Shown one piece after another: positions 1 to 64,000 of a stretch of 64,000 nucleotides of DNA. This DNA is from Escherichia phage vB_EcoM-RPN187, in sequence record OL770074.2; one strand, given 5' to 3'. The notes beneath the pieces are model-generated. The model made no database searches. It saw only the letters and a list, made by a program, of their open reading frames with translations, and was not told the DNA's origin. Each line of letters starts with the position of its first letter. Within the stretch, counting starts at the first letter, position 1. A program made the position numbers and the translations under genes.

Positions 1-397
1 TCGGGTGTTTTGCTTGTGACGGCTCAGGGAACCCATCCGGAGATGTTACTTCGATGTCGAAGTTAGCCACACGAATTTTTGTATGGTCGTATTTGATTTC
101 ATAGTTATAAGTGTCAGACAAATACGCCAATTTGAAATCGTCCATGCCAAGTGCTTCAAGTCCGATATCTTCCATGCGTTTAATCCATTGGGAGGCATCA
201 CGCATATTGGCGAACAACTTACGAGTACACGGCTTACCGTAGATATCGAAATATTTCGTAGCCTGACTTTCTGGACAATGAGCAAACAGTGATGGTTTAT
301 ATTCTACTTCACGAGTACGTTCACGGCCGTTAGAATCGATGTAACGTTCAAAAATTGAATCACCAATCTGTTCAACCGTTAAGTAAAATTCTTTCAT
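1..397 (-). CDS. 43: DNA polymerase gp43, N-terminal fragment (gene runs off the window start)
   Basis: Minus-strand translation from ATG at 395-397 reads MKEFYLTVEQIGDSIFERYIDSNGRERTREVEY...RMEDIGLEALGMDDFKLAY, matching the recalled T4 gp43 N-terminus; frame stays open to position 1. Confidence 0.9.
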   Translation of the reverse strand, partial: MKEFYLTVEQIGDSIFERYIDSNGRERTREVEYKPSLFAHCPESQATKYFDIYGKPCTRKLFANMRDASQWIKRMEDIGLEALGMDDFKLAYLSDTYNYEIKYDHTKIRVANFDIEVTSPDGFPEPSQAKHP

Positions 398-482
398 TTA
401 ATTTCCTTTAGACGAGTTATTGTCTTTTGTTTGTTGATGAACTTATTATACTCCAAATGGGACCGAAGTCCCATTGCTTGCT

Positions 483-851
483 TTAATTACCAATTGTATA
501 TTTTGCTTTCAAAGTCCAGTCATCTTTCTGTTTAAAAGAGATAACACGGAAGTTATTAGTCAGGCTAAATAGATCTTCACGAGCAGAGTCTTCAATAACA
601 ATCAATCCCCAGTCTTCAAGCAACTGAGCAATCGAATCACGTCGCTGATAGTCTTCACCATCAATATCAACCTGACGTCCGTCCATACGCAGCATTTCTT
701 TAAAGTGGACGATATAGTACTTACCTTGCTTTTGGAGGATATGACAAGACTGGTAAAGGACTTTATCCTTGTTATTAGCGATGCCCATACGGGTCAAAGT
801 CTCTTTGACTTTCAGAAAATCTTCAGGGTTCTTCAATTTAATTTCAATCAT
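483..851 (-). CDS. regA: RegA translational repressor
   Basis: MIEIKLKNPEDFLKVKETLTRMGIANNKDKVLYQSCHILQ... near-identical to recalled T4 RegA; sits immediately upstream of gene 43 as in T4; ATG at 849-851. Confidence 0.9.
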   Translation of the reverse strand: MIEIKLKNPEDFLKVKETLTRMGIANNKDKVLYQSCHILQKQGKYYIVHFKEMLRMDGRQVDIDGEDYQRRDSIAQLLEDWGLIVIEDSAREDLFSLTNNFRVISFKQKDDWTLKAKYTIGN

Positions 852-853
852 TT

Positions 854-1417
854 TTACCATTCCAATGCTAATTTTTTAAATTGTTTTTGTTCTTTCACAT
901 TTTTTGTAACTTCTTTGAGAAACTCATCAGTGACCATGGCCTTCAGTTCTTTAAGGACTATTGGCAACTTGTTATTTTTTTCAAGGAGCCGCTTATACTC
1001 AGTAGCATCATTCATGTTGATTGTGTAATGTTTCATCAACAGTTTGATAACTAGTAACTCTGAAGTGTCTTCGACTAGTTTAGCCCATTTAGAGAATCGA
1101 CGACCACGCGGAATTGCCGCCATCATATAGTTGAAGTGCGCTTCATCACTTAATTCAGAACCGACTAAGTTCATCATGTAAACAGCTGGCATACATTCTG
1201 GGAACTGGGATAATGAGTTCTCAACCATAAATTTTGAGTAGTCGACCTGAGCAATTGACATAGATTTCTTTTCATTAATAGCATTAATGATTTTAAAGAA
1301 TTCATTCTCAGGTTTTTCTTTAAACATATCAGCACATTTTTGAATCGCATCAGCGTCATTAGACTTCCATGCAATTTGGTGCTCGTTAAGCTGGACGTCA
1401 TCATCGAATAAGTTCAT
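854..1417 (-). CDS. 62: clamp loader small subunit gp62
   Basis: 187-aa ORF in the T4 position between 44 and regA; same length as T4 gp62; tight stop/start spacing with neighbours. Confidence 0.8.
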
Positions 1418-1418
1418 A

Positions 1419-2381
1419 TTATTTCCAAGTCAGTTCGCAGGTCAGTTGAAGAAGCATATACATAACATGTAATTCAATATTACTTGCTAATCCATGAAAC
1501 TTATTGTTTTCGCCTGCAATTTCATAAAGCGAAATAATACTTTTACCAGGTGCAACTTGGTCATAACATTCTGAAACTAATTTATCGATGAACCATGAAT
1601 AATCTGCGGCATATTTTGGAGCTAATGCACGAAGCTGTTTGATATCTTTGTTCTTCATTGCTTCGATAACATCAGAGACTGTGCCACGGTCATTAGTTAC
1701 GATAGACAAAATACCCGCATCAAGAACACCTTTAGACGAGTACTGGTCTAATTGACCAATTGTGCGACGAAAGTCTGGGAAGTTCTTTTTAACCAGAGCT
1801 GCAACAACTTTCATATCAGCGATTTCGATATTTTCGTTCTTACAGATTTCAACCATACGATGAATCATTTTCTTCATCATCGAGATTTTATCTTCTTCGG
1901 TTGGACGTCCGAATTCGATAACTCGACAACGACTACGTAATGGTTCAATAATTCCATCGATGTTGTTAGCAGTAATAATAATAGAGCAGTTACTAGAGAA
2001 TTCTTCCATAAACGTACGAAGGTGACGTTGTGATTCGGCGAGACCACTACGGTCAAATTCATCGATAACAATAACTTTCGGCTTGCCTTCCATTGAGACT
2101 GAACGAGCAAATGCGGTTAACGGTCCCCGTACAAAATCAATCTTACAATCAGAACCGTTGACGAACATCATTTCGGCATTGATATCATTACATAATGCTT
2201 TTGCTACGGTTGTTTTACCTGTACCAGGAGAAGGAGAGTGCAAAATAATATGAGGAAGTTTTCCTTTAGATACTAAAGACTTGAATGTTTCATGGTCATA
2301 CGCAGGCAGAATACATTCGTCAATGGAAGAAGGACGATATTTCTGTTCTAGAATGTGTTCTTTGGAATTGATAGTAATCAT
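1419..2381 (-). CDS. 44: clamp loader ATPase gp44
   Basis: 320 aa with Walker [11 protein letters not shown] and Walker B VIVIDEFD; RFC-like; T4 synteny 45-44-62. Confidence 0.9.
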
Positions 2382-2456
2382 GTAATTTTCCTCATTATCA
2401 TTAAACTGGAGGATTTCTCCTCCATAATAGTACTACATTAAACGTAAAGCTTTGAC

Positions 2457-3143
2457 TTAGAAGTCGTGAGTAGAATCGGCTTCCATCGCAATAACATAAC
2501 TTACTTGGGAGCTTTCAAACTTGGCTGCAACTTTATCACCAGCTCCCCACAACATTACTTTATAGTTACCTGGCTGGATTTTCATATTAGCCATATTGAT
2601 TACGAAGTTAAAATTGTTAGAACCGTCATAATCGGTAAGAGTCAAAGAATACTTAGGACGAGTTAGTCCAGAATCTTCAACTTTATTATAGCCATTGATA
2701 ACAATTTTACCATCTTTATTTGTAATAGCAATTGTATCAATCTGAAGACCACGTGAAACTCGAAGCAATTGTTGAAGGTCTTCAGCTTTAATTTCAGTAA
2801 TCACAGAAGCCACTGGGAATTGAATTGGCTTATTAGGAAAAACAATGGTGCTCTTGTCAGCGGCAGGCCAATAAACCGTGGAACGTGTATCTGCAATTTT
2901 AATATTGCCATCGGTGTGCATTGAAATTTCAGCATCATCAGACACTAGACTCAAAATGCTTAAGAAGCTATTCAAATCATAAAGTGCTACGTCAAAATCA
3001 ATTTCATCAGAGATATTTGCTTCCGCATAAGTGGTGCCATTAACTGCACGAGTCATAATAAATTTACCTTGACTCAGCAGAATGCCAGAGTTAATAGAGG
3101 CAAAGTTTTTCAGAATAGCGATAGTATCTTTAGACAGTTTCAT
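2457..3143 (-). CDS. 45: sliding clamp gp45
   Basis: MKLSKDTIAILKNFASINSGI... matches recalled T4 gp45; ATG at 3141-3143 (track ORF begins 5 codons earlier). Confidence 0.9.
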   Translation of the reverse strand: MKLSKDTIAILKNFASINSGILLSQGKFIMTRAVNGTTYAEANISDEIDFDVALYDLNSFLSILSLVSDDAEISMHTDGNIKIADTRSTVYWPAADKSTIVFPNKPIQFPVASVITEIKAEDLQQLLRVSRGLQIDTIAITNKDGKIVINGYNKVEDSGLTRPKYSLTLTDYDGSNNFNFVINMANMKIQPGNYKVMLWGAGDKVAAKFESSQVSYVIAMEADSTHDF

Positions 3144-3183
3144 TTTATTTCCTTTCAAGACAATTCAAAGTTTAACAAATTTA

Positions 3184-3600
3184 TTATGCAGTAACCATTT
3201 GCTTTTTAATAGCTTCAGGCAGTGATTCAATATATTCTGGAATTTTAGAAGCAACAATTTCGCCGGCTGCAATTAGTTGTTCGTCGGCATCAACACAGTA
3301 GAAATCTTCCAGACGCTCAGAACCATCTTTATCAAGAACGATTTTTCCGCCGGCTTCAATAGAATCTTTATAGTGCTTACGCATCAGATGAATCCACATA
3401 TCAGATACATCGTTATCAATAAAACCATAAATCATAAAACGAGTTTCTTGTGGCAAAGATTGGAGTTTTTTAGCACTTGCGTCATCACAATGCAGGACCC
3501 ATGCTTTACGAACACGATTATGGTTATGTGGGTTAGCGTCAGTACGGATAGAAGTAACTTTCAGATCAGCAGCAGTGAAACCTTTAGCAGTAGTAAACAT
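3184..3600 (-). CDS. rpbA: RNA polymerase-binding protein RpbA-like (by position)
   Basis: 138-aa ORF in the slot that rpbA occupies in T4 between 45 and 46; sequence not independently recognised. Confidence 0.45.
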   Translation of the reverse strand: MFTTAKGFTAADLKVTSIRTDANPHNHNRVRKAWVLHCDDASAKKLQSLPQETRFMIYGFIDNDVSDMWIHLMRKHYKDSIEAGGKIVLDKDGSERLEDFYCVDADEQLIAAGEIVASKIPEYIESLPEAIKKQMVTA

Positions 3601-3612
3601 ATTATTTCTCTC

Positions 3613-3813
3613 TTATTCGTAGAAGTCGGTAACTGTCCATGCGGAATTGCGATTAGACATTATTTTATTATACTCATCTTTAAAAGCAGATTTGAGCATT
3701 TGTTCAGTAACAATATGTTCTTCACCTGAAAACGTATTGGTCAAAACATATTTTTTAATTTCAGGGACAACGAGAAGATGTTGGCCAGTTGAATACTCCA
3801 TGTTGTTCTCCAT
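3613..3813 (-). CDS. hypothetical protein (66 aa), 45.2 position
   Basis: Small ORF packed between rpbA-like and gene 46 on the coding strand. Confidence 0.4.
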   Translation of the reverse strand: MENNMEYSTGQHLLVVPEIKKYVLTNTFSGEEHIVTEQMLKSAFKDEYNKIMSNRNSAWTVTDFYE

Positions 3814-3855
3814 TTAATTTGATGTGGTCATTATAACCACATCGTGTTAAAGCGT

Positions 3856-5544
3856 TTATGAAACAGTCATTACCGTAAATCGTCCAACTTTGCTCATCTG
3901 AAGATGCTGTCCATACCGTTGAGGGTCATGGTCTCGATGAGAGATAATGAACACATTAGTATTTTGTAAACTTCCAAGAATGGTATCTATAGCCTTAACA
4001 GCCTCAGAATCGACAGCGCCATCAAAAACCTCATCAAGAATCAGAGTGTTGATTTTAACACCAGAGACCTTTTCAGCAATATCTCGCCATGTAAACAACA
4101 ATGCGATATCGATACGTGCCTTTTCACCTTGACTAAATGAAGCATAACTAAAATCTTCACGACCACGTGATTTTATAGATTCATTGAATTCTTCGTCAAT
4201 AGAAAACACGTAATCAGCTTCCATGATTTTAAGATAATAGTTAATCTGCTTGTTGAACAGAGGCACATATTTTTTAATGATAGCACCTTTAATACCAGAA
4301 TCTTTTAACATATCTGTGATAATACCACGATGGTATTTTTCAAGAACGATATCCGATTTTGTTTTAATGATTTTATCAAGTTCTTTTTGAAGCAAAGCTA
4401 TCTCATCGGCATGGTCGATAAATTCCGCTGAGGCTTGTTCTATTGCAGCTTTAACTTTCTTAGCTTTATCAATAGTGGCAATCATTGCTTGTTTCTTGGT
4501 ACGAATATCAGATGCAAGGTCCTGTTTAGTCTTAACATTAGCTCTATATTCGTCCACTAGGACACTCAGATTATCTCTGTGACATGTAAGTTGCTCGAAT
4601 GAGTGATTACATTCGTGAAGCTTATCGGTAATCTTAGAGACAATAGGATCACCCTGGTGCAACTGTGATGCACAAGTAGGACATGTGCCGCCGTCATGAT
4701 ACATCTTAATAACTTTGTTATATGAGTCAATTTTAGATTTAATCAAGAATGCTTCTTGTCCTATCTTGTTGAATGCCTCAGTAGGGTCTTCATCAAGAAC
4801 GATATTAAGTAGTCGCTCATTAGCTTCTTCGATTTCTGCTTTTAATGAACGAGCTTCTTTGGCTAGGTCGTCATACATATTCTGTAGACGCGCTACATTA
4901 TCACCAGATAATTTCTTTTGACGTTCGATATTCTCGTTATAAATCTTAATTTGTTGGATAACACCATCTTTCTTGGCATCGAGAACTTGTCCCTGGGAAT
5001 TAAGTTCTCGAACTTGAGACTTATTGATTTTATCCATTTCAGCGAGTGTGCCGACTTCTAAAAGGTCTTCAACAAGTTTTCTGCGAGCAGGGGTGCTAAG
5101 AGCCATGAAAGGGGTATACCCTGCCGTCCCAAGCACAACGATTTGTTTAAAAGACGCGTATGACATTCCGATGCTACGTTCAAATTCTTCTTGGAAGTCA
5201 CGACTGCTGGCAGATTCATCAAGACGAACACCGTCAACGGAGATTTCGAAAATATTGGGCTTTTGGCCACGTTTAATGAAGTATTTTTTACCATCAAATT
5301 CCATCCAAAGCTCAACTAAGAGCTCTTTCTTGTTCGTGCTATTAATGATTTGCCCTTTCTTAACATCACGAAATGGTTTACCGAAAAGTCCAAAAGTAAT
5401 GGCTTCTAACATCGTAGATTTACCACCACCATTTTTACCAGTGATTAATGTCTTTTGGACTTTATCTAATTGGATGTCAATAGGATTCCCGCCTACCGAC
5501 ATGATGTTTTGATAACGAACACGATTTAATTTAAATGATTTCAT
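3856..5544 (-). CDS. 46: recombination endonuclease subunit gp46 (Rad50/SbcC-like)
   Basis: 562 aa, Walker A GKNGGGKST near N-terminus, long coiled-coil middle, CxxC hook (CPTC), C-terminal LILDEVFDG D-loop region. Confidence 0.9.
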   Translation of the reverse strand: MKSFKLNRVRYQNIMSVGGNPIDIQLDKVQKTLITGKNGGGKSTMLEAITFGLFGKPFRDVKKGQIINSTNKKELLVELWMEFDGKKYFIKRGQKPNIFEISVDGVRLDESASSRDFQEEFERSIGMSYASFKQIVVLGTAGYTPFMALSTPARRKLVEDLLEVGTLAEMDKINKSQVRELNSQGQVLDAKKDGVIQQIKIYNENIERQKKLSGDNVARLQNMYDDLAKEARSLKAEIEEANERLLNIVLDEDPTEAFNKIGQEAFLIKSKIDSYNKVIKMYHDGGTCPTCASQLHQGDPIVSKITDKLHECNHSFEQLTCHRDNLSVLVDEYRANVKTKQDLASDIRTKKQAMIATIDKAKKVKAAIEQASAEFIDHADEIALLQKELDKIIKTKSDIVLEKYHRGIITDMLKDSGIKGAIIKKYVPLFNKQINYYLKIMEADYVFSIDEEFNESIKSRGREDFSYASFSQGEKARIDIALLFTWRDIAEKVSGVKINTLILDEVFDGAVDSEAVKAIDTILGSLQNTNVFIISHRDHDPQRYGQHLQMSKVGRFTVMTVS

Positions 5545-5795
5545 ATGTATTCTCTTCGAATGAAGTCCTCTACATATTTTAACATGTCATCTCTATCAGC
5601 AAAATATTCATCTAGTTCTGCATACATAACAACACCCGGTGCGTACTCACAGGTAACATACATTGTTCCAAAGAAACGAGGAGTTGATTCCTCGTAATTC
5701 TCAGTCCATTCAACGACACCAATATAACCGTCACCAATACTAAATTCATGACGTTGGATTTCGTAATCAGTCTTCGTCATTATACGCGTCCTCAA
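5541..5795 (-). CDS. hypothetical protein (84 aa)
   Basis: ORF between 46 and 47, 4-nt overlap with gene 46 start; position of T4 46.1/46.2. Confidence 0.4.
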   Translation of the reverse strand: MRTRIMTKTDYEIQRHEFSIGDGYIGVVEWTENYEESTPRFFGTMYVTCEYAPGVVMYAELDEYFADRDDMLKYVEDFIRREYI

Positions 5796-6024
5796 TACAC
5801 GCTTCAGCCATTTTAAGAATAGAGCCAGGAGTATCGTTGTCCATTATATTAAAGCTAAATTCAATAGCCCAGTCAGTGCAGACATGAACTGCTTTAACTT
5901 CATTGCCTTCAACGCGTAATGGCTCAATCCAATACTTGATAGTGTTCTCGAATCCATCATCATCTTTAACGTCCATTTCAACTTCAAGCCTGAGTCCAGC
6001 ATTGTTAAATTCATCTAAAGTCAT
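5767..6024 (-). CDS. hypothetical protein (85 aa)
   Basis: ORF between 46 and 47, overlaps gene 47 stop; position of T4 46.1/46.2. Confidence 0.4.
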   Translation of the reverse strand: MTLDEFNNAGLRLEVEMDVKDDDGFENTIKYWIEPLRVEGNEVKAVHVCTDWAIEFSFNIMDNDTPGSILKMAEACIEDAYNDED

Positions 6025-7040
6025 TGTGTTGCCTCAATATAAAGTTCGTTGGAATATTTGACCAGCGCTTCTCTGTCTTCGTCTGAGATATCTGGAATCG
6101 CGTCAATATATTCTTTAATGATATCTTGAAGTGATTTAATCTCGATTTCCTGGTCGTCATCAGATTCAACACTGTTATCAACTTTAGAAACCATACGAAG
6201 AGAGTGAACTACTTTTTCAAGTTCAGATTCAAACTTAGTCAACTCTGAATCAATTTCTGATACTATAACACGTACGGCTAGATTAGTATAATCAGAATAA
6301 TTGATTTTGCCTTTAAACGGATAAGTGATTCGTCGATGCCATGTTGTTTCATTAGGAATAAATTCCATACGTTCAACATCGGTGTCAAATACCCAGAATC
6401 CTCGAGGGTCGTTTTCATCACCTGCAGTAAGGGTCCATGGTGTCCCAATATATTTGACGTTAGCAGCTTCAGAGATTGTGTGGAAGTGGCCGGACCAGAC
6501 TTGTTTATAGGTCTTTAAAAAATCAGGTTCAAGCCCATGAGACTTCATTCCTTTATAGAAATAAAAACCATTCAGTTCCCAGTGCCCAACACAATACGCG
6601 GCAGAAGAAGTCTTGATGTGCTCTAAGATTTCACCAGTATTTTCTTCGCACATCCAAGGAATTAAATCAATCAAACATCCGTCAAAATCTACTGTAGTAG
6701 GCTTATCATATACTTTAACATTAGGATATTTAGCTAAAAGCTCAGTAGAAGCGTTTGGAGTTAAAGTATTTTTAAAGTGCATATCATGGTTTCCTACAAC
6801 AGTATGTAGGGTAATACCAGCCTCATCAAGCATTTGAACTATTTCACGTGCGAACTCCATAGTTTTATGCGTGATTGCTTTTCGCACATCAAAAATATCG
6901 CCGTATTGAATCCATGTAGTAATTCCATTTTTCTTAGAATATTCTATCGCCTGCTTAATTCCATCCAACTGAATGGATTGAACCCACTCATCATCGGCTT
7001 TAACACCTAAATGCCAATCACCTAAATTTAAAATTTTCAT
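6021..7040 (-). CDS. 47: recombination endonuclease subunit gp47 (Mre11/SbcD-like)
   Basis: 339 aa; calcineurin-like phosphoesterase motifs (LGDWHLG, GDIFD, GNHD, GHWE, GHFH). Confidence 0.9.
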   Translation of the reverse strand: MKILNLGDWHLGVKADDEWVQSIQLDGIKQAIEYSKKNGITTWIQYGDIFDVRKAITHKTMEFAREIVQMLDEAGITLHTVVGNHDMHFKNTLTPNASTELLAKYPNVKVYDKPTTVDFDGCLIDLIPWMCEENTGEILEHIKTSSAAYCVGHWELNGFYFYKGMKSHGLEPDFLKTYKQVWSGHFHTISEAANVKYIGTPWTLTAGDENDPRGFWVFDTDVERMEFIPNETTWHRRITYPFKGKINYSDYTNLAVRVIVSEIDSELTKFESELEKVVHSLRMVSKVDNSVESDDDQEIEIKSLQDIIKEYIDAIPDISDEDREALVKYSNELYIEATQ

Positions 7041-7083
7041 ATTATTTCCTCATTAGTTAATTCATTCTATCATCCGTTTATAA

Positions 7084-7118
7084 AGCAAAAAAAAAAGGAA
7101 CTCCGAAGAGTTCCTATC
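7084..7118 (-). terminator. rho-independent terminator (GGAACTC-ttcg-GAGTTCC plus U-run)
   Basis: Minus strand reads GGAACTCTTCGGAGTTCC followed by TTTTTTTTTT; overlaps the stop of the 57-aa ORF and lies upstream of gene 47. Confidence 0.6.
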
Positions 7119-7287
7119 CACATAGTACACCGTACAGAGGCTCATTTGAACTTTTAAATCGAATGGGCTTGTATGTAATAGTTCCTTCGGCTTTAGCTTT
7201 ATCATAAGACTCTTTAAAACGTCTCATTCTTTCTGCTTTGCCTTTACGGATTTTATCGAAATTTTCAGAAGTCGGGATGTTCGTCAT
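7114..7287 (-). CDS. hypothetical small protein (57 aa, below the track cutoff)
   Basis: ATG at 7285-7287; MTNIPTSENFDKIRKGKAERMRRFKESYDKAKAEGTITYKPIRFKSSNEPLYGVLCG; stop inside the terminator hairpin. Confidence 0.3.
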   Translation of the reverse strand: MTNIPTSENFDKIRKGKAERMRRFKESYDKAKAEGTITYKPIRFKSSNEPLYGVLCG

Positions 7288-7326
7288 GCATAAGCACCTC
7301 TCAGAAAATGCCTAAATCGATTTCTC

Positions 7327-7548
7327 TCATCGTTTCCACCATTTCTTAACTTGAAATGAATCAACCCACACGAGTTGTTTTGGGTCTGCCTTTACAATAG
7401 GCGGACAAATTTCTGTAATAGAACCGTCGTGATATTCCTTTTCAGAGATTTTAACGCAAAGAGGACCTCCCAATTTAAGGGTGAACCCTGCGTTCAGCTT
7501 CAGACGTTTAAACTTTGTTTGAACTAGCGCCATTAATGATGTCCTCAA
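7327..7548 (-). CDS. hypothetical protein (73 aa)
   Basis: ORF on coding strand in the 47-55 spacer; start uncertain, overlaps next ORF. Confidence 0.3.
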   Translation of the reverse strand: MRTSLMALVQTKFKRLKLNAGFTLKLGGPLCVKISEKEYHDGSITEICPPIVKADPKQLVWVDSFQVKKWWKR

Positions 7549-7831
7549 TAGCCTGACGAGTAGTAACCCACTGGATTTTAATTAACTTGTCGTTATATGG
7601 TTGTCGTAGAATATCCCGAGATTTCTTAATAGCATATTCGTAAGCTTCGAAGTTGTTTTGAATTGCTGCTTCTTGAGCATGAGCATAAAGACGGTTTAGT
7701 TCAAAACGATTCTTTTTAAGAATCTTTTCGGATTTTTTACGTGCTTCAGCTTCATTTTTCTTTTGGATTTCTTGTAGCATTTTAGCTACTGCATCTTCTG
7801 CTTCTTTATTTTCAATAATCTCGGTAGTCAT
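7508..7831 (-). CDS. hypothetical protein (107 aa)
   Basis: ORF on coding strand in the 47-55 spacer. Confidence 0.4.
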   Translation of the reverse strand: MTTEIIENKEAEDAVAKMLQEIQKKNEAEARKKSEKILKKNRFELNRLYAHAQEAAIQNNFEAYEYAIKKSRDILRQPYNDKLIKIQWVTTRQAIEDIINGASSNKV

Positions 7832-7832
7832 A

Positions 7833-8126
7833 TTATCTCATTAAATTAAAATAAAAACGTCCATCCTCTTCAATACAGAACTCATACTCAACCGGAGTCC
7901 CATTTATCGAAAATGACACGTCATGTGGGTTCAAAGGGTCGATGTCAAAATTAATTTTAAATTCACGACCCAACAGTTTTACCAAATAAGGGATTGCTTC
8001 GTCAAAAGGTTCTTCTAAGTAGTTAGAGATGTCAATTGTCATCCTCATATAAAAAATCCAAACTAGGCGAATCGCTAACAACTTCCTTCTTTTCAGCCCC
8101 AGGAGCTTTATAAGCGGATTCTTCAT
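7833..8126 (-). CDS. hypothetical protein (start probably internal, about 70 aa)
   Basis: Track ORF overlaps the gp55 C-terminus; internal Met near 8042 gives a short overlap. Confidence 0.35.
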
Positions 8127-8589
8127 AATGCGTCATTTTATCGTAGATGTCTTGAATAAACGTTTCATCTACCAACGCTACCATATCATCGTCATGACTG
8201 TCGTAGACGTTATGAACGAAGTAACTATATTTCTTTGCAACTTCCTTACGTTCTTTTTTGATACGTTGGACAAAAGCATTAAAACAAGCTCGAGTTATGT
8301 ATGCATGTGGGTTATTGTACTTAGTTTCGTCGAAATTATGAAGTCCCTTAATAGAGGCTTCAATCCCATCTGCAATCATCTCCTGCTTCCAAGACTGGGT
8401 ATATCCTGAAAAGTTGAAACGTTTGGACAGGCCTTCAGCGATAAGCATAATTGCTAAACCGATGGTATCATTCTGACGAATAATTTTGTTTGGGTCTTTA
8501 TTATTTAAGAGCTCCTTTTTCCACTCGATTATAGCGGCGAGAAGCTCTTTATTATTCACATAGTTATTTTTAGGTTTTTGTTCAGTCAT
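8032..8589 (-). CDS. 55: late-transcription sigma factor gp55
   Basis: 185 aa; [24 protein letters not shown]...[53 protein letters not shown], close to recalled T4 gp55. Confidence 0.9.
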
Positions 8590-8599
8590 AAGTACCTCT

Positions 8600-8656
8600 T
8601 AGCTCAATTCATAGGTCTATTATATCATAATATTTAGAGACCTATCTTAAAGCACG
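8600..8656 (-). promoter_or_regulatory. promoter region upstream of gene 55 (MotA-box-like TGCTTTA plus TAAATA, inside palindrome TAGGTCT...AGACCTA)
   Basis: Minus strand: gTGCTTTAagataggtctcTAAATAttatgaTATAATagacctatg. Confidence 0.4.
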
Positions 8657-8661
8657 AGATA

Positions 8662-8931
8662 CTATCGGAGCAAACAATAAGCCTGAAACACTTTTTCCAT
8701 TAAACGTTTGAACTCATGGATATCGATATAAAGCTCAGTAAGACCGGCATTATAAAGAAAATCTAAAAAGTTCTCATGTGTTTCGTTATAGTCGCCTTCG
8801 TTTAATTGAGATACATGAGTTTCCCAAAAACCAACACCTTTAACGAATGGAAAATACGTGACTTTCATGTATTCGTCAACATAAAATTCGCCCAGCTTTT
8901 CTTCAGTTATACTGATTCGAGTTAATTTCAT
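8662..8931 (-). CDS. hypothetical protein (89 aa)
   Basis: Coding-strand ORF, 4-nt overlap with the next ORF. Confidence 0.4.
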   Translation of the reverse strand: MKLTRISITEEKLGEFYVDEYMKVTYFPFVKGVGFWETHVSQLNEGDYNETHENFLDFLYNAGLTELYIDIHEFKRLMEKVFQAYCLLR

Positions 8932-9155
8932 TCTAGTTCCTTTGCTGCTTCAAGAGCATCATCCAACGAATCAAATTGGTCAACGAAATCGATATTCAAC
9001 GCATCGTCAGCCGTAGCATATAGCCACCATTGTTTGAATTCATATTCTAGGATAAATCCAAGCCCTTCAATCTGAGAAAGACCTAGGCTATTTGTACCAA
9101 CTTCGTAACCAGCTAGACGCAGGTCATTAATCAAAGATTCTGTTAATACGCTCAT
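8928..9155 (-). CDS. hypothetical protein (75 aa), acidic
   Basis: Coding-strand ORF with ATGA-type overlaps at both ends. Confidence 0.4.
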   Translation of the reverse strand: MSVLTESLINDLRLAGYEVGTNSLGLSQIEGLGFILEYEFKQWWLYATADDALNIDFVDQFDSLDDALEAAKELE

Positions 9156-9484
9156 TTTACCGCCTTAACAATTTTCAGGTCAACGAATTTTTTCTTACGT
9201 TGATTTTTCATACGACGGATAGTCTTTTCAGAGATTTCATGTTTCTGATAAGCTTTAGATTCAACACCAAATGCAGCAACGTCAAATTCAGAAAGAATAT
9301 ATTGTACTAGAATTTCACGAATAGAATTACGTCCAATTTTCTGGTCGTGTTTTTGCATGATTTCATAAAGACGGAATTCCCATGCGTCAAGGACTTGAGG
9401 AGTAACAATATTGCCGGATTCCAGAAGAGCAACAACTTTATCGAAAGCGAAAGAATTAACTACGTTTTTGATTTTAGTAGACAT
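9152..9484 (-). CDS. hypothetical protein (110 aa)
   Basis: ATG at 9482-9484 preceded by CCGAGGAAAATAAT; the track ORF extends upstream through a non-ATG codon. Confidence 0.45.
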   Translation of the reverse strand: MSTKIKNVVNSFAFDKVVALLESGNIVTPQVLDAWEFRLYEIMQKHDQKIGRNSIREILVQYILSEFDVAAFGVESKAYQKHEISEKTIRRMKNQRKKKFVDLKIVKAVK

Positions 9485-9519
9485 ATTATTTTCCTCGGTT
9501 ATTTTATTATCCAATGAGA

Positions 9520-9550
9520 GCATTATACTCTGCTCTCAAGAGTTTGTGCA
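9520..9550 (-). promoter_or_regulatory. early promoter with hairpin (TGAGAGC-AGAGTATAAT-GCTCTCA)
   Basis: Minus strand: TGTGCA..AACTCTTGAGAGCAGAGTATAATGCTCTCATTGG; near-identical copy at 40078-40125. Confidence 0.5.
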
Positions 9551-9790
9551 TTATTCCGTGATAAGATAATGTAAATAGTTTGCTTGACGAACACTGATAT
9601 CAACACCCATATCAAAGATACCTTTATAGAACGGGTATTTGTTTTCAGTAGAATCTAGACTAAAAGCCTTTCCACCACAACTAACGGTAATAGCATCAGT
9701 TAAAGTGTCATATACAAACTTAATAGTTGAGCCATTCACTACGACTTCAAGACGTTTTTTCGATGTAATAACGTCTAATTCTTGTTCCAT
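9551..9790 (-). CDS. hypothetical protein (79 aa)
   Basis: Coding-strand ORF. Confidence 0.4.
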   Translation of the reverse strand: MEQELDVITSKKRLEVVVNGSTIKFVYDTLTDAITVSCGGKAFSLDSTENKYPFYKGIFDMGVDISVRQANYLHYLITE

Positions 9791-9853
9791 GATATTTTCC
9801 TCATTTTAAGACGATAGGAAGATAATAACACGTCTTCCTATCGTTGTACATTA

Positions 9854-10066
9854 TTAACCGAACTTTTTAGCGCCTTTCCAGCCTTCATACATAGCTGCAC
9901 AAGTCAGTAGTACAGCGTGCTGGCATTCTTTGTATTTGTAAATCCAGAACCAACGTAAAAAGTCTTCGTCCTCAACGCCGTTGAGTTTCATATTGGCAAA
10001 GAATTCGGCACGTTCTTCACGAAGTTGCCATGACACAATATTTTCAGGATTCATTTTGTGTTCCAC
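9854..10066 (-). CDS. hypothetical protein (70 aa)
   Basis: Coding-strand ORF. Confidence 0.35.
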   Translation of the reverse strand: MEHKMNPENIVSWQLREERAEFFANMKLNGVEDEDFLRWFWIYKYKECQHAVLLTCAAMYEGWKGAKKFG

Positions 10067-10192
10067 GTCCCATTTTCATCGATGAACTTAATCCAGTCAT
10101 TTACAGACCATTTAGTTGTATCACCCTTTGGATTAACATTTAAAGTATATAATCCCTGCTTAAAAAGCATTCGTTTGATATTCATAATTTCC

Positions 10193-10513
10193 TCAACTGT
10201 AACGATAACATTCATTAGCTTTACGTTTGGCTTCAGTATGAGAAGTATTATAATCATAATCTTCTTTACTGTAAACATCTTTTTTCAACTTACGAACTTC
10301 TTTGCGGAGTTGTCGATTCATTTCGTTCTTGACTTCAGAATCAACGCCTTTCATACGTTTCCATTTATCTGAGCGGAAAATGTTTTCAACCATGTCTTTG
10401 TGGCTAACACCGTCAGGAGCTTTACGTTTACCAAAATAGTCGTAATCACGAACTTTCAAATCTTTACGACGATACGTTTTACCCATAAGTACCTCAGAGG
10501 TTGATTGATACAA
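10193..10513 (-). CDS. hypothetical basic protein (106 aa)
   Basis: Lys/Arg-rich ORF on coding strand. Confidence 0.4.
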   Translation of the reverse strand: MYQSTSEVLMGKTYRRKDLKVRDYDYFGKRKAPDGVSHKDMVENIFRSDKWKRMKGVDSEVKNEMNRQLRKEVRKLKKDVYSKEDYDYNTSHTEAKRKANECYRYS

Positions 10514-10742
10514 TGCGTTTGATAAAATTTACTTCACTTACTGAAAGGTCTTTAAGACCAATTGATTCTAAACGCTGAGTAAGCGTCAACATTGGGATAT
10601 AGTCCCAATGTATTTTAGACGTTTGATAAGTACGGACGCCATTAGCAATTTCAACGTTCAAATCGGAAATGGTAATGAACACCAGACGTTCGTTGTTTAC
10701 ATTAAGAGTTAGAACAACTTTCTTTGAATCTAAACTAATCAT
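10494..10742 (-). CDS. hypothetical protein (82 aa)
   Basis: Coding-strand ORF. Confidence 0.35.
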   Translation of the reverse strand: MISLDSKKVVLTLNVNNERLVFITISDLNVEIANGVRTYQTSKIHWDYIPMLTLTQRLESIGLKDLSVSEVNFIKRIVSINL

Positions 10743-11083
10743 GGCTTAATTTCCTTCGCAATTGAACAGAAGATACCACGGTCACAAAGCATTTCACCAA
10801 TTTCTGGATATTTGATTGAACGGTACCAAACATCCAGGCTTGAAACTCTGGTTATCTGTACTGCATTACCATTGACAGAATAGTACTGGTCGACCTTAAT
10901 TTCTTTATCTTCAATTGTCATTTTATTTTCCTCTATAGTAGATGGTTTAATCTTAACACATCTATTGAGGATGTAAACTGTTTTATGAAAATATTTTCGA
11001 TTTGAGAGGGGCACAAGGAGATAGTGAAGTGAAGATTCCAATTGGATTATATTAGAAATGAGATAAAGAAGACCAGGCGGCAC
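10739..11083 (-). CDS. hypothetical protein (start uncertain)
   Basis: Coding-strand ORF; a likely internal start gives MTIEDKEIKV... Confidence 0.35.
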   Translation of the reverse strand: MPPGLLYLISNIIQLESSLHYLLVPLSNRKYFHKTVYILNRCVKIKPSTIEENKMTIEDKEIKVDQYYSVNGNAVQITRVSSLDVWYRSIKYPEIGEMLCDRGIFCSIAKEIKP

Positions 11084-11087
11084 CTGG

Positions 11088-11411
11088 TCAATCTTCTATG
11101 ATATCAGAGTCATATCCTAATGAAATCAAGGACTTTTTAAACTCTGCAATATTCTTTTGTTTCTTATCATTTAAAAATATGACAGGATAACGAATATTAA
11201 GTGAAGTGAATCCTGCACGTTTAGCAAGAGATACGATTAAAGGACGGTCATATTCAATCTTACCATTATTAGTGAGGACTTTATAAAATGTATAAGGAGC
11301 ATTGAGCTCCTTTAAAAGTTTTGTAACAGTATAACATCCCGGACAACGTCCTACTTCTTCAGGGATGCCATAAATTTCAATCTTGTTCTTTAAGTTCGAG
11401 TTTTGTTCCAC
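11088..11411 (-). CDS. nrdH: NrdH-like glutaredoxin (CPGC redox motif)
   Basis: KIEIYGIPEEVGRCPGCY... thioredoxin-fold CxxC; sits upstream of nrdG/nrdD as in T4. No in-frame ATG; GTG at 11409-11411 with AAGGA upstream is proposed as the start. Confidence 0.5.
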   Translation of the reverse strand: MEQNSNLKNKIEIYGIPEEVGRCPGCYTVTKLLKELNAPYTFYKVLTNNGKIEYDRPLIVSLAKRAGFTSLNIRYPVIFLNDKKQKNIAEFKKSLISLGYDSDIIED

Positions 11412-11694
11412 GAGAAATAATTCCTTGGTAAGCCCAATAAGGAGGATTAACAGAATCCTCACCAGAGTTTTCTTCAGGAAAATAAACCTGGATAACAAAT
11501 CCAGATTCATCAAAGGTAAAATAAACTGTAGGTAATTCACCTAACAATTCAGCACGATTATTAATTTCTTCGAGTTCTCGTTCACATCCAGCCCAAAAAC
11601 TAGGATTTAAACTACATTCGTAAAAATAATAGTCATTACCGAACATATCAAAACCATTCCAACTCTCAACCACATACCGCTCAAAACTAATCAT
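11377..11694 (-). CDS. hypothetical protein (105 aa)
   Basis: Coding-strand ORF whose stop overlaps the nrdH-like start region. Confidence 0.4.
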   Translation of the reverse strand: MISFERYVVESWNGFDMFGNDYYFYECSLNPSFWAGCERELEEINNRAELLGELPTVYFTFDESGFVIQVYFPEENSGEDSVNPPYWAYQGIISRGTKLELKEQD

Positions 11695-11696
11695 AA

Positions 11697-11912
11697 TTAA
11701 GCCTTTTTATCAAGAACAGAATTCAGTTTATTAGTAATTTTGTCCAAACGTTCATTGAATTCGCTGGAGGATAAACCCTTTTCCGGAGAAATTAAACTAA
11801 TCACGAAAAATACAACAGTAAAAGGAATAAGAAAAATAGCTCCAACTGCCATAAACAAAAAGAACGTTACAGTTGTAAGAAAATCAGCTAAACCTTTACG
11901 AAATTTATACAT
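11697..11912 (-). CDS. hypothetical membrane protein (71 aa)
   Basis: One strong hydrophobic helix (FLFMAVGAIFLIPFTVVFFVISLI). Confidence 0.4.
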   Translation of the reverse strand: MYKFRKGLADFLTTVTFFLFMAVGAIFLIPFTVVFFVISLISPEKGLSSSEFNERLDKITNKLNSVLDKKA

Positions 11913-12027
11913 ATTTTACCCTTAATTGATTATCCAAGCATTGATAAGCACTAAACTATATTGTGAATAAAATTCTGGACCAAAATTAAAAATCATATCA
12001 TTTATAGTATCCATAATATAATTCAAT

Positions 12028-12498
12028 TTAATCATGTTTCCACACCCCATCGGTATTTGACCAAAGTCGCTGATTATCTGATCCTCGCCACAGTTTTTTG
12101 GTCGGAAGATTTTTCTCATACTTCCCATCAATAATAACATCAACATATTTAAGCATTTCTAGTTGTTTAATATCTTCAAACTTATATCCTGTCCACAACC
12201 AAATGCTTTTATTGGGATAAAGATTTTTTACTGTTTGAACGATGCAATGAACAACATCTCGGTTATCAGGATAGAGAGGGTCTCCTCCAGTTATAGTTAA
12301 TCCTTCTATATAATCGTTATTCAAACATTCAATTAATTGCTCTAGTGTTTCACCCGTAAATGGAATACCATTTCTAGCGTTCCATGTTGATTTATTATAA
12401 CACCCCTCGCATTTATGCAAACAACCTGTAACGAAAAGAACGACCCTGCAACCAGGGCCATTCACAAAATCGCAAGGATAAAATCTATCATAATTCAT
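12028..12498 (-). CDS. nrdG: anaerobic ribonucleotide reductase activase NrdG (radical SAM)
   Basis: 156 aa; CDFVNGPGCRVVLFVTGCLHKCEGCYN cysteine cluster; 4-nt overlap with nrdD. Confidence 0.9.
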   Translation of the reverse strand: MNYDRFYPCDFVNGPGCRVVLFVTGCLHKCEGCYNKSTWNARNGIPFTGETLEQLIECLNNDYIEGLTITGGDPLYPDNRDVVHCIVQTVKNLYPNKSIWLWTGYKFEDIKQLEMLKYVDVIIDGKYEKNLPTKKLWRGSDNQRLWSNTDGVWKHD

Positions 12499-14312
12499 TG
12501 GTGTTTAACCCTATGCATGATTTCTTTATTTTTGCCGAGATTAAATCCGCGTTCGTTCGGATTTCCAAGATATCCGCATGTTCTTCTTATGGTGTTCATC
12601 TTTTTAGGATCAGTTTCTCCACAAACTGAACAAACAAATCCGTTTTCAGTAGGAGTCATTTCATGGGTACTTCCGCACGTAAAACATTTATCTACTGGCA
12701 TATTAACACCAAAATAATCTAAATGTTGTGCAGCATAATCCCATACAGCCTCAAGACCTTTTAGGTTATTTTTCATATCAGGAAGTTCAACATAAGAAAT
12801 GTGACCACCTGTCGCAATGAAATGATATGGCGCTTCACGAGAAATCTTTTCAAATGGAGTAATATTTTCTTCTACTGAAACATGGAAACTATTAGTGTAC
12901 CAGCCTTTATCAGTAACATCTTTTACACTTCCATATTTTTCTGTATCAAGTTTACAGAAGCGATAACAAAGGTTTTCAGCAGGAGTAGAATACAGGCTAA
13001 AAGCAAAACCGGTTCTTTCAGTCCACTGCTTAAGACGAGCATTCATTTTAGTCAAAATTTCCTGTCCAATATCACGTCCGACAAGAATATTCAATTCGTG
13101 AATACCAACGTATCCTAAAGACACCGAACTTCTACCGTTTTTAAATAACTCAATTATGTCGTCATCAGGTTTAAGACGAACCCCGAATGCACCTTCTTGG
13201 TAAAGAATAGGAGCAACAGTAGCTTTAACTCCTTTTAAGGAACTAATTCTACACATCAATGCTTCAAAACACAAATCCATTCGTTCATTGAACAATTCGG
13301 CAAATTTCTGTTCATTGAACTGTGTTCCAATATAAGAATCTAATGCAATACGAGGAAGATTCAGTGTTACAACGCCAAGATTATTACGTCCATCAAGAAT
13401 TTCATTACCAGTCGAATCTTTCCATACGCTCAAGAAACTGCGGCAACCCATTGGAGAAACAGGAACAGATGAACCGGTGATAGCTTTATTATTCTTAACT
13501 GAAATAATATCAGGATACATTCTTTTGCTTGCGCATTCTAAAGCAAGCTGCTTAATATCATAGTTCGGATCGTCTTTATAAAGATTAACACCCTCTTCAA
13601 CAAACATAACAAGTTTAGGGAAAATAGGAGTTATCCCATCGCGTCCAAGGCCTTTAATACGATTTTTCAGAATTGCTTTCTGAATCATTCGTTCAGTCCA
13701 GTCAGTTCCCGTACCAAACGTAATTGTTACAAAAGGCGTTTGTCCGTTTGAACTAAAGAGAGTATTTACTTCATATTCATACGCTTGGAATGCATCGTAT
13801 ACATCTTTTTCTGTTTTAGATTGGGCATAATTCAACGCATCAGCGATTTGCCATTTTTCTGCATCCTCAATATGTTTTGCATAGGTGCGTTTAACATAAG
13901 GAGAAAGAACTTTATCGACATTCGCAAATGTAGTTCCACCATACTGATGCGAAGCAACCTGTGCAGTAATTTGCGCCATAATTGCAGTAGCAACACCGAT
14001 TGATTTAGGAGTTTCAATCTGTGCATTACCGAGCTTAAATCCGTTCTCAAGCATTCCTTTTAAATCTACTAAACAGCAATTAGTAAACGGAAGAGCAGGG
14101 GAATAATCAATATCGTGCACGTGAATAATTCCGCTTTCATGCGCTTTCATAATAAAAGACGGGACCATATTTTTGGCAATGTGCTTAGACACAATACCAG
14201 CCATAAGGTCCCGTTGAGTTGGAAAAACACGAGAATCTTTATTAGCATTCTCGTTTAAAAGGTCTTTATTAGTTTTATGAATCAATCCTTCAATTTCTTT
14301 TTCAATTGTCAT
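12495..14312 (-). CDS. nrdD: anaerobic ribonucleoside-triphosphate reductase NrdD (no intron)
   Basis: 605-aa uninterrupted ORF; C-terminal Zn site CFTCGSTHE...CSVCG and glycyl-radical motif RRTCGYLGNP. Confidence 0.92.
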   Translation of the reverse strand: MTIEKEIEGLIHKTNKDLLNENANKDSRVFPTQRDLMAGIVSKHIAKNMVPSFIMKAHESGIIHVHDIDYSPALPFTNCCLVDLKGMLENGFKLGNAQIETPKSIGVATAIMAQITAQVASHQYGGTTFANVDKVLSPYVKRTYAKHIEDAEKWQIADALNYAQSKTEKDVYDAFQAYEYEVNTLFSSNGQTPFVTITFGTGTDWTERMIQKAILKNRIKGLGRDGITPIFPKLVMFVEEGVNLYKDDPNYDIKQLALECASKRMYPDIISVKNNKAITGSSVPVSPMGCRSFLSVWKDSTGNEILDGRNNLGVVTLNLPRIALDSYIGTQFNEQKFAELFNERMDLCFEALMCRISSLKGVKATVAPILYQEGAFGVRLKPDDDIIELFKNGRSSVSLGYVGIHELNILVGRDIGQEILTKMNARLKQWTERTGFAFSLYSTPAENLCYRFCKLDTEKYGSVKDVTDKGWYTNSFHVSVEENITPFEKISREAPYHFIATGGHISYVELPDMKNNLKGLEAVWDYAAQHLDYFGVNMPVDKCFTCGSTHEMTPTENGFVCSVCGETDPKKMNTIRRTCGYLGNPNERGFNLGKNKEIMHRVKHQ

Positions 14313-14782
14313 TTTAAACTCTTTCTAAGCTGCTTTTTGAATGAAGCTATTAATTGTGTTTTAGTATCAGATTCATTATATTCAAATCCTCTTTGAAGCA
14401 TCTCAGCCATCATTTCCTCTTTACCTAGTCTTGAGAACTCTTTAGTTTTGTCTGGAACAAAATTAGGATGGATATTATTATCAGAATAATCTTGTTTCAA
14501 ATAAGCGAGAAGAGCTTCAAGCCATTCGAGGTAGTCGACATCACGTCCTTTAAGACCGGAACGGTTGAACTTATGCTTCATTTGACCTTCTGCTGCGTTG
14601 CACAGATTACAGAGTAATCCACGAACTCTACCGGCTTTTGGCCCGTTTAATTCATGGTCGTGGTCAAGATGGTTACCTTGAACATCAGGGTCTAATTCAC
14701 GGTGGCAAATAGGACACTTACCGTTCTGTGCATCATAAAATTTTTGTTTTTCTTCTTTATATTTTGCGCCTGATAATAACAT
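14309..14782 (-). CDS. 49: endonuclease VII (Holliday-junction resolvase) gp49
   Basis: 157 aa; MLLSGAKYKEEKQKFYDAQNGKCPICHRELDPDVQGNHLDHDHELNGPKAG... near-identical to recalled T4 EndoVII. Confidence 0.9.
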   Translation of the reverse strand: MLLSGAKYKEEKQKFYDAQNGKCPICHRELDPDVQGNHLDHDHELNGPKAGRVRGLLCNLCNAAEGQMKHKFNRSGLKGRDVDYLEWLEALLAYLKQDYSDNNIHPNFVPDKTKEFSRLGKEEMMAEMLQRGFEYNESDTKTQLIASFKKQLRKSLK

Positions 14783-14817
14783 GATAAACCCTTACCTTAA
14801 ATAGATAAGGGTATTTA

Positions 14818-15243
14818 TTAACTTAAACGTCTTTCTAAATATTCAATGTATTCTGCGGCTGCTTGCATCAGGTTACCTTCATAGCCGTCGTTATTTTCTT
14901 GTCCAGCTAATTTAGCTAATGCATAAGAAATTCGTTCACCTTCGAATTCACCAAGTTTACTACCTAGCACATCCGCAATATCAGCCGAATCAATTTCTTC
15001 GAGTTCATCTATTGAATGGGATTCCCAGAAGCACCAAAGAGAAGTATCACGGTCATAGATGCAAAGTTTCTCACCTGTGTTCAACATCACTTCGATAATG
15101 CCATGGCCGCCATAACCATCTTCGGTAGTAGTACCAATTACCTTGATGATTGTTCCTTTCTTTAATTCAGGAAACTTGTCTTGTAGTTCTTCATCTTCTT
15201 TAACAATCTTGAACCATTTACCGCGAGTTTCAGAAATATTCAT
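14818..15243 (-). CDS. hypothetical acidic protein (141 aa)
   Basis: Coding-strand ORF in the 49-nrdC spacer (T4 pin/49.x position). Confidence 0.45.
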   Translation of the reverse strand: MNISETRGKWFKIVKEDEELQDKFPELKKGTIIKVIGTTTEDGYGGHGIIEVMLNTGEKLCIYDRDTSLWCFWESHSIDELEEIDSADIADVLGSKLGEFEGERISYALAKLAGQENNDGYEGNLMQAAAEYIEYLERRLS

Positions 15244-15543
15244 ATCAATATCCTCTATAAAAGTTGCGATGCGTGCGTTTCGCTTTGCGAAGCTGACGTT
15301 TAGTTGGTCGAACCGTAAATGGTCGTCCGGAGAAAAAATTTGGTTCGGTTTTAATCAACACATACCAATCGTGTTCGCCACTTTTTAATAAACGGTACAA
15401 TAATTTAACTTGCATAATAATCTCTTCCCATTTCCAAATCAATCATATCGTTTACTGTAGGTTCATCATAACACGTTTCTTCGTCGTTGTAAACTGTTTC
15501 GACGTCCGGCTCGACAGTTTCCCATCGAGCCGAATACCATGGT

Positions 15544-15861
15544 TTAACCCCGGAGTTTATTGAGCTCTTCATAATCAATCCAGGATTCTAGCCCTGACGG
15601 CAGGTCACATTCAATGTTCCACAGAAGCTCTTCGATGGCTTGTAGGCGATTATATTCTTCAACAGTAATAGTAACCATTGTTTCAGGCTTTTTAACCATC
15701 ATGTCATTCATCAGAATGTACAGGTCGTCCCATGTCCATATTTCAGCATCTCGAACTAATGAAGTCGGAATCGAATTTAAAACTTCAATCTTAGTAGGAG
15801 CGTCAGGGCCGAGAAGAGTTGCTACAAATTTATACGCTCTGGCGAAATCAATATCATTCAT
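15544..15861 (-). CDS. hypothetical protein (105 aa)
   Basis: Coding-strand ORF, 4-nt overlap with nrdC. Confidence 0.4.
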   Translation of the reverse strand: MNDIDFARAYKFVATLLGPDAPTKIEVLNSIPTSLVRDAEIWTWDDLYILMNDMMVKKPETMVTITVEEYNRLQAIEELLWNIECDLPSGLESWIDYEELNKLRG

Positions 15862-16121
15862 TTAAAATATTCTCGCAGTTGGTCAAATCCACCAATGTGA
15901 CTTCCGTCAGGAGCAAACACTTGAGGCATAGTCAATCCGACTTGTGATTCACGTCCAAGCTTAACCAGAAGCTCAGCAATTTTCTCATCATCAAAAACAC
16001 CTTTTTCTGGCATAACATTAATGAATTCAAATGGCTGTTTCTTAACAGTCAGCAATCGTTTCGCATTATCGCAATAAATGCATTTATGAATAGTAGAGTC
16101 ATACCCATACACTTTAAACAT
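15858..16121 (-). CDS. nrdC: thioredoxin/glutaredoxin NrdC
   Basis: MFKVYGYDSTIHKCIYCDNAKRLLTVKKQPFEFINVMPEKGVFDDEKIAELL... matches recalled T4 NrdC; ATG at 16119-16121. Confidence 0.85.
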   Translation of the reverse strand: MFKVYGYDSTIHKCIYCDNAKRLLTVKKQPFEFINVMPEKGVFDDEKIAELLVKLGRESQVGLTMPQVFAPDGSHIGGFDQLREYFK

Positions 16122-16527
16122 TATTTTTCCTTTCATCAATTAAATATGCAATGCCAAATACAATACATGTAATAAAACCTGTGATACAGATAGAAACCAA
16201 CAACACTGTACCAAAGAACCAAATCAAGTTATCTTTAGTAGTTTGTTTGATATCCATCTCACGAATTTCTATAGCTATCGTATCACCTTTATTAAGAAGC
16301 GTATAAAACGATGGTGATACATGCCTGTCAAAAACTCGTCCTTGTTCATCTTTATAAACTGCAATAAATTCTAATTTAGAATATTTTCCTGTAGATTGAC
16401 CTGAGATTAATTCTACTACCTCCACAGGAATTACTTTAGTTTCCATGTAAGTATTCTGGCTGTTCCAAATGAATGGAATGATGGCAAAAACTAAAGCTGT
16501 AATAAAACAACGAAGGCTATATCTCAT
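16114..16527 (-). CDS. hypothetical membrane protein (two TM helices flanking a soluble domain)
   Basis: N-terminal and C-terminal hydrophobic helices; ATGA-type overlap with next ORF. Confidence 0.45.
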   Translation of the reverse strand: MRYSLRCFITALVFAIIPFIWNSQNTYMETKVIPVEVVELISGQSTGKYSKLEFIAVYKDEQGRVFDRHVSPSFYTLLNKGDTIAIEIREMDIKQTTKDNLIWFFGTVLLVSICITGFITCIVFGIAYLIDERKNNV

Positions 16528-16832
16528 TATAATGTTCTCTCAAATTTGTGGAAGCATTTACGGCATTTCAATTTCAAGTTATCAGTGGTCCAGTTAACCA
16601 GTTGGACTTGGATAGTTCCACATTCCGGACATGGATGTTTTGCTGCCGATTTGGCAGCATTTTCACGTCGTTCAACCATTTTCATTATTTCGTTCCATGC
16701 CGGAGGAACGAACTCTTCTTCACCGTGGATTTTATCTCGCTGAACAAATTCAATCTTTGAACTATCGTCGATAAACTTAACCAAGCTGTGATTAGTGCTC
16801 ATGTCAATATCCTCTAAAAGACGTAGTTTCAT
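16527..16832 (-). CDS. hypothetical zinc-ribbon protein (101 aa)
   Basis: CPECG...CRKC pair of CxxC motifs. Confidence 0.45.
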   Translation of the reverse strand: MKLRLLEDIDMSTNHSLVKFIDDSSKIEFVQRDKIHGEEEFVPPAWNEIMKMVERRENAAKSAAKHPCPECGTIQVQLVNWTTDNLKLKCRKCFHKFERTL

Positions 16833-17782
16833 TATAAAACCTCAATGGCATTTCGTAAACCATCCGCTTTCGCATTCAGAGCTTTTAACGATTTAGTTTT
16901 TTCTGCAATCTGGGCTTCGACTTCTTTCAGTCGAGATTTGAGATATTCGCGTTCTTCTCTTAAATTATCAACTTTTTCTACTTTAGGTTCTTTAATAGGC
17001 TTAGGTTTATACGTATTAGGGTTCTTCAGTTTAATTAGAATGTGTGAACTGTACAGCATTGAACCATTATCTTCGGTTTCGTCATACATTTCCACTACGT
17101 CCATCATCTCCACCATCGTGCAGAGTTTATAAGACAACGAACGAATAGTTTTGTTGTGCTTATTAATTTCTTTAGAGTTCATGGTGCCTAGATTACGCGA
17201 GTAGTAATAAGGAACCTGGATATCAATTGTCAATGATGCGTTACCATTACCAGTTGGTTTGAATACTGCAGTAACCCAATCTTTAACATGAACTTTATTT
17301 GTACGACCATCGCCACCTGTGAATAATTTACGAGAATGTTTAAAAAGCATATTCACTTGGTTATTGAATTCACAAGCAAATTTATCAGCAAATTTAGTTT
17401 CAGGAATGGTAGATAACCAATCAGCCAAGTAGGTCTTTTTAACATCGTTAACAATAGTAAATTCAACCAAATCGGTTATAGATGTCGCAGTTTTAATGAA
17501 GCTCGGCTTCATAAAGTTTTTAATGTTATCGCGAGCTACAGTAGAAGATAATAAACGAGAACGTTTGAACCATTGAAGCAGTGTCCCTAATGAATGAGAA
17601 TACGCGTTTTGAGTATCTTTACAGATATGATTTTCTTGGCCTGTGTATGTACCAAAATCGCGAAGAATGCCACTTACTACAACTCGGTGTGGAACATCAA
17701 ATCCTAATGATCCAGAAGCACGTTGGGCATGAACGTTAGCGATAAGACCTGCAAAATAATCAATGTAATGTGAACGTGTCAT
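16832..17782 (-). CDS. hypothetical protein (316 aa) with C-terminal coiled coil
   Basis: Long ORF with own early promoter; C-terminal 45 aa have a heptad-like Lys/Glu pattern. Confidence 0.5.
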   Translation of the reverse strand: MTRSHYIDYFAGLIANVHAQRASGSLGFDVPHRVVVSGILRDFGTYTGQENHICKDTQNAYSHSLGTLLQWFKRSRLLSSTVARDNIKNFMKPSFIKTATSITDLVEFTIVNDVKKTYLADWLSTIPETKFADKFACEFNNQVNMLFKHSRKLFTGGDGRTNKVHVKDWVTAVFKPTGNGNASLTIDIQVPYYYSRNLGTMNSKEINKHNKTIRSLSYKLCTMVEMMDVVEMYDETEDNGSMLYSSHILIKLKNPNTYKPKPIKEPKVEKVDNLREEREYLKSRLKEVEAQIAEKTKSLKALNAKADGLRNAIEVL

Positions 17783-17810
17783 AATATTTTCCTCTCGTTA
17801 AGATAGAAAG

Positions 17811-17840
17811 ATTATACTCCAACCATCCTTGGTTGTAAAC
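17811..17840 (-). promoter_or_regulatory. early promoter (GTTTAC-N17-GTATAAT) with hairpin CAACC/GGTTG
   Basis: Minus strand: GTTTACAACCAAGGATGGTTGGAGTATAAT, then GAGAGGAAAATATT-ATG. Confidence 0.55.
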
Positions 17841-17844
17841 TGAT

Positions 17845-18777
17845 TTATGATTTTAATGCATTCATTGCGTTAAAAAGTTTAGAGTACTGCAACTGGAGCT
17901 TGGTGACTACTTGTTGAGCATCACGAAGCTTAGCTTGTGCTTTGTCAAGTTCAACAGACAGTTGGTCCACAGTGCCTTTGATTTGATTATAATAGTAATC
18001 TTCTGCAGGAAGAAGACCGTTAGAGATTTCCAGTTTAGTCGACGGTGTGCCATTAAACATAACAGGTTGTGCTGAAGCCGCATTAATCTTACCGATAGTC
18101 GGGGCGACAATAATTGACGCTTCGAACGTTGCATTTTCCTTTTTAAGATTTTTATAATATTCAGAGTCTTTGTGCCACCATGGTGCAGGAACCTTTTTAC
18201 CAATAGATACACGAGCCTGGATAGCGATATGGCCCTTATTCTTGATAGGGTCGATAATATTAAGCTCACGAGAATAAATTGCTTTAATCTGGTGGATATT
18301 ATCACCTAACACTTCCAACGCTTGGTGGAATACACGAGCAACGTTATCATTCTTAGGTTTATACGTAAGAGTGAACTCGTTCTCACTGATAACCATGATT
18401 TCTAACTTATCGTAAGTATATTTCAAATGTTTCATGTTAATTGCTTGAGGACGAATACGAGAAGCAATGGCCATCAAATTGTTAAGGTTATTCCGGAACT
18501 GCTTAGCGAAATATTGTCCTTCACCGCCAATACAAAAATTACGAAGTTTCTGTTTGGCTAATAAACGGCTGAACTCACCATTTTTAATGAACTCTTTAAC
18601 GGGTGTGTTAGTAACGCATTCAAATTGAGTAAACTTACGAGAAGTAATCCCATAATATGAACAGATTTCCTCAATCTCTTCAGGAGTCTTTACAGGCATA
18701 CGGATAGGATTAGGACCTGGGGTATATGCGTTCGAGGTAAATTCTTTGATAAGTTCTCTACGTGTAATAGAAGCCAT
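17845..18777 (-). CDS. hypothetical protein (310 aa) with C-terminal coiled coil
   Basis: Long ORF with own promoter; C-terminal heptad-like segment. Confidence 0.5.
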   Translation of the reverse strand: MASITRRELIKEFTSNAYTPGPNPIRMPVKTPEEIEEICSYYGITSRKFTQFECVTNTPVKEFIKNGEFSRLLAKQKLRNFCIGGEGQYFAKQFRNNLNNLMAIASRIRPQAINMKHLKYTYDKLEIMVISENEFTLTYKPKNDNVARVFHQALEVLGDNIHQIKAIYSRELNIIDPIKNKGHIAIQARVSIGKKVPAPWWHKDSEYYKNLKKENATFEASIIVAPTIGKINAASAQPVMFNGTPSTKLEISNGLLPAEDYYYNQIKGTVDQLSVELDKAQAKLRDAQQVVTKLQLQYSKLFNAMNALKS

Positions 18778-18803
18778 TTTATATTCCTCATGTTGAAAAA
18801 TTT

Positions 18804-18832
18804 ATTATACTCCAACCATCCTTGGTTGTACA
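18804..18832 (-). promoter_or_regulatory. early promoter, near-identical copy of the 17811-17840 element
   Basis: Plus-strand string ttatactccaaccatccttggttgta repeated at 17812-17837 and 18805-18830. Confidence 0.5.
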
Positions 18833-19828
18833 TCATTCCTTAAGAAGTTTTACTACTTGAATAAGATTAGCTCGTTCTGTTTTATTTTTACCGTTTAAGC
18901 CTGCTAATCGTGAGATTTCATCGTCAGTCTGTTGAATAGTTACATTAAGTTCGTTAATCAAAGCTTCAAAGTATTTGATTTGCTCAGCATGTTTTGATTC
19001 AAATTTCTGAACCGGAATAACGTCTTGGTTCAGTTCATCAATAAGGTCTTTAAGAGCATCTTCTTGATTGATATCATATTCAACTTCTTTTATTTCTTCA
19101 ACGAGCTCGTCTTTATATCTAACGTCTTTTAGTCCTGGTGCTGGTCCTGAAATCTCTTCTTTAAGAGTACAAACATATCCAATACGGTATCCAATGCCGT
19201 CTCGCTTGATATCAACTTCGTCAATAAATCCACAATGTTTAAGACCAGAGCCGATTAAGTCAAAATATCCTTGACGACGTCCTTCAAACGTTACACGAAC
19301 TACTAAGACAGTTTTACCTGCAACCTTTTGAAGCTCACATTTATAAAAGTTTGTTGAACCTGAATAACGTGGATGAGTTTTAAAGTTCATCTGACGATCT
19401 AGGCCCATTTGTAAGCGTGCTGATACGGCCATAAAACGTGTTTGGTTCTCGTTAAGATGAGCAACAATCCATTTCAAAGGCATTTTACACTGTTCACGTC
19501 CGAACAAATCAGTACGTCCTAGATTACGCAGGATGTTGTTAGAGTTAATCATCGACAGAACGTTAAGTTTATTCAGCGCGCTGAAGATTCCATCGGCCAT
19601 TGATTTTCCGTAACCTTTACACGCTTTAATAAGCGCTCGCGGTAGATTAGTATAGATTTCAGACGGCATATGAAAATCAAATTTACTAGTCAGTAATTGA
19701 TGAACTTGGATAGCAATTTGCTCATAATTAAGTGCTCTGCGATCATTATGGTCTTTAAACCACACTTTAATCTGTGAAGCACATAAACCGTTAATTTCAT
19801 GTTTTACCGCATCAGATGTAATGCTCAT
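18833..19828 (-). CDS. hypothetical protein (331 aa) with acidic C-terminal coiled coil
   Basis: Long ORF; N-terminal globular part, C-terminal Glu/Lys-rich helix. Confidence 0.5.
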   Translation of the reverse strand: MSITSDAVKHEINGLCASQIKVWFKDHNDRRALNYEQIAIQVHQLLTSKFDFHMPSEIYTNLPRALIKACKGYGKSMADGIFSALNKLNVLSMINSNNILRNLGRTDLFGREQCKMPLKWIVAHLNENQTRFMAVSARLQMGLDRQMNFKTHPRYSGSTNFYKCELQKVAGKTVLVVRVTFEGRRQGYFDLIGSGLKHCGFIDEVDIKRDGIGYRIGYVCTLKEEISGPAPGLKDVRYKDELVEEIKEVEYDINQEDALKDLIDELNQDVIPVQKFESKHAEQIKYFEALINELNVTIQQTDDEISRLAGLNGKNKTERANLIQVVKLLKE

Positions 19829-19890
19829 AACTATTTCCTCAGATTGAATTGGAACTCAAAACCATTATAACCCGTCCTTGGGTAAAGCGT

Positions 19891-20418
19891 TTATGCGTGA
19901 ACCGTCTTTAAACGTTCTTCAAATTTCCGAAGAGTACTAATACGTTCTGCTTTCTGTTTTGTATAGTTTGCAATACGTTCTGAAGTGAGAGCGTATCGTT
20001 CATTTACTGTTTCTTTCATGAAGTCAGGGATTTCACGAGAAGCTTTAATTTCATCAAACTTATCGAGTACTGCCTGGTCTTCAGTGATTAAATTTTCGTA
20101 CATCTCGATATCTTTCTTGATGAAGTCGATATCTTCCTGGGTTACTTTGGATAAACGAGATGCTTTATCCTTTTTGTACTGCTCGTTAGTTTCACGAGAC
20201 CAGAATAATGTACGTTTTTTGTTAGTGTTTTTGTAGACTTCCACAATTCCAACTGAATCAATGATAGCAATCCAATTCCAGCGAGATTTGAAAATCTGAC
20301 CTCCGTCCACGGTAATCTCGTTACCATAAGCAACGTCATTAAAGAACTTGCTTTGTGCTTCAGATTTAAATTTACCGTCGTTATAATTTACCAGGTTGAA
20401 AATATCTTTAGCGTTCAT
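19891..20418 (-). CDS. hypothetical protein (175 aa)
   Basis: Coding-strand ORF with own early promoter. Confidence 0.5.
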   Translation of the reverse strand: MNAKDIFNLVNYNDGKFKSEAQSKFFNDVAYGNEITVDGGQIFKSRWNWIAIIDSVGIVEVYKNTNKKRTLFWSRETNEQYKKDKASRLSKVTQEDIDFIKKDIEMYENLITEDQAVLDKFDEIKASREIPDFMKETVNERYALTSERIANYTKQKAERISTLRKFEERLKTVHA

Positions 20419-20445
20419 GTTTTACCTCCAGTAGTTGATAGGTCT

Positions 20446-20474
20446 ATAATAACACAACCATAGACCTTGTAAAC
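20446..20474 (-). promoter_or_regulatory. early promoter GTTTAC-N17-TATTAT inside palindrome GGTCTAT...ATAGACC
   Basis: Minus strand: GTTTACAAGGTCTATGGTTGTGTTATTATAGACC. Confidence 0.55.
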
Positions 20475-20476
20475 AA

Positions 20477-20764
20477 CTAAAAGAAACTTTTTTCGGTATT
20501 TTTTCCACTGAACCAAACAGACTTCGGGACTTTCTGTAATTTTTCAGATTTAAGTTTCTCTTCCTGTTCTTTCTTATATGCATCCTTGTCGTACTGGAAC
20601 AACTCTAGGGCATTCTTTTGTAGACGGTCTAAGGTAATTAAGGCTTTAGTTTTTCCTTTCAAGGAAGAGTCCTGGCGAACCTCCTCGCTATATTGCATCG
20701 TAGAACTAACCATACGATGAGCATACAGTTCGACTGCGGCTTTAATTTTTTGCATAAAATCCAT
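20477..20764 (-). CDS. hypothetical protein (95 aa)
   Basis: ATG preceded by AAGAGGA. Confidence 0.4.
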   Translation of the reverse strand: MDFMQKIKAAVELYAHRMVSSTMQYSEEVRQDSSLKGKTKALITLDRLQKNALELFQYDKDAYKKEQEEKLKSEKLQKVPKSVWFSGKNTEKSFF

Positions 20765-20902
20765 AACATATCCTCTTTGATTTGTACACCATTATTTTTA
20801 AATATTTCTATGCCCTCAGTAGGTTCCTGGTGTCCTTCTTTGAGGTAAGCCATATGATTATTCATCTTTATGGCTTTTGTTACCTCAGAACTTCCTATAA
20901 GC

Positions 20903-21904
20903 TTATTTCAGTAAAGTTACTTCAGAGATTTCTTCCCAACCATCTTTATCAGTTGAAATAAAATCTGCTACATAAAGAGCCGTACGTAATGATACATTGC
21001 GAAGACGAGATACGTTAGCCTTCATCCAGGACAATGCTTTATACGTTTCTGCATCGGTCAGACCACGTTTCTGCATCATGTCAGTAGATAATATTACATC
21101 TTCAACTCGAACCATAATCTCTTCATTAGAGTGTACTCCAAGGTCGAGATACACCGAACGAGATACTAAAGCTTGAAGGTGTGGGGCAAGTTTCGAACCG
21201 CGTTCTAACTCTTTATCGATATCAACGTTTGTAATGAAAACGATAGTACCTTCAAACTCAAATTCTTTATCAATACCCTTATCATCGAGATAAGATGACG
21301 CAGTGCTCCAGCAAACTTTGCGTTTATCTCCAGTATCTAATGCTGCTTTAAGAAGGTTCAAGATGTCCATATCTGAGAATACGTCAACGTCGTCGATTAA
21401 GAGAACGCTGTCTGCATCACGGTTGAGCCAAAGTTGTTCGTAAAGGCCAATACCGGAGATTTTACCATTAATGCTTTTGTATTTGATGAAACCATTATCA
21501 TTAGCGTTATTAAGTGCTTTATCCAGAGAATACGTCTTACCAATACCAGCTGCACCTGAAATAATGAGTGAACGAATTTTGCCATCGATAATGCCATTCG
21601 TCATCATGTTCATTACTTTAAAGCGTTTGTTGATACGAGTTTTCATATCTTCAGTGCTTTCAACAACTGCAACTGGTGATGTCTCAACTCCTTCCATTAC
21701 GATGTCTGATTTGAAGACCCATACTCCACGTTCAGAACCATCAATCATAACGAAAATTTTACCATCACCTAAGTGGGAACATTCAGGATTAAGCTTTGCC
21801 GGGAACCATGTCTTTGTGGCGACATAAGAACCAGAGATTTCGTTATTACGATAGATACCTTTTTTGATTTGAACGTTGAACATTTTATTCTCCAATTTAC
21901 TCAT
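20903..21904 (-). CDS. P-loop NTPase (333 aa)
   Basis: Walker A GAAGIGKT, Walker B VLLIDDVD; about 110-aa N-terminal domain ahead of the ATPase core. Confidence 0.55.
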   Translation of the reverse strand: MSKLENKMFNVQIKKGIYRNNEISGSYVATKTWFPAKLNPECSHLGDGKIFVMIDGSERGVWVFKSDIVMEGVETSPVAVVESTEDMKTRINKRFKVMNMMTNGIIDGKIRSLIISGAAGIGKTYSLDKALNNANDNGFIKYKSINGKISGIGLYEQLWLNRDADSVLLIDDVDVFSDMDILNLLKAALDTGDKRKVCWSTASSYLDDKGIDKEFEFEGTIVFITNVDIDKELERGSKLAPHLQALVSRSVYLDLGVHSNEEIMVRVEDVILSTDMMQKRGLTDAETYKALSWMKANVSRLRNVSLRTALYVADFISTDKDGWEEISEVTLLK

Positions 21905-21921
21905 TTCGTTTCGATAGGTCT

Positions 21922-21950
21922 ATAATAACATGTTTAAAGCAAAAGTAAAC
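21922..21950 (-). promoter_or_regulatory. early promoter GTTTAC-N17-TATTAT
   Basis: Minus strand: TGTTTACTTTTGCTTTAAACATGTTATTATAGACC. Confidence 0.5.
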
Positions 21951-21952
21951 AA

Positions 21953-22171
21953 TTATTTGCGACGAGATTTTTTGGTAAGAGGTTGAAAGAACACTGCTTT
22001 ACCTGCTGGGGTTAAGGTGACTCGTAACGCATTACCGATTCCCAAGGATGCTTTAACTAGACCTTTAGCTTTCAGTTCACCGAATGCTTGACGTTGGTCT
22101 GCATCACGAGTGTTAACCATAAGACCTTTATCACCAGCTTCACGAATCATTTCTAACATTTTGGTTTTCAT
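21953..22171 (-). CDS. hypothetical small basic protein (72 aa)
   Basis: ATG at 22169-22171 preceded by GAGGAGAA; MKTKMLEMIREAGDKGL... Confidence 0.4.
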   Translation of the reverse strand: MKTKMLEMIREAGDKGLMVNTRDADQRQAFGELKAKGLVKASLGIGNALRVTLTPAGKAVFFQPLTKKSRRK

Positions 22172-22199
22172 TTTGTTCTCCTCTTGTTTTGATAGGTCT

Positions 22200-22228
22200 A
22201 TAATAACATATCCTAAAAGCATGTACAC
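22200..22228 (-). promoter_or_regulatory. early promoter (GTGTAC-N17-TATTAT)
   Basis: Minus strand: GTGTACATGCTTTTAGGATATGTTATTATAGACC. Confidence 0.45.
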
Positions 22229-22251
22229 TACTTTTTTAAAAATATTTTAAC

Positions 22252-22280
22252 CCCCTAAAGGGACCCGAAGGTCCCCACAT
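22252..22280 (-). terminator. hairpin GGGACC-cgaa-GGTCCC downstream of the secreted-protein gene
   Basis: Perfect 6-bp GC stem with 4-nt loop immediately after the stop at 22281; weak U tract. Confidence 0.4.
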
Positions 22281-22562
22281 TTACTTATCACACTTAGCAA
22301 CATAATTAGGCATATCACAGAATACGGAGCGAGTAACTACTCGGCCCTTTGACCATGCTTCAGTTGCTTGTCCGGCTGTGCTATTGATATAGCTTGATCT
22401 AATGTTCTCAATACCCTGAGAATGTGATGCATTTACCGAACCATTAGAAGACCCAGAAGACTGGTTACCACCAGCTCCTGCGCTACCGCTGGCTGCACCC
22501 GTGGTAGCACCGACAGAGAATGCCATCATTACTGCGAATAAACCAATTACTAATTTTTTCAT
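22281..22562 (-). CDS. hypothetical secreted protein (93 aa)
   Basis: N-terminal signal-peptide-like MKKLVIGLFAVMMAFSVGA, then a Gly/Ser/Ala-rich linker and a C-terminal Cys pair. Confidence 0.45.
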   Translation of the reverse strand: MKKLVIGLFAVMMAFSVGATTGAASGSAGAGGNQSSGSSNGSVNASHSQGIENIRSSYINSTAGQATEAWSKGRVVTRSVFCDMPNYVAKCDK

Positions 22563-22593
22563 ATTTACCTCAAGTTAATGGTTATTTATCTAC

Positions 22594-23583
22594 TTATTTA
22601 TAGTAAGAATTATGATTTTCGAGATAGACTTGTTCAAGGAAGTCATCCCAGAAACTCATATCTACTTTTTGTCGCATACCGTTCTTGGCAGCTTGTTCTG
22701 ACGCATGTTCAACTTGGTCAACGATATCTTCTAGGAATTCTTGTACAGTTTTAAACGTATGTTTACCAAGCTTAACATCGAGAATAAATGGAGCATCCTG
22801 AAGTGGGTAAACCAGGTCGCCGGTTTTATAAATTTCTAATAGTTGAAGTCCACCACGACATGCATGACTCAATGCTTTCCAGTCAATACCTTCGTTAGCT
22901 TCTGCCTTACGAGCACGTTCACCATAGTTCTCTTCCAGTTTAACCAGGATGGCATTGAACTCTTTATTGGTTAATGTGTCTTGGAATTTACGGTCTAACA
23001 GATTATAGAATGTTTGCTTACCTGTTTTCTCGTTTTCAGTTTCAACCCACGAAGCAAATTCACCTACAGGCAGAACATTCTTCATATGTGATAAACGAAT
23101 TACTGCACCATTATCAAAGTATTGTCCCCATTCATTAGAACGTTTAAGGGCTTGACGAAGAACAGCCAGTCGAGAACCCTTGACACCGTATTTAGAAGCT
23201 TGCTTACGGACATACCCTAAATAAGATTTCATGTTAGTGGTATAGAAACGAGACCTGTTATCTTGAATATACTTCCATACATCAGGCAAATCAGATTTAA
23301 CTACTAAACTTGGTGGAGTGTGAAGCATATCTAATGCGACGGTTTCACCATCCGCCGCTAATTTAAAGAAATATTTGAGACTATACAACTCATGGTCCAC
23401 GTCGTCTTTTGTGTTCTTAGAAGATGTGTTATTCGTGTTCTTGCTCATGTGTTCTTTAACGTTACCTGTCAAGATGTCACGAGCATGAGGGACATAAATT
23501 TCTTTAAAATCGACGTCAGATTCAGGAGTAGACGTTCCGTAAAGGTGGCTACCAAAGTAGCCTTTCATAATTGTTTTCATCAT
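22594..23583 (-). CDS. nucleotidyltransferase-fold protein (329 aa), function unknown
   Basis: GSHLYGTSTPESDVDF (G-S-x10-D-x-D) and downstream VALDMLH fit the polymerase-beta-type minimal NTase signature; helical C-terminal half. Confidence 0.5.
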   Translation of the reverse strand: MMKTIMKGYFGSHLYGTSTPESDVDFKEIYVPHARDILTGNVKEHMSKNTNNTSSKNTKDDVDHELYSLKYFFKLAADGETVALDMLHTPPSLVVKSDLPDVWKYIQDNRSRFYTTNMKSYLGYVRKQASKYGVKGSRLAVLRQALKRSNEWGQYFDNGAVIRLSHMKNVLPVGEFASWVETENEKTGKQTFYNLLDRKFQDTLTNKEFNAILVKLEENYGERARKAEANEGIDWKALSHACRGGLQLLEIYKTGDLVYPLQDAPFILDVKLGKHTFKTVQEFLEDIVDQVEHASEQAAKNGMRQKVDMSFWDDFLEQVYLENHNSYYK

Positions 23584-24053
23584 TTAGCCTTATATTCAAG
23601 AGTAGGACAGATTTTTTCTTTACGAGCTTTAAGGTATTCACCTATTAATGATTTCTTACGTTCAATAGGTTCAAGTCCGTTTTTAATTCGTTCTTGGTTT
23701 TGCGCAATGAGCTCAATTTCTTTATAATATTTTCTGTCGTTATATTTGTCTAACAACCAAGACGGACCAATTACCAACCCGGTAGCAATAAAAGCCATGA
23801 CTGCTACCATTAAAATGCCTACACCAATTGAGGCCGGAACTAATGTCCATAGACTGCTAAAAACAAAGAATCTAGTTAAAATTTCCTGGCCAATGATTAC
23901 GACTGCTGCTAAAATAGCAAATCCGATAATTGAAACAGACAATACCGGGATTAACGTTTTCCAAAAATAAGCACACAACGTTTTCGGGCGATTCCATGTA
24001 CTATTGAACGCGGCATAAATTTTAAAGTGCCAAGAGTTTTCATTAATAATCAT
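23580..24053 (-). CDS. hypothetical membrane protein (157 aa)
   Basis: Three hydrophobic helices; basic C-terminal tail; 4-nt overlap with the NTase-like ORF. Confidence 0.45.
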   Translation of the reverse strand: MIINENSWHFKIYAAFNSTWNRPKTLCAYFWKTLIPVLSVSIIGFAILAAVVIIGQEILTRFFVFSSLWTLVPASIGVGILMVAVMAFIATGLVIGPSWLLDKYNDRKYYKEIELIAQNQERIKNGLEPIERKKSLIGEYLKARKEKICPTLEYKAK

Positions 24054-24062
24054 AATAATTCC

Positions 24063-24593
24063 TTATTTCAAAGTCGGGATAATAGAATCAAGATAAGCTT
24101 TAAGAGCAACTGCTTCATCTTTGTCTAATGTAATGATATGTTGACGAAGGTCATCAATTTGACGAATAACTACGACATCACCATCTTCATACGAAGGATT
24201 AACGCCTAAGACCGTTGTAGAGTCAGGGTTGGCCGGATTTGTAATAAAAGCATTACGGCATTTAGCCCATTGAAGTTTGGCCTTTTTGGCTGTTTCAGAT
24301 TCCACGAATTCTTTCACCTTAGTGACGAATGTTTTCCAATTATTAATAGAAAAACATTCGTCTTCAGTTTCGATATTAACCCCACTATAAAGTCCATGAT
24401 AAAAACGAACTTGAAGGTCTTCATTAATGTTAATTACAGATGCATGACCCGGTGGATTGAGTTTCAAAATCTTGTCCAGTTCCATAGGAAGAATAGTAGC
24501 AGCATCATCTTCTTGTGTCAGAACATACACATAACCACGTTTTTCGATACATAAATCACCAAACAACTCGGTTGTTTCAATTACAGTTTTCAT
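24063..24593 (-). CDS. hypothetical protein (about 176 aa)
   Basis: ATG at 24591-24593 (MKTVIETTELFGDL...); the track start is an upstream non-ATG codon. Confidence 0.45.
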   Translation of the reverse strand: MKTVIETTELFGDLCIEKRGYVYVLTQEDDAATILPMELDKILKLNPPGHASVININEDLQVRFYHGLYSGVNIETEDECFSINNWKTFVTKVKEFVESETAKKAKLQWAKCRNAFITNPANPDSTTVLGVNPSYEDGDVVVIRQIDDLRQHIITLDKDEAVALKAYLDSIIPTLK

Positions 24594-24594
24594 A

Positions 24595-24774
24595 TTATTC
24601 ACCAATTAAAGTTTCAACAAAATTCACCAAAGCATTCTGACAAGCATCAACCTGATTTTCATAAAAGCCTACATTATCATTTACCGCATGATAAGCTACA
24701 TCATTCAAATCTGAATCAGCTTCGCGCAAGTCACGAATAAGGTCCATCAATTTATTAGCTTGTTCACGGGTCAT
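24595..24774 (-). CDS. hypothetical small protein (59 aa, below the track cutoff)
   Basis: MTREQANKLMDLIRDLREADSDLNDVAYHAVNDNVGFYENQVDACQNALVNFVETLIGE; its stop TAA abuts the next ATG. Confidence 0.25.
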   Translation of the reverse strand: MTREQANKLMDLIRDLREADSDLNDVAYHAVNDNVGFYENQVDACQNALVNFVETLIGE

Positions 24775-24909
24775 TTTACCATACTCGTTTCAATAAGATT
24801 CACTATGCCGTTTACCATGTTATAAGTAAACATCGGATAATTGTATTGTACTACAACATAAGCGATAAGCAAAAGTTTCATTTTGTTCTCCATTTGTTTT
24901 GGTAGGACT

Positions 24910-24939
24910 ACTATAACATAGTCCTACCAAGACGTAAAC
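24910..24939 (-). promoter_or_regulatory. early promoter GTTTAC-N17-TTATAGT with hairpin GGTAGGAC/GTCCTACC
   Basis: Minus strand: GTTTACGTCTTGGTAGGACTATGTTATAGTAGTCCTACC. Confidence 0.5.
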
Positions 24940-25229
24940 TACCGATTATGTTTTAAAATACTATAAAGAGCTTCTACTTGGCTTGCATCCAGGTAAATAA
25001 CATCATCATCTTGCTCAATGGAAATTCCGCCAGTATTACCTTCAACGAAATTACATTCGCATACTTCAACGGTGCGATATACATCACCAACTGGATGCCC
25101 AGGCTCCAGAACAATCACACCATCTTCAGAACAACCGCTTGGGTCATATAACATTACAGTTTCCTCGCTAACCATGAAAAGAATAAACCAATTAAAACAG
25201 GTCCTACAGCCATTGTTAACCAAGCCCAA
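24939..25229 (-). CDS. hypothetical small protein (71-96 aa depending on start)
   Basis: Two candidate starts, both with an SD; C-terminal part MLYDPSGCSEDGVIVLEPGHP is paralogous to the next ORF. Confidence 0.35.
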   Translation of the reverse strand: MGLVNNGCRTCFNWFILFMVSEETVMLYDPSGCSEDGVIVLEPGHPVGDVYRTVEVCECNFVEGNTGGISIEQDDDVIYLDASQVEALYSILKHNR

Positions 25230-25245
25230 GGTTCAAGATAATAAA

Positions 25246-25410
25246 TCATCTCATGCTCCTGTGCCAACAGTTTCTTGGTTCACGTTTAAAAATTTCATCA
25301 TGCATTGATTGACAACCAACACAATATATCACCACCATATCATCTTCAGCGCTTTCAGGTAAAAGTTCAAGTACACCGTCTTCAGATTTTCCAGTATAAT
25401 CGTAAAGCAT
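25246..25410 (-). CDS. hypothetical small protein (54 aa), paralogue of the previous ORF
   Basis: MLYDYTGKSEDGVLELLPE... shares the N-terminal motif with 24939-25154. Confidence 0.35.
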   Translation of the reverse strand: MLYDYTGKSEDGVLELLPESAEDDMVVIYCVGCQSMHDEIFKREPRNCWHRSMR

Positions 25411-25417
25411 AATATCC

Positions 25418-25597
25418 TCACATAATCTCGTTAACATACATTTGCAATTCGGTGTGGGCTTCGGCCATCTTTTTCATAGCTCTGTTAATGTCGATGTCTC
25501 CATCTTCGCAACCATGAGCATTTTCCCAATCAGATACAGCATTAGCGTACTCTTCAATCAAAAACATTAACTTAGAAATTTTTTCTTTACGTGACAT
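25418..25597 (-). CDS. hypothetical small protein (59 aa)
   Basis: ATG preceded by GAGGAGAA; MSRKEKISKLMFLIEEYANAV... Confidence 0.35.
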   Translation of the reverse strand: MSRKEKISKLMFLIEEYANAVSDWENAHGCEDGDIDINRAMKKMAEAHTELQMYVNEIM

Positions 25598-25624
25598 AAC
25601 GTTCTCCTCTAGTAAGTAAAGACT

Positions 25625-25653
25625 ACTATAACACAACCTGAGGAGAAGTAAAC
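25625..25653 (-). promoter_or_regulatory. early promoter GTTTAC-N17-TATAGT
   Basis: Minus strand: GTTTACTTCTCCTCAGGTTGTGTTATAGTAGTC. Confidence 0.5.
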
Positions 25654-25663
25654 TGCTAAATGC

Positions 25664-25692
25664 AAAAAAGCCCCAACCGTAAGGAAGGGGCT
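25664..25692 (-). terminator. rho-independent terminator (GCCCC...GGGGC plus U6), copy 1
   Basis: Minus strand: GCCCCTTCCTTACGGTTGGGGCTTTTTT just after the rI stop; same element at 41024-41052, variant at 41570-41598. Confidence 0.6.
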
Positions 25693-25698
25693 AGTAAA

Positions 25699-26001
25699 TT
25701 AGATAGATGTAGGCTCTAATTTTATTTTCATGAACTCGGCAAATTGTCTGGCAGTTTTTATGCCTTGTTCATGACATTCAAATGCATCATCACAGGGGCT
25801 ATTTTTGTAATGCTTTACCATATACTTATAGAATTTTTCAGAATTCTCAACATTTTGAATTTCAAACAAAGTATATACGTTTTTAATCCCTGATTCCATA
25901 AAGTTATCAAAATATGGGTCGGTATACGCAGTACCAACGTTAGGAGTTGTTGCTGCAAAAAACCCCAGCATCGCCATTACAGCTATCGCTCTTAAGGCCA
26001 T
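25699..26001 (-). CDS. rI: lysis-inhibition antiholin RI
   Basis: Signal-anchor N-terminus then DPYFDNFMESGIKNVYTLFE...FYKYM...YKNSPC...FEC..., matching the pattern of recalled T4 RI; next to tk as in T4. Confidence 0.7.
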   Translation of the reverse strand: MALRAIAVMAMLGFFAATTPNVGTAYTDPYFDNFMESGIKNVYTLFEIQNVENSEKFYKYMVKHYKNSPCDDAFECHEQGIKTARQFAEFMKIKLEPTSI

Positions 26002-26013
26002 ATAGGCCTCCTG

Positions 26014-26226
26014 TTAATTTTGGCCAGTATTTATTTTTCGCCTTTGGACGGCCTTAACATCTGTGAGGTATTTTTCCAGCTTGCGCTTGCGTGTATAATC
26101 AGCTTTAGAACCGGTTTGACGGATATCCTCGTTTAAATGAGAAATAGAATGTCCTAATTCTCTTCGGATTTCATCCAATTGGGTTACAGTAAGATTACGA
26201 AGTTGTCTTTCGTTTAATTGCTGCAT
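26014..26226 (-). CDS. hypothetical protein (70 aa), rI.1 position
   Basis: Small basic ORF between tk and rI. Confidence 0.35.
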
Positions 26227-26253
26227 ATATACCTCTTGGTTAGATATTAGTAT

Positions 26254-26835
26254 TTATAACAACCCTGTCAAATCATTCCAATGCTTCCGGCATAATGACA
26301 CATATCTATCAGTATCACCAATTTCAATTTGACTGCCATCTGTAATTGGAAGTCCGTCTTCCGTGACTCTAGCTACCATTGTGGCCTTTTTACCGCAATG
26401 ACAGACACCTTTAAGTTCAACAAGCTTATCGGCAATAGCCATTAATGCTTGAGAACCTTCAAATAGATTACCTTTAAAATCTGTTCGTAGTCCATATGCC
26501 ATTACCGGCACATTGTATACGTCAACAATACGACTAAGTTGATACACCTTTTCAGTAGTTAAGAACTGAGCTTCGTCAACAAATACACAATGAATATCCT
26601 TTTGTGCTGCGGCCCATTTATAGAATTCAAAGATATCCATGTCTTTTGTAATTATATTGGCGTCCTGACGAATACCAATACGAGAGACTATTTCACCTTT
26701 TGAATCGCGAGTATCAATAGCCGGTTTAAGAACTAATACACCCATGCCACGTTCTTTATAGTTATGTGCGGCAGTAAGTAATGAAGCAGACTTACCAGCG
26801 TTCATAGCGGCATATGTAAAAATTAAACTAGCCAT
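26254..26835 (-). CDS. tk: thymidine kinase
   Basis: 193 aa; P-loop AAMNAGKSASLL; C-terminal Zn cysteines CHCGKKA...CRKH. Confidence 0.9.
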   Translation of the reverse strand: MASLIFTYAAMNAGKSASLLTAAHNYKERGMGVLVLKPAIDTRDSKGEIVSRIGIRQDANIITKDMDIFEFYKWAAAQKDIHCVFVDEAQFLTTEKVYQLSRIVDVYNVPVMAYGLRTDFKGNLFEGSQALMAIADKLVELKGVCHCGKKATMVARVTEDGLPITDGSQIEIGDTDRYVSLCRKHWNDLTGLL

Positions 26836-26844
26836 AAGAGTCCC

Positions 26845-27027
26845 TTATAGTGAATTCACGTAGTCAATGAGTTCTTGTTCTTTCCTATCAAATGATTCCA
26901 ACAATGCTTGATATTCTTCATCTGTTAAAGGAGCATATTCATCGTACGCATTGGTGGCTGCTTGCTCATCCAATAGGTCATGGATAAGATCAAACAGTTT
27001 AGCTTTCTCTTCTTTAGTTAATTTCAT
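26845..27027 (-). CDS. hypothetical acidic protein (60 aa)
   Basis: Coding-strand ORF with 4-nt overlap. Confidence 0.3.
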   Translation of the reverse strand: MKLTKEEKAKLFDLIHDLLDEQAATNAYDEYAPLTDEEYQALLESFDRKEQELIDYVNSL

Positions 27028-27230
27028 TTAGGTTCACCTTCTTTAACGAAATCTGGGTAAGGGTAAAATCCTGAGTAAAACCCTTCACCTTTATGATTGC
27101 TACAACCTTTGTTCGAACAGTAACACCAATAATCAAAATCACAAGCCATTTCGTCATTGCATAAAGCAAAAACTACAGGCCATTCGCATTTTTCGCATTT
27201 AGCACCTGTAAGAATTTTTGTTTGACTCAT
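27024..27230 (-). CDS. hypothetical cysteine-rich protein (about 68 aa)
   Basis: Ten Cys in 68 aa (CEKCEW...CNDEMACDFDYWCYCSNKGCSNH). Confidence 0.35.
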   Translation of the reverse strand: MSQTKILTGAKCEKCEWPVVFALCNDEMACDFDYWCYCSNKGCSNHKGEGFYSGFYPYPDFVKEGEPK

Positions 27231-27439
27231 AGCCATGTCACCTTTAAGCAATATTCTTCTACATGTTGTTTACGACCTTTCTTATCAATAAAGGTATATT
27301 CAACGAATGTTCCGATGTAGTCTTTATCTACATCATGTGGACTATTAATTGGACATTTGGTACGACAAATGCGTTCCCATTGACGAATAATTACTGCCTT
27401 ATTCTTTGGGTCATACGGATGTGGATAATGTATATTCAT
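27227..27439 (-). CDS. hypothetical protein (about 70 aa)
   Basis: Coding-strand ORF; likely start MNIHYPHPYD. Confidence 0.35.
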   Translation of the reverse strand: MNIHYPHPYDPKNKAVIIRQWERICRTKCPINSPHDVDKDYIGTFVEYTFIDKKGRKQHVEEYCLKVTWL

Positions 27440-27933
27440 AATAATGGTTCCCAATCAACAATCACAATTTCTAGTTTAGTGGAATACGTATCTAAAATCT
27501 CTTCGATGACATCCCAGTTTCCACCACCGATACCTGCACCAATTCTTGGCATGTAAATTACAGGCTTTGTTATCTTATTCTTTCCGAATTCATTTAATTC
27601 TATTATACAATTCATTAAAGCAAAGTACTCAAAATTAGGTCCAGGCTCAAACTGCGTATAAAGATTAAAGCAATAAGCTTTATGTGTCTTAAAATATTTT
27701 TCATAAACTGAATAAGTCCCGAGTTTAGACTCGTCTCCGAATTCAGTTTGAAGTTTATCGGCTTCTAGAATTTTTGGATAAGCCTTTGCTAATTGTCCTG
27801 CCACACCAGCGCCCATTGTATGAAAACAATTACACCCATGAGCAATATTATTACCTTTAGAAAACAGGGCGACAATATCGCCCTTGATATAGTTTTTAAT
27901 CACTTGCTGCAAGTCCTCTAGTATAAGAGTCAA
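27436..27933 (-). CDS. macrodomain-like protein (165 aa)
   Basis: NIAHGCNCFHTMGAGVAGQL and PRIGAGIGGG resemble the two glycine-rich ADP-ribose-binding loops of macrodomains; size fits a single macro fold. Confidence 0.5.
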   Translation of the reverse strand: MTLILEDLQQVIKNYIKGDIVALFSKGNNIAHGCNCFHTMGAGVAGQLAKAYPKILEADKLQTEFGDESKLGTYSVYEKYFKTHKAYCFNLYTQFEPGPNFEYFALMNCIIELNEFGKNKITKPVIYMPRIGAGIGGGNWDVIEEILDTYSTKLEIVIVDWEPLL

Positions 27934-28243
27934 CTAGACGGTCCACCATAGAATTGCATGCTGCCTTATCTTTAGGTTCCGCCACCGAGCATTCTAATAT
28001 TTGCCATTTTTTATAGTATCTTTTAATTAAGGTGGACGCCTTGAACCTACTAGTCGCCCCATCTTTTTCTCCGTCTTTATACGCATATAACAATTTTTGT
28101 GAAAAATCTACTTTACACTCTTGACTTTTACCACAATAATCAGACGCTGTTCTGTTTGTATACTCCGTTACATCAGTATATGTAGTATTAGCAAGAGCGT
28201 TAAACGAAACCAAGCCAACTATTAAAGCCAACATTTTGGTCAT
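27896..28243 (-). CDS. hypothetical secreted protein (115 aa), vs position
   Basis: Signal peptide MTKMLALIVGLVSFNALA; four Cys. Confidence 0.4.
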   Translation of the reverse strand: MTKMLALIVGLVSFNALANTTYTDVTEYTNRTASDYCGKSQECKVDFSQKLLYAYKDGEKDGATSRFKASTLIKRYYKKWQILECSVAEPKDKAACNSMVDRLVDSYTRGLAASD

Positions 28244-28782
28244 TCTTTTATTTCCAGTAGTTTGTTTGATTTAAGGTAATTAGCCTTTTCTAGGACTTCA
28301 GAAGCATATTTACTTCCAGCACTTGTCTTCCATCCCGCATTATATGAGGATATAGCTTTTCTTATATCCCCGTTATGTATATTTAACCAATAAGAAAATT
28401 CGATATAAGCCCATCTGGCTGAATTAGACCGCTTAGATAGCATTTTCTTAATTTGGGCATCAGTCATATTATAACCAAGCTGGTTAATTCTTGCCCTCAT
28501 TGTTGGTAGATAATTTTGGAACATTCCATACGCATGGTGACCTTTCTTATCTTTAAGATTAATACCGGCAGATGATTCCTGCCATAGTATTGCGGCCATT
28601 ATGTATCCAAGTCCTTTCTTATGCATGTTTTCATGCGTTTTAAATTTTCCATCCTTAGAAAACTGTTCCCCAAACTGATAAGCATAATTCAAGTTATCGA
28701 GTTGGACATTACTAAAAGTATGCTCGGAGCTATGTGCTGATAATGAAAGAGCAAATAGACCAGCGAGTAGTGCTTTTCTCAT
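28240..28782 (-). CDS. periplasmic lytic transglycosylase-like protein (180 aa)
   Basis: Signal peptide MRKALLAGLFALSLSAHS; family-1 lytic transglycosylase motifs WQESSAG, YGMFQ, SYNAGW. Confidence 0.55.
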   Translation of the reverse strand: MRKALLAGLFALSLSAHSSEHTFSNVQLDNLNYAYQFGEQFSKDGKFKTHENMHKKGLGYIMAAILWQESSAGINLKDKKGHHAYGMFQNYLPTMRARINQLGYNMTDAQIKKMLSKRSNSARWAYIEFSYWLNIHNGDIRKAISSYNAGWKTSAGSKYASEVLEKANYLKSNKLLEIKE

Positions 28783-28790
28783 GTTTACCT

Positions 28791-29249
28791 CTAGATTTTA
28801 ATCACTGCTTTAGAAGCTTTTCCTGGTAGTCGTTTACTGTTAATAATAGCCATTCTGCATTGAAGAGTCTTCATTTTGAACGCTGGATTTTCGCGACAAA
28901 CTGTAAGTCCTAACCAAAGATTTCCGTCAGTTATTTCTAAACGGCCTGGGCGATATTCGACACCTTCGACAAAATCTTCATCAACATCTGGACGTGCCGG
29001 CATTGATAAAAATTCTGTAACTTCTTTAACATGATTTTTTACTTTACGAAATAATTCAAAAACGTAGTTCTCATCTATTTCTCTCTGGATGGCACGATCT
29101 AAGAGATGTTGAGAATACTTGATATGAAAGCCTGGTAGTCCAAGAGACTTTGCAGCATCTTTTATACCGGCATTTATTTTGCGGAACTCCGTTTCAAAGA
29201 TTCGACGGAGTTTATTACGGCGGATAAAAACGTCAGAATTGATAGTCAT
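28791..29249 (-). CDS. regB: RegB site-specific endoribonuclease
   Basis: MTINSDVFIRRNKLRRIFETEFRKIN...SQHLLDRAIQREIDE...RLPGKASKAVIK, close to recalled T4 RegB. Confidence 0.85.
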   Translation of the reverse strand: MTINSDVFIRRNKLRRIFETEFRKINAGIKDAAKSLGLPGFHIKYSQHLLDRAIQREIDENYVFELFRKVKNHVKEVTEFLSMPARPDVDEDFVEGVEYRPGRLEITDGNLWLGLTVCRENPAFKMKTLQCRMAIINSKRLPGKASKAVIKI

Positions 29250-29278
29250 TTTTTATTTCTCCTCTAGTTGACAGGTCT

Positions 29279-29307
29279 ATAGTAACACAACTAGAGGAGA
29301 AGTAAAC
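29279..29307 (-). promoter_or_regulatory. early promoter GTTTAC-N17-TACTAT upstream of regB
   Basis: Minus strand: GTTTACTTCTCCTCTAGTTGTGTTACTATAGACC. Confidence 0.5.
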
Positions 29308-29311
29308 TACT

Positions 29312-29527
29312 TTATTGATAAAATGGAGTTAAAGCCCAAGATTCTTTAGATACCATATCGGCGAAATGCCTCATCTCTTCGATTTGGCGACGACGCTGGT
29401 CAGCATAGTCTTCTTCGCCTTCTTCCTTACAATCTTCAAGGTCTTCTTCAAGATACTTTAAGTATTCACTACAAATTTTGTTGACCTTTTCTTGAAAGTC
29501 CAATAACCCAGTAATAGTAGAAGCCAT
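29312..29527 (-). CDS. hypothetical acidic protein (71 aa)
   Basis: Coding-strand ORF upstream of regB. Confidence 0.35.
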   Translation of the reverse strand: MASTITGLLDFQEKVNKICSEYLKYLEEDLEDCKEEGEEDYADQRRRQIEEMRHFADMVSKESWALTPFYQ

Positions 29528-29793
29528 TAGTATTTTTCCTCAGGTCGAAATACTGCACGACATGCCCACATGCTGGCTTCTTTTAGATGTTGCTTAGCAT
29601 ACTTAAGAGCCTGCACTGCATCCATATCTTCTTTGGTTTGTTGCTCTGATTCATTTTCTTTCAAGATATATGCTTCTTCAATCAGAGCATCAAACATCAA
29701 TCCAAGACGGACTTCTGCATCTTTAATAGCGTTCACTTTACTGATTTTATCATCGGTATGCGGCTTGTAGCCTTTGATGTCTTCAATCGACAT
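29527..29793 (-). CDS. hypothetical protein (about 88 aa)
   Basis: Internal ATG with GAGGAAA SD (MSIEDIKGYKPH...); the track ORF is longer. Confidence 0.35.
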   Translation of the reverse strand: MSIEDIKGYKPHTDDKISKVNAIKDAEVRLGLMFDALIEEAYILKENESEQQTKEDMDAVQALKYAKQHLKEASMWACRAVFRPEEKY

Positions 29794-30007
29794 AAGGAAT
29801 TTCCTCATCGGTGGCAAGGTCATATTCGACCAATTGGATAGGCTCATTAATACCATATCCGCGTACAGTGATATCGGTTGACGGATATTTTCCAGTAATA
29901 TCACCAATTCTAAATGATTCAATGAATGATTGCTCGCCTGAGCAACTAAACCAGGCGGCAAAACATTTTAAAACATCTTCAGACCCTTCTATAATCAATT
30001 TAGCCAT
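29783..30007 (-). CDS. hypothetical protein (74 aa)
   Basis: Coding-strand ORF; its stop overlaps the next start. Confidence 0.35.
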   Translation of the reverse strand: MAKLIIEGSEDVLKCFAAWFSCSGEQSFIESFRIGDITGKYPSTDITVRGYGINEPIQLVEYDLATDEEIPYVD

Positions 30008-30369
30008 TATAGGCTCTCAGTAAAGGTACGAGCGATAACGTCGCGCTGCTGTTCCGGAGTCAGAGAGTTAAAGCGAACTGCATAACCGGATACACGGATG
30101 GTCAGCTGCGGATATTTTTCCGGATGCTTAACTGCATCTTCCAGAGTTTCACGACGCAGAACGTTAACGTTCAGGTGTTGACCACCTTCAATTTTAACTT
30201 TAGGTTGATGTTCAATTTCAATTTCACGGGCATTCAAACCGTAGAAAATTTCTGGGTCTACAATAGCGTCTTCTTTAAAAGTCTTAGAGACAATAATCCG
30301 GGCTTGAGCACCGTCTTCAAAATAAATAGTGCCTTTATGTACACCTTCAAGAATTTGATATGCTTTCAT
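30007..30369 (-). CDS. grcA: autonomous glycyl-radical cofactor (GrcA/YfiD-like; T4 Y06I family)
   Basis: C-terminal [59 protein letters not shown] with glycyl-radical motif RVSGY; 3' half of the gene is markedly GC-richer than the surrounding phage DNA. Confidence 0.8.
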
Positions 30370-30375
30370 ATAACC

Positions 30376-30684
30376 TCAATTAGAAAATAAATTTATCCAA
30401 GATTTTTCTTTAATCAAAAATGGGTCGGAATTAAACGCCATTAAACTTTGGGTGATTAATCCCTTAAATGGTCCATCAATAAATTCCATTTTGAAATGTG
30501 GAATACTAGTCATCAACCGTGCATTAGGAGCAGTACAAAGAACCTGCTGACCTGCGAACGGACCTTTAGTCAAACGATATCGTTTAGGTTTAAAATGGTA
30601 AATCTCGTAATTTTCTACAAGAGCCCTTTTATTGCATACTGGGCTGTTATAACAATACTCAAAAACTTCAATAGTGGTCATCAT
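30376..30684 (-). CDS. hypothetical protein (about 102 aa)
   Basis: Coding-strand ORF; internal start MMTTIEVFEY gives an ATGA-type junction. Confidence 0.35.
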   Translation of the reverse strand: MMTTIEVFEYCYNSPVCNKRALVENYEIYHFKPKRYRLTKGPFAGQQVLCTAPNARLMTSIPHFKMEFIDGPFKGLITQSLMAFNSDPFLIKEKSWINLFSN

Positions 30685-31220
30685 TGCATTCCAATCACAA
30701 AAAATTGAGGACGAGCAATACCGCCGATGCAATATTTGCTTTTGCAGCAGTGCTGTATTGCTTTAATATGGACATTGTAAATCTTATCCATATCAGGAGC
30801 TTTAATAGGCTCGTCAATTATATACAGAATACGAGAAAGCGTTAATCCACGGAATTTAGAACCTTCATTACCAATAAAACTACGGACAGAATCAGTAAAT
30901 AAACGGAATCGAATATCATCGCTAGAATAACGTGAAAATTCTTTTTTAATGTTGCCAGCAGAAATTTTAGCATAAGCTGAAGTATTAGAAAGAACAATAA
31001 CTGTTCCACCATCGAGCAGCCAATTAGCGGCAAAATTAGTTACTGCGGTAGATTTACCAGATTGTCTGCCACCGTCTAAACGAAGTGTACAGTACTGCTT
31101 GAGTACGTCTTCAAATGGTGGGGCACAACCGTTCTTACAAATTTCTTCTACTCTAGCATCAGAATGGTGTGTAAAAGCATTCATCAGGGATAGATAAGGT
31201 CCAGTTAAAAATGTTCTCAT
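30681..31220 (-). CDS. small P-loop protein (about 179 aa)
   Basis: Walker A GGRQSGKST; Walker B-like ILYIIDE. Confidence 0.45.
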   Translation of the reverse strand: MRTFLTGPYLSLMNAFTHHSDARVEEICKNGCAPPFEDVLKQYCTLRLDGGRQSGKSTAVTNFAANWLLDGGTVIVLSNTSAYAKISAGNIKKEFSRYSSDDIRFRLFTDSVRSFIGNEGSKFRGLTLSRILYIIDEPIKAPDMDKIYNVHIKAIQHCCKSKYCIGGIARPQFFVIGMQ

Positions 31221-31466
31221 ATTATTTCTCTTAAGGTTTGGGCCATTCCATGGCACATGTTAGGTCCTTCGATTCGCTATGTAAACCCATTACCGCACTT
31301 GGGCTCGACCTTATTACAGGTTGGCGGGAATCCCTCATAGAATCATGAGGTCCAGGTTGTTCCCATGTTATTTGAATGTAAATATTTTTGCCGTAATACT
31401 TATACCAGTGTGGCTTCGTTAAAATTTTTTCATCGAGTCATTTTACCTCTCCAAGTAATTATGAAT

Positions 31467-31496
31467 ATACTATCACAATTTTAGGAGAAAGTAAAC
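31467..31496 (-). promoter_or_regulatory. early promoter GTTTAC-N18-TAGTAT
   Basis: Minus strand: GTTTACTTTCTCCTAAAATTGTGATAGTAT; followed by about 180 nt without an ORF. Confidence 0.45.
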
Positions 31497-31498
31497 TG

Positions 31499-31801
31499 TT
31501 ATTTACCTTTAATTACTTTAGCTGCTTCGATAGCCGCTTGCTGAAGGTCATCCATCGACATACCGAATTTAGAAGCAAAGTTATCAATTTTCTTTTCGAC
31601 AGCATTCAAAGGCTTGGCCTGTTTACCTTCATTAGCGCCAGGAAGAGCGAGAATACGCTCTTTGTCAATATAAAGGCTTACAAGTTTCTTACGGTCTTTA
31701 TCGGACAAATCATGAAATGAATGGGCCTTTTTATTTATAGCGGCTTCTAATTTACCTGCACTCACTCGCGCTTCAGTAATAAATTCTTGATATGTTTTCA
31801 T
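31499..31801 (-). CDS. ipII: internal protein II (capsid-targeted, injected)
   Basis: 100 aa; capsid-targeting leader MKTYQEFITE then ARVSAGKLEAAINKK...; recalled T4 internal-protein family. ipII versus ipIII naming rests on length. Confidence 0.7.
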   Translation of the reverse strand: MKTYQEFITEARVSAGKLEAAINKKAHSFHDLSDKDRKKLVSLYIDKERILALPGANEGKQAKPLNAVEKKIDNFASKFGMSMDDLQQAAIEAAKVIKGK

Positions 31802-31842
31802 ATGTTTCCTTTAAATGTAAATAGGCCTAAATATAGGCCTTA

Positions 31843-32421
31843 TTAATTACCACGGGCTGCATTAGCAACGGCGTAAGCGTACTGAACATTAGCGTCTTTA
31901 AACGTACCTTTAGAGGTATCTAGTTCTGCCTTAAAGCCACCTTTAGCCATAACATCGGCAAATTCTTTACGGAAGGCCATTGCATCAAGACCTTTCCATG
32001 ATGATTTGTGCTTGGCGAATTCAAGACCAGCGTAGTTGACAGCCTTAGCTAATTTATTATCAATGACCCATTTACCGGCTTTAGGCACAAACACCGGGCC
32101 TTTCTGTTTAGAGAATAGTTTTAAATTCCAGCGACGAAGATCACTGTCGGCTTTAACAAAAGCTGCGTCTAAGTTACTAGCAACAACATCTTGAATATGG
32201 CCAAATTTAAGCCCATCAACTTCAATATTTAAATCGGTACGCCAGCGAAGTCCTTCCCAAGCGAAGGCTTTAAAATCAGAAGCTTTTGTGGCTAGATATC
32301 GTTCAAGTGGAGCAGTTTTAGGGTCAAAGCCGTTACCGCCACGATAAGTCCACTCGTCCTTATTAATGCCTTGAGCTTTTCCTGCAAAGGCCTCGGCGAT
32401 AAATTCTTTATATGTTTTCAT
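31843..32421 (-). CDS. ipIII: internal protein III (capsid-targeted, injected)
   Basis: 192 aa; leader MKTYKEFIAE; basic Lys/Ala-rich body. Confidence 0.65.
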   Translation of the reverse strand: MKTYKEFIAEAFAGKAQGINKDEWTYRGGNGFDPKTAPLERYLATKASDFKAFAWEGLRWRTDLNIEVDGLKFGHIQDVVASNLDAAFVKADSDLRRWNLKLFSKQKGPVFVPKAGKWVIDNKLAKAVNYAGLEFAKHKSSWKGLDAMAFRKEFADVMAKGGFKAELDTSKGTFKDANVQYAYAVANAARGN

Positions 32422-32484
32422 TTTTGTTTCCTTGTTTGTTTTGATAGAGTAATTATACCATATTAATACTTAAGCGTAAACTGT

Positions 32485-32745
32485 TTAAGCTTTACCGCCG
32501 GAAATAATTCCGAAGTTGTTAAAATCGTATCCAATATCGTCAACATCTACTTTAGGACTTGTAGCAACATAAGCAATTTCACTACGTTTTGCATAGGTGT
32601 TGATTTCTTTACCATCGCCACCTAAGAAAAAATACCCATTACGTTTTAATGAGCCAAAGTCTTCCGCATCACCAATGAAAGCTTTAACTTTAAATTTAGG
32701 ACCTTTGGCATCTGCTTCAGCGATAAATTCTTGATACATTTTCAT
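32485..32745 (-). CDS. capsid-targeting-leader protein (86 aa), unassigned internal-protein candidate
   Basis: N-terminus MKMYQEFIAE-A shares the IP leader and the I-x-E site. Confidence 0.5.
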   Translation of the reverse strand: MKMYQEFIAEADAKGPKFKVKAFIGDAEDFGSLKRNGYFFLGGDGKEINTYAKRSEIAYVATSPKVDVDDIGYDFNNFGIISGGKA

Positions 32746-32751
32746 TTTTCC

Positions 32752-33165
32752 TTAGTAAATTGATTTACCATAGTATTTGTACCAAGTAGGACGTTGAGCA
32801 ATTTTTTCATCTAAGCGTGCTTGACTTATCGCAATGGACGCTTCGGACGGGACATAATTATTACGAAATTCGGCAGGGATGTCGGAAATATCCTGGACAG
32901 TCGTGTCCTTGATTTTGAAACCACGTTTCAAGCATTCAGCGATTAGCTCGATTTGTCGTAAACGTAAAAATTCGAGTTTGTCGTAAAAGAATGTTACGTG
33001 GCCGGTGCCTAAGATAAATGTTGGAGAGATTTTAAAATCCCTTACACGTTTACCGTTTTGAACATGTTTACGGACTGCACTAAATACACGTGGTAATTCA
33101 CGATACTCAGCCATAAGATGTTGGTCGGTCAGTTCAGAAACAAGTGTTAAATTGATACGAGTCAT
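32752..33165 (-). CDS. denV: endonuclease V (pyrimidine-dimer DNA glycosylase) DenV
   Basis: [35 protein letters not shown]...[23 protein letters not shown], near-identical to recalled T4 DenV; ATG at 33163-33165. Confidence 0.9.
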
Positions 33166-33192
33166 AATTTCCTCCAAGTAGTTGATGAATGT

Positions 33193-33222
33193 ATAATATC
33201 AAAACCCTTGGAGGAAGTAAAC
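33193..33222 (-). promoter_or_regulatory. early promoter GTTTAC-N18-TATTAT upstream of denV
   Basis: Minus strand: GTTTACTTCCTCCAAGGGTTTTGATATTATAC. Confidence 0.5.
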
Positions 33223-33223
33223 A

Positions 33224-33505
33224 CTATTTTTCTGAAGCGCCTGAAATATATTTTTCAAGACGTTGTTTCATTAGCGAGCCGTTCTTAGCGATTTCTTCCG
33301 GTTTATCGCACATACGCAACAAGGCTTCAAGCTTAACGATATCGCTGGTACGTTCAAATTTGCGAGTATCTATCTTACTAGCAAGTTCAGAAATACGTGC
33401 TAATAGACTTTCAGCTTCAACCAAAGCTGCGCCTAGCTTAGTTGCAAATGTGTCAGTAGCTTCGTTAAGAATAGATTCTGATAAAAATTCACTATATGTT
33501 TTCAT
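33224..33505 (-). CDS. capsid-targeting-leader protein (93 aa), unassigned internal-protein candidate
   Basis: ATG at 33503-33505 gives [11 protein letters not shown]...; start overlaps the lysozyme stop (ATGA). Confidence 0.5.
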
Positions 33506-33990
33506 ATATACGCTTTCCAAGTTCCTGTTTTAAATGTTGAGATTACGCGTTTCGCGCGATTAGGTGTCTGACGATACCATTTAGATTGGGCTAGATTTAC
33601 TGCCGCTTCATCCCAACGTTTCTGTTGAAGCATACGAAGAGAATTAGTAAAACCAGCAACGCCTGCTACACCCATTTGGAAGACCATATTGACCAATGCA
33701 CATCGACGAACCGCATCTAAAGAATCATATACCGGTTTAAGTTTAGCATTACCCAAGATTCCTCGAACGGCTTTATCAACGTCTTCATTAAATAGCTTTT
33801 CGGCCTCATCAAGGGTAATTGTACCGTTGCATTTACGTCCGATCATTCTGTCAAGTTCAGCTTTAGCTACGGCTAAAGACGGGTTCTTTGTTACTAAATG
33901 ACCTATGCCAATCGTCCAAAAGCCTTCAGTGTCTTTGTATAAAGACAGTCTAAGACCTTCGTCATTACGAAGCATTTCAAATATATTCAT
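33502..33990 (-). CDS. e: endolysin (T4 lysozyme e)
   Basis: [32 protein letters not shown]...[25 protein letters not shown], very close to recalled T4 lysozyme. Confidence 0.92.
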
Positions 33991-34024
33991 AATACCTCCC
34001 ACGTTTATAGGAGGTATTTATTAC

Positions 34025-34483
34025 TTATAGGAGGGTAGTGAGCACCTTATATAATGATTTGCCCATTACATATTCCCATTGAGAAGGTTTAATTAACGCG
34101 AATGCATCAAATTCAGGAATCTGTCTTCCGTCCGGGAACGTATGATAGGAATTACAAACACTGTTTCTGAATTGCTCGTGCTCTACAGGGATGGTATATA
34201 GGAACAGATGAATATTCTTATTGTCTGAGTAATGATGTTCACCTAGGTCTTTCAGGAAGGCAGGGTCATATTGTGTAAACCCAGTTTCTTCTTCGCATTC
34301 ACGAATAGCGGCTTCGATAGGAGATTCACCGGGCTCGACACGACCTTTAGGAATATCCCACCGATGAGCTAAAGAACCTTTAGGACGAGAACCAGTTACA
34401 CGCCCCATGAATAATTCTTTATCTTCGGTAAGGAAAATAATACCAGCTGATAGTTCTTTCACTTTATTTTTCTTACTCATCAT
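34025..34483 (-). CDS. nudE: Nudix hydrolase NudE
   Basis: Nudix box GRVEPGESPIEAAIRECEEETGF; adjacent to e as in T4. Confidence 0.75.
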   Translation of the reverse strand: MMSKKNKVKELSAGIIFLTEDKELFMGRVTGSRPKGSLAHRWDIPKGRVEPGESPIEAAIRECEEETGFTQYDPAFLKDLGEHHYSDNKNIHLFLYTIPVEHEQFRNSVCNSYHTFPDGRQIPEFDAFALIKPSQWEYVMGKSLYKVLTTLL

Positions 34484-34971
34484 CTCAAATTCCTGCATTC
34501 GGTAATAAAACGTTCAACTTCATTATTCTTGGCCTTTATCTTGTCTTTATGTTCTTGTAAACTACTTTTAATAAGATTAATAATGATGGCGGCGGTACCG
34601 CCGCCAATGATGCCACCAACAACACTTATGATAATAGATGCTAATAAGATAGCAATAATATCAACAAAACCGAAAGAACTCACCTTAGTACTGAAAAACC
34701 ATATAGATGGTACAAATATAATCCATCCTGTTATCCATTGGCACTTATTGAAAAACTTTTCAAGCTCAGCTTGAGTTGTTCGTATTACTTCATCGATAGG
34801 TTGATATCCATTAATGTATCTGTTCACAATAATACCTGCTGGCTGGTCGATTTTAAATTCTTGGCAAATACGTTTCACTAAGTAGGATGGACATCCTGTC
34901 CATCCTACTGAATAGTATGAAATACCTTCGTTGCCATCGTCTATATTAGACCAATATGTTTTGTTAATCAT
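34480..34971 (-). CDS. hypothetical membrane-anchored protein (163 aa)
   Basis: C-terminal TM helix plus Gly-rich helix; ends in ERFITECR motif. Confidence 0.4.
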   Translation of the reverse strand: MINKTYWSNIDDGNEGISYYSVGWTGCPSYLVKRICQEFKIDQPAGIIVNRYINGYQPIDEVIRTTQAELEKFFNKCQWITGWIIFVPSIWFFSTKVSSFGFVDIIAILLASIIISVVGGIIGGGTAAIIINLIKSSLQEHKDKIKAKNNEVERFITECRNLR

Positions 34972-35657
34972 TACCAGCCTTCCATAGGGAATTCCAGATA
35001 AACTTGGGCGTTGACACGAATTTCATTGGTAATCTTTTTAAATCGGTCTGTATTACGAGATACACGTCCGAACCAACGCCATCCATTACTAATTGCACGA
35101 GAACCAGTGTGCCATGTTTGCCAATCAAACTGAAGAAGAGTACGATCTGGAGCTTCCCATTTCTCTAGTTCACCTTTTTCAATTTTTTCGAGGACTTCTT
35201 TGTGCCACTGGCGATAGATAAGTTCGCCATCAGGAATCTGACTGAACTCTGCAGTTCCTGTTGCAAAATGAGTAGGACACACATCAGCGTTAACAAGACC
35301 AAGAATATGTTCAGAATGGTAACGAGGGTTATCATAATCAGGTTGTCCTGCAGTAATAAAGTGTTGACCAACTGGAATATCAGGGCGTGGTACATCATCA
35401 TGGTGATATCCAGGAATAGCAGGATACCAACCAGGCATCAGCATGTGAACTCGTGAATCAAATACTACATCCGAGTCTTTCCAATCATCAGGAAGATTTT
35501 GGATAAAGCTACGAGTAATTGGGCCACCATTATCAAAAGCAAAATTCAAATCGCAGTTAAAGAACATAGGCTCGTTTTTAATCTGGTTGTTTTTAATCTC
35601 ATGAGCAAAACCACCTACTGCACGAGCTTGGCTATTAAACACTTTAGAACTATTCAT
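34971..35657 (-). CDS. hypothetical protein (228 aa)
   Basis: Coding-strand ORF with GAGGAAAATAAT-ATG; His/Asp-rich segment PGYHHDDVPRP. Confidence 0.45.
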   Translation of the reverse strand: MNSSKVFNSQARAVGGFAHEIKNNQIKNEPMFFNCDLNFAFDNGGPITRSFIQNLPDDWKDSDVVFDSRVHMLMPGWYPAIPGYHHDDVPRPDIPVGQHFITAGQPDYDNPRYHSEHILGLVNADVCPTHFATGTAEFSQIPDGELIYRQWHKEVLEKIEKGELEKWEAPDRTLLQFDWQTWHTGSRAISNGWRWFGRVSRNTDRFKKITNEIRVNAQVYLEFPMEGW

Positions 35658-35658
35658 A

Positions 35659-35964
35659 TTATTTTCCTCGGCATTCTTTAATGAAATTTTCTAGATTGGT
35701 AGATTCAATAGCTTTTTTACGAGCTTCTGCGTGTTCTTCTTCAGACAATTTACATTTATAATTGACCCAGGCATTATGGTCGAAACTAGTCGTGGCATAT
35801 AATAACAATGCTCCGACGAATAATAAAAACGGTGATAAGAATACAAAACCAGGAACACCATCCATATCGTAAGCCTTTTGTAATACTGCAACAGAAAGGG
35901 CCGCGTAAAAAGGTGATGCAAATATTGTTAAAAGACCAATTCGGTTGGTTTCTGTTAATTTCAT
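35659..35964 (-). CDS. hypothetical membrane protein (101 aa)
   Basis: Two TM helices; ends in ENFIKECR motif. Confidence 0.4.
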   Translation of the reverse strand: MKLTETNRIGLLTIFASPFYAALSVAVLQKAYDMDGVPGFVFLSPFLLFVGALLLYATTSFDHNAWVNYKCKLSEEEHAEARKKAIESTNLENFIKECRGK

Positions 35965-35992
35965 ATTATTCTCCTCATGTTTTAATAGGACT

Positions 35993-36022
35993 ACTATAAC
36001 ATAGTCCTATCATGTTGTAAAC
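35993..36022 (-). promoter_or_regulatory. early promoter GTTTAC-N17-TTATAGT with hairpin TAGGACTA/TAGTCCTA
   Basis: Minus strand: GTTTACAACATGATAGGACTATGTTATAGTAGTCCTA. Confidence 0.55.
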
Positions 36023-36034
36023 AGTTTTGTGAAG

Positions 36035-36991
36035 TTATTTGAAAGGTTTCACCATATGAAAATTTTCTTTAAACCGTTTGATGTAATCATTTTTGCCGAG
36101 CTTATGATACATAGCCACTACTTCATAATAGTTCTCGTATGCGTACTCACGGAACCAACCAGAGGTGATGCTTGTACAGACCTTTTCCAATGCCATCATG
36201 AAACTGGCTTCAGGGTTAATTTTAAAGTCATTAGGAATCTGAGAACGTTCTAATGCTAGTACACATGATTCTTCGTATACACCGGCCAATTTGACCATTT
36301 CTGGTAATGATTCGAACTTCTCTCGTGAGGTCATGACTTCAGAACCGTCTTTCATATAAAATGTATACGCTGGACGGTCTGTTAGCGCAATGGCTTCATG
36401 AATAGTATCATGGTCATATGTATAGATGTCATCTTTAAAGAACGCACTTTTAGAAGTGTCAAGAACTGGGTGAGCATAGTTCAAGGTTTCTTTCTGGCGT
36501 TTCAGCATAATTTCAGTAAGTTCATCGTTCAGTGTAACACCTTTACCGCGAAGATACTGAATATGGTTCATAGTCTTTAAAAAGAATGGATTATTTTTCT
36601 TGAAACGATGAGACATCTTAATTGCAAGACACATCTCAGGAGTTGCCCAGTAAAACCCGTTCAAACGGTCTTTAGTCAAATTTTTCTTGGCGTATTTTAA
36701 AAGGTCATAAGAAGACGTGAAATCTTCAGGAGTGAGTTCACCGACTAATTCACGGACATTAGTGATTGCCGGAACAATATATGCTTCAAAATGAGTTTCG
36801 CGTCCGTTATGGAAACATTTGAAAACTTGGACACCAGGGTTATCTTGATGAACGTATACACCCATCATTTGATTTTTGAATGCATTCCAAGAACCTTGGT
36901 CTGCAATAAAGTCCCAGTCACTATTTTTGATAGCGTTAGAATCAATAAGACCGTGATAGTGAAGTGCACGAGAACCAATAACTAACATCAT
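36035..36991 (-). CDS. hypothetical protein (318 aa)
   Basis: Long ORF with strong SD (CCGAGGAAAATATT-ATG); no motif recognised. Confidence 0.5.
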   Translation of the reverse strand: MMLVIGSRALHYHGLIDSNAIKNSDWDFIADQGSWNAFKNQMMGVYVHQDNPGVQVFKCFHNGRETHFEAYIVPAITNVRELVGELTPEDFTSSYDLLKYAKKNLTKDRLNGFYWATPEMCLAIKMSHRFKKNNPFFLKTMNHIQYLRGKGVTLNDELTEIMLKRQKETLNYAHPVLDTSKSAFFKDDIYTYDHDTIHEAIALTDRPAYTFYMKDGSEVMTSREKFESLPEMVKLAGVYEESCVLALERSQIPNDFKINPEASFMMALEKVCTSITSGWFREYAYENYYEVVAMYHKLGKNDYIKRFKENFHMVKPFK

Positions 36992-37019
36992 AATATTTTC
37001 CTCGGATTAATTCATTAAC

Positions 37020-37259
37020 TTAAATTTCACGACATGCGATATCATATTCATCCCATAGGTCATCGTGTGAAGCCTCTACTAATGGAACGATTGTACCATT
37101 TATGTCTTCATTATAAGGGCAAATTGTACAGTGTGCATCTTCGAATCGGATGCCTTTGTGTTCAGATTTTTTATAACGCATATCGAATATCTTTGCAAAC
37201 TTTTCACGAGTAATGGTTTTAGCAACCACTTTGGTTCCAACACTTTCGTAATAAATCAT
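37020..37259 (-). CDS. hypothetical protein (about 79 aa)
   Basis: ATG (MIYYESVG...) preceded by GGAG; contains HCTICPYNED. Confidence 0.4.
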   Translation of the reverse strand: MIYYESVGTKVVAKTITREKFAKIFDMRYKKSEHKGIRFEDAHCTICPYNEDINGTIVPLVEASHDDLWDEYDIACREI

Positions 37260-37286
37260 TGTGGACTCCATTTAATTTGATAGGAC

Positions 37287-37316
37287 TACTATAACATAGC
37301 CCTATCTTGTTGTAAA
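37287..37316 (-). promoter_or_regulatory. early promoter GTTTAC-N17-TTATAGT with hairpin
   Basis: Minus strand: GTTTACAACAAGATAGGGCTATGTTATAGTAGTCCTATC. Confidence 0.55.
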
Positions 37317-37321
37317 CTGTT

Positions 37322-37519
37322 TTAGCAAGAATAACTAGATGATACCCAGCCTTGAACAGTAATACTATTATTTGATACCGAGATTGCATTCTGGAGATTC
37401 AAACCTGCATTATCTTCAATCCACAATGTAACTTCTTCGCGTTCTTCTGTTGCAATTTGGAACAGGTTTTCTAGGGCAGCTACTGCCGTACGTACAGCAC
37501 AATCCAATTCACGAGACAT
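37322..37519 (-). CDS. small protein with C-terminal GWVSSSYSC tail (paralogue 1 of 3)
   Basis: 65 aa; begins MSRE, ends ...VQGWVSSSYSC. Confidence 0.4.
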   Translation of the reverse strand: MSRELDCAVRTAVAALENLFQIATEEREEVTLWIEDNAGLNLQNAISVSNNSITVQGWVSSSYSC

Positions 37520-37528
37520 ATAGTTTCC

Positions 37529-37801
37529 TTAGCAAGTGTGAGAAGATGCAATCCAACCACCAGTTTCAAGGCTCAGGTTGTAGTCGTATTGGTAAACGTC
37601 AGCCCATTCAGCATAGCCGTTTTTTGTACAACGTTCAAGATCGGCTTTAAGTTGTCCGGGTGAATGATATGTTCCACCCATACCATAAGCTGGATACAAG
37701 TCGAATGTTGTGTTTTGTTTATCAGCAATTTCTTTGGCAGCCTCAATAGCTGCATAGATTTTTGCTACGGCTTCAGCCAGTTCGGTTTGTTCTTTAGACA
37801 T
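37529..37801 (-). CDS. small protein with C-terminal GGWIASSHTC tail (paralogue 2 of 3)
   Basis: 90 aa; begins MSKEQ, ends ...ETGGWIASSHTC. Confidence 0.4.
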   Translation of the reverse strand: MSKEQTELAEAVAKIYAAIEAAKEIADKQNTTFDLYPAYGMGGTYHSPGQLKADLERCTKNGYAEWADVYQYDYNLSLETGGWIASSHTC

Positions 37802-37810
37802 AATGATTCC

Positions 37811-38116
37811 TTAGCACAACGCAGAAGACGAAACCCAAGCACCTTCAGTAATAACGTAACCATTACCTTCACGCTTAACATCGCCACCATTATTTTCAAT
37901 TTCATCTTTCATCCACTGGGATACGATTTCACCCTTAGGATAATAAGTACGACCGCTACCATAATCACCTACAGAAAATGATACGGCGTATTGGTCTGCG
38001 ATCTTTGTTGCTTCTTCTTCGATACGTTCAGCTTGATTCAGAAGTTTATAAATTGCATCTGAAGCGGATTTGGCATCATTAAACTCTGGTACTTTAATTT
38101 CAATAATCTTACTCAT
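37811..38116 (-). CDS. small protein with C-terminal GAWVSSSALC tail (paralogue 3 of 3)
   Basis: 101 aa; begins MSKI, ends ...ITEGAWVSSSALC. Confidence 0.4.
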   Translation of the reverse strand: MSKIIEIKVPEFNDAKSASDAIYKLLNQAERIEEEATKIADQYAVSFSVGDYGSGRTYYPKGEIVSQWMKDEIENNGGDVKREGNGYVITEGAWVSSSALC

Positions 38117-38472
38117 TTTCTACATTCCTTAATAAAGTTTTCGATTGTTTCATTTTCACGTCTAGCTAGGAGTTCATTATAACTAATCATTTGAGAAGCG
38201 TAAACCTTTTTATTTTTCTTGTTATGGTTTATAAAATCGTAGTAAAAATAGACTACAGTACAAAATGATGCGATGGATGCAAAGGCTTGGGTATACCGTA
38301 AGTCCTGCCATTGGTCTGTGAATCCACCAGTGTTCCCTATAAATCCTAACACAACGCCGTCAATAAGAAATCCAACTAATCCAAAGGCAAATCCCATGCC
38401 AATACTCATAATAAAAATTAGAATGTTCTCACCAAGAGAAGGCCATACGGTTAAGAGTTGAGGCTTTTGCAT
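38113..38472 (-). CDS. hypothetical membrane protein (119 aa)
   Basis: Two to three TM helices; ends in ENFIKECRK. Confidence 0.4.
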   Translation of the reverse strand: MQKPQLLTVWPSLGENILIFIMSIGMGFAFGLVGFLIDGVVLGFIGNTGGFTDQWQDLRYTQAFASIASFCTVVYFYYDFINHNKKNKKVYASQMISYNELLARRENETIENFIKECRK

Positions 38473-38846
38473 CTTATTTCCTTAACGAATTCCATAGCTT
38501 CTTCATATTCGTACTTTTTAACAGCTTCATCATACTGAGCTTGGGCTTTTGCGCACTGAACTTTCCATTCTCTTAATCGGGCTCTATAATGACGTCCTTG
38601 GTGCCAATATCCTACCCAATTAATAGGCATTAATAAAAACGGTACAATAAGTGGTGCGACGAACATTAATGAAAATGCTGCATCAGACGATATAACTTCA
38701 CTAGAATCTAAAACAGCTCCTATAATCATAAAGATTAAAAATGCTAAAGCTAAAATAGGGCCAAATAGTACTTCGTTTGGGATTAATTTACGCTTGTATT
38801 CATACGCCCAGGGCTTAATTGGCATGTATAGGGTTGGCTTTGACAT
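38451..38846 (-). CDS. hypothetical membrane protein (about 131 aa)
   Basis: Internal start MSKPTLYMPI; two TM helices; tail ...MEFVKEIRCK. Confidence 0.4.
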   Translation of the reverse strand: MSKPTLYMPIKPWAYEYKRKLIPNEVLFGPILALAFLIFMIIGAVLDSSEVISSDAAFSLMFVAPLIVPFLLMPINWVGYWHQGRHYRARLREWKVQCAKAQAQYDEAVKKYEYEEAMEFVKEIRCKSLNS

Positions 38847-39411
38847 ATTCTCTACATTCCATAATAAATTGCTCAAGGATTAAATTGTTAGTGAAATTAG
38901 GACTAACAACCATGGTTTCATAAAGCGCATCAATAGCACTTAAAGCATCAACTCTTTTAAGCAAAGGCTTGCCTTCATACATAGTTTCAGAATCGACGAT
39001 TAACGTAAAGTAATATTTTTTATTATTGACCAGAACTTCTGTATCAATATAAAACATGTTAGATCTTAAAAGCTTATCTCTAAAACCATAATAATCTTCA
39101 GAGCGTTCGCTGATATATTCCAATTCAGTGTTTAAACAACAAACAGACCACGTAGGAGCAACGAAATCAGTGAATCTAATATCATGGTCTGCAACTAGTT
39201 TAGCAATAGCTCCGATATCATGAATCATAATACCTGGGGCTAATAAAGATTTTCGGTTATTTGCATATTCAGTTGTCTCATAAGAAGACGACCAGTACCA
39301 TTTACGTCCAGTTGCAACATATCGTAATGAATCAACTAAAGACGTAGGTGGATTTACCTTATTTCGGAACTCTTCGAACATTGAGTCAATATCATTATTT
39401 TGGTTTCGCAT
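38815..39411 (-). CDS. hypothetical protein (about 198 aa)
   Basis: ATG preceded by AAAGGAG; C-terminal ...EQFIMECREYV. Confidence 0.4.
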   Translation of the reverse strand: MRNQNNDIDSMFEEFRNKVNPPTSLVDSLRYVATGRKWYWSSSYETTEYANNRKSLLAPGIMIHDIGAIAKLVADHDIRFTDFVAPTWSVCCLNTELEYISERSEDYYGFRDKLLRSNMFYIDTEVLVNNKKYYFTLIVDSETMYEGKPLLKRVDALSAIDALYETMVVSPNFTNNLILEQFIMECREYVKANPIHAN

Positions 39412-39432
39412 GTTAACTCCTTTATTATCCAA

Positions 39433-39460
39433 AAGGAGGACCGGAGTCCTCCGTATTATT
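39433..39460 (-). terminator. terminator hairpin GGAGGAC-N4-GTCCTCC plus U tract
   Basis: Perfect 7-bp stem directly after the stop at 39461, followed on the minus strand by TTTTGG. Confidence 0.5.
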
Positions 39461-40054
39461 TTATTTCAAAGAGTTAATATATTCTTGTACATCAGCAGAA
39501 GTGGTTTCGACACCAGCTGGAGTGCCATTGAACGTTTCAACACGAGTCAGAGTGTCTTCGATATCAACCTTAGTCAGTGCAGCGATTTCAATTACATCGT
39601 CAGCCGTAGAGATACCAAGGGCATTGGCTGCTCGAGTTTCACGAATGTATTCGAGTTTGATTGCCAGGTTCTGACGAGCATCGTCAAGTTCAACCACCTT
39701 ACGAGCAATTTCAATTCGCATAGCAGCGTACCCGTCAGCTTTTGTATTAAGTTGTTCGGCGGTTCGACGATACAGAAGACCAAGCTTAGCATGCATGGTA
39801 ACATCTTGTCCTTCAGCCAGGAGCTTACGAATTTCAAGTTCCTTAGAAGCGGCTTGCTTATTCTTTTCATTAACAAGTTCGCGAATACGTTTTTCTTCAT
39901 TAATAGATTTAACAGAAGCCGTTTTTAGTTCTTTGATTTGGGTAATCAACTTATCTGCGGCTGCGTTATACTGTTCTTCGACAGTCAGATTTTTAGCCAT
40001 AGCAGTACCCAGTTTAGTGCGGATGAATTCAACAAGTTTCTTCAGTGTGTTCAT
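39461..40054 (-). CDS. hypothetical coiled-coil protein (about 197 aa)
   Basis: Largely helical Ala/Lys/Glu-rich sequence. Confidence 0.45.
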
Positions 40055-40077
40055 ATTATTACCTTTCAATTGGTGGT

Positions 40078-40127
40078 TTATTATCCAATGAGAGCATTAT
40101 ACTCTGCTCTCAAGAGTTTGTACACTT
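40078..40127 (-). promoter_or_regulatory. early promoter with hairpin, copy of the 9520-9550 element
   Basis: Plus-strand string ttattatccaatgagagcattatactctgctctcaagagtttgt repeated at 9506-9550 and 40078-40122. Confidence 0.5.
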
Positions 40128-40374
40128 ATTTGTACGAATTAATAATCTCTTCCATTTTATCCAGAACATGGATATCGATTATACGAGGAAGTGCCGAAAG
40201 ATTAGAACCGTCGAAAGATTTAAGGTCTTCCAAAATAATATTTTCAATGGCCTTTAAAGCTTCCGCAGATTCTGATGCAGAATTAAATTCAGGAATTTCT
40301 CCAAAAAGACGTAAGAATGAACCAAAGTATTCTGCGGCGATTTCTTTAGCTTGTTCGATATCAGACTTAAACAT
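40126..40374 (-). CDS. hypothetical acidic protein (about 82 aa)
   Basis: ATG with GAGGAAAA SD (MFKSDIEQAK...). Confidence 0.4.
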   Translation of the reverse strand: MFKSDIEQAKEIAAEYFGSFLRLFGEIPEFNSASESAEALKAIENIILEDLKSFDGSNLSALPRIIDIHVLDKMEEIINSYK

Positions 40375-40431
40375 TTTGTTTTCCTCATTTGTTGGTGGAG
40401 TAATCATATCACCATCCTTGGCGTTTGTACA

Positions 40432-40935
40432 TCATTTATTTTTAATTTTGCAAATTTTTTCTGCTTCAGCAATTGCAGCGTCAATGATGCTTTGTGCAAT
40501 TTTATTACTAGTTGACCTGGCAATCACACTAAGAACAATTTCTTTTTCTTCACCACCCCAACCCCAAGTCCTTTGTTCGTGGGTACCTTTAACTACAGCT
40601 GAAACTTCAACAGAACGTCCACCATCAGAAGTTTTAACATCTACAACCCAATCACCATCTTTCTCTTCTACCCTTGATTTATCCCAAGAAATACTAATAT
40701 ATGATTCGTTGTCAATAGAAGTCGCCGGGTTTTTCTCTACCGTAAGACCTTCACTTTCCAGCCATTCAATAGTATTTGCGCATAAATCGGAGGAACACCT
40801 CATCGGGAACCGGCAAGATTTTTCACCTTTAGATGCGGCGTTATACATCTTTTCTAAAATACGCTTTTGCACGTTTTTAAAAATAGTTTCAGCAGATTCT
40901 TCAGATTTTTTATTCAGTTCAGTATAAAGACTCAT
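40432..40935 (-). CDS. hypothetical protein (167 aa)
   Basis: Coding-strand ORF with its own promoter at 40964-40992. Confidence 0.45.
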   Translation of the reverse strand: MSLYTELNKKSEESAETIFKNVQKRILEKMYNAASKGEKSCRFPMRCSSDLCANTIEWLESEGLTVEKNPATSIDNESYISISWDKSRVEEKDGDWVVDVKTSDGGRSVEVSAVVKGTHEQRTWGWGGEEKEIVLSVIARSTSNKIAQSIIDAAIAEAEKICKIKNK

Positions 40936-40963
40936 AACATTTTCCTATGTTGTTGATAAGTCT

Positions 40964-40992
40964 ATAGTATCATGTCCTTAGAAGAAGTAAAC
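40964..40992 (-). promoter_or_regulatory. early promoter GTTTAC-N17-TACTAT
   Basis: Minus strand: GTTTACTTCTTCTAAGGACATGATACTATAGAC. Confidence 0.5.
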
Positions 40993-41023
40993 ATCTTTAT
41001 GAAATATTTTTATGCCCTAGATA

Positions 41024-41052
41024 CCAAAAAGCCCCAACCGTAAGGAAGGGGC
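41024..41052 (-). terminator. rho-independent terminator, copy 2 of the GCCCC...GGGGC-U6 element
   Basis: Same string as 25664-25692, just after the stop at 41059. Confidence 0.6.
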
Positions 41053-41058
41053 ATTCTA

Positions 41059-41523
41059 TTATTTAATTTGTTTAGCAGACCAGATACGGTCTTTAATAAG
41101 TTTTTGGATATCTTCAACATACTCAAGGCTATGAGCGTGAGGATTATCTTTGAAGCTATGTGCTCGTGCCAGTTTCTGGCCTTCTGTTTTGATTACTAAA
41201 AGCTCTTTAAGAATTGCTTCATACTTAGAAATAATTCCTTTGGCGATATTTTTTTCTTGAGCGGCTTTAGGGTCCGCTTTTGGCGCAGGTGCTTTACCTG
41301 TAGCTTTCTGGAACAATTCACCTGATGCAGCTAGGCTTTTAAAAACTCGGCTAACAGTATTAGCATTAGTAAAACCTTCGGCTTTAAAATCTCTAATAAA
41401 ACGGAAACGTTCTTCATCAGAGGCGTCTTTGTAAGAATATTTACCTGCTCTAATTGCTGCAATCGCAGCGGCTTTTACATCTGAACTAGATTGTTCAGTC
41501 AAAAATTCAGCGTATGATTTCAT
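41059..41523 (-). CDS. capsid-targeting-leader protein (154 aa), unassigned internal-protein candidate
   Basis: N-terminus MKSYAEFLTE-Q with the L-x-E site; Ala/Lys-rich body; isolated between two terminators. Confidence 0.5.
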   Translation of the reverse strand: MKSYAEFLTEQSSSDVKAAAIAAIRAGKYSYKDASDEERFRFIRDFKAEGFTNANTVSRVFKSLAASGELFQKATGKAPAPKADPKAAQEKNIAKGIISKYEAILKELLVIKTEGQKLARAHSFKDNPHAHSLEYVEDIQKLIKDRIWSAKQIK

Positions 41524-41569
41524 GTTGCTTTTCCTAAGTTAATTAACTTATCTATTTATTATTATGCAA

Positions 41570-41598
41570 AAAAGCCCCAACCTTTCGGAAGGGGCTAT
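41570..41598 (-). terminator. rho-independent terminator, variant copy (end of the tRNA/stable-RNA unit)
   Basis: Minus strand: GCCCCTTCCGAAAGGTTGGGGCTTTTTT. Confidence 0.55.
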
Positions 41599-41644
41599 GC
41601 CTTGCGGCAACCTTGTCGGGGTTCCACCTGCTAAGGCAAGTGTT

Positions 41645-41795
41645 TGTACGAAACGCCGGGATTCGAACCCGGTTATTAAGCAGTTGACGCTACTCAATAT
41701 TTTTAAAAGGCCATATCTCGACCATATCCGAACGTTCCGTCAAAAACGCTACTCGGCTTACGGCAAAGATATTTCCTCGAATCGATAATTCTGTG
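41645..41795 (-). ncRNA. candidate tRNA-like stable RNA (about 140 nt), analogous in place to T4 RNA species C/D
   Basis: No ORF; minus strand carries a perfect T-arm CCGGG-TTCGAAT-CCCGG followed by CGTTTCG, which can pair with GAAACG about 140 nt upstream; lies between tRNA-Arg and a terminator. Confidence 0.3.
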
Positions 41796-41907
41796 CGCCG
41801 TTTCAGCTGTGATAGTAAAGAACCAGAACACAGTAAAACTGTGGGAGGAACTATACTCCAGGGAACATCAGTCCGACGACTTACCGGTAGCGACCCGGTT
41901 TCTTGTT

Positions 41908-41983
41908 TGGTCGAGGCAGTAGGGGTCGAACCTACGACCTAGGACTTAGAAGGTCCTTGCTCTTCCTTCTGAGCTATGCCTCG
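41908..41983 (-). tRNA. tRNA-Arg (anticodon UCU)
   Basis: Hand-folded cloverleaf: acceptor CGAGGCA/TGCCTCG, D-arm GCTC/GAGC, anticodon loop CUUCUAA, T-arm GTAGG-TTCGACC-CCTAC, encoded CCA. Confidence 0.8.
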
Positions 41984-41987
41984 GATT

Positions 41988-42062
41988 TGGCGGACATGCA
42001 TGGATTCGAACCATGGACCAATTGATTAACAGTCAACTGCTCTACCACTGAGCTACACATCC
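41988..42062 (-). tRNA. tRNA-Asn (anticodon GUU)
   Basis: Acceptor GGATGTG/CATGTCC (two G-U pairs), D-arm GCTC/GAGC, anticodon stem GTTGA/TCAAT with loop CUGUUAA, T-arm CATGG-TTCGAAT-CCATG, CCA. Confidence 0.7.
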
Positions 42063-42066
42063 AAAT

Positions 42067-42153
42067 TGGTTGGGAGTGATGGAGTCGAACCACCTGAGTC
42101 GCAATGACAATGGATTTACAGTCCACACCGCTACCTCTACGGGATAACTCCCC
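42067..42153 (-). tRNA. tRNA-Tyr (anticodon GUA), class II with long variable arm
   Basis: Anticodon loop CUGUAAA; T-arm GGTGG-TTCGACT-CCATC; CCA encoded; the acceptor stem pairs only with a mismatch or bulge, so the 5' boundary is uncertain. Confidence 0.55.
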
Positions 42154-42162
42154 AAATTAATT

Positions 42163-42237
42163 TGGTGGCCCTGGGTGGAATTGAACCACCATCTGGCGAT
42201 TATGAGTCGCTTGCTTGAACCTTCCAGCTACAGGGCC
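42163..42237 (-). tRNA. tRNA with anticodon CAU (Met or lysidine-type Ile)
   Basis: Acceptor GGCCCTG/CAGGGCC, anticodon loop CUCAUAA, T-arm GGTGG-TTCAATT-CCACC, CCA; occupies the T4 tRNA-Ile position. Confidence 0.7.
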
Positions 42238-42238
42238 T

Positions 42239-42314
42239 TGGTGCTGATTGACGGAATCGAACCACCGACCTTCTCATTACAAGTGAGTTGCTCTACCTAC
42301 TGAACTAAATCAGC
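42239..42314 (-). tRNA. tRNA-Thr (anticodon UGU)
   Basis: Acceptor GCTGATT/AATCAGC, D-arm GTTC/GAGC, anticodon loop CUUGUAA, CCA encoded. Confidence 0.75.
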
Positions 42315-42319
42315 AAAAC

Positions 42320-42410
42320 TGGCGGAGGCGATAGGATTTGAACCTATGAGTCGCCGGAGCGACTGCCGGTTTTCAAGACCGGTGCATTAAACCACTCTGC
42401 CACGCCTCCA
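42320..42410 (-). tRNA. tRNA-Ser (anticodon UGA), class II
   Basis: Acceptor GGAGGCG/CGCCTCC, anticodon stem CCGGT/ACCGG with loop CUUGAAA, long variable arm, 91 nt. Confidence 0.8.
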
Positions 42411-42411
42411 G

Positions 42412-42485
42412 TCTCCATACAAGGATTTGAACCTTGGACCTCCTGATCCCAAATCAGGCGCTCTACCAAACTGAGCTACACGGAG
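42412..42485 (-). tRNA. tRNA-Pro (anticodon UGG), CCA not encoded
   Basis: Acceptor CTCCGTG/TATGGAG, D-arm GCTC/GAGC, anticodon stem CCTGA/TCAGG with loop UUUGGGA, T-arm CAAGG-TTCAAAT-CCTTG; one nucleotide separates it from tRNA-Ser. Confidence 0.75.
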
Positions 42486-42495
42486 TAAATTAAAT

Positions 42496-42569
<74 letters not shown>

Positions 42570-42574
42570 AAATT

Positions 42575-42661
42575 TGGTGCGAGAAGTGGGACTCGAACCC
42601 ACAAGGAAATCATTCCGCAGCATTTTAAGTGCTGTGCCTTTACCAATTTGACCATTCTCGC
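42575..42661 (-). tRNA. tRNA-Leu (anticodon UAA), class II
   Basis: Acceptor GCGAGAA/TTCTCGC, anticodon stem CAGCA/TGCTG with loop CUUAAAA, variable arm GGAA-TGAT-TTCC, T-arm GTGGG-TTCGAGT-CCCAC, CCA. Confidence 0.8.
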
Positions 42662-42662
42662 G

Positions 42663-42735
42663 CTGGGAATAAAGGACTCGAACCTTTGCATCCTGGAATC
42701 AAAATCCAGTGCCTTACCAACTTGGCTAATTCCCA
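42663..42735 (-). tRNA. tRNA-Gln (anticodon UUG), CCA not encoded
   Basis: Acceptor TGGGAAT/ATTCCCA, D-arm GCC/GGC, anticodon stem CTGGA/TCCAG with loop UUUUGAU, T-arm AAAGG-TTCGAGT-CCTTT; one nucleotide from tRNA-Leu. Confidence 0.75.
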
Positions 42736-42799
42736 ATTATTAACAAAGGCTCTCAAGCAAGAACCCTTGATGATAGAGGGTATTAATCAGTGCGATATG

Positions 42800-42832
42800 A
42801 GTTAATAATAACAAATAATTCTTAAAGCATAT
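42800..42832 (-). promoter_or_regulatory. candidate MotA-dependent middle promoter upstream of the tRNA cluster
   Basis: Minus strand: aTGCTTTAAgaattatttgtTATTAT (MotA-box-like TGCTTTA, 12 nt, then TAnnnT). Confidence 0.4.
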
Positions 42833-43126
42833 TTACCATTTATGATAATACATATTTACGATGCATTCAAGACCCAAAGGATTCTTGAAAATATCATATT
42901 CAAGAGGACCTTTTTCCGTTTCAATAAAGAAATCAAAGTTAACTGTGTTAAATTTACGGTCTTCCTTTACTAATTTAACTTGAGAAGATGAACGGTCAAT
43001 GTAAACCTTTTCAACTTCAAAACATGTTAAAATGCCATAATCATCAATCAAGGCTTTAGCCGCATCTTGATCATATTTATATCCATTTTCAATGGATGAT
43101 ACTTTCGCATAAAGAATCATTATCAA
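42833..43126 (-). CDS. hypothetical protein (97 aa)
   Basis: Coding-strand ORF with 4-nt overlap. Confidence 0.4.
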   Translation of the reverse strand: MIMILYAKVSSIENGYKYDQDAAKALIDDYGILTCFEVEKVYIDRSSSQVKLVKEDRKFNTVNFDFFIETEKGPLEYDIFKNPLGLECIVNMYYHKW

Positions 43127-43503
43127 CCTTCATCAACAATAGTATGCGTATTGGCATTTACAATTTGCCACCAATCAAAGAGATTAGAACCATACATCAG
43201 TTTGTTTTCATTTTCTTTGATAATATCACGGAGTTCATCTTCAGTGGCGGCTTTCGCGATTAAATCAGCATATCCACCACGAGGATAATAATTATCACCT
43301 GCAAAAAGTAAAAAGTTTGGTTTAATGTTATTGAACTCTTCAAGAGTAATAACTTTTCCTGACGGTTGAACAATCTCTACATATTTATATCCCAATTTTT
43401 GAGCAGCATCTACTGCTTCAAGCAAAGTATCATGAGCCCATCCAATTTGACAACCTGGCTTTTCAGATGGATTAGCCTGATAATCCGCATACACTTTGTA
43501 CAT
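43123..43503 (-). CDS. hypothetical protein (about 126 aa)
   Basis: Coding-strand ORF; likely start MYKVYADYQ. Confidence 0.4.
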   Translation of the reverse strand: MYKVYADYQANPSEKPGCQIGWAHDTLLEAVDAAQKLGYKYVEIVQPSGKVITLEEFNNIKPNFLLFAGDNYYPRGGYADLIAKAATEDELRDIIKENENKLMYGSNLFDWWQIVNANTHTIVDEG

Positions 43504-43504
43504 T

Positions 43505-43690
43505 CTATTCACCTTTAGAAATTTTATCCATAACGATAGCAATTAAACCAATTAAAAATGCTACTACAAGTGAAAACACATTTTCTGCTGTAGTTAATAA
43601 TCCGCATATAAATCCAACAAACATTGAAAAACTAAAAGCGGAAGCAGAAATTGCAATAGCAACATTTCGAATTAATTCACAACGTTTCAT
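43505..43690 (-). CDS. hypothetical small membrane protein (61 aa)
   Basis: Hydrophobic core FSFSMFVGFICGLL...LVVAFLIGLIAIVM. Confidence 0.35.
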   Translation of the reverse strand: MKRCELIRNVAIAISASAFSFSMFVGFICGLLTTAENVFSLVVAFLIGLIAIVMDKISKGE

Positions 43691-43718
43691 TTTATTCTCC
43701 TCTGTAGTTGATAGGGTA

Positions 43719-43748
43719 ATAGTATCACTACCCCATCTAAAAGTAAAC
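43719..43748 (-). promoter_or_regulatory. early promoter GTTTAC-N18-TACTAT
   Basis: Minus strand: GTTTACTTTTAGATGGGGTAGTGATACTATTACC. Confidence 0.5.
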
Positions 43749-44021
43749 TCATTTTAAATAAATTGCGTATTTTTTATAGCCACCAGGCTCGTGTCGAAGA
43801 CCCTTATCATTAGCAAAACGCTCAATGTTGTTAATTTGATTCTGGTCAAGTTCAGAGATGTCAAACACGAAATAGTTACGTTTGTTACCAACTGTTACAT
43901 AGTCAGTTAAATCAATACCATATAGGTAATTGATGTCAGCAATCATAGTCTTGACAGCTTTGCTAATTTTTACTTTTTCGTTAAAAGTAGCTTCATTGAT
44001 AAATTCTTTAAATGTTTTCAT
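43749..44021 (-). CDS. capsid-targeting-leader protein (90 aa), ipI-locus internal-protein candidate
   Basis: N-terminus MKTFKEFINE-A; own promoter at 44053-44082. Confidence 0.5.
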   Translation of the reverse strand: MKTFKEFINEATFNEKVKISKAVKTMIADINYLYGIDLTDYVTVGNKRNYFVFDISELDQNQINNIERFANDKGLRHEPGGYKKYAIYLK

Positions 44022-44052
44022 TTTATTTTCTTAATTAATTTTGATAGGACCT

Positions 44053-44082
44053 ACTATAACATAGTCCTATCAACATGTAAAC
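44053..44082 (-). promoter_or_regulatory. early promoter GTTTAC-N17-TTATAGT with hairpin GATAGGAC/GTCCTATC
   Basis: Minus strand: GTTTACATGTTGATAGGACTATGTTATAGTAGGTCCTATC. Confidence 0.55.
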
Positions 44083-44084
44083 TA

Positions 44085-44348
44085 TTAAATACCTGCTTCG
44101 CGCTTAACATAAGCAACATAAGCTTCGATAGCTTTCTTGCTGGTAATTTTTACCTGACCGCGTCCGTTGCCTTCTTTAGAGTTTTTCTTAACAACTACAT
44201 TACCATCTTTAACACCCCATACATGGACATAAGTACCGATGTTTCGGTCGTAGAACATTGCATGGTCGTTGTTGTAAGAGAATGATTCGTAGTTCTCTGT
44301 CAGAGTAGAAGATTGAGATTCAGCGATAAATTCTTTATACGTTTTCAT
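44085..44348 (-). CDS. capsid-targeting-leader protein (87 aa), ipI-locus internal-protein candidate
   Basis: N-terminus MKTYKEFIAE-S; sits just upstream of 57B where T4 carries ipI. Confidence 0.5.
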   Translation of the reverse strand: MKTYKEFIAESQSSTLTENYESFSYNNDHAMFYDRNIGTYVHVWGVKDGNVVVKKNSKEGNGRGQVKITSKKAIEAYVAYVKREAGI

Positions 44349-44382
44349 TTTATTTCCTTGAGGTCGTTTATTTGATAGGATG

Positions 44383-44412
44383 ATAGTAACACACCATCAT
44401 CCTTATGTAAAC
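44383..44412 (-). promoter_or_regulatory. early promoter GTTTAC-N17-TTACTAT with hairpin
   Basis: Minus strand: GTTTACATAAGGATGATGGTGTGTTACTATCATCC. Confidence 0.55.
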
Positions 44413-44425
44413 TGTTTTGTGAAAA

Positions 44426-45111
<686 letters not shown>

Positions 45112-45115
45112 TTTA

Positions 45116-45850
45116 TTACCTTAAGATTGTTTCAATTTTAGAATAAAGCTCTTCTAAAGAGCCGTCGTTTGTAATAACTAAATCGCCTTCTTCAATAGGC
45201 AACCCAGCTTCTGTAATATGTTTATCAGTGGATTCCGTACCAGAGCGAACCACATGAATAACTGTAGCACCCATCGCTCTAGCGGTTTCCATTTCATGGA
45301 CTTGACGTGTATCGGTTACAACATAGTAATCGAAATCACTTCCAATATAATCCATATAGTTTAATGCAAAAAGTTTAACCCAATACATACGGTCAAATAA
45401 ATTAACGACAATATCCGTACCGAGGGCTTGCATAAGACGGCGGATTGACCATGTGTCGTTGATATTATTTATAGCTTCACGCAGGGCTTCATACGGTTTA
45501 ACATCTAGATATGAATACCCACCTTCTAATGATGATAATACTTTAACATTATTAATTGGTAAATATTGACTTTGTAAATAAATTAGCGTTTCTTCCATTA
45601 ATTCAATAACATCCAACTTATTGATATTTAATGGTGTTTCACGGTCGTATCCAACACCTTCAAAGTATTCATATTTCAACTCAGTGAATACATCAGGGTT
45701 TTCGGCATGTTTACGTCCCCAGGCTATTGCTAGAGCGTCTTTAATCGGATATGCCAATTGGTATTTTACGGATTTAAAGTTTGAATTGATGTAATCAGCA
45801 GTAGTGTCTTTACCACTACGTTTGATGCCGCTTAAAAAGATTAGCTCCAT
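45116..45850 (-). CDS. 1: dNMP kinase gp1
   Basis: 244 aa; P-loop-like LSGIKRSGKDTTADY at the N-terminus; T4 synteny. Confidence 0.9.
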   Translation of the reverse strand: MELIFLSGIKRSGKDTTADYINSNFKSVKYQLAYPIKDALAIAWGRKHAENPDVFTELKYEYFEGVGYDRETPLNINKLDVIELMEETLIYLQSQYLPINNVKVLSSLEGGYSYLDVKPYEALREAINNINDTWSIRRLMQALGTDIVVNLFDRMYWVKLFALNYMDYIGSDFDYYVVTDTRQVHEMETARAMGATVIHVVRSGTESTDKHITEAGLPIEEGDLVITNDGSLEELYSKIETILR

Positions 45851-45903
45851 AGGTTTTCCTCATATAATTTATGAGTGATTATAACATACGGAGCTAGAAG
45901 CGA

Positions 45904-46488
45904 TTAACGCAAGGAAGGGTGTCTAGAAATGGATTTAGATTCGACTGCTTGACGTGGTTGTTGAGATACAATGACTTCGCCATCCTTTTCTATCGTCATA
46001 TACGCGTAGTGAATAGTTGCTACGCACGTAACGGCAGGGTCAGAGTCTTCAGTGTAACTAAATTCAATTTCACTCAAATCAGAAATCCATGGTTTATAGA
46101 AATTTGCTGTCAAAACTACTTCGGTCTTATTGTTGTTTAAAATGTGCAAAGTAACAAACTCAGGACCATCGGAGTGGGCCGTATTATGTCCGGTTATATA
46201 GTTATTAGTGCTGAGCATCCATTTATACATGTTCATCCAGGACGTCATGTCTTCATCAACTATAAATCGTACAACAAAAGGGTCGTATTCAAATGTGGTG
46301 CCTGCACGCATTGCACGTCCTAACCCCATTGTGCCTGTCACAGTTTCAACAACAGGAATTCTCACACCGGGCAATGGAGCCGTTTGGGCATTGAGCACAA
46401 AACCTGAAGTTCGTGTACTATCTGGGATATCAACAACAAAGTTTGTTATATTTGTTTGGTTAAAAATCTGTCTCGCTGGACGAGTCAT
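45904..46488 (-). CDS. 3: tail completion/sheath stabiliser gp3
   Basis: ATG at 46486-46488 (MTRPARQIFNQ...); T4 order 1-3-2-4. Confidence 0.8.
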   Translation of the reverse strand: MTRPARQIFNQTNITNFVVDIPDSTRTSGFVLNAQTAPLPGVRIPVVETVTGTMGLGRAMRAGTTFEYDPFVVRFIVDEDMTSWMNMYKWMLSTNNYITGHNTAHSDGPEFVTLHILNNNKTEVVLTANFYKPWISDLSEIEFSYTEDSDPAVTCVATIHYAYMTIEKDGEVIVSQQPRQAVESKSISRHPSLR

Positions 46489-46590
46489 AAGCACCTCAAA
46501 AACGCTTTAATAAAAATGCAGTATAATGGTTTTAGGTCTCTTCCATTAATCCGGTTCAACAGAATATCAGAAGAACGGAAGAGAATAGAA

Positions 46591-47412
46591 TTAAGATTTC
46601 CAAACAGTATTCGCAGAGAAACGTTTTCCTTTTGACATAAACTGCTGAGTAGGTAACATGATTATGTTAGCCCAGTCTTTAGGAGCTATTTCTGTTATTG
46701 TTCCTCTAATGTGGCCTGGCAGGTATGCTTTAATCATTTTGTCAGCACCTTGAAATCCTTTCACCTTGCTCCAGTCTATCTTCAACTTTGTGTTATTAGT
46801 AATAGTAGTTGTGCTAGCATATTGCTTCAGCAATTCTTCAAGAAACTGTTGTCGTGCTTTAGGTGGGATATAGTGCAAGTTTAACCCATACATCAAATTA
46901 TGTTTACCTAATCCTAAATAAATAATCAAAGGATATCGGTCCCAATACGGCAGAGTATCTTTATGTTTAGCATCATACACGTAAGTATAAATTTTGCCTG
47001 GCGTAGGCTTGACTACTTTATGACCTTTTACACTTTTCTTAATTGTTTCAATAAACCACTTAGATGATTTGTTGTTTACTGCTGCGCCTTCATTTCTAAT
47101 CTTTTCTCGTATTGAACTGCGAAACGAGTTTATCATCAGAAGTTGACGTTCTTGCTTATTGAGTTTATTTTTAGGTTTAGATTCAAGCGTTTCAATTTTC
47201 TGTGCAGTCTTAATAGATGATGCATATCTAGACATTGCAGATGTAAACGACGAGTATTTTATTCCTTTTGATTCTGCAAATGCTTTTGCAGTGATTCCTT
47301 TCTCTTTAGCTTTCTTGTATTCTAATCCTATCTCAATCCATTTTCTTTCATTCATAGACTGAGCAATCTTAGGGGCTTGTACGCCTTCAGATATAATTTG
47401 GAATATGCTCAT
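46591..47412 (-). CDS. 2: DNA end-protector gp2
   Basis: 273-aa basic protein in the T4 gene-2 position and of its size. Confidence 0.8.
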
Positions 47413-47414
47413 AA

Positions 47415-47864
47415 TTACCCCTTGTATCCGAGTTTTCTAAGACCATCTTCGGTTAGAACTCGAAATTTTATATTTCTCTTTTCAGCAACAGCTGAGGCAG
47501 CTTTCCATTTGTCACAGTTCACAGACCAGGTATATATTTCATTCATATAACGTTTCTTTGCTGCAGTCGTAAGATTTACAGGCTTAATAGGCGGTTGAGT
47601 TTCTTTCTTTGGTTTTATTTCTACAAAGAACTCTTGACCTGATGCATCTTTCATCCATATGTCCATATAGTATCGACGTTTCTTACCTTCAGCATTACAA
47701 AAATATGGAATTACTGCCGTTTCACTACCCCATGCAATAATTTCTGGATTTTTATCCAACCATTCGAAAAAGAATTTTTCCCAGTTTGAACGATACGTTA
47801 TTTTGGTATGGTCTCCACGGTATTTTTTTAAATTTTTTGGGACCCATTTACCAGAGTAGGCCAT
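47415..47864 (-). CDS. 4: head completion protein gp4
   Basis: [55 protein letters not shown]..., near-identical to recalled T4 gp4; ATG at 47862-47864 with AAGGAGG SD. Confidence 0.88.
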
Positions 47865-47875
47865 GTTGTCCTCCT

Positions 47876-47883
47876 TATAAATA
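47876..47883 (+). promoter_or_regulatory. late promoter TATAAATA for the 53/5 operon (plus strand)
   Basis: Exact TATAAATA 43 nt upstream of the gp53 start; divergent from the gene-4 late promoter. Confidence 0.6.
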
Positions 47884-47890
47884 GTATTAT

Positions 47891-47898
47891 TATTTATA
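47891..47898 (-). promoter_or_regulatory. late promoter TATAAATA for gene 4 (minus strand)
   Basis: Exact T4 late -10 consensus 27 nt upstream of the gene 4 start. Confidence 0.6.
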
Positions 47899-47925
47899 CC
47901 AATTTCATATTGGAAGGAGACTATC

Positions 47926-48501
47926 TTGTTATTTACATTCTTCGACCCAATAGGATATAGTGCTAAAACAGTTAATAAGAACGCACCTACTATTCCTATG
48001 ACAGACATATTTCGTAACTATAAAGAGTACTTTAAACGTGTTGCTGCCAATTATAGATTACGTTCTTATTATATTAAAGGCTCTCCACGTCCTGAAGAAC
48101 TAGCAAACATAATTTATGGCAACCCTCAATTATACTGGGTCCTTTTGATGTGTAATGACAACTATGATCCATATTATGGTTGGATTACATCTCAGGAAGC
48201 CGCGTATCAAGCTTCTATTCAGAAATATGCTAATGCTGGCGGCGACCAAGTTCTTTATCATATTAATGAAAATCGTGAGAAATTTTACAATTTGGTTTCA
48301 TATCCGGATGAGCCTTTAGTGTGGTATGATAAAGGTGATGAAGCTCGTAAGTATCCGCAATATAAAGGACCTTTAGCTGCAGTAGATACTTATGAAGCGG
48401 CAGTATTAGATAATGAAAAACTTCGTAAAATAAAAATTGTTGCAAAAGAAGATATAAACTCGTTTATCACAGATTTGATTCGTGAGATGGAGATTGCATA
48501 A
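47926..48501 (+). CDS. 53: baseplate wedge protein gp53
   Basis: MLFTFFDPIGYSAKTVNKNAPTIPMTDIFRNYK... matches recalled T4 gp53; the first codon here is TTG, preceded by GGAAGGAGA. Confidence 0.85.
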   Translation: MLFTFFDPIGYSAKTVNKNAPTIPMTDIFRNYKEYFKRVAANYRLRSYYIKGSPRPEELANIIYGNPQLYWVLLMCNDNYDPYYGWITSQEAAYQASIQKYANAGGDQVLYHINENREKFYNLVSYPDEPLVWYDKGDEARKYPQYKGPLAAVDTYEAAVLDNEKLRKIKIVAKEDINSFITDLIREMEIA

Positions 48502-50234
48502 TGGAAATGATTAGCAGTAGCCTTAATTGGTTCGTGGGTGTTGTCGAGGACAGAATGGACCCATTAAAACAAGGGCGAGTTCGAGTTCGAGTCGTTGGTC
48601 TTCATCCGGCGCAGAGAACACAAGGTGATGTACAAGGTATTCCTACAGAAAAACTTCCATGGATGACTGTTATTCAACCTATTACGTCTGCATCAATGTC
48701 AGGTATTGGTGGTTCTGTTACAGGTCCTGTTGAAGGAACTCGAGTATATGGTCATTTCTTAGACAAATGGAAAACAAACGGGATTGTACTTGGTACATAT
48801 GGCGGAATAGTACGTGAAAAGCCTAATAGACTTGAAGGTTTTTCAGACCCGACAGGCCAGTATCCGCGACGTTTAGGTAATGATACGAACGTACTAAACC
48901 AAGGTGGTGAAGCTGGTTATTATTCGAACTCTAACGTAATTCAAGATAACAACTTGGATTATGGTATAAACCCAGACGATACAGATTTAGCAAATATTCC
49001 AGAAGATGATGACCCTAATTTTACAATAACAGAAATGTTACGTCGTGACGAAGGTCTTCGTGATAAAGTGTATTGGGACCATCTAGGGTATCCTACAGTA
49101 GGTATTGGACACCTTATCGTAATGGAAAAGACCCGAGACATGACTCGAATTAATAAATTGTTATCCGATCAAGTAGGGCGTGAAGTAACAGGAAATCCGG
49201 GAACTATTACATTAGAAGAAGCAACAGCGTTATTTGAGAAGGACCTTGCTAAGATGCAGAAAGACATTCGTTCTAATTCTAAAGTAGGTCCTGTTTATGC
49301 TAAAATGAACAGATCTCGCCAAATGGCATTAGAAAACATGTGCTTCCAGATGGGCGTTGGCGGTGTAGCAAAATTCAATACTATGCTTAAAGCAATGGCC
49401 ACAGGCGATTGGAAAACCGCATACAAATCTGGGCGCGATTCGTTATGGTTCCAACAGACTAAAGGGCGTGCTTCACGTGTAACAACAATTATTTTAACTG
49501 GTAACATGGAATCATATGGCGTTCCTGTTAAAACACCACCTTCACCAGGAGTTGGTGCCGATTTAGTTACTAGAAATACCGATCCAGAAGACCCAGCTGG
49601 TCCTCCTGTTCCGTTAGATTCACGTATCCTTTTTAAAGAACCTGAATCAAGTTATCGTGGTGAGTATCCATACGTTCATGCTATGGAAACAGAAAGTGGT
49701 CATATCCAAGAATTTGACGATACTCCAGGTAATGAACGTTATCGCTTAGTTCATCCAACAGGGTCATATGAGGAAGTTTCTCCGTCTGGGCGTCGTACTC
49801 GTAAAACTGTAGAAGACCTTTTTGACATCACTAATGGCGATGGGAACTTCTTGATTTCTGGCGATAAGCTTGTTAACGTTGGTGCTAATGAAATATATTA
49901 TAATATGGCAGACCGCCTCCATCAAATAGACGGCAATGATACAATCTTTATTCGTGGTAACCAATCTAAAACTGTTGAAGGCGATGGAACTCTTTACGTT
50001 AAGGGCAATATCAAAATAGTCGTTGACGGAAATGCAGATATTCTTGTTAAAGGCGATGCTAAAACTCAGGTCGAAGGGAATCATGATTACACCGTAAACG
50101 GAAACGTTAAATGGACTGTTAATGGTAATGTTGATATGACTGTTGCTGGGGATTGGGCAGAGACAATGTCTACAATGAGCTCAGTAGCTTCAGGACAATA
50201 CACTGTTGACGGATCTCGTATTGATATTGGGTAA
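48501..50234 (+). CDS. 5: baseplate hub and tail lysozyme gp5
   Basis: 577 aa; N-terminal OB domain, central lysozyme domain (RRDEGLRDKVYWDHLGYPTVGIGHL), C-terminal VxGxxxxx beta-helix repeats. Confidence 0.92.
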   Translation: MEMISSSLNWFVGVVEDRMDPLKQGRVRVRVVGLHPAQRTQGDVQGIPTEKLPWMTVIQPITSASMSGIGGSVTGPVEGTRVYGHFLDKWKTNGIVLGTYGGIVREKPNRLEGFSDPTGQYPRRLGNDTNVLNQGGEAGYYSNSNVIQDNNLDYGINPDDTDLANIPEDDDPNFTITEMLRRDEGLRDKVYWDHLGYPTVGIGHLIVMEKTRDMTRINKLLSDQVGREVTGNPGTITLEEATALFEKDLAKMQKDIRSNSKVGPVYAKMNRSRQMALENMCFQMGVGGVAKFNTMLKAMATGDWKTAYKSGRDSLWFQQTKGRASRVTTIILTGNMESYGVPVKTPPSPGVGADLVTRNTDPEDPAGPPVPLDSRILFKEPESSYRGEYPYVHAMETESGHIQEFDDTPGNERYRLVHPTGSYEEVSPSGRRTRKTVEDLFDITNGDGNFLISGDKLVNVGANEIYYNMADRLHQIDGNDTIFIRGNQSKTVEGDGTLYVKGNIKIVVDGNADILVKGDAKTQVEGNHDYTVNGNVKWTVNGNVDMTVAGDWAETMSTMSSVASGQYTVDGSRIDIG

Positions 50235-50237
50235 CAT

Positions 50238-50753
50238 ATGGCACAAATACTTCCTTTAAATACCGACTTAGGAGAAGACATGGAAGGGGCGTCTATTGAC
50301 GTCCTTTTTACTCCACAGTTAGAAACAACCGAAACTTTAGTGTCAATAAATATAACAGATTATGAACCGACACAAGGCATTACGGTAGATGGTAATCGTT
50401 TATATGGAACATATGAAAGTGTGTTTAGCTTTTCTTCGGATGCATTGAAATACCGATTAAATGATGATTTTGAAACCGCATCTTCATGGGATGATTTACC
50501 AAAAGATGAATCCACACAGTTATATTTGTGGAGAGCTCCTCAGAATCTTCGTAAAGTGTTTAGTTATACGGTTGAAATGATTTATAACTACCAAGAAGAA
50601 AGTTCATCAGGCGGCTCTAGAAGTGACTCTGGTACAGAACCTCCACCGGCTCCAGTACAAAAAACTCTTACTAAGGTTTATACAAAAACTATAGTAGGAA
50701 ATTGGAGCAAATGGGCTCAACAATTACGAAACTATGTTTATGTGAGGCCGTGA
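50238..50753 (+). CDS. 5.1: gp5.1-like protein
   Basis: 171-aa ORF between 5 and 5.4. Confidence 0.6.
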
Positions 50754-50755
50754 AA

Positions 50756-51049
50756 ATGTCTGGCTTAAGTTACGACAAGTGCGTTACAGCAGGTCATGAA
50801 GCATGGCCTCCTACTGTAATAAATGCTTCCCAATCTAAAGTGTTCACCGGTGGTATTCCTGTTCTTGTGGCAGGAGACCAAATAACACCTCATACAGAAA
50901 CTAAAAAACCATACGAGACTCATGGAGGTGTTACTGAACCTCGTACATCTAAAGTATACGTCACCGGTAAAAAGGCCGTTCAAATGGCCGACCCAATTTC
51001 ATGCGGGGATACTGTTTCTCAGGCCTCGTCAAAAGTCTTTATAAAATAG
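50756..51049 (+). CDS. 5.4: spike-tip PAAR-like protein gp5.4
   Basis: ATG at 50756; [41 protein letters not shown]..., near-identical to recalled T4 gp5.4. Confidence 0.88.
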
Positions 51050-51057
51050 GAATTAAA

Positions 51058-53031
51058 ATGGCAAACACTCCTGTAAATTATCAATTAACCCGAACAGCGA
51101 ATGCTATTCCCGAGATTTTTATCGGGGGCACATTTGCCGAAATCAAACAGAACATTATCGAATGGCTCAATGGACAGAATGAATTTCTTGATTATGATTT
51201 TGAAGGTTCGCGTTTAAACGTATTGTGTGACCTTTTAGCATATAACACTCTTTACATCCAACAGTTCAGTAATAGTGCAGTGTATGAAAGTTTTATGCGT
51301 ACTGCAAACTTGCGTAGTTCTGTTGTACAAGCGGCTCAAGATAACGGATATCTGCCTTCATCTAAATCAGCAGCACAAACAGAAATTATGCTCACATGTA
51401 CGGATGCATTAAATAGAAACTATATCACCATTCCACGCGGCACTCGTTTCTTAGCATACGCTAAAGATACTTCTGTTAACCCGTATAACTTTGTTTCTAC
51501 TGAAGATGTCATTGTAGTTAAAGACAAAAATAACCAATATTTTCCACGTCTTCGATTAGCTCAAGGACGTATTGTTCGCACTGAATTAACATTTGATAGA
51601 TTAAAACCTATCATTATTCGTGATAAGAATATTGACCGTAATTTGGTTAAGTTGTATGTTGACGGAGCAGAATGGATTAACTGGACTCGTAAGTCGATGG
51701 TTCACGCTGGTTCTACGTCAACAATCTATTATATGCGTGAAACAGTTGATGGGAACACCGAATTTTATTTTGGTGAAGGCGAAATCTCTATTAACACATC
51801 AGAAGGTGCGTTAACATCTAACTATATTGGTGGCCTTAAACCTGTTCAGGGTTCTAAAATTGTAATTGAGTATATTTCTACTAACGGCGCAGATGCTAAC
51901 GGTGCTGTAGGATTTTCTTATGCCGATACATTAGCTAATATCACGGTAATCGGTATTAACGAGAACCCTAGCAATAACCCAGACTTTGTTGGGGCTGATG
52001 GTGGTGGCGACCCTGAAGATATTGAACGTATCCGCGAATTAGGCACAATTAAACGCGAAACTCAACAACGTTGTGTAACTGCTTCCGACTATGACACATT
52101 CGTCTCTGAGCGGTTTGGTTCTATTATTCAAGCGGTTCAAACATTCACAGATTCATCTAAGCCTGGGTACGCATTTATTGCTGCTAAACCTAAGTCTGGG
52201 TTGTATTTGACTTCTGTTCAACGTGATGATATCAAAAACTATTTAAATGATTATAACTTAGGGACTATTACACCTGTTGTTATTTCGCCTGATTATTTGT
52301 TTATCAAAATGAATATCAAAGTTACGTACGCGTTGAATAAACTCCAAGAATCAGAACAATATCTTGAAGGGCAGATTATTAATAAAATAGACCGTTATTA
52401 TATTGAAGATGTAGAAATTTTTAACTCATCATTTGCAAAATCTAAAATGCTAACTTATGTCGATGATGCAGATATTTCTATTATTGGTTCTTCAGCTACT
52501 ATTCAAATGGTTCGCGAAGTACAAAACTTCTATAAAACGCCTGAGGCCGGTATTAAATACAATAATCAGATTAAAGATAGATCGATGGAATCTAATATAT
52601 TCTCGTTTGATTCACACAGACCTAATCCAGAAAATGCAAACGAAACTATTAAATATGGTGTTCGCATAGTATCTTCTGACCGTAATGACCGTGGCATAGG
52701 TCAAGTTATTATTGGTCCATTTGCAGACGGCGATGTTGTTGAAAACGAAAATATACAACCTTATACAGGTAATGATTTTAATAAACTTACTGTTACTGAC
52801 GGACGAAACAAATACTATTCAATTGGTGAAGTGAATTATCCTGCCGATTCGATTTATTGGAACATTGCTAAAATTGACCTCACTTCAGACCGTTTTGAAG
52901 TTCAAACAATTGAACTTTATTCCGACCCTGCAGATGATATTATTTTTACAAAGGATGGTTCTTTAATCGTATTCGAAAATGACTTACGTCCTCAGTACTT
53001 AACTATAGATTTGGAGCCTATTTCACAATGA
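51058..53031 (+). CDS. 6: baseplate wedge protein gp6
   Basis: ATG at 51058 (MANTPVNYQL...); 657 aa; 4-nt overlap with gp7. Confidence 0.9.
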   Translation: MANTPVNYQLTRTANAIPEIFIGGTFAEIKQNIIEWLNGQNEFLDYDFEGSRLNVLCDLLAYNTLYIQQFSNSAVYESFMRTANLRSSVVQAAQDNGYLPSSKSAAQTEIMLTCTDALNRNYITIPRGTRFLAYAKDTSVNPYNFVSTEDVIVVKDKNNQYFPRLRLAQGRIVRTELTFDRLKPIIIRDKNIDRNLVKLYVDGAEWINWTRKSMVHAGSTSTIYYMRETVDGNTEFYFGEGEISINTSEGALTSNYIGGLKPVQGSKIVIEYISTNGADANGAVGFSYADTLANITVIGINENPSNNPDFVGADGGGDPEDIERIRELGTIKRETQQRCVTASDYDTFVSERFGSIIQAVQTFTDSSKPGYAFIAAKPKSGLYLTSVQRDDIKNYLNDYNLGTITPVVISPDYLFIKMNIKVTYALNKLQESEQYLEGQIINKIDRYYIEDVEIFNSSFAKSKMLTYVDDADISIIGSSATIQMVREVQNFYKTPEAGIKYNNQIKDRSMESNIFSFDSHRPNPENANETIKYGVRIVSSDRNDRGIGQVIIGPFADGDVVENENIQPYTGNDFNKLTVTDGRNKYYSIGEVNYPADSIYWNIAKIDLTSDRFEVQTIELYSDPADDIIFTKDGSLIVFENDLRPQYLTIDLEPISQ

Positions 53032-56000
53032 CAGTAAAAGCGCCAGCAGTCACAAGTCTCAGAATATCCAAGTTGTCCGCTAACCAAGTTCAAATACGCT
53101 GGGATGACGTTGGTGCTAATTTCTACTATTTCGTAGAAATCGCTGAGACTAAAACGTCAGACGGGGAAATAATTCCACCTGCCAACTACAGATGGATAAA
53201 TTTAGGATATACTCCTAATAGCAACTGGTTCGAAAGTAGCTTAGACCCATTAACTTCTTATATTATTCGTGTATCAACTGCCGCCGAAGGCTTCGAGAGA
53301 TCTGATTGGGTATACACCGAAATATTTGAATCATTTCAGACCAACGCGTATACATTTCAACATATGATTGAAATGCAATTGGCTAACAGTTTTATTAGAG
53401 AAAAATTTACAAATAACAACATGGCTTATGTCGATTTTAATAACGACACTATAATGGCAGCTCTAATGAATGAATCGTTCCAATTTAGCCCTGCTTATGC
53501 GGATATTTCATCTATTAAAAATTTCATTATTGGCGAAAACGAGTATCATGAAATTCAAGGTTCGATTCAACAGGTGTGTCATGATATAAACCGTGTTTAT
53601 TTGATGGAATCCGAAGGAATTCTTTATTTGTTTGAACGGTATCAGCCTGTGGTTAAAGTCTCTAATGATAAGGGACAAACCTGGAAATCGGTTAAATTGT
53701 TTAATGACCGTGTAGGGTACCCTGTATCAAGAACAGTGTATTACCAGACGGATCACACCACGTATGTTCTTGGGTATGATAAATTATTTTACGGCCGTAA
53801 ATCAACCGACGTTCGTTGGTCTGCCGATGATGTGAGATTTAGTTCTCAAGATATAACATTTGCTAAAATTGGCGACCAATTAAATTTAGGATTTGATGTA
53901 GAAATATTTGGTAACTACGCATCATTACCTGCTAACGTATCACGTATTGCAGAAGCTATCGTTTGCAATGACGATTATGTATACGTTGCTGCTCGAGATA
54001 AAGTTCGTTTTATTAAAACTAGTAATGCCCCTATTGATTCGGACCCGTTATCTCCGACATATTCCGAACGTTTGTTTGAACAAGAAACATTTAACATCAC
54101 AGGTAACCCTAAGGCAGTTTGCTATAAAATGGATTCTGTCGGTGGTAAAATATTTGCACTGATTGTCGGTGAAGTTGTTAATCTTAATGACGACCCGAGG
54201 ACCACTCCTATTGTTGATTCTGCTGATAAGGGTGTTTACGTTCTAGACCATGATGCTGGCACATTTAAACGTGTGTTTGGTAATACTGAAGAAGAACGCC
54301 GTCGTATTGAACCTGGGTACACCAGTATGTCTACTGATGGTGTTGAGTTATCTATTTCATCTAGTAATTTTAAATTTTTAGAATCAGATATTGTTGATGA
54401 CCAAAAAACACAAGTCAAGTACGGTTTAAACGGTGCTGTTAAATACGAGTATCCTCGCGAATGGTTGGCTGATAAACATTATCATATGATGTCATTTATT
54501 TCAACTGAAGACTCTCAATGGGAATCGTTCACTCCTCAACCGATGGAATACTATGCTGAGCCATTCTTTAGTTATTCTAGAAAGTCTGGTACTCGTTGTT
54601 GGATTAATAACTCAGACAAGGCCGTTGTAATTTATTCTGATTTACTTTACACTAAGGTTATTGAGAGTCATCCACTTAGTTCTCCAGACCGTGAAGTTCA
54701 TGAATATTGGAAGGACGGTGACTGTACAATAGTGATGCCTAACGTAGATTTCACCGGATTTAAAAAATATGCATCCGGCATGATTTTCTATAAAGCATCA
54801 GGTGAGATTATTTCTTATTATGATTTTAGTTACCGTGTTAGAGATAATGTTTCTATAATTTGGAAGCCTACTAATGTATTCTTAACAGCATCGTTACAAA
54901 ACCAAGAAAAAGATACCACATGGTCTCCTGTGGAAGAGAACGGTATTGCGGACCCAGATTTACGACCATTGCTCACTACAATGATGCCGGAGTCTTATCT
55001 TTTAGATAATACAAACTTCGAAGCATTCTGCGAGGCTTATATTCAGTATCTTTCTGACGGCTATGGGACCCATTATAACAACCTTTTAAATCTTATTAAA
55101 AATCAATATCCGCGAGAAGAACATGCGTGGGAATATTTATGGTCTGAGATTTATAAACGAAACATTTACTTAAACGCCGAAAAACGCGATTTAGTGTCTC
55201 GTTTCTTTGAATCAAGAAGTTATGACTTCTATTCAACTAAAGGAACTGAAGCATCATATAAATTCTTGTTTAAAGTGCTTTATAATGAAGATGTTGAAAT
55301 TGAAATTGAATCTAGTTCCGGGACCGAATATGATATCATCATTGAATCTGATTCGTTGACAGAAGATTTGGTCGGACAAACCATATACACCGCTACAGGA
55401 CGTTGTAATGTGACGTATATCGAGAGAAGTTACTCTAAAGGTAAATTACAATGGGCTGTAACAATTCACAACCTCTTAGGTCGTTTAATCCAAGGACAGG
55501 AAGTTAAAGCTGAAAGACTCCCTGGTTTTGAAGGTGAAATTGTTCGTGGTATTAAAGGTAAAGAGCTTTCTCAGAACAACATCGATTACATAAATCGTGG
55601 TAGAGCATACTACGTAATGAAGATTAAATCTAAACTTCCATCATCTCGTTGGAAATCAGACGTATTACGTTTTGTTCATCCGGTTGGATTTGGATTTATC
55701 GCAATTACCCTTCTCACAATGTTTATTAACACCGGATTAACACTTAAACATGTTGAAACCATTATTAATAAATACAAAAACTATAAGTGGGATTCTGGAT
55801 TACCGACTAAATATGCAGACCGAGTGGCTAAATTAGACCCACAAGGAAATGTTGAGTTTGACCCTATTACAGGTGAAGCGATATATGAAATAGGCCCTAT
55901 GGCTGGTCAAGATTATCCATTGCCTGAAGATTATAACGCTGAAAACAATAACTCCATATTTCAAGGTCAACTTCCATCGGAACGACGTAAACTGATGAGC

Positions 56001-56126
56001 CCATTATTTGATGCGTCCGGAACAACATTCTCTAGATTTAGAGATTTGGTTGAACAGCGGTTAATCGATAATGTAGGAAATCCAAGAGACCCCGTGAATC
56101 CACCACAGGTTAAATTAGATGAATGA
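53028..56126 (+). CDS. 7: baseplate wedge initiator gp7
   Basis: 1032 aa, the same length as T4 gp7; synteny 6-7-8. Confidence 0.9.
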   Translation: MTVKAPAVTSLRISKLSANQVQIRWDDVGANFYYFVEIAETKTSDGEIIPPANYRWINLGYTPNSNWFESSLDPLTSYIIRVSTAAEGFERSDWVYTEIFESFQTNAYTFQHMIEMQLANSFIREKFTNNNMAYVDFNNDTIMAALMNESFQFSPAYADISSIKNFIIGENEYHEIQGSIQQVCHDINRVYLMESEGILYLFERYQPVVKVSNDKGQTWKSVKLFNDRVGYPVSRTVYYQTDHTTYVLGYDKLFYGRKSTDVRWSADDVRFSSQDITFAKIGDQLNLGFDVEIFGNYASLPANVSRIAEAIVCNDDYVYVAARDKVRFIKTSNAPIDSDPLSPTYSERLFEQETFNITGNPKAVCYKMDSVGGKIFALIVGEVVNLNDDPRTTPIVDSADKGVYVLDHDAGTFKRVFGNTEEERRRIEPGYTSMSTDGVELSISSSNFKFLESDIVDDQKTQVKYGLNGAVKYEYPREWLADKHYHMMSFISTEDSQWESFTPQPMEYYAEPFFSYSRKSGTRCWINNSDKAVVIYSDLLYTKVIESHPLSSPDREVHEYWKDGDCTIVMPNVDFTGFKKYASGMIFYKASGEIISYYDFSYRVRDNVSIIWKPTNVFLTASLQNQEKDTTWSPVEENGIADPDLRPLLTTMMPESYLLDNTNFEAFCEAYIQYLSDGYGTHYNNLLNLIKNQYPREEHAWEYLWSEIYKRNIYLNAEKRDLVSRFFESRSYDFYSTKGTEASYKFLFKVLYNEDVEIEIESSSGTEYDIIIESDSLTEDLVGQTIYTATGRCNVTYIERSYSKGKLQWAVTIHNLLGRLIQGQEVKAERLPGFEGEIVRGIKGKELSQNNIDYINRGRAYYVMKIKSKLPSSRWKSDVLRFVHPVGFGFIAITLLTMFINTGLTLKHVETIINKYKNYKWDSGLPTKYADRVAKLDPQGNVEFDPITGEAIYEIGPMAGQDYPLPEDYNAENNNSIFQGQLPSERRKLMSPLFDASGTTFSRFRDLVEQRLIDNVGNPRDPVNPPQVKLDE

Positions 56127-57123
56127 TTCAAGTGTTATCTATCGTGCAATAGTTACATCAAAATTTAGAACAGAGAAAATGCTGAATTTTTATAATTCAG
56201 TTGGGGATGGAGATGATAAGAACTCCATTTATATTACGTTTGGACGTTCAGAGCCTTGGGCGTCAAATGAAAATGAGGTGGGCTTCGCCCCACCTTATCC
56301 TACAGATTCTGTTCTTGGTGTTACTGATATGTGGACCCATATGATGGGTATCGTTAAAGTTTTACCTTCAATGTTAGATTCTGTTATTCCTAGACGTGAT
56401 TGGGGAGATGTGCGATATCCAGACCCTTACACGTTTAGAATTAACGATATAGTCGCATGTAATACTGCTCCGTACAACGCGACAGAAGTTGGAGCTGGTT
56501 GGTTAATTTACCGTTGTTTAGATGTCCCTGACGTAGGGCTCTGTTCAATAGAATCTTTAGATAATAAAGATGAATGTCTTAAATTAGGTGGTAAATGGAC
56601 TCCGTCTGTTCGTTCTATGTCTCCTCCTGAAGGCAGAGGCGATGCTAATGGGGTTATCGAAACCGGTGATGGATATATTTGGGAATACCTTTATGAGATT
56701 CCTGCCGATGTGTCAATTAACCGTTGCACTAATGAATATCTTGTAGTTCCATGGCCGGAAGAAATTAAAGAAGACCCCACCCGTTGGGGATATGAAAATA
56801 ACTTAACTTGGCAACAAGATGACTACGGCTTGATTTACCGTGTTAAAGCCAATACGATGCGGTTTAAAGCATATTTTGATTCTGTTTATTTCCCTGAGGC
56901 GGCTTTGCCTGGTAACAAGGGTTTTAGACAGATATCAATTATCGCAAACCCGTTAGAAGCTAAGAAAAATCCAAATGACCCTAATGTTAAAGCAGAAAAG
57001 GATTATTATGACCCTAGAGACCTGCAGCGTCATTCCGGTGAAATGATTTATATGGAAAACCGACCACCTGTTATTATGGCAATGGACCAAACAGAAGAAA
57101 TTAACATTTTGTTTATGTTTTAA
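56119..57123 (+). CDS. 8: baseplate wedge protein gp8
   Basis: 334 aa, the same length as T4 gp8. Confidence 0.9.
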   Translation: MNDSSVIYRAIVTSKFRTEKMLNFYNSVGDGDDKNSIYITFGRSEPWASNENEVGFAPPYPTDSVLGVTDMWTHMMGIVKVLPSMLDSVIPRRDWGDVRYPDPYTFRINDIVACNTAPYNATEVGAGWLIYRCLDVPDVGLCSIESLDNKDECLKLGGKWTPSVRSMSPPEGRGDANGVIETGDGYIWEYLYEIPADVSINRCTNEYLVVPWPEEIKEDPTRWGYENNLTWQQDDYGLIYRVKANTMRFKAYFDSVYFPEAALPGNKGFRQISIIANPLEAKKNPNDPNVKAEKDYYDPRDLQRHSGEMIYMENRPPVIMAMDQTEEINILFMF

Positions 57124-57150
57124 TTAGGGAGCCTTCGGGCTCCCATTTTT
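57124..57150 (+). terminator. rho-independent terminator after gene 8 (GGGAGCC-ttcg-GGCTCCC plus U tract)
   Basis: Plus strand: GGGAGCCTTCGGGCTCCCATTTTTGT. Confidence 0.7.
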
Positions 57151-57155
57151 GTATC

Positions 57156-57163
57156 TATAAATA
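57156..57163 (+). promoter_or_regulatory. late promoter TATAAATA for gene 9
   Basis: Exact TATAAATA 33 nt upstream of the gp9 start. Confidence 0.6.
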
Positions 57164-57195
57164 GAATATAATATCGGACAACAAAAGGCAGAATT

Positions 57196-58068
57196 ATGGC
57201 ATTTTTTAAGCAAACTCCTAAACAATTAATCGATACCGGCGAAATTGGTAATGCCTCAACAGGTGATATCTTATTCGACGGTGGTAATAAAATAAATGAC
57301 GATATCAACGCTATTTACAATGCATTTGGCGATCAACGTAAAATGGCCGTAGCAGATGGAACCGGACCTACAGGTCAAACTATTCATGCCACAGGCTATT
57401 ATCAAAAAGGAAAGGCTGTCGATTATCAAACTCCTATTAAACCAGGCACAATGCATGATATTGATGCTTCTGATGGTGGTGTGATTGTTATTATTGACCG
57501 TCCTGAATTAGGTGACTCTGTAGAATTCATAAACTCTAATGGGTCTATTTCTGTTAACAATCCTTTAAGTATCCAAGTAACCGATGGTTCAATTAAAGGT
57601 GTTCTTAATAATCTTGTTATTTCCACCCCTTATACACATGTTGTTCTTCGTTGTATTGAAATTAATGGGCCAACTTCAGTATGGAATTATTCTACTGATA
57701 GCATGTTTGGACAGAAAGAATCTCCTGTCGATGGGACTTGGAGTCTTACAGGAAACACAGTTTCTATTCCTCTGTTTTATCGCACAGATTATAACATGGC
57801 TAAATTGCTTGTTACATGTCAATCCGCCGACGGTAGAAAAATAAAAACATGCGAAATAAATATTCTAATAGATACAATTAACTCAGAAGTTCTTTCTACC
57901 GAATTTGCAGTAATGCGAGTTGGTAATGTAGATGAAACCGACGAGATTGCTAATATTAGCTTTAGTATTATTAACAACTTTGTTACTATGACGATTACAT
58001 CTGATATTATTGGATTACGTTCAGCAGTTAAAATTATCTCAACTCAGAAAATTGGGGTCGCTCAATAA
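57196..58068 (+). CDS. 9: baseplate long-tail-fibre connector gp9
   Basis: LIDTGEIGNASTGDILFDGGNKIN...NAFGDQRKMAVA...KIGVAQ, close to recalled T4 gp9. Confidence 0.9.
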   Translation: MAFFKQTPKQLIDTGEIGNASTGDILFDGGNKINDDINAIYNAFGDQRKMAVADGTGPTGQTIHATGYYQKGKAVDYQTPIKPGTMHDIDASDGGVIVIIDRPELGDSVEFINSNGSISVNNPLSIQVTDGSIKGVLNNLVISTPYTHVVLRCIEINGPTSVWNYSTDSMFGQKESPVDGTWSLTGNTVSIPLFYRTDYNMAKLLVTCQSADGRKIKTCEINILIDTINSEVLSTEFAVMRVGNVDETDEIANISFSIINNFVTMTITSDIIGLRSAVKIISTQKIGVAQ

Positions 58069-59873
58069 TGAAACAAAATATTAAAATTGGTAACGTCGTT
58101 GATGACGGACAAGGCGATTACCTTCGTCGAGGTGGTGAAAAAATAAATGAGAACTTTGACGAAATCTATTATGAATTAGGTGATGGTGAAGTTCCTTATT
58201 CCGCTGGCGCATGGAAGACTTATGATGCGGCTGATGGTCTTAATCTTAATGCCGCTTGGGGTAAATCTTATGCAATTAATACTACTTCTGGGCGAGTTTC
58301 GGTAAATCTTCCTAAAGGGACAATTGCAGACTATAATAAAGTTATTCGTGCTCGTGACGTATTTGCAACTTGGAACATTAACCCTGTTACTTTAATTCCG
58401 GCAAACGGAGACACGATTAAAGGTTCTTCATCTCCGGTAGAAATTAACGTTCAGTTCTCTGATTTAGAATTAGTTTATTGTGCTCCTGGACGTTGGGAAT
58501 ACATCAAGAACAAACAAATTGATAAAATAGTTAGCTCTGACATTAGTAATGTTGCTCGTAGAGAATATCTGGTTGAAACCCAAGGTCAGACCGATTTCGT
58601 GGATGTTTTTAACGGGACCTCTTATAACGTTAATAACATTCGCGTAAAACATCGTGGCAACGAATTGTATTATGGTGATGTATTCAGTGATAATAGTGAT
58701 TTTGGTTCTCCAGGCGCTAATCCTGGTGAACTGGTTGCACTTGATGGATTTAATATTAGATTACGCCAACCATGTAATGTTGGCGACACTGTACAAATTG
58801 AGACATTCTTAGATGGTGTTTCTCAGTGGCGCAGTTCATATACTCGTCGCCAAGTTCGCATTTTAGATAGTAAATTGACCGCTAAAAAGTCTATTGATGG
58901 AAGTATTTACGTCACTGATTTGAGTACGTTCCGGTCTATTCCATTTACAGCATTTGGTATTAATCCTACGGAACCACCTAACCCGAATTCGTTAGAAGTT
59001 CGCTTCAATGGTATTCTCCAAGAATTAGCTGGTACTGTTGGAACTCCTATTTTCCGTTGTGAAGGTGTGGATGCTGATTCTGAAGAGACATGCGCTAATC
59101 TCGGTGGGACATGGACTCAATCATATACAGATTATGCGATTGAATATACTGATAATATCCCTAGCGCAATTTTGTTTGACCGTCAATTTGAAGACCAAGA
59201 CATTATTACCATCACATGGTTTAATAACGATTTAGGAACTCTTCTTGAAATGGAAGAAATCCTTGATGTCGCTGATGAGAAATATGTTTCTCAAGGGTCT
59301 AACATTGAAATTACTGGTGACGTTGCATTAACCGATTTCGATAAAATTGGATGGCCTAATGTAGAACCTGTTCCTAAGTATGAACGTGAATTCTCGACTA
59401 TCTCAGCAATATTTGATACAATTTATCCTGTCGGGACTATTTACGAAAATGCGGTTAACCCTAATAATCCGGCAACTTATTTAGGTTTTGGTTCGTGGAA
59501 AATTTGGGGACAAGGCAAAGTATTAGCAGGTTGGAATGATGACGCGTCAGATCCTAATTTTGCATTAAATAATAATGACCTTGACGTCAATGGTAACCCT
59601 ACTCATACCGCAGGTGGGACCGTTGGTGTAACAACCATCACATTAGAAAATGCTGATTTACCAGCTACACAAACCGATGAAAAGGTTCTTATTTCTGATG
59701 ATAATGGTACAGTAATTATAGGCGGTTGCCAATATGACCCAGATGAAGAAGGTCCTATTTACACTAAATATCGTGAAGACCATGCAAAGACTAATGGATC
59801 TCATGTTCCAGCGCGTTCTATAACTAATATTCAGCCATCTATAACTGTATACCGTTGGGTAAGGATTGCATAA
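58068..59873 (+). CDS. 10: baseplate wedge/tail pin gp10
   Basis: 601 aa; T4 synteny and size. Confidence 0.9.
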
Positions 59874-60532
59874 TGACTGTACTTAATACAAAGGCGGGAG
59901 TTATTTCCCGTCATGCTGATTTTTTGAATTACAGAAAAAATCCAGCTCAAATTGATGTTTTAAACAACCAAGCTGTAGGTTCCGTGACTATTTCTCAGTT
60001 AGCTCGCGGTTTTTATGATGCCAACGTAGAATCTGCAATAAATGATGTCCATAATATGGCACGAGCTGATATTGGTACTGTTGTCACAAACACTTCAGGC
60101 GTATCGCCTGAAGGTGCAGCACAAGTTGATTATTGGACTTTTTCCGGTGATGTTCTCGACGATACTTTGGACACTGGAACGCCAGTCGTTATTAACGTAT
60201 TTGGACTTGCCGTTAAAGCAACAATCGGTATGACTGATAACGAATTAACGGCACAAGTTCGTATAGCTTTACAAGAAGCCATTGCTAATCAAATCGCTAT
60301 TTCTTCTTATAAAGACCATCCGTCCGAAGGTAATAAACTTCAGGTGACATATTTAGATAACCAACGTCATGTGTTGCCAACATATGCTTCGTTTGGTGTA
60401 ACAATTTCGCAAGAAATTTTGTCTGAAGCAAAATCCGGATACGGAACATGGAATTTATTGGGTGCCCAAACGGTTACTCTTGATAACCATAGCACTCCTA
60501 CCGTTTTCTACCACTTTGTGAGAGCCTCATGA
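59873..60532 (+). CDS. 11: baseplate wedge/short-fibre connector gp11
   Basis: ATG at 59873 overlapping the gp10 stop (TAATG); about 219 aa. Confidence 0.88.
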
Positions 60533-62112
60533 GTAATAACAATACATACCAACACGTTTCAAACAAATCCATTTACGTTGAATTCGACCCCGTAGGGTCG
60601 AATTTTCCAGATACAGTCACTAATGTCCAAGCCGCATTAGCTGCTATTTCTCCTTCAGGTGTTAATGGCGTACCGGAAGCAACAACTACTACACCAGGAA
60701 TTATTCAAATAGCTACTCCACAAGAAGTTATTGATGGATTAGATAATAGTAAAGCTGTTACTCCGGCAACACTGAATGCTCGTCTACAATATCCTAATGC
60801 AACCGAAACTCAATACGGCTTAACTCGTTATGCTACTGAAGATGAAGCAGTAACCGGAGCTATTGACGATGCATCAATTACTCCGCTTAAATTGAATCAA
60901 AAAATAGACAATGTATTTCAGACAAAAGTGTCAACAGAAGCAACAAATGGTGTAATTAAAATTTCAACTTCTGCCGCGGCATTAGCTGGTTCTGACGATA
61001 CAACGGCAATGACTCCGTTAAAAACGCAACAATTAGCAATTAAACTTATTTCGCAAATTGCTCCAAATAATAGTGACGCCACCGAATCTATTACAGGTGT
61101 TGTTCGTTTGGCTACAGTTGCTCAAGCACAGCAAGGCACCCTGCGTGAAGGATATGCAATTTCACCTTATACCTTTATGAATTCAGTAGCGTCAGAAACT
61201 AATAAAGGTGTCGTTAAACTAGGGACACAGACTGAAGTAAATAGTAACAACTCTTCAGTTGTAGTGACCGGTGCAACATTAAACGGGCGTGGGGCTACAA
61301 CTTCTTTACGTGGAGTTGTTCGTTTAACTACACAAGCTGGTAGTCAATCAGGTGGTGATGGTTCTTCTGCCCTTGCTTGGAATGCTGATGTTATCCACCA
61401 ACGAGGTGGACAAACTATTAACGGCACGCTTCGCATTAATAATACGTTGACGGTTGGTTCTGGTGGAGCTAATATAACTGGTAATGTCAATATGACAGGT
61501 GGTTATATTCAAGGCAATCGTATTGTGACTCAAAATGAATTAGACCGAATTCTTCCAGTTGGCGCTATTACAATGTGGGCTGCGGATAGTTTACCGAGTT
61601 CTGACTGGCGCTTCTGTCACGGTGGGACTGTTTCTGCTTCAGAATGTCCGGTATATGCTTCCAGAATTGGGACACGATATGGTGGTAGTTCTTCTAACCC
61701 GGGCTTGCCTGATATGCGTGGATTATTTGTTCGCGGCTCAGGTCGTGGTACCCATTTAACTAACCCTAATGTTAATGGTAATGACCAATTCGGTAAGCCT
61801 CGTCTGGCGGTAGGTTGTACCGGTGGATATGTTGGTGAAGTGCAAAAACAACAGATGTCATATCATAAGCATGCTGGTGGTTTTGGCGAGCATGACGATT
61901 CCGGTGCATTTGGTAATACTCGTCGTTCAAACTTTGTTGGTACTCGTAAAGGACTTGACTGGGATAACCGTTCGTATTTTACTAACGAGGGATATGAAAT
62001 TGATCCAGCGTCTCAGCGTAACTCTAAATATACCATGAATCGTCCAGAATTAATTGGAAATGAAACTCGCCCATGGAATATTTCTTTAAACTATATCATT
62101 AAGGTAAAATAA
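60529..62112 (+). CDS. 12: short tail fibre gp12
   Basis: 527 aa, the same length as T4 gp12; repetitive Thr/Gly/Ala-rich fibre sequence. Confidence 0.9.
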
Positions 62113-63560
62113 TGACTGATATAACTCTGGTAGATTTACCATATGTTGACGGCCCACCAGACGCGGGTCAGAGTCGTATTGAATGGATTAAAAACGATGA
62201 AGAAATAACAGGTGCTGACACAAAATACGGTTCTGAAGGTGTAATGAACCGTCCTATTGTTGAAGTTCAACGTAACGTAGAAGCGTTAGATGTTAATATT
62301 AAAACTATAGCATCTTCTCTGAATACAGCCAATGAAGATATCAAAGTTATTCAAGGTATTTTAGATGTTTCTGGGGATGTTGATGCTCTTGCACAGATAG
62401 GCCAGAACACCCAAGATATCGATGTCATTAAAGTCACAGTTCAAACCCATGCTAGTGAATTGAATGATTTGAATGAACATATTGATGCGAATACTGATGA
62501 TATTGGTGTTTATAATCAGGAAACAGATTCAGTTTATAGAACTGTTCGTAACGACCTGCTTTGGATTAAAAATGAATTAGGACAATATACGGGTCAAGAT
62601 ATTAACGGGGTTCCTACTCCAGGAAATGATAGCACCGGTATGAAACGCCGTATTATGACTAATAGCTCCGTGATTGTTGACCACGGTGTTCGATTAACTG
62701 ATTTAGAAACTAAATTTGCTGATTCTGACGTCGGCTCTTTAACTAATGAAGTCGAACACTTACGCGAAGAAATGGGACCTCGCACTTCTTTCACTACTCC
62801 AGTATTTAGTCGTCTTTCCGGTATTGATTTAACTTTGTCGCGTCAAAATGCTGACTTGGATGGCATTAAACAGTCTATTGGGTATCCTAATACGACTTCT
62901 ATTATTACCACAACTAATGCGAATAGTTCAGCAATAAATGACATTAATCTTGAGCTCAATCAATCGGGCGGTATTAAACCTCGTTTGACTACAGTAGAAA
63001 CTGCCATTGGCTCTGATGATTTGCCTACTACAATCCAAGGACGTATTAAACTCAATACTGATGCTATCGGAGCATTGAACACTGTTGTCGGCTCTGATTC
63101 TTCGTCAGGATTGCGTTTTAATGTGTCATGGTTAAATAACGTAGTTGGTGTTGACGCTTCAGGTGGGAAACCGGAACCAGACGGCTCTTTGCTTTATCGT
63201 ACTCGAGTGCTTGAAGGATCTATCAGTGAGATGAGTAATGACATTCAGAACGTTCAAACTGATGTTGGGACTAATACCACAGGAATTAAGGGTTCTGTAA
63301 ACACATTAAATACTCTTATAAACGGCACCAACCCAAATGGTTCGACTGTTGAAGAACGTGGTATATTGCCTACAGTTAAAAGTCATGATACGACAATTAA
63401 TGGTTTAACTTCTAGAATTGCTACTCTTGAAACTGATTTGGCCGCTGCAGAAGCTGAAATCCAAACTCTTAAGGACGCTGGATATATTGAAGATGCTCCT
63501 TCAGACGGTAAATTCTATGTTCGCAAAGACGGTGCATGGGTTGAACTTCCTACAGCTTAA
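62112..63560 (+). CDS. wac: fibritin (whisker) Wac
   Basis: 482-aa coiled-coil protein ending in the foldon-like GYIEDAPSDGKFYVRKDGAWVELPTA. Confidence 0.9.
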   Translation: MTDITLVDLPYVDGPPDAGQSRIEWIKNDEEITGADTKYGSEGVMNRPIVEVQRNVEALDVNIKTIASSLNTANEDIKVIQGILDVSGDVDALAQIGQNTQDIDVIKVTVQTHASELNDLNEHIDANTDDIGVYNQETDSVYRTVRNDLLWIKNELGQYTGQDINGVPTPGNDSTGMKRRIMTNSSVIVDHGVRLTDLETKFADSDVGSLTNEVEHLREEMGPRTSFTTPVFSRLSGIDLTLSRQNADLDGIKQSIGYPNTTSIITTTNANSSAINDINLELNQSGGIKPRLTTVETAIGSDDLPTTIQGRIKLNTDAIGALNTVVGSDSSSGLRFNVSWLNNVVGVDASGGKPEPDGSLLYRTRVLEGSISEMSNDIQNVQTDVGTNTTGIKGSVNTLNTLINGTNPNGSTVEERGILPTVKSHDTTINGLTSRIATLETDLAAAEAEIQTLKDAGYIEDAPSDGKFYVRKDGAWVELPTA

Positions 63561-63562
63561 TG

Positions 63563-63585
63563 AAAAGGGCCTTCGGGCCCTAAAG
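63563..63585 (+). other. hairpin GGGCC-ttcg-GGCCC between wac and gene 13
   Basis: Perfect 5-bp GC stem with UUCG loop; no U tract, so a terminator role is uncertain. Confidence 0.35.
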
Positions 63586-63592
63586 GATTTAT

Positions 63593-64000
63593 ATGTCAGG
63601 TTATAATGCACAAAACCCTAAAGAATTAAAGGACGTAATATTACGTCGTTTAGGCGCTCCTATTGTAAATGTTGAATTAACTACAGATCAAATTTATGAT
63701 TGTATTTCACGAGCGTTAGAACTTTATGGCGAATACCATTTTGACGGGTTGAATAAAGGTTTCCATGTATTTTTTGTTGATGACGAAGAAAAATACCGTC
63801 ACGGCGTATTTGATATGCGTGGTTCTAACGTATTTGCTGTAACAAGAATTATAAGAACAAACGTTGGCTCTATTACTTCAATGGATGGTAATGCAACTTA
63901 TCCATGGTTCACTGATTTCCTTTTAGGAATGGCAGGTGTTTCAGGTGGTATGGGTAGTAATTGCGGTAAATTCTACGGCCCGAACGCTTTTGGCGCTGAT
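63593..64000 (+). CDS. 13: neck protein gp13, N-terminal fragment (runs off the window end)
   Basis: ATG at 63593 ([30 protein letters not shown]...); frame open to position 64000; follows wac as in T4. Confidence 0.8.

What the first reader, a model, noticed from the sequence alone, without database searches (positions are those of the whole stretch)
43749..44348. ipI-locus replaced by two different leader-bearing ORFs with their own hairpin promoters
Just upstream of 57B, where T4 encodes ipI, there are two unrelated small proteins (87 and 90 aa) starting MKTYKEFIAE and MKTFKEFINE. Each has its own GTTTAC-N17-TAnnAT promoter with the -10 inside a hairpin. This is the layout expected for interchangeable injected anti-defence cassettes.
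Basis: partly seen in the sequence, partly recalled or inferred. Interest (0 to 1): 0.55.

Follow-up and report, generated by a model that had tools for sequence, protein, structure and literature searches.

The report
Swappable phage internal-protein gene cassettes
Two small genes in a T4-like phage carry the short address tag that loads proteins into the virus head for injection, and they sit in a locus long known to swap such genes. One is the already named Ip9 and the other an unnamed member of the same kind, so this is a clear but ordinary example of a known system.

Summary
On the minus strand, between 57B (an Acb1 homologue) and a trna.4-like gene, where T4 has ipI, lie an 87-aa ORF (44085-44348) and a 90-aa ORF (43749-44021). 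They share only an 11-residue leader. Each is preceded by a TTTACA-N17-TAnnnT early-type promoter whose -10 box lies inside a 12-bp hairpin (z about -4). The window is 99.9% identical to Mosigvirus AV112.

This is the polymorphic internal-protein (Ip) locus of Repoila et al. 1994, and the hairpin promoters are the PeSL-like elements of Arbiol 2010 and Comeau 2014. The 90-aa ORF is Ip9 (87% identical to RB15 Ip9). The 87-aa ORF is called "hypothetical" in every record. It is an IPI-type 18-residue leader joined to a domain whose only other relatives are leaderless 73-aa early ORFs in Dhakavirus phages.

Eight related phages carry different cassette sets in this slot, with similarity breakpoints in the promoter, 5'UTR and leader. 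The hairpin is kept by compensatory changes. Packaging, cleavage, injection and anti-defence action are inferred, and no target is known.

Novelty: a new member of a known kind. Interest is low.

The parts
44085..44348 (-). orf87: an 87-aa ORF, candidate unnamed internal protein. It has an IPI-type leader (aa 1-18) and a roughly 69-aa mature domain of the phrog_13302 family.
   Evidence: It is 'hypothetical' in all records. dN/dS is 0.05-0.15.
44295..44348 (-). Leader of orf87, MKTYKEFIAESQSSTLTE. It has two gp21-type sites, IAE(8-10) and LTE(16-18).
   Evidence: It aligns end to end with the 19-aa propeptide of T4 IPI. The cleavage rule L/I-x-E comes from PMC9026906.
43749..44021 (-). orf90: an Ip9 homologue of 90 aa, with a 10-aa leader MKTFKEFINE and an 80-aa alpha+beta domain.
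43992..44021 (-). Leader of orf90 (codons 1-10). Its DNA is identical to the leader of RB15 ip7, not to that of RB15 ip9.
44377..44412 (-). Hairpin promoter P1 (57B to orf87): G+TTTACA (44412-44406), N17, TACTAT (44388-44383), and a 12-bp stem-loop at 44403-44377.
44041..44082 (-). Hairpin promoter P2 (orf87 to orf90): G+TTTACA (44082-44076), N17, TATAGT (44058-44053), and a stem-loop at 44073-44041.
43710..43748 (-). Hairpin promoter P3 (orf90 to the trna.4-like gene): G+TTTACT, N17, TACTAT (43724-43719), and a stem-loop at 43737-43710.
   Evidence: It is also the junction to a T4-type trna.4 allele.
44316..44359 (-). Direct repeat (Shine-Dalgarno region plus leader), copy 1. It is 86% identical to copy 2, which lies 327 nt away.
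   Evidence: family D1.
43989..44032 (-). Direct repeat (Shine-Dalgarno region plus leader), copy 2. A third, diverged copy lies at 43658-43701.
   Evidence: family D1.
44426..44881 (-). 57B (Acb1 anti-CBASS family). This is the conserved left anchor of the locus.
43505..43690 (-). trna.4-like 61-aa membrane protein. This is the conserved right anchor of the locus.

Best explanation
The two ORFs are cassettes of the polymorphic internal-protein (Ip) locus of T-even phages.

Shown:
- Each cassette consists of a strong early-type promoter with a stem-loop enclosing its -10 box (a PeSL-like element), a short 5'UTR, a conserved leader, and an unrelated small basic domain.
- Cassettes differ in identity, number and order between close relatives, with breakpoints in the shared promoter/5'UTR/leader repeats.
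- orf90 is Ip9.
- orf87 is an IPI-type leader fused to a domain otherwise found only as a leaderless early ORF.

Inferred from established T4 biology:
- The leader acts as a capsid targeting sequence that brings the protein into the prohead core.
- The prohead protease gp21 removes the leader after I-x-E or L-x-E: E10 in Ip9, and E18 and/or E10 in orf87.
- The mature proteins, about 8-9 kDa with pI about 9, are injected with the DNA.
- They then bind and block a host nuclease that would attack the modified phage DNA before any phage gene is expressed. The most likely target is a modification-dependent type IV enzyme of the GmrSD kind.

The hairpin lies upstream of each promoter's own start site. 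It therefore exists as RNA only in read-through transcripts, where it would act as an attenuator or 3'-end stabiliser. As DNA, together with the leader repeat, it provides the homology for cassette exchange.
For: - Locus synteny with T4 ipI.
- Leader residues match the mapped CTS determinants: positions 4 and 7 for targeting, 8 and 10 for processing (PMC9026906).
- Seven leader-bearing ORFs in the window.
- The leader amino acids are conserved through synonymous codon changes.
- The 18-aa leader of orf87 aligns with the 19-aa propeptide of T4 IPI. IPI matures to 76 residues (PMC3012670).
- orf90 is 87-89% identical to the Ip9 proteins of RB15 and RB32.
- Seven different cassette arrangements occur in nine related phage genomes, with breakpoints in the repeats.
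- The hairpins are significant. They are kept by compensatory changes: 81.6% of cells are paired against 35-43% in slid registers, and 22 cells have changes on both sides against 7.9 +/- 2.5 in shuffles.
- The promoters match the published T-even PeSL consensus TTTACW-N17-TAYWAT (PMC4122927).
- T4 Ip1, Ip2 and Ip3 each inhibit a distinct GmrSD enzyme (PMC12373910).
- Leaderless relatives of both domains sit among early small ORFs.
Against: - There are no virion or expression data.
- No late promoter (TATAAATA) lies in the locus. T4 ipI has the same architecture and is nevertheless packaged.
- The hairpins lack a U tract, so they are not canonical terminators.
- The mature domains have no similarity to IPI*, and no informative structural match exists.
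- Ten further ip genes tested against GmrSD variants gave no hit (PMC12373910).
- NicPhage carries orf87 together with a 95-aa ORF in the ipI position, and is reported to be BrxU-sensitive (PMC13390438).
- Ip9-like domains occur in phages without hmC-type DNA, which argues against a strictly GmrSD-specific role.
Confidence: 0.75

Rival explanations
1. One or both ORFs, especially orf87, are ordinary cytoplasmic early proteins. In this reading the leader-like N-terminus is a by-product of recombination in the repeats, and the proteins are not packaged or injected.
For: Only early-type promoters are present and there is no late promoter. Both domains work elsewhere without a leader. IPIII lacking its CTS still complements from a plasmid (PMC9391042).
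Against: The leader and its L/I-x-E sites are conserved at the amino-acid level across synonymous changes. orf87 keeps both sites in all variants seen, including LSE in JK45. T4 ipI has the same promoter layout and is packaged (PMC9026906).
Confidence: 0.1
2. They are packaged internal proteins whose role is structural, such as DNA condensation, help with head assembly or help with ejection. This was long assumed for IPII and IPIII. In this reading they are not anti-defence proteins.
For: The mature parts are basic, with pI 8.9-9.4. IPIII mutants show head-assembly defects (PMC9026906). No target was found for ten other ip genes (PMC12373910).
Against: Presence or absence varies between near-identical phages and the cassettes are swapped freely, which fits accessory arms-race genes. 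All three T4 Ips now have nuclease targets (PMC12373910). Leaderless relatives in unrelated phages cannot have a head-internal role.
Confidence: 0.1
3. The inverted repeats at the promoters are operators for a dimeric DNA-binding regulator, not nucleic-acid hairpins.
For: They are palindromes overlapping the -10 box, the classic position of a repressor site. The motif CCTATCAA recurs in the 3' arm.
Against: Three stem types differ in sequence and one in register, yet complementarity is kept, with compensatory changes at 5 of 9 pairs. G-T pairs in the stems work only as G-U pairs in RNA. Stem-loops of PeSLs were shown to form and to attenuate transcription in RB49/phi1 (PMC2839356).
Confidence: 0.05

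Closest known systems
T4 internal protein I (ipI, mature form IPI*), inhibitor of the GmrS/GmrD type IV restriction enzyme
   Same: It occupies the same slot between 57B and trna.4. It has the same promoter-hairpin-leader layout, the same size class and the same basic pI. The 18-aa leader of orf87 aligns with the 19-aa IPI propeptide.
   Different: The mature domains are unrelated in sequence. No target is known for either window protein.
[not shown]
   Same: orf90 is 77-89% identical over its full length and belongs to the same PHROG, annotated 'internal head protein'.
   Different: The leader DNA matches RB15 ip7 rather than RB15 ip9. Position and partners in the array differ: in the phage collection the orf87-ip9 pairing is seen only in AV112 and AV113.
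PeSL elements (promoter-early stem-loops; Arbiol 2010 PMC2839356, Comeau 2014 PMC4122927)
   Same: An intergenic composite of a strong early promoter, a stem-loop overlapping the -10 box and a Shine-Dalgarno site. It flanks genes that are inserted, deleted or replaced between close relatives, and it matches the consensus TTTACW-N17-TAYWAT.
   Different: The authors call the T-even IP-locus elements analogues, not homologues, of the RB49/phi1 PeSLs. Here the coding leader is part of the repeat. There is no G/C-run stem and no U tract. Terminator activity and mini-circle formation are untested.
Leaderless phrog_13302 ORF between gene 52 and motA in Dhakavirus phages (IME08, IME341, AnYang)
   Same: 66-68% identity to orf87 residues 17-83. 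It has its own early promoter followed by CCTATCAA.
   Different: It lacks the 14 residues TYKEFIAESQSSTL that make up the leader. It sits at a different locus, and it is decayed in one IMG/VR genome.

Membership tests
T-even internal proteins (CTS-bearing Ip family) | N-terminal capsid targeting sequence resembling MKTYQEFIAE, with the targeting residues (aromatic at position 4, Phe at position 7) | tested here: met
   orf87 has Y4 and F7; orf90 has F4 and F7. The determinants are those described in PMC9026906.
T-even internal proteins (CTS-bearing Ip family) | gp21 processing motif L/I-x-E at the end of a 10-19 residue propeptide | tested here: met
   orf87 has IAE(8-10) and LTE(16-18); orf90 has INE(8-10). 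The second orf87 site aligns with ITE(17-19) of T4 IPI.
T-even internal proteins (CTS-bearing Ip family) | Encoded in one of the two variable IP loci (57B-trna.4, or the ipII/ipIII region near gene e) | tested here: met
T-even internal proteins (CTS-bearing Ip family) | Homology of the mature part to a named Ip | tested here: met
   orf90 only: 86.7% to RB15 Ip9 and 88.9% to RB32 Ip9, with phrog_7673 at E=7e-54.
T-even internal proteins (CTS-bearing Ip family) | Homology of the mature part of orf87 to a named Ip | tested here: not met
   orf87 hits only 35 phage records, all 'hypothetical'. It falls in 2 clusters among 1.84 billion representatives, and no source names it. Homology between mature parts is not required by the family, whose members share only the leader.
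T-even internal proteins (CTS-bearing Ip family) | Physical presence in the virion, removal of the propeptide, and ejection into the host | not testable with these tools
   This needs virion proteomics.
PeSL (promoter-early stem-loop) elements | Sigma-70-type early promoter; T-even consensus TTTACW-N17-TAYWAT | tested here: met
   P1 is TTTACA-N17-TACTAT and P3 is TTTACT-N17-TACTAT. P2 is TTTACA-N17-TATAGT, with one deviation in the -10 box. The consensus is from PMC4122927.
PeSL (promoter-early stem-loop) elements | Stable stem-loop within or overlapping the promoter, in the intergenic space between the upstream stop codon and the Shine-Dalgarno site | tested here: met
   z from -4.0 to -4.5, with 0 of 200 shuffles as stable. 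Covariation is shown, and the position.
PeSL (promoter-early stem-loop) elements | Association with insertion, deletion or replacement of the flanked ORFs between close relatives | tested here: met
PeSL (promoter-early stem-loop) elements | Stem-loop acts as a transcription terminator or attenuator | tested here: inconclusive
   There is no U tract and the terminator scan finds nothing at the hairpins. Activity needs a reporter assay or Term-seq.
PeSL (promoter-early stem-loop) elements | Excision of cassettes as mini-circles by recombination between flanking elements | not testable with these tools
   Only the substrate is seen: 44-nt direct repeats, 86% identical and 327 nt apart.
Injected inhibitors of GmrSD type IV restriction enzymes (T4 Ip1, Ip2, Ip3) | Sequence or fold similarity of the mature protein to a known inhibitor | tested here: not met
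   [not shown]
Injected inhibitors of GmrSD type IV restriction enzymes (T4 Ip1, Ip2, Ip3) | Blocks a GmrSD-family nuclease in vivo | not testable with these tools
   Indirect evidence only: NicPhage, which carries orf87, is reported to be BrxU-sensitive (PMC13390438).

The most novel reading that the evidence does not exclude
The leader plus hairpin-promoter unit works as a general 'injection adaptor' that captures free-standing early counter-defence genes. orf87 would be a caught example: the same domain is leaderless between gene 52 and motA in Dhakavirus phages. Ip9 would be another: its domain is leaderless in Guernseyvirinae and Seuratvirus phages and forms the C-terminus of a 755-aa protein in Kuttervirus. 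Because the Ip9 domain occurs in phage lineages with quite different DNA chemistries, its target would be a widespread first-line defence other than a glucosyl-hmC-specific GmrSD enzyme.
Probability: 0.25. Interest if true: 0.5.

Novelty: new member of a known kind. Interest (0 to 1): 0.2.

Why it matters
The system itself is established: a variable Ip locus, a capsid targeting leader and PeSL-like recombination linkers. This finding adds little conceptually.

The modest value is practical:
- orf87 is an unannotated candidate injected protein, present in about 28 Mosigvirus and Tequatrovirus genomes.
- Ip9 still has no target.
- Both domains have leaderless relatives. Pairs of this kind could be used to ask what is gained by pre-packaging a counter-defence protein instead of expressing it early.
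- Mosigvirus DNA is arabinosylated. The targets of these proteins may therefore point to host nucleases that recognise that modification.

Tried and rejected
- Pfam and NCBIfam gave nothing for either ORF.
- Sequence search of the PDB gave nothing.
- The AlphaFold model of orf87 is unusable. Only two sequences could be aligned, and mean pLDDT is 44.7, so no fold search was run on it.
- The word-indexed protein search found only orf87 itself.
- The exhaustive search added a weak hit to a 1331-aa acidic repeat protein (E=2e-5). I regard this as compositional.
- The supplements of Silas 2025 contain neither protein sequence, so it is unknown whether Ip9 was among the ten ip genes tested.
- A literature search for 'Ip9/Ip7/Ip8' returned only unrelated papers.
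- The late-promoter hypothesis was rejected: no TATAAATA lies in the locus.
- The canonical-terminator hypothesis for the hairpins was rejected: there is no U tract.

Full report
**What is in the sequence.** All genes in the region read on the minus strand. In the order of transcription they are:

- gene 2, gene 3, gene 1 (dNMP kinase) and 57A
- 57B (44426-44881; Pfam Acb1, E=7e-59)
- an 87-aa ORF (44085-44348, called orf87 here)
- a 90-aa ORF (43749-44021, called orf90 here)
- a 61-aa membrane ORF (43505-43690, trna.4-like), followed by trna.3- and trna.2-like ORFs
- ten tRNA genes

.

The window is 99.9% identical over this stretch to Escherichia phages AV112 and AV113, genus Mosigvirus. There all the small ORFs are annotated as hypothetical. 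The ORFs lie downstream of 57B in the sense of transcription and 'upstream' only in + strand coordinates.

**The two proteins.** They share only residues 1-11, MKTYKEFIAES against MKTFKEFINEA, with 8 of 11 identical. Both are real genes under purifying selection, with dN/dS of 0.05-0.36 against relatives.

The leader is a family trait of this genome. A motif scan finds six ORFs starting with it, and a seventh starts MKMYQEFIAE. These include IPII-like and IPIII-like genes in the second classical IP locus at 31499-33505.

The review of Black's work (PMC9026906) states three rules:
- Ip proteins have propeptides of 10-19 residues, called capsid targeting sequences.
- Targeting depends mainly on residues 4 and 7, and processing on residues 8 and 10.
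- The prohead protease gp21 cuts after L/I-x-E.

Both ORFs meet all of these: Y or F at position 4, F at 7, I at 8 and E at 10. In different cassettes the leader amino acids are kept while codons differ (Thr3 is ACG, ACA, ACT or ACC; Ile8 is ATC, ATT or ATA). Selection therefore acts on the peptide and not only on DNA homology.

**orf90 is Ip9.**
- It matches PHROG 7673 'internal head protein' over its full length (E=7e-54).
- It is 88.9% identical to RB32 Ip9.
- With a 32-sequence alignment, AlphaFold gives a confident small alpha+beta domain behind a helical leader (pLDDT 88).

The domain without a leader occurs as a 72-74 aa ORF among small early genes of Guernseyvirinae (CR01) and Seuratvirus (KS_A3) phages. 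It also forms the C-terminal 80 or so residues of a 755-aa protein of Kuttervirus maane.

**orf87 is an unnamed member of the same kind.**
- It occurs at 94-100% identity in 28 phage records, all annotated 'hypothetical'. No source gives it a name.
- An exhaustive HMMER search of 1.84 billion cluster representatives finds only its own cluster, one 73-aa cluster (P0019), and a weak, probably compositional hit to a repeat protein.
- P0019 is a leaderless ORF between gene 52 and motA of Dhakavirus phages (IME08, IME341, AnYang). The ORF is not annotated in the IME08 RefSeq record. A decayed copy sits at the same place in an IMG/VR genome.
- The alignment shows that orf87 equals this protein plus a 14-residue insert, TYKEFIAESQSSTL, after MK.
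- The resulting 18-residue N-terminus, MKTYKEFIAESQS-STLTE, aligns end to end with the 19-residue propeptide of T4 IPI, MKTFKEFTSTTTPVSTITE. That propeptide is removed to give the 76-residue IPI* (PMC3012670).
- I therefore predict cleavage after E18, with E10 as a second possible site. This would give a mature protein of 7.8-8.6 kDa with pI about 9.3, very like IPI*.
- Its structure could not be predicted (pLDDT 45).

**The promoters and hairpins.** Three successive intergenic elements share one plan: an upstream stop codon, G+TTTAC(A/T), 17 nt, TAnnnT preceded by TG, about 25 nt containing a Shine-Dalgarno site, then ATG.
- P1 is TTTACA-N17-TACTAT (44411-44383).
- P2 is TTTACA-N17-TATAGT (44081-44053).
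- P3 is TTTACT-N17-TACTAT (43747-43719).

.

Each element folds into a 12-bp stem-loop that encloses the -10 hexamer. Energies run from -14.6 to -16.1 kcal/mol, z from -4.0 to -4.5, and none of 200 shuffles does as well.

In 24 such elements from eight phages the N17 promoter is always present, and 20 have a hairpin with z <= -2 around the -10 box. Three stem types exist (AGGATGATGG.., GATAGGACTAT.., GATGRGGTAG..). On an alignment of 23 elements:
- 81.6% of cells pair in the proposed register, against 35-43% in slid registers.
- 5 of the 9 pairs show changes on both sides.
- 22 cells have changes on both sides, against 7.9 +/- 2.5 in shuffles (0 of 500 reach the observed value).

The sequences are related, so this is supportive rather than a formal proof.

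The hairpins end at or just past the expected transcription start. They therefore exist as RNA only in read-through transcripts. They lack a U tract, and the terminator scan does not pick them up. No late promoter (TATAAATA) lies in the locus. T4 ipI has exactly the same layout.

**Cassette exchange is visible.** The slot holds different sets in different phages:

| Phage | Cassettes between 57B and trna.4 |
|---|---|
| T4 | ipI |
| RB15 | ip5-ip9-ip7-ip8 |
| S143_2 | ip9-ip7 |
| mogra, phiE142 | ip7 and an ip9-like gene |
| JK45, NicPhage | ipI-orf87 |
| ST0 | orf87 alone |
| this window | orf87-ip9 |

In the phage collection only AV112 and AV113 match the whole orf87-ip9 stretch end to end.

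Pairwise BLAST places the switches of similarity in the region from the 3' arm of the hairpin through the first 20-35 nt of the coding leader.
- The stem type follows the position in the array, not the gene. orf87 has type A in this window and in ST0, but type B in JK45.
- The leader DNA of the window's ip9 is identical to that of RB15 ip7, not RB15 ip9.
- The Shine-Dalgarno-plus-leader segments form 44-nt direct repeats, 86% identical and 327 nt apart.
- The trna.4-like gene is 98% identical to T4 in DNA and 100% in protein, while its flanks are of Mosigvirus type. The junction lies at P3.

**How this compares with what is known.** All of it matches published descriptions.
- Comeau et al. 2014 (PMC4122927) give the T-even PeSL consensus TTTACW-N17-TAYWAT with stems of the form AGNA-loop-TCNT. 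They state that Repoila et al. 1994 had seen similar elements at the T4 IP locus and proposed shuffling of the IP palette.
- Arbiol et al. [quoted passage not shown] They say the stem-loops attenuate transcription, and that the two IP loci carry PeSL-like analogues, with more than 30 IP variants known.
- Rao and Black (PMC3012670) describe the Ips as a diverse set of defence proteins sharing only the CTS.
- Silas et al. 2025 (PMC12373910) showed that T4 Ip1, Ip2 and Ip3 each inhibit a different GmrSD type IV enzyme. They tested ten further ip genes without finding targets.
- Srikant et al. 2022 (PMC9391042) showed that IPIII is needed on ECOR17 and works without its CTS when supplied in the host.

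**Most likely mechanism.** The steps, marked as shown or inferred:
- Early transcription starts from each cassette's own promoter (sequence match; activity inferred).
- The leader targets the protein to the prohead core, and gp21 removes it (inferred from the leader rules).
- The protein is injected with the DNA (inferred).
- It then blocks a host nuclease that recognises the modified DNA (analogy only).

Mosigvirus DNA carries arabinosylated cytosines, so the relevant enzymes may differ from those that attack T4 (PMC13390438). The same paper reports that NicPhage is BrxU-sensitive. NicPhage carries orf87 and a 95-aa ORF in the ipI position, so orf87 probably does not block BrxU. The occurrence of the Ip9 domain in phages with other DNA chemistries leaves room for a target outside the GmrSD family.

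**Verdict.** One ORF is the named Ip9. The other is a new, unannotated member of the known kind, with a traceable origin by joining a leader to an early ORF. Interest is low (0.2).

Noticed in passing
window 41059-41523 (-): A 154-aa ORF beyond the tRNA cluster starts MKSYAEFLTE, which is CTS-like with an L-x-E site. It is conserved in 511 phage records and annotated 'hypothetical' in every listed one (PHROG 2280, unknown function). It may be a further packaged protein outside the two classical IP loci.
   Followed up: partly
window 31499-33505 (-): This is the second IP locus. It holds an IPII-like ORF (100 aa), an IPIII-like ORF (192 aa), an 86-aa ORF starting MKMYQEFIAE (phrog_2667) and a 93-aa Ip5-like ORF (phrog_3499). 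A denV-like gene lies between them, next to the lysozyme gene.
   Followed up: partly
window 43501-43728: The trna.4-like gene is 98% identical to T4 in DNA and 100% in protein, but only 74-86% identical to other Mosigvirus phages. The flanks are of Mosigvirus type. This is a small inter-genus mosaic patch whose left junction lies in hairpin promoter P3.
   Followed up: partly
window 36021, 37316 and 20473 (- strand start positions): Three more hairpin promoters of the same family, with 11-12 bp stems and z from -2.4 to -5.8. The two at 36021 and 37316 precede small ORFs in the variable region between gene e and the tRNAs. The stem of the one at 20473 (AGGTCTATGG..ATTATAGACCT) resembles the element upstream of motA in IME08.
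   Followed up: partly
window 44426-44881 (-): 57B, annotated 'RNA ligase' or 'hypothetical' in the phage records, is a full-length Acb1 anti-CBASS phosphodiesterase by Pfam (E=7e-59). The Ip cassettes therefore sit next to a known counter-defence gene.
   Followed up: yes
L013 494-2761 and 2834-3403 (Salmonella phage maane, Kuttervirus): A 755-aa protein ends in an Ip9-like domain (phrog_7673, E=2e-8). It starts MAIPSFLNFLEE, and the next gene starts MKPFIEYFKE. Both N-termini resemble the T4 capsid targeting leader, which hints at CTS-type packaging in Ackermannviridae.
   Followed up: partly
L012 (OR844944.1, 'Enterococcus phage Efm 3-10', UNVERIFIED_ORG): This record carries the same Kuttervirus-like 783-aa gene and its neighbour, so it is probably mislabelled or contaminated.
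   Followed up: no
L005 2495-2716 (IME08, NC_014260) and L015 about 1476-1665 (IMG/VR UViG_2706796756): The leaderless relative of orf87, between gene 52 and motA, is not annotated in the IME08 RefSeq record. In another T4-like genome it is broken by a premature stop codon.
   Followed up: partly
L005 2420-2470 and the elements listed: The octamer CCTATCAA follows the -10 box in most T-even early hairpin promoters examined, including ones at unrelated loci. It forms the 3' arm of the stem, but its conservation exceeds what pairing alone needs.
   Followed up: no
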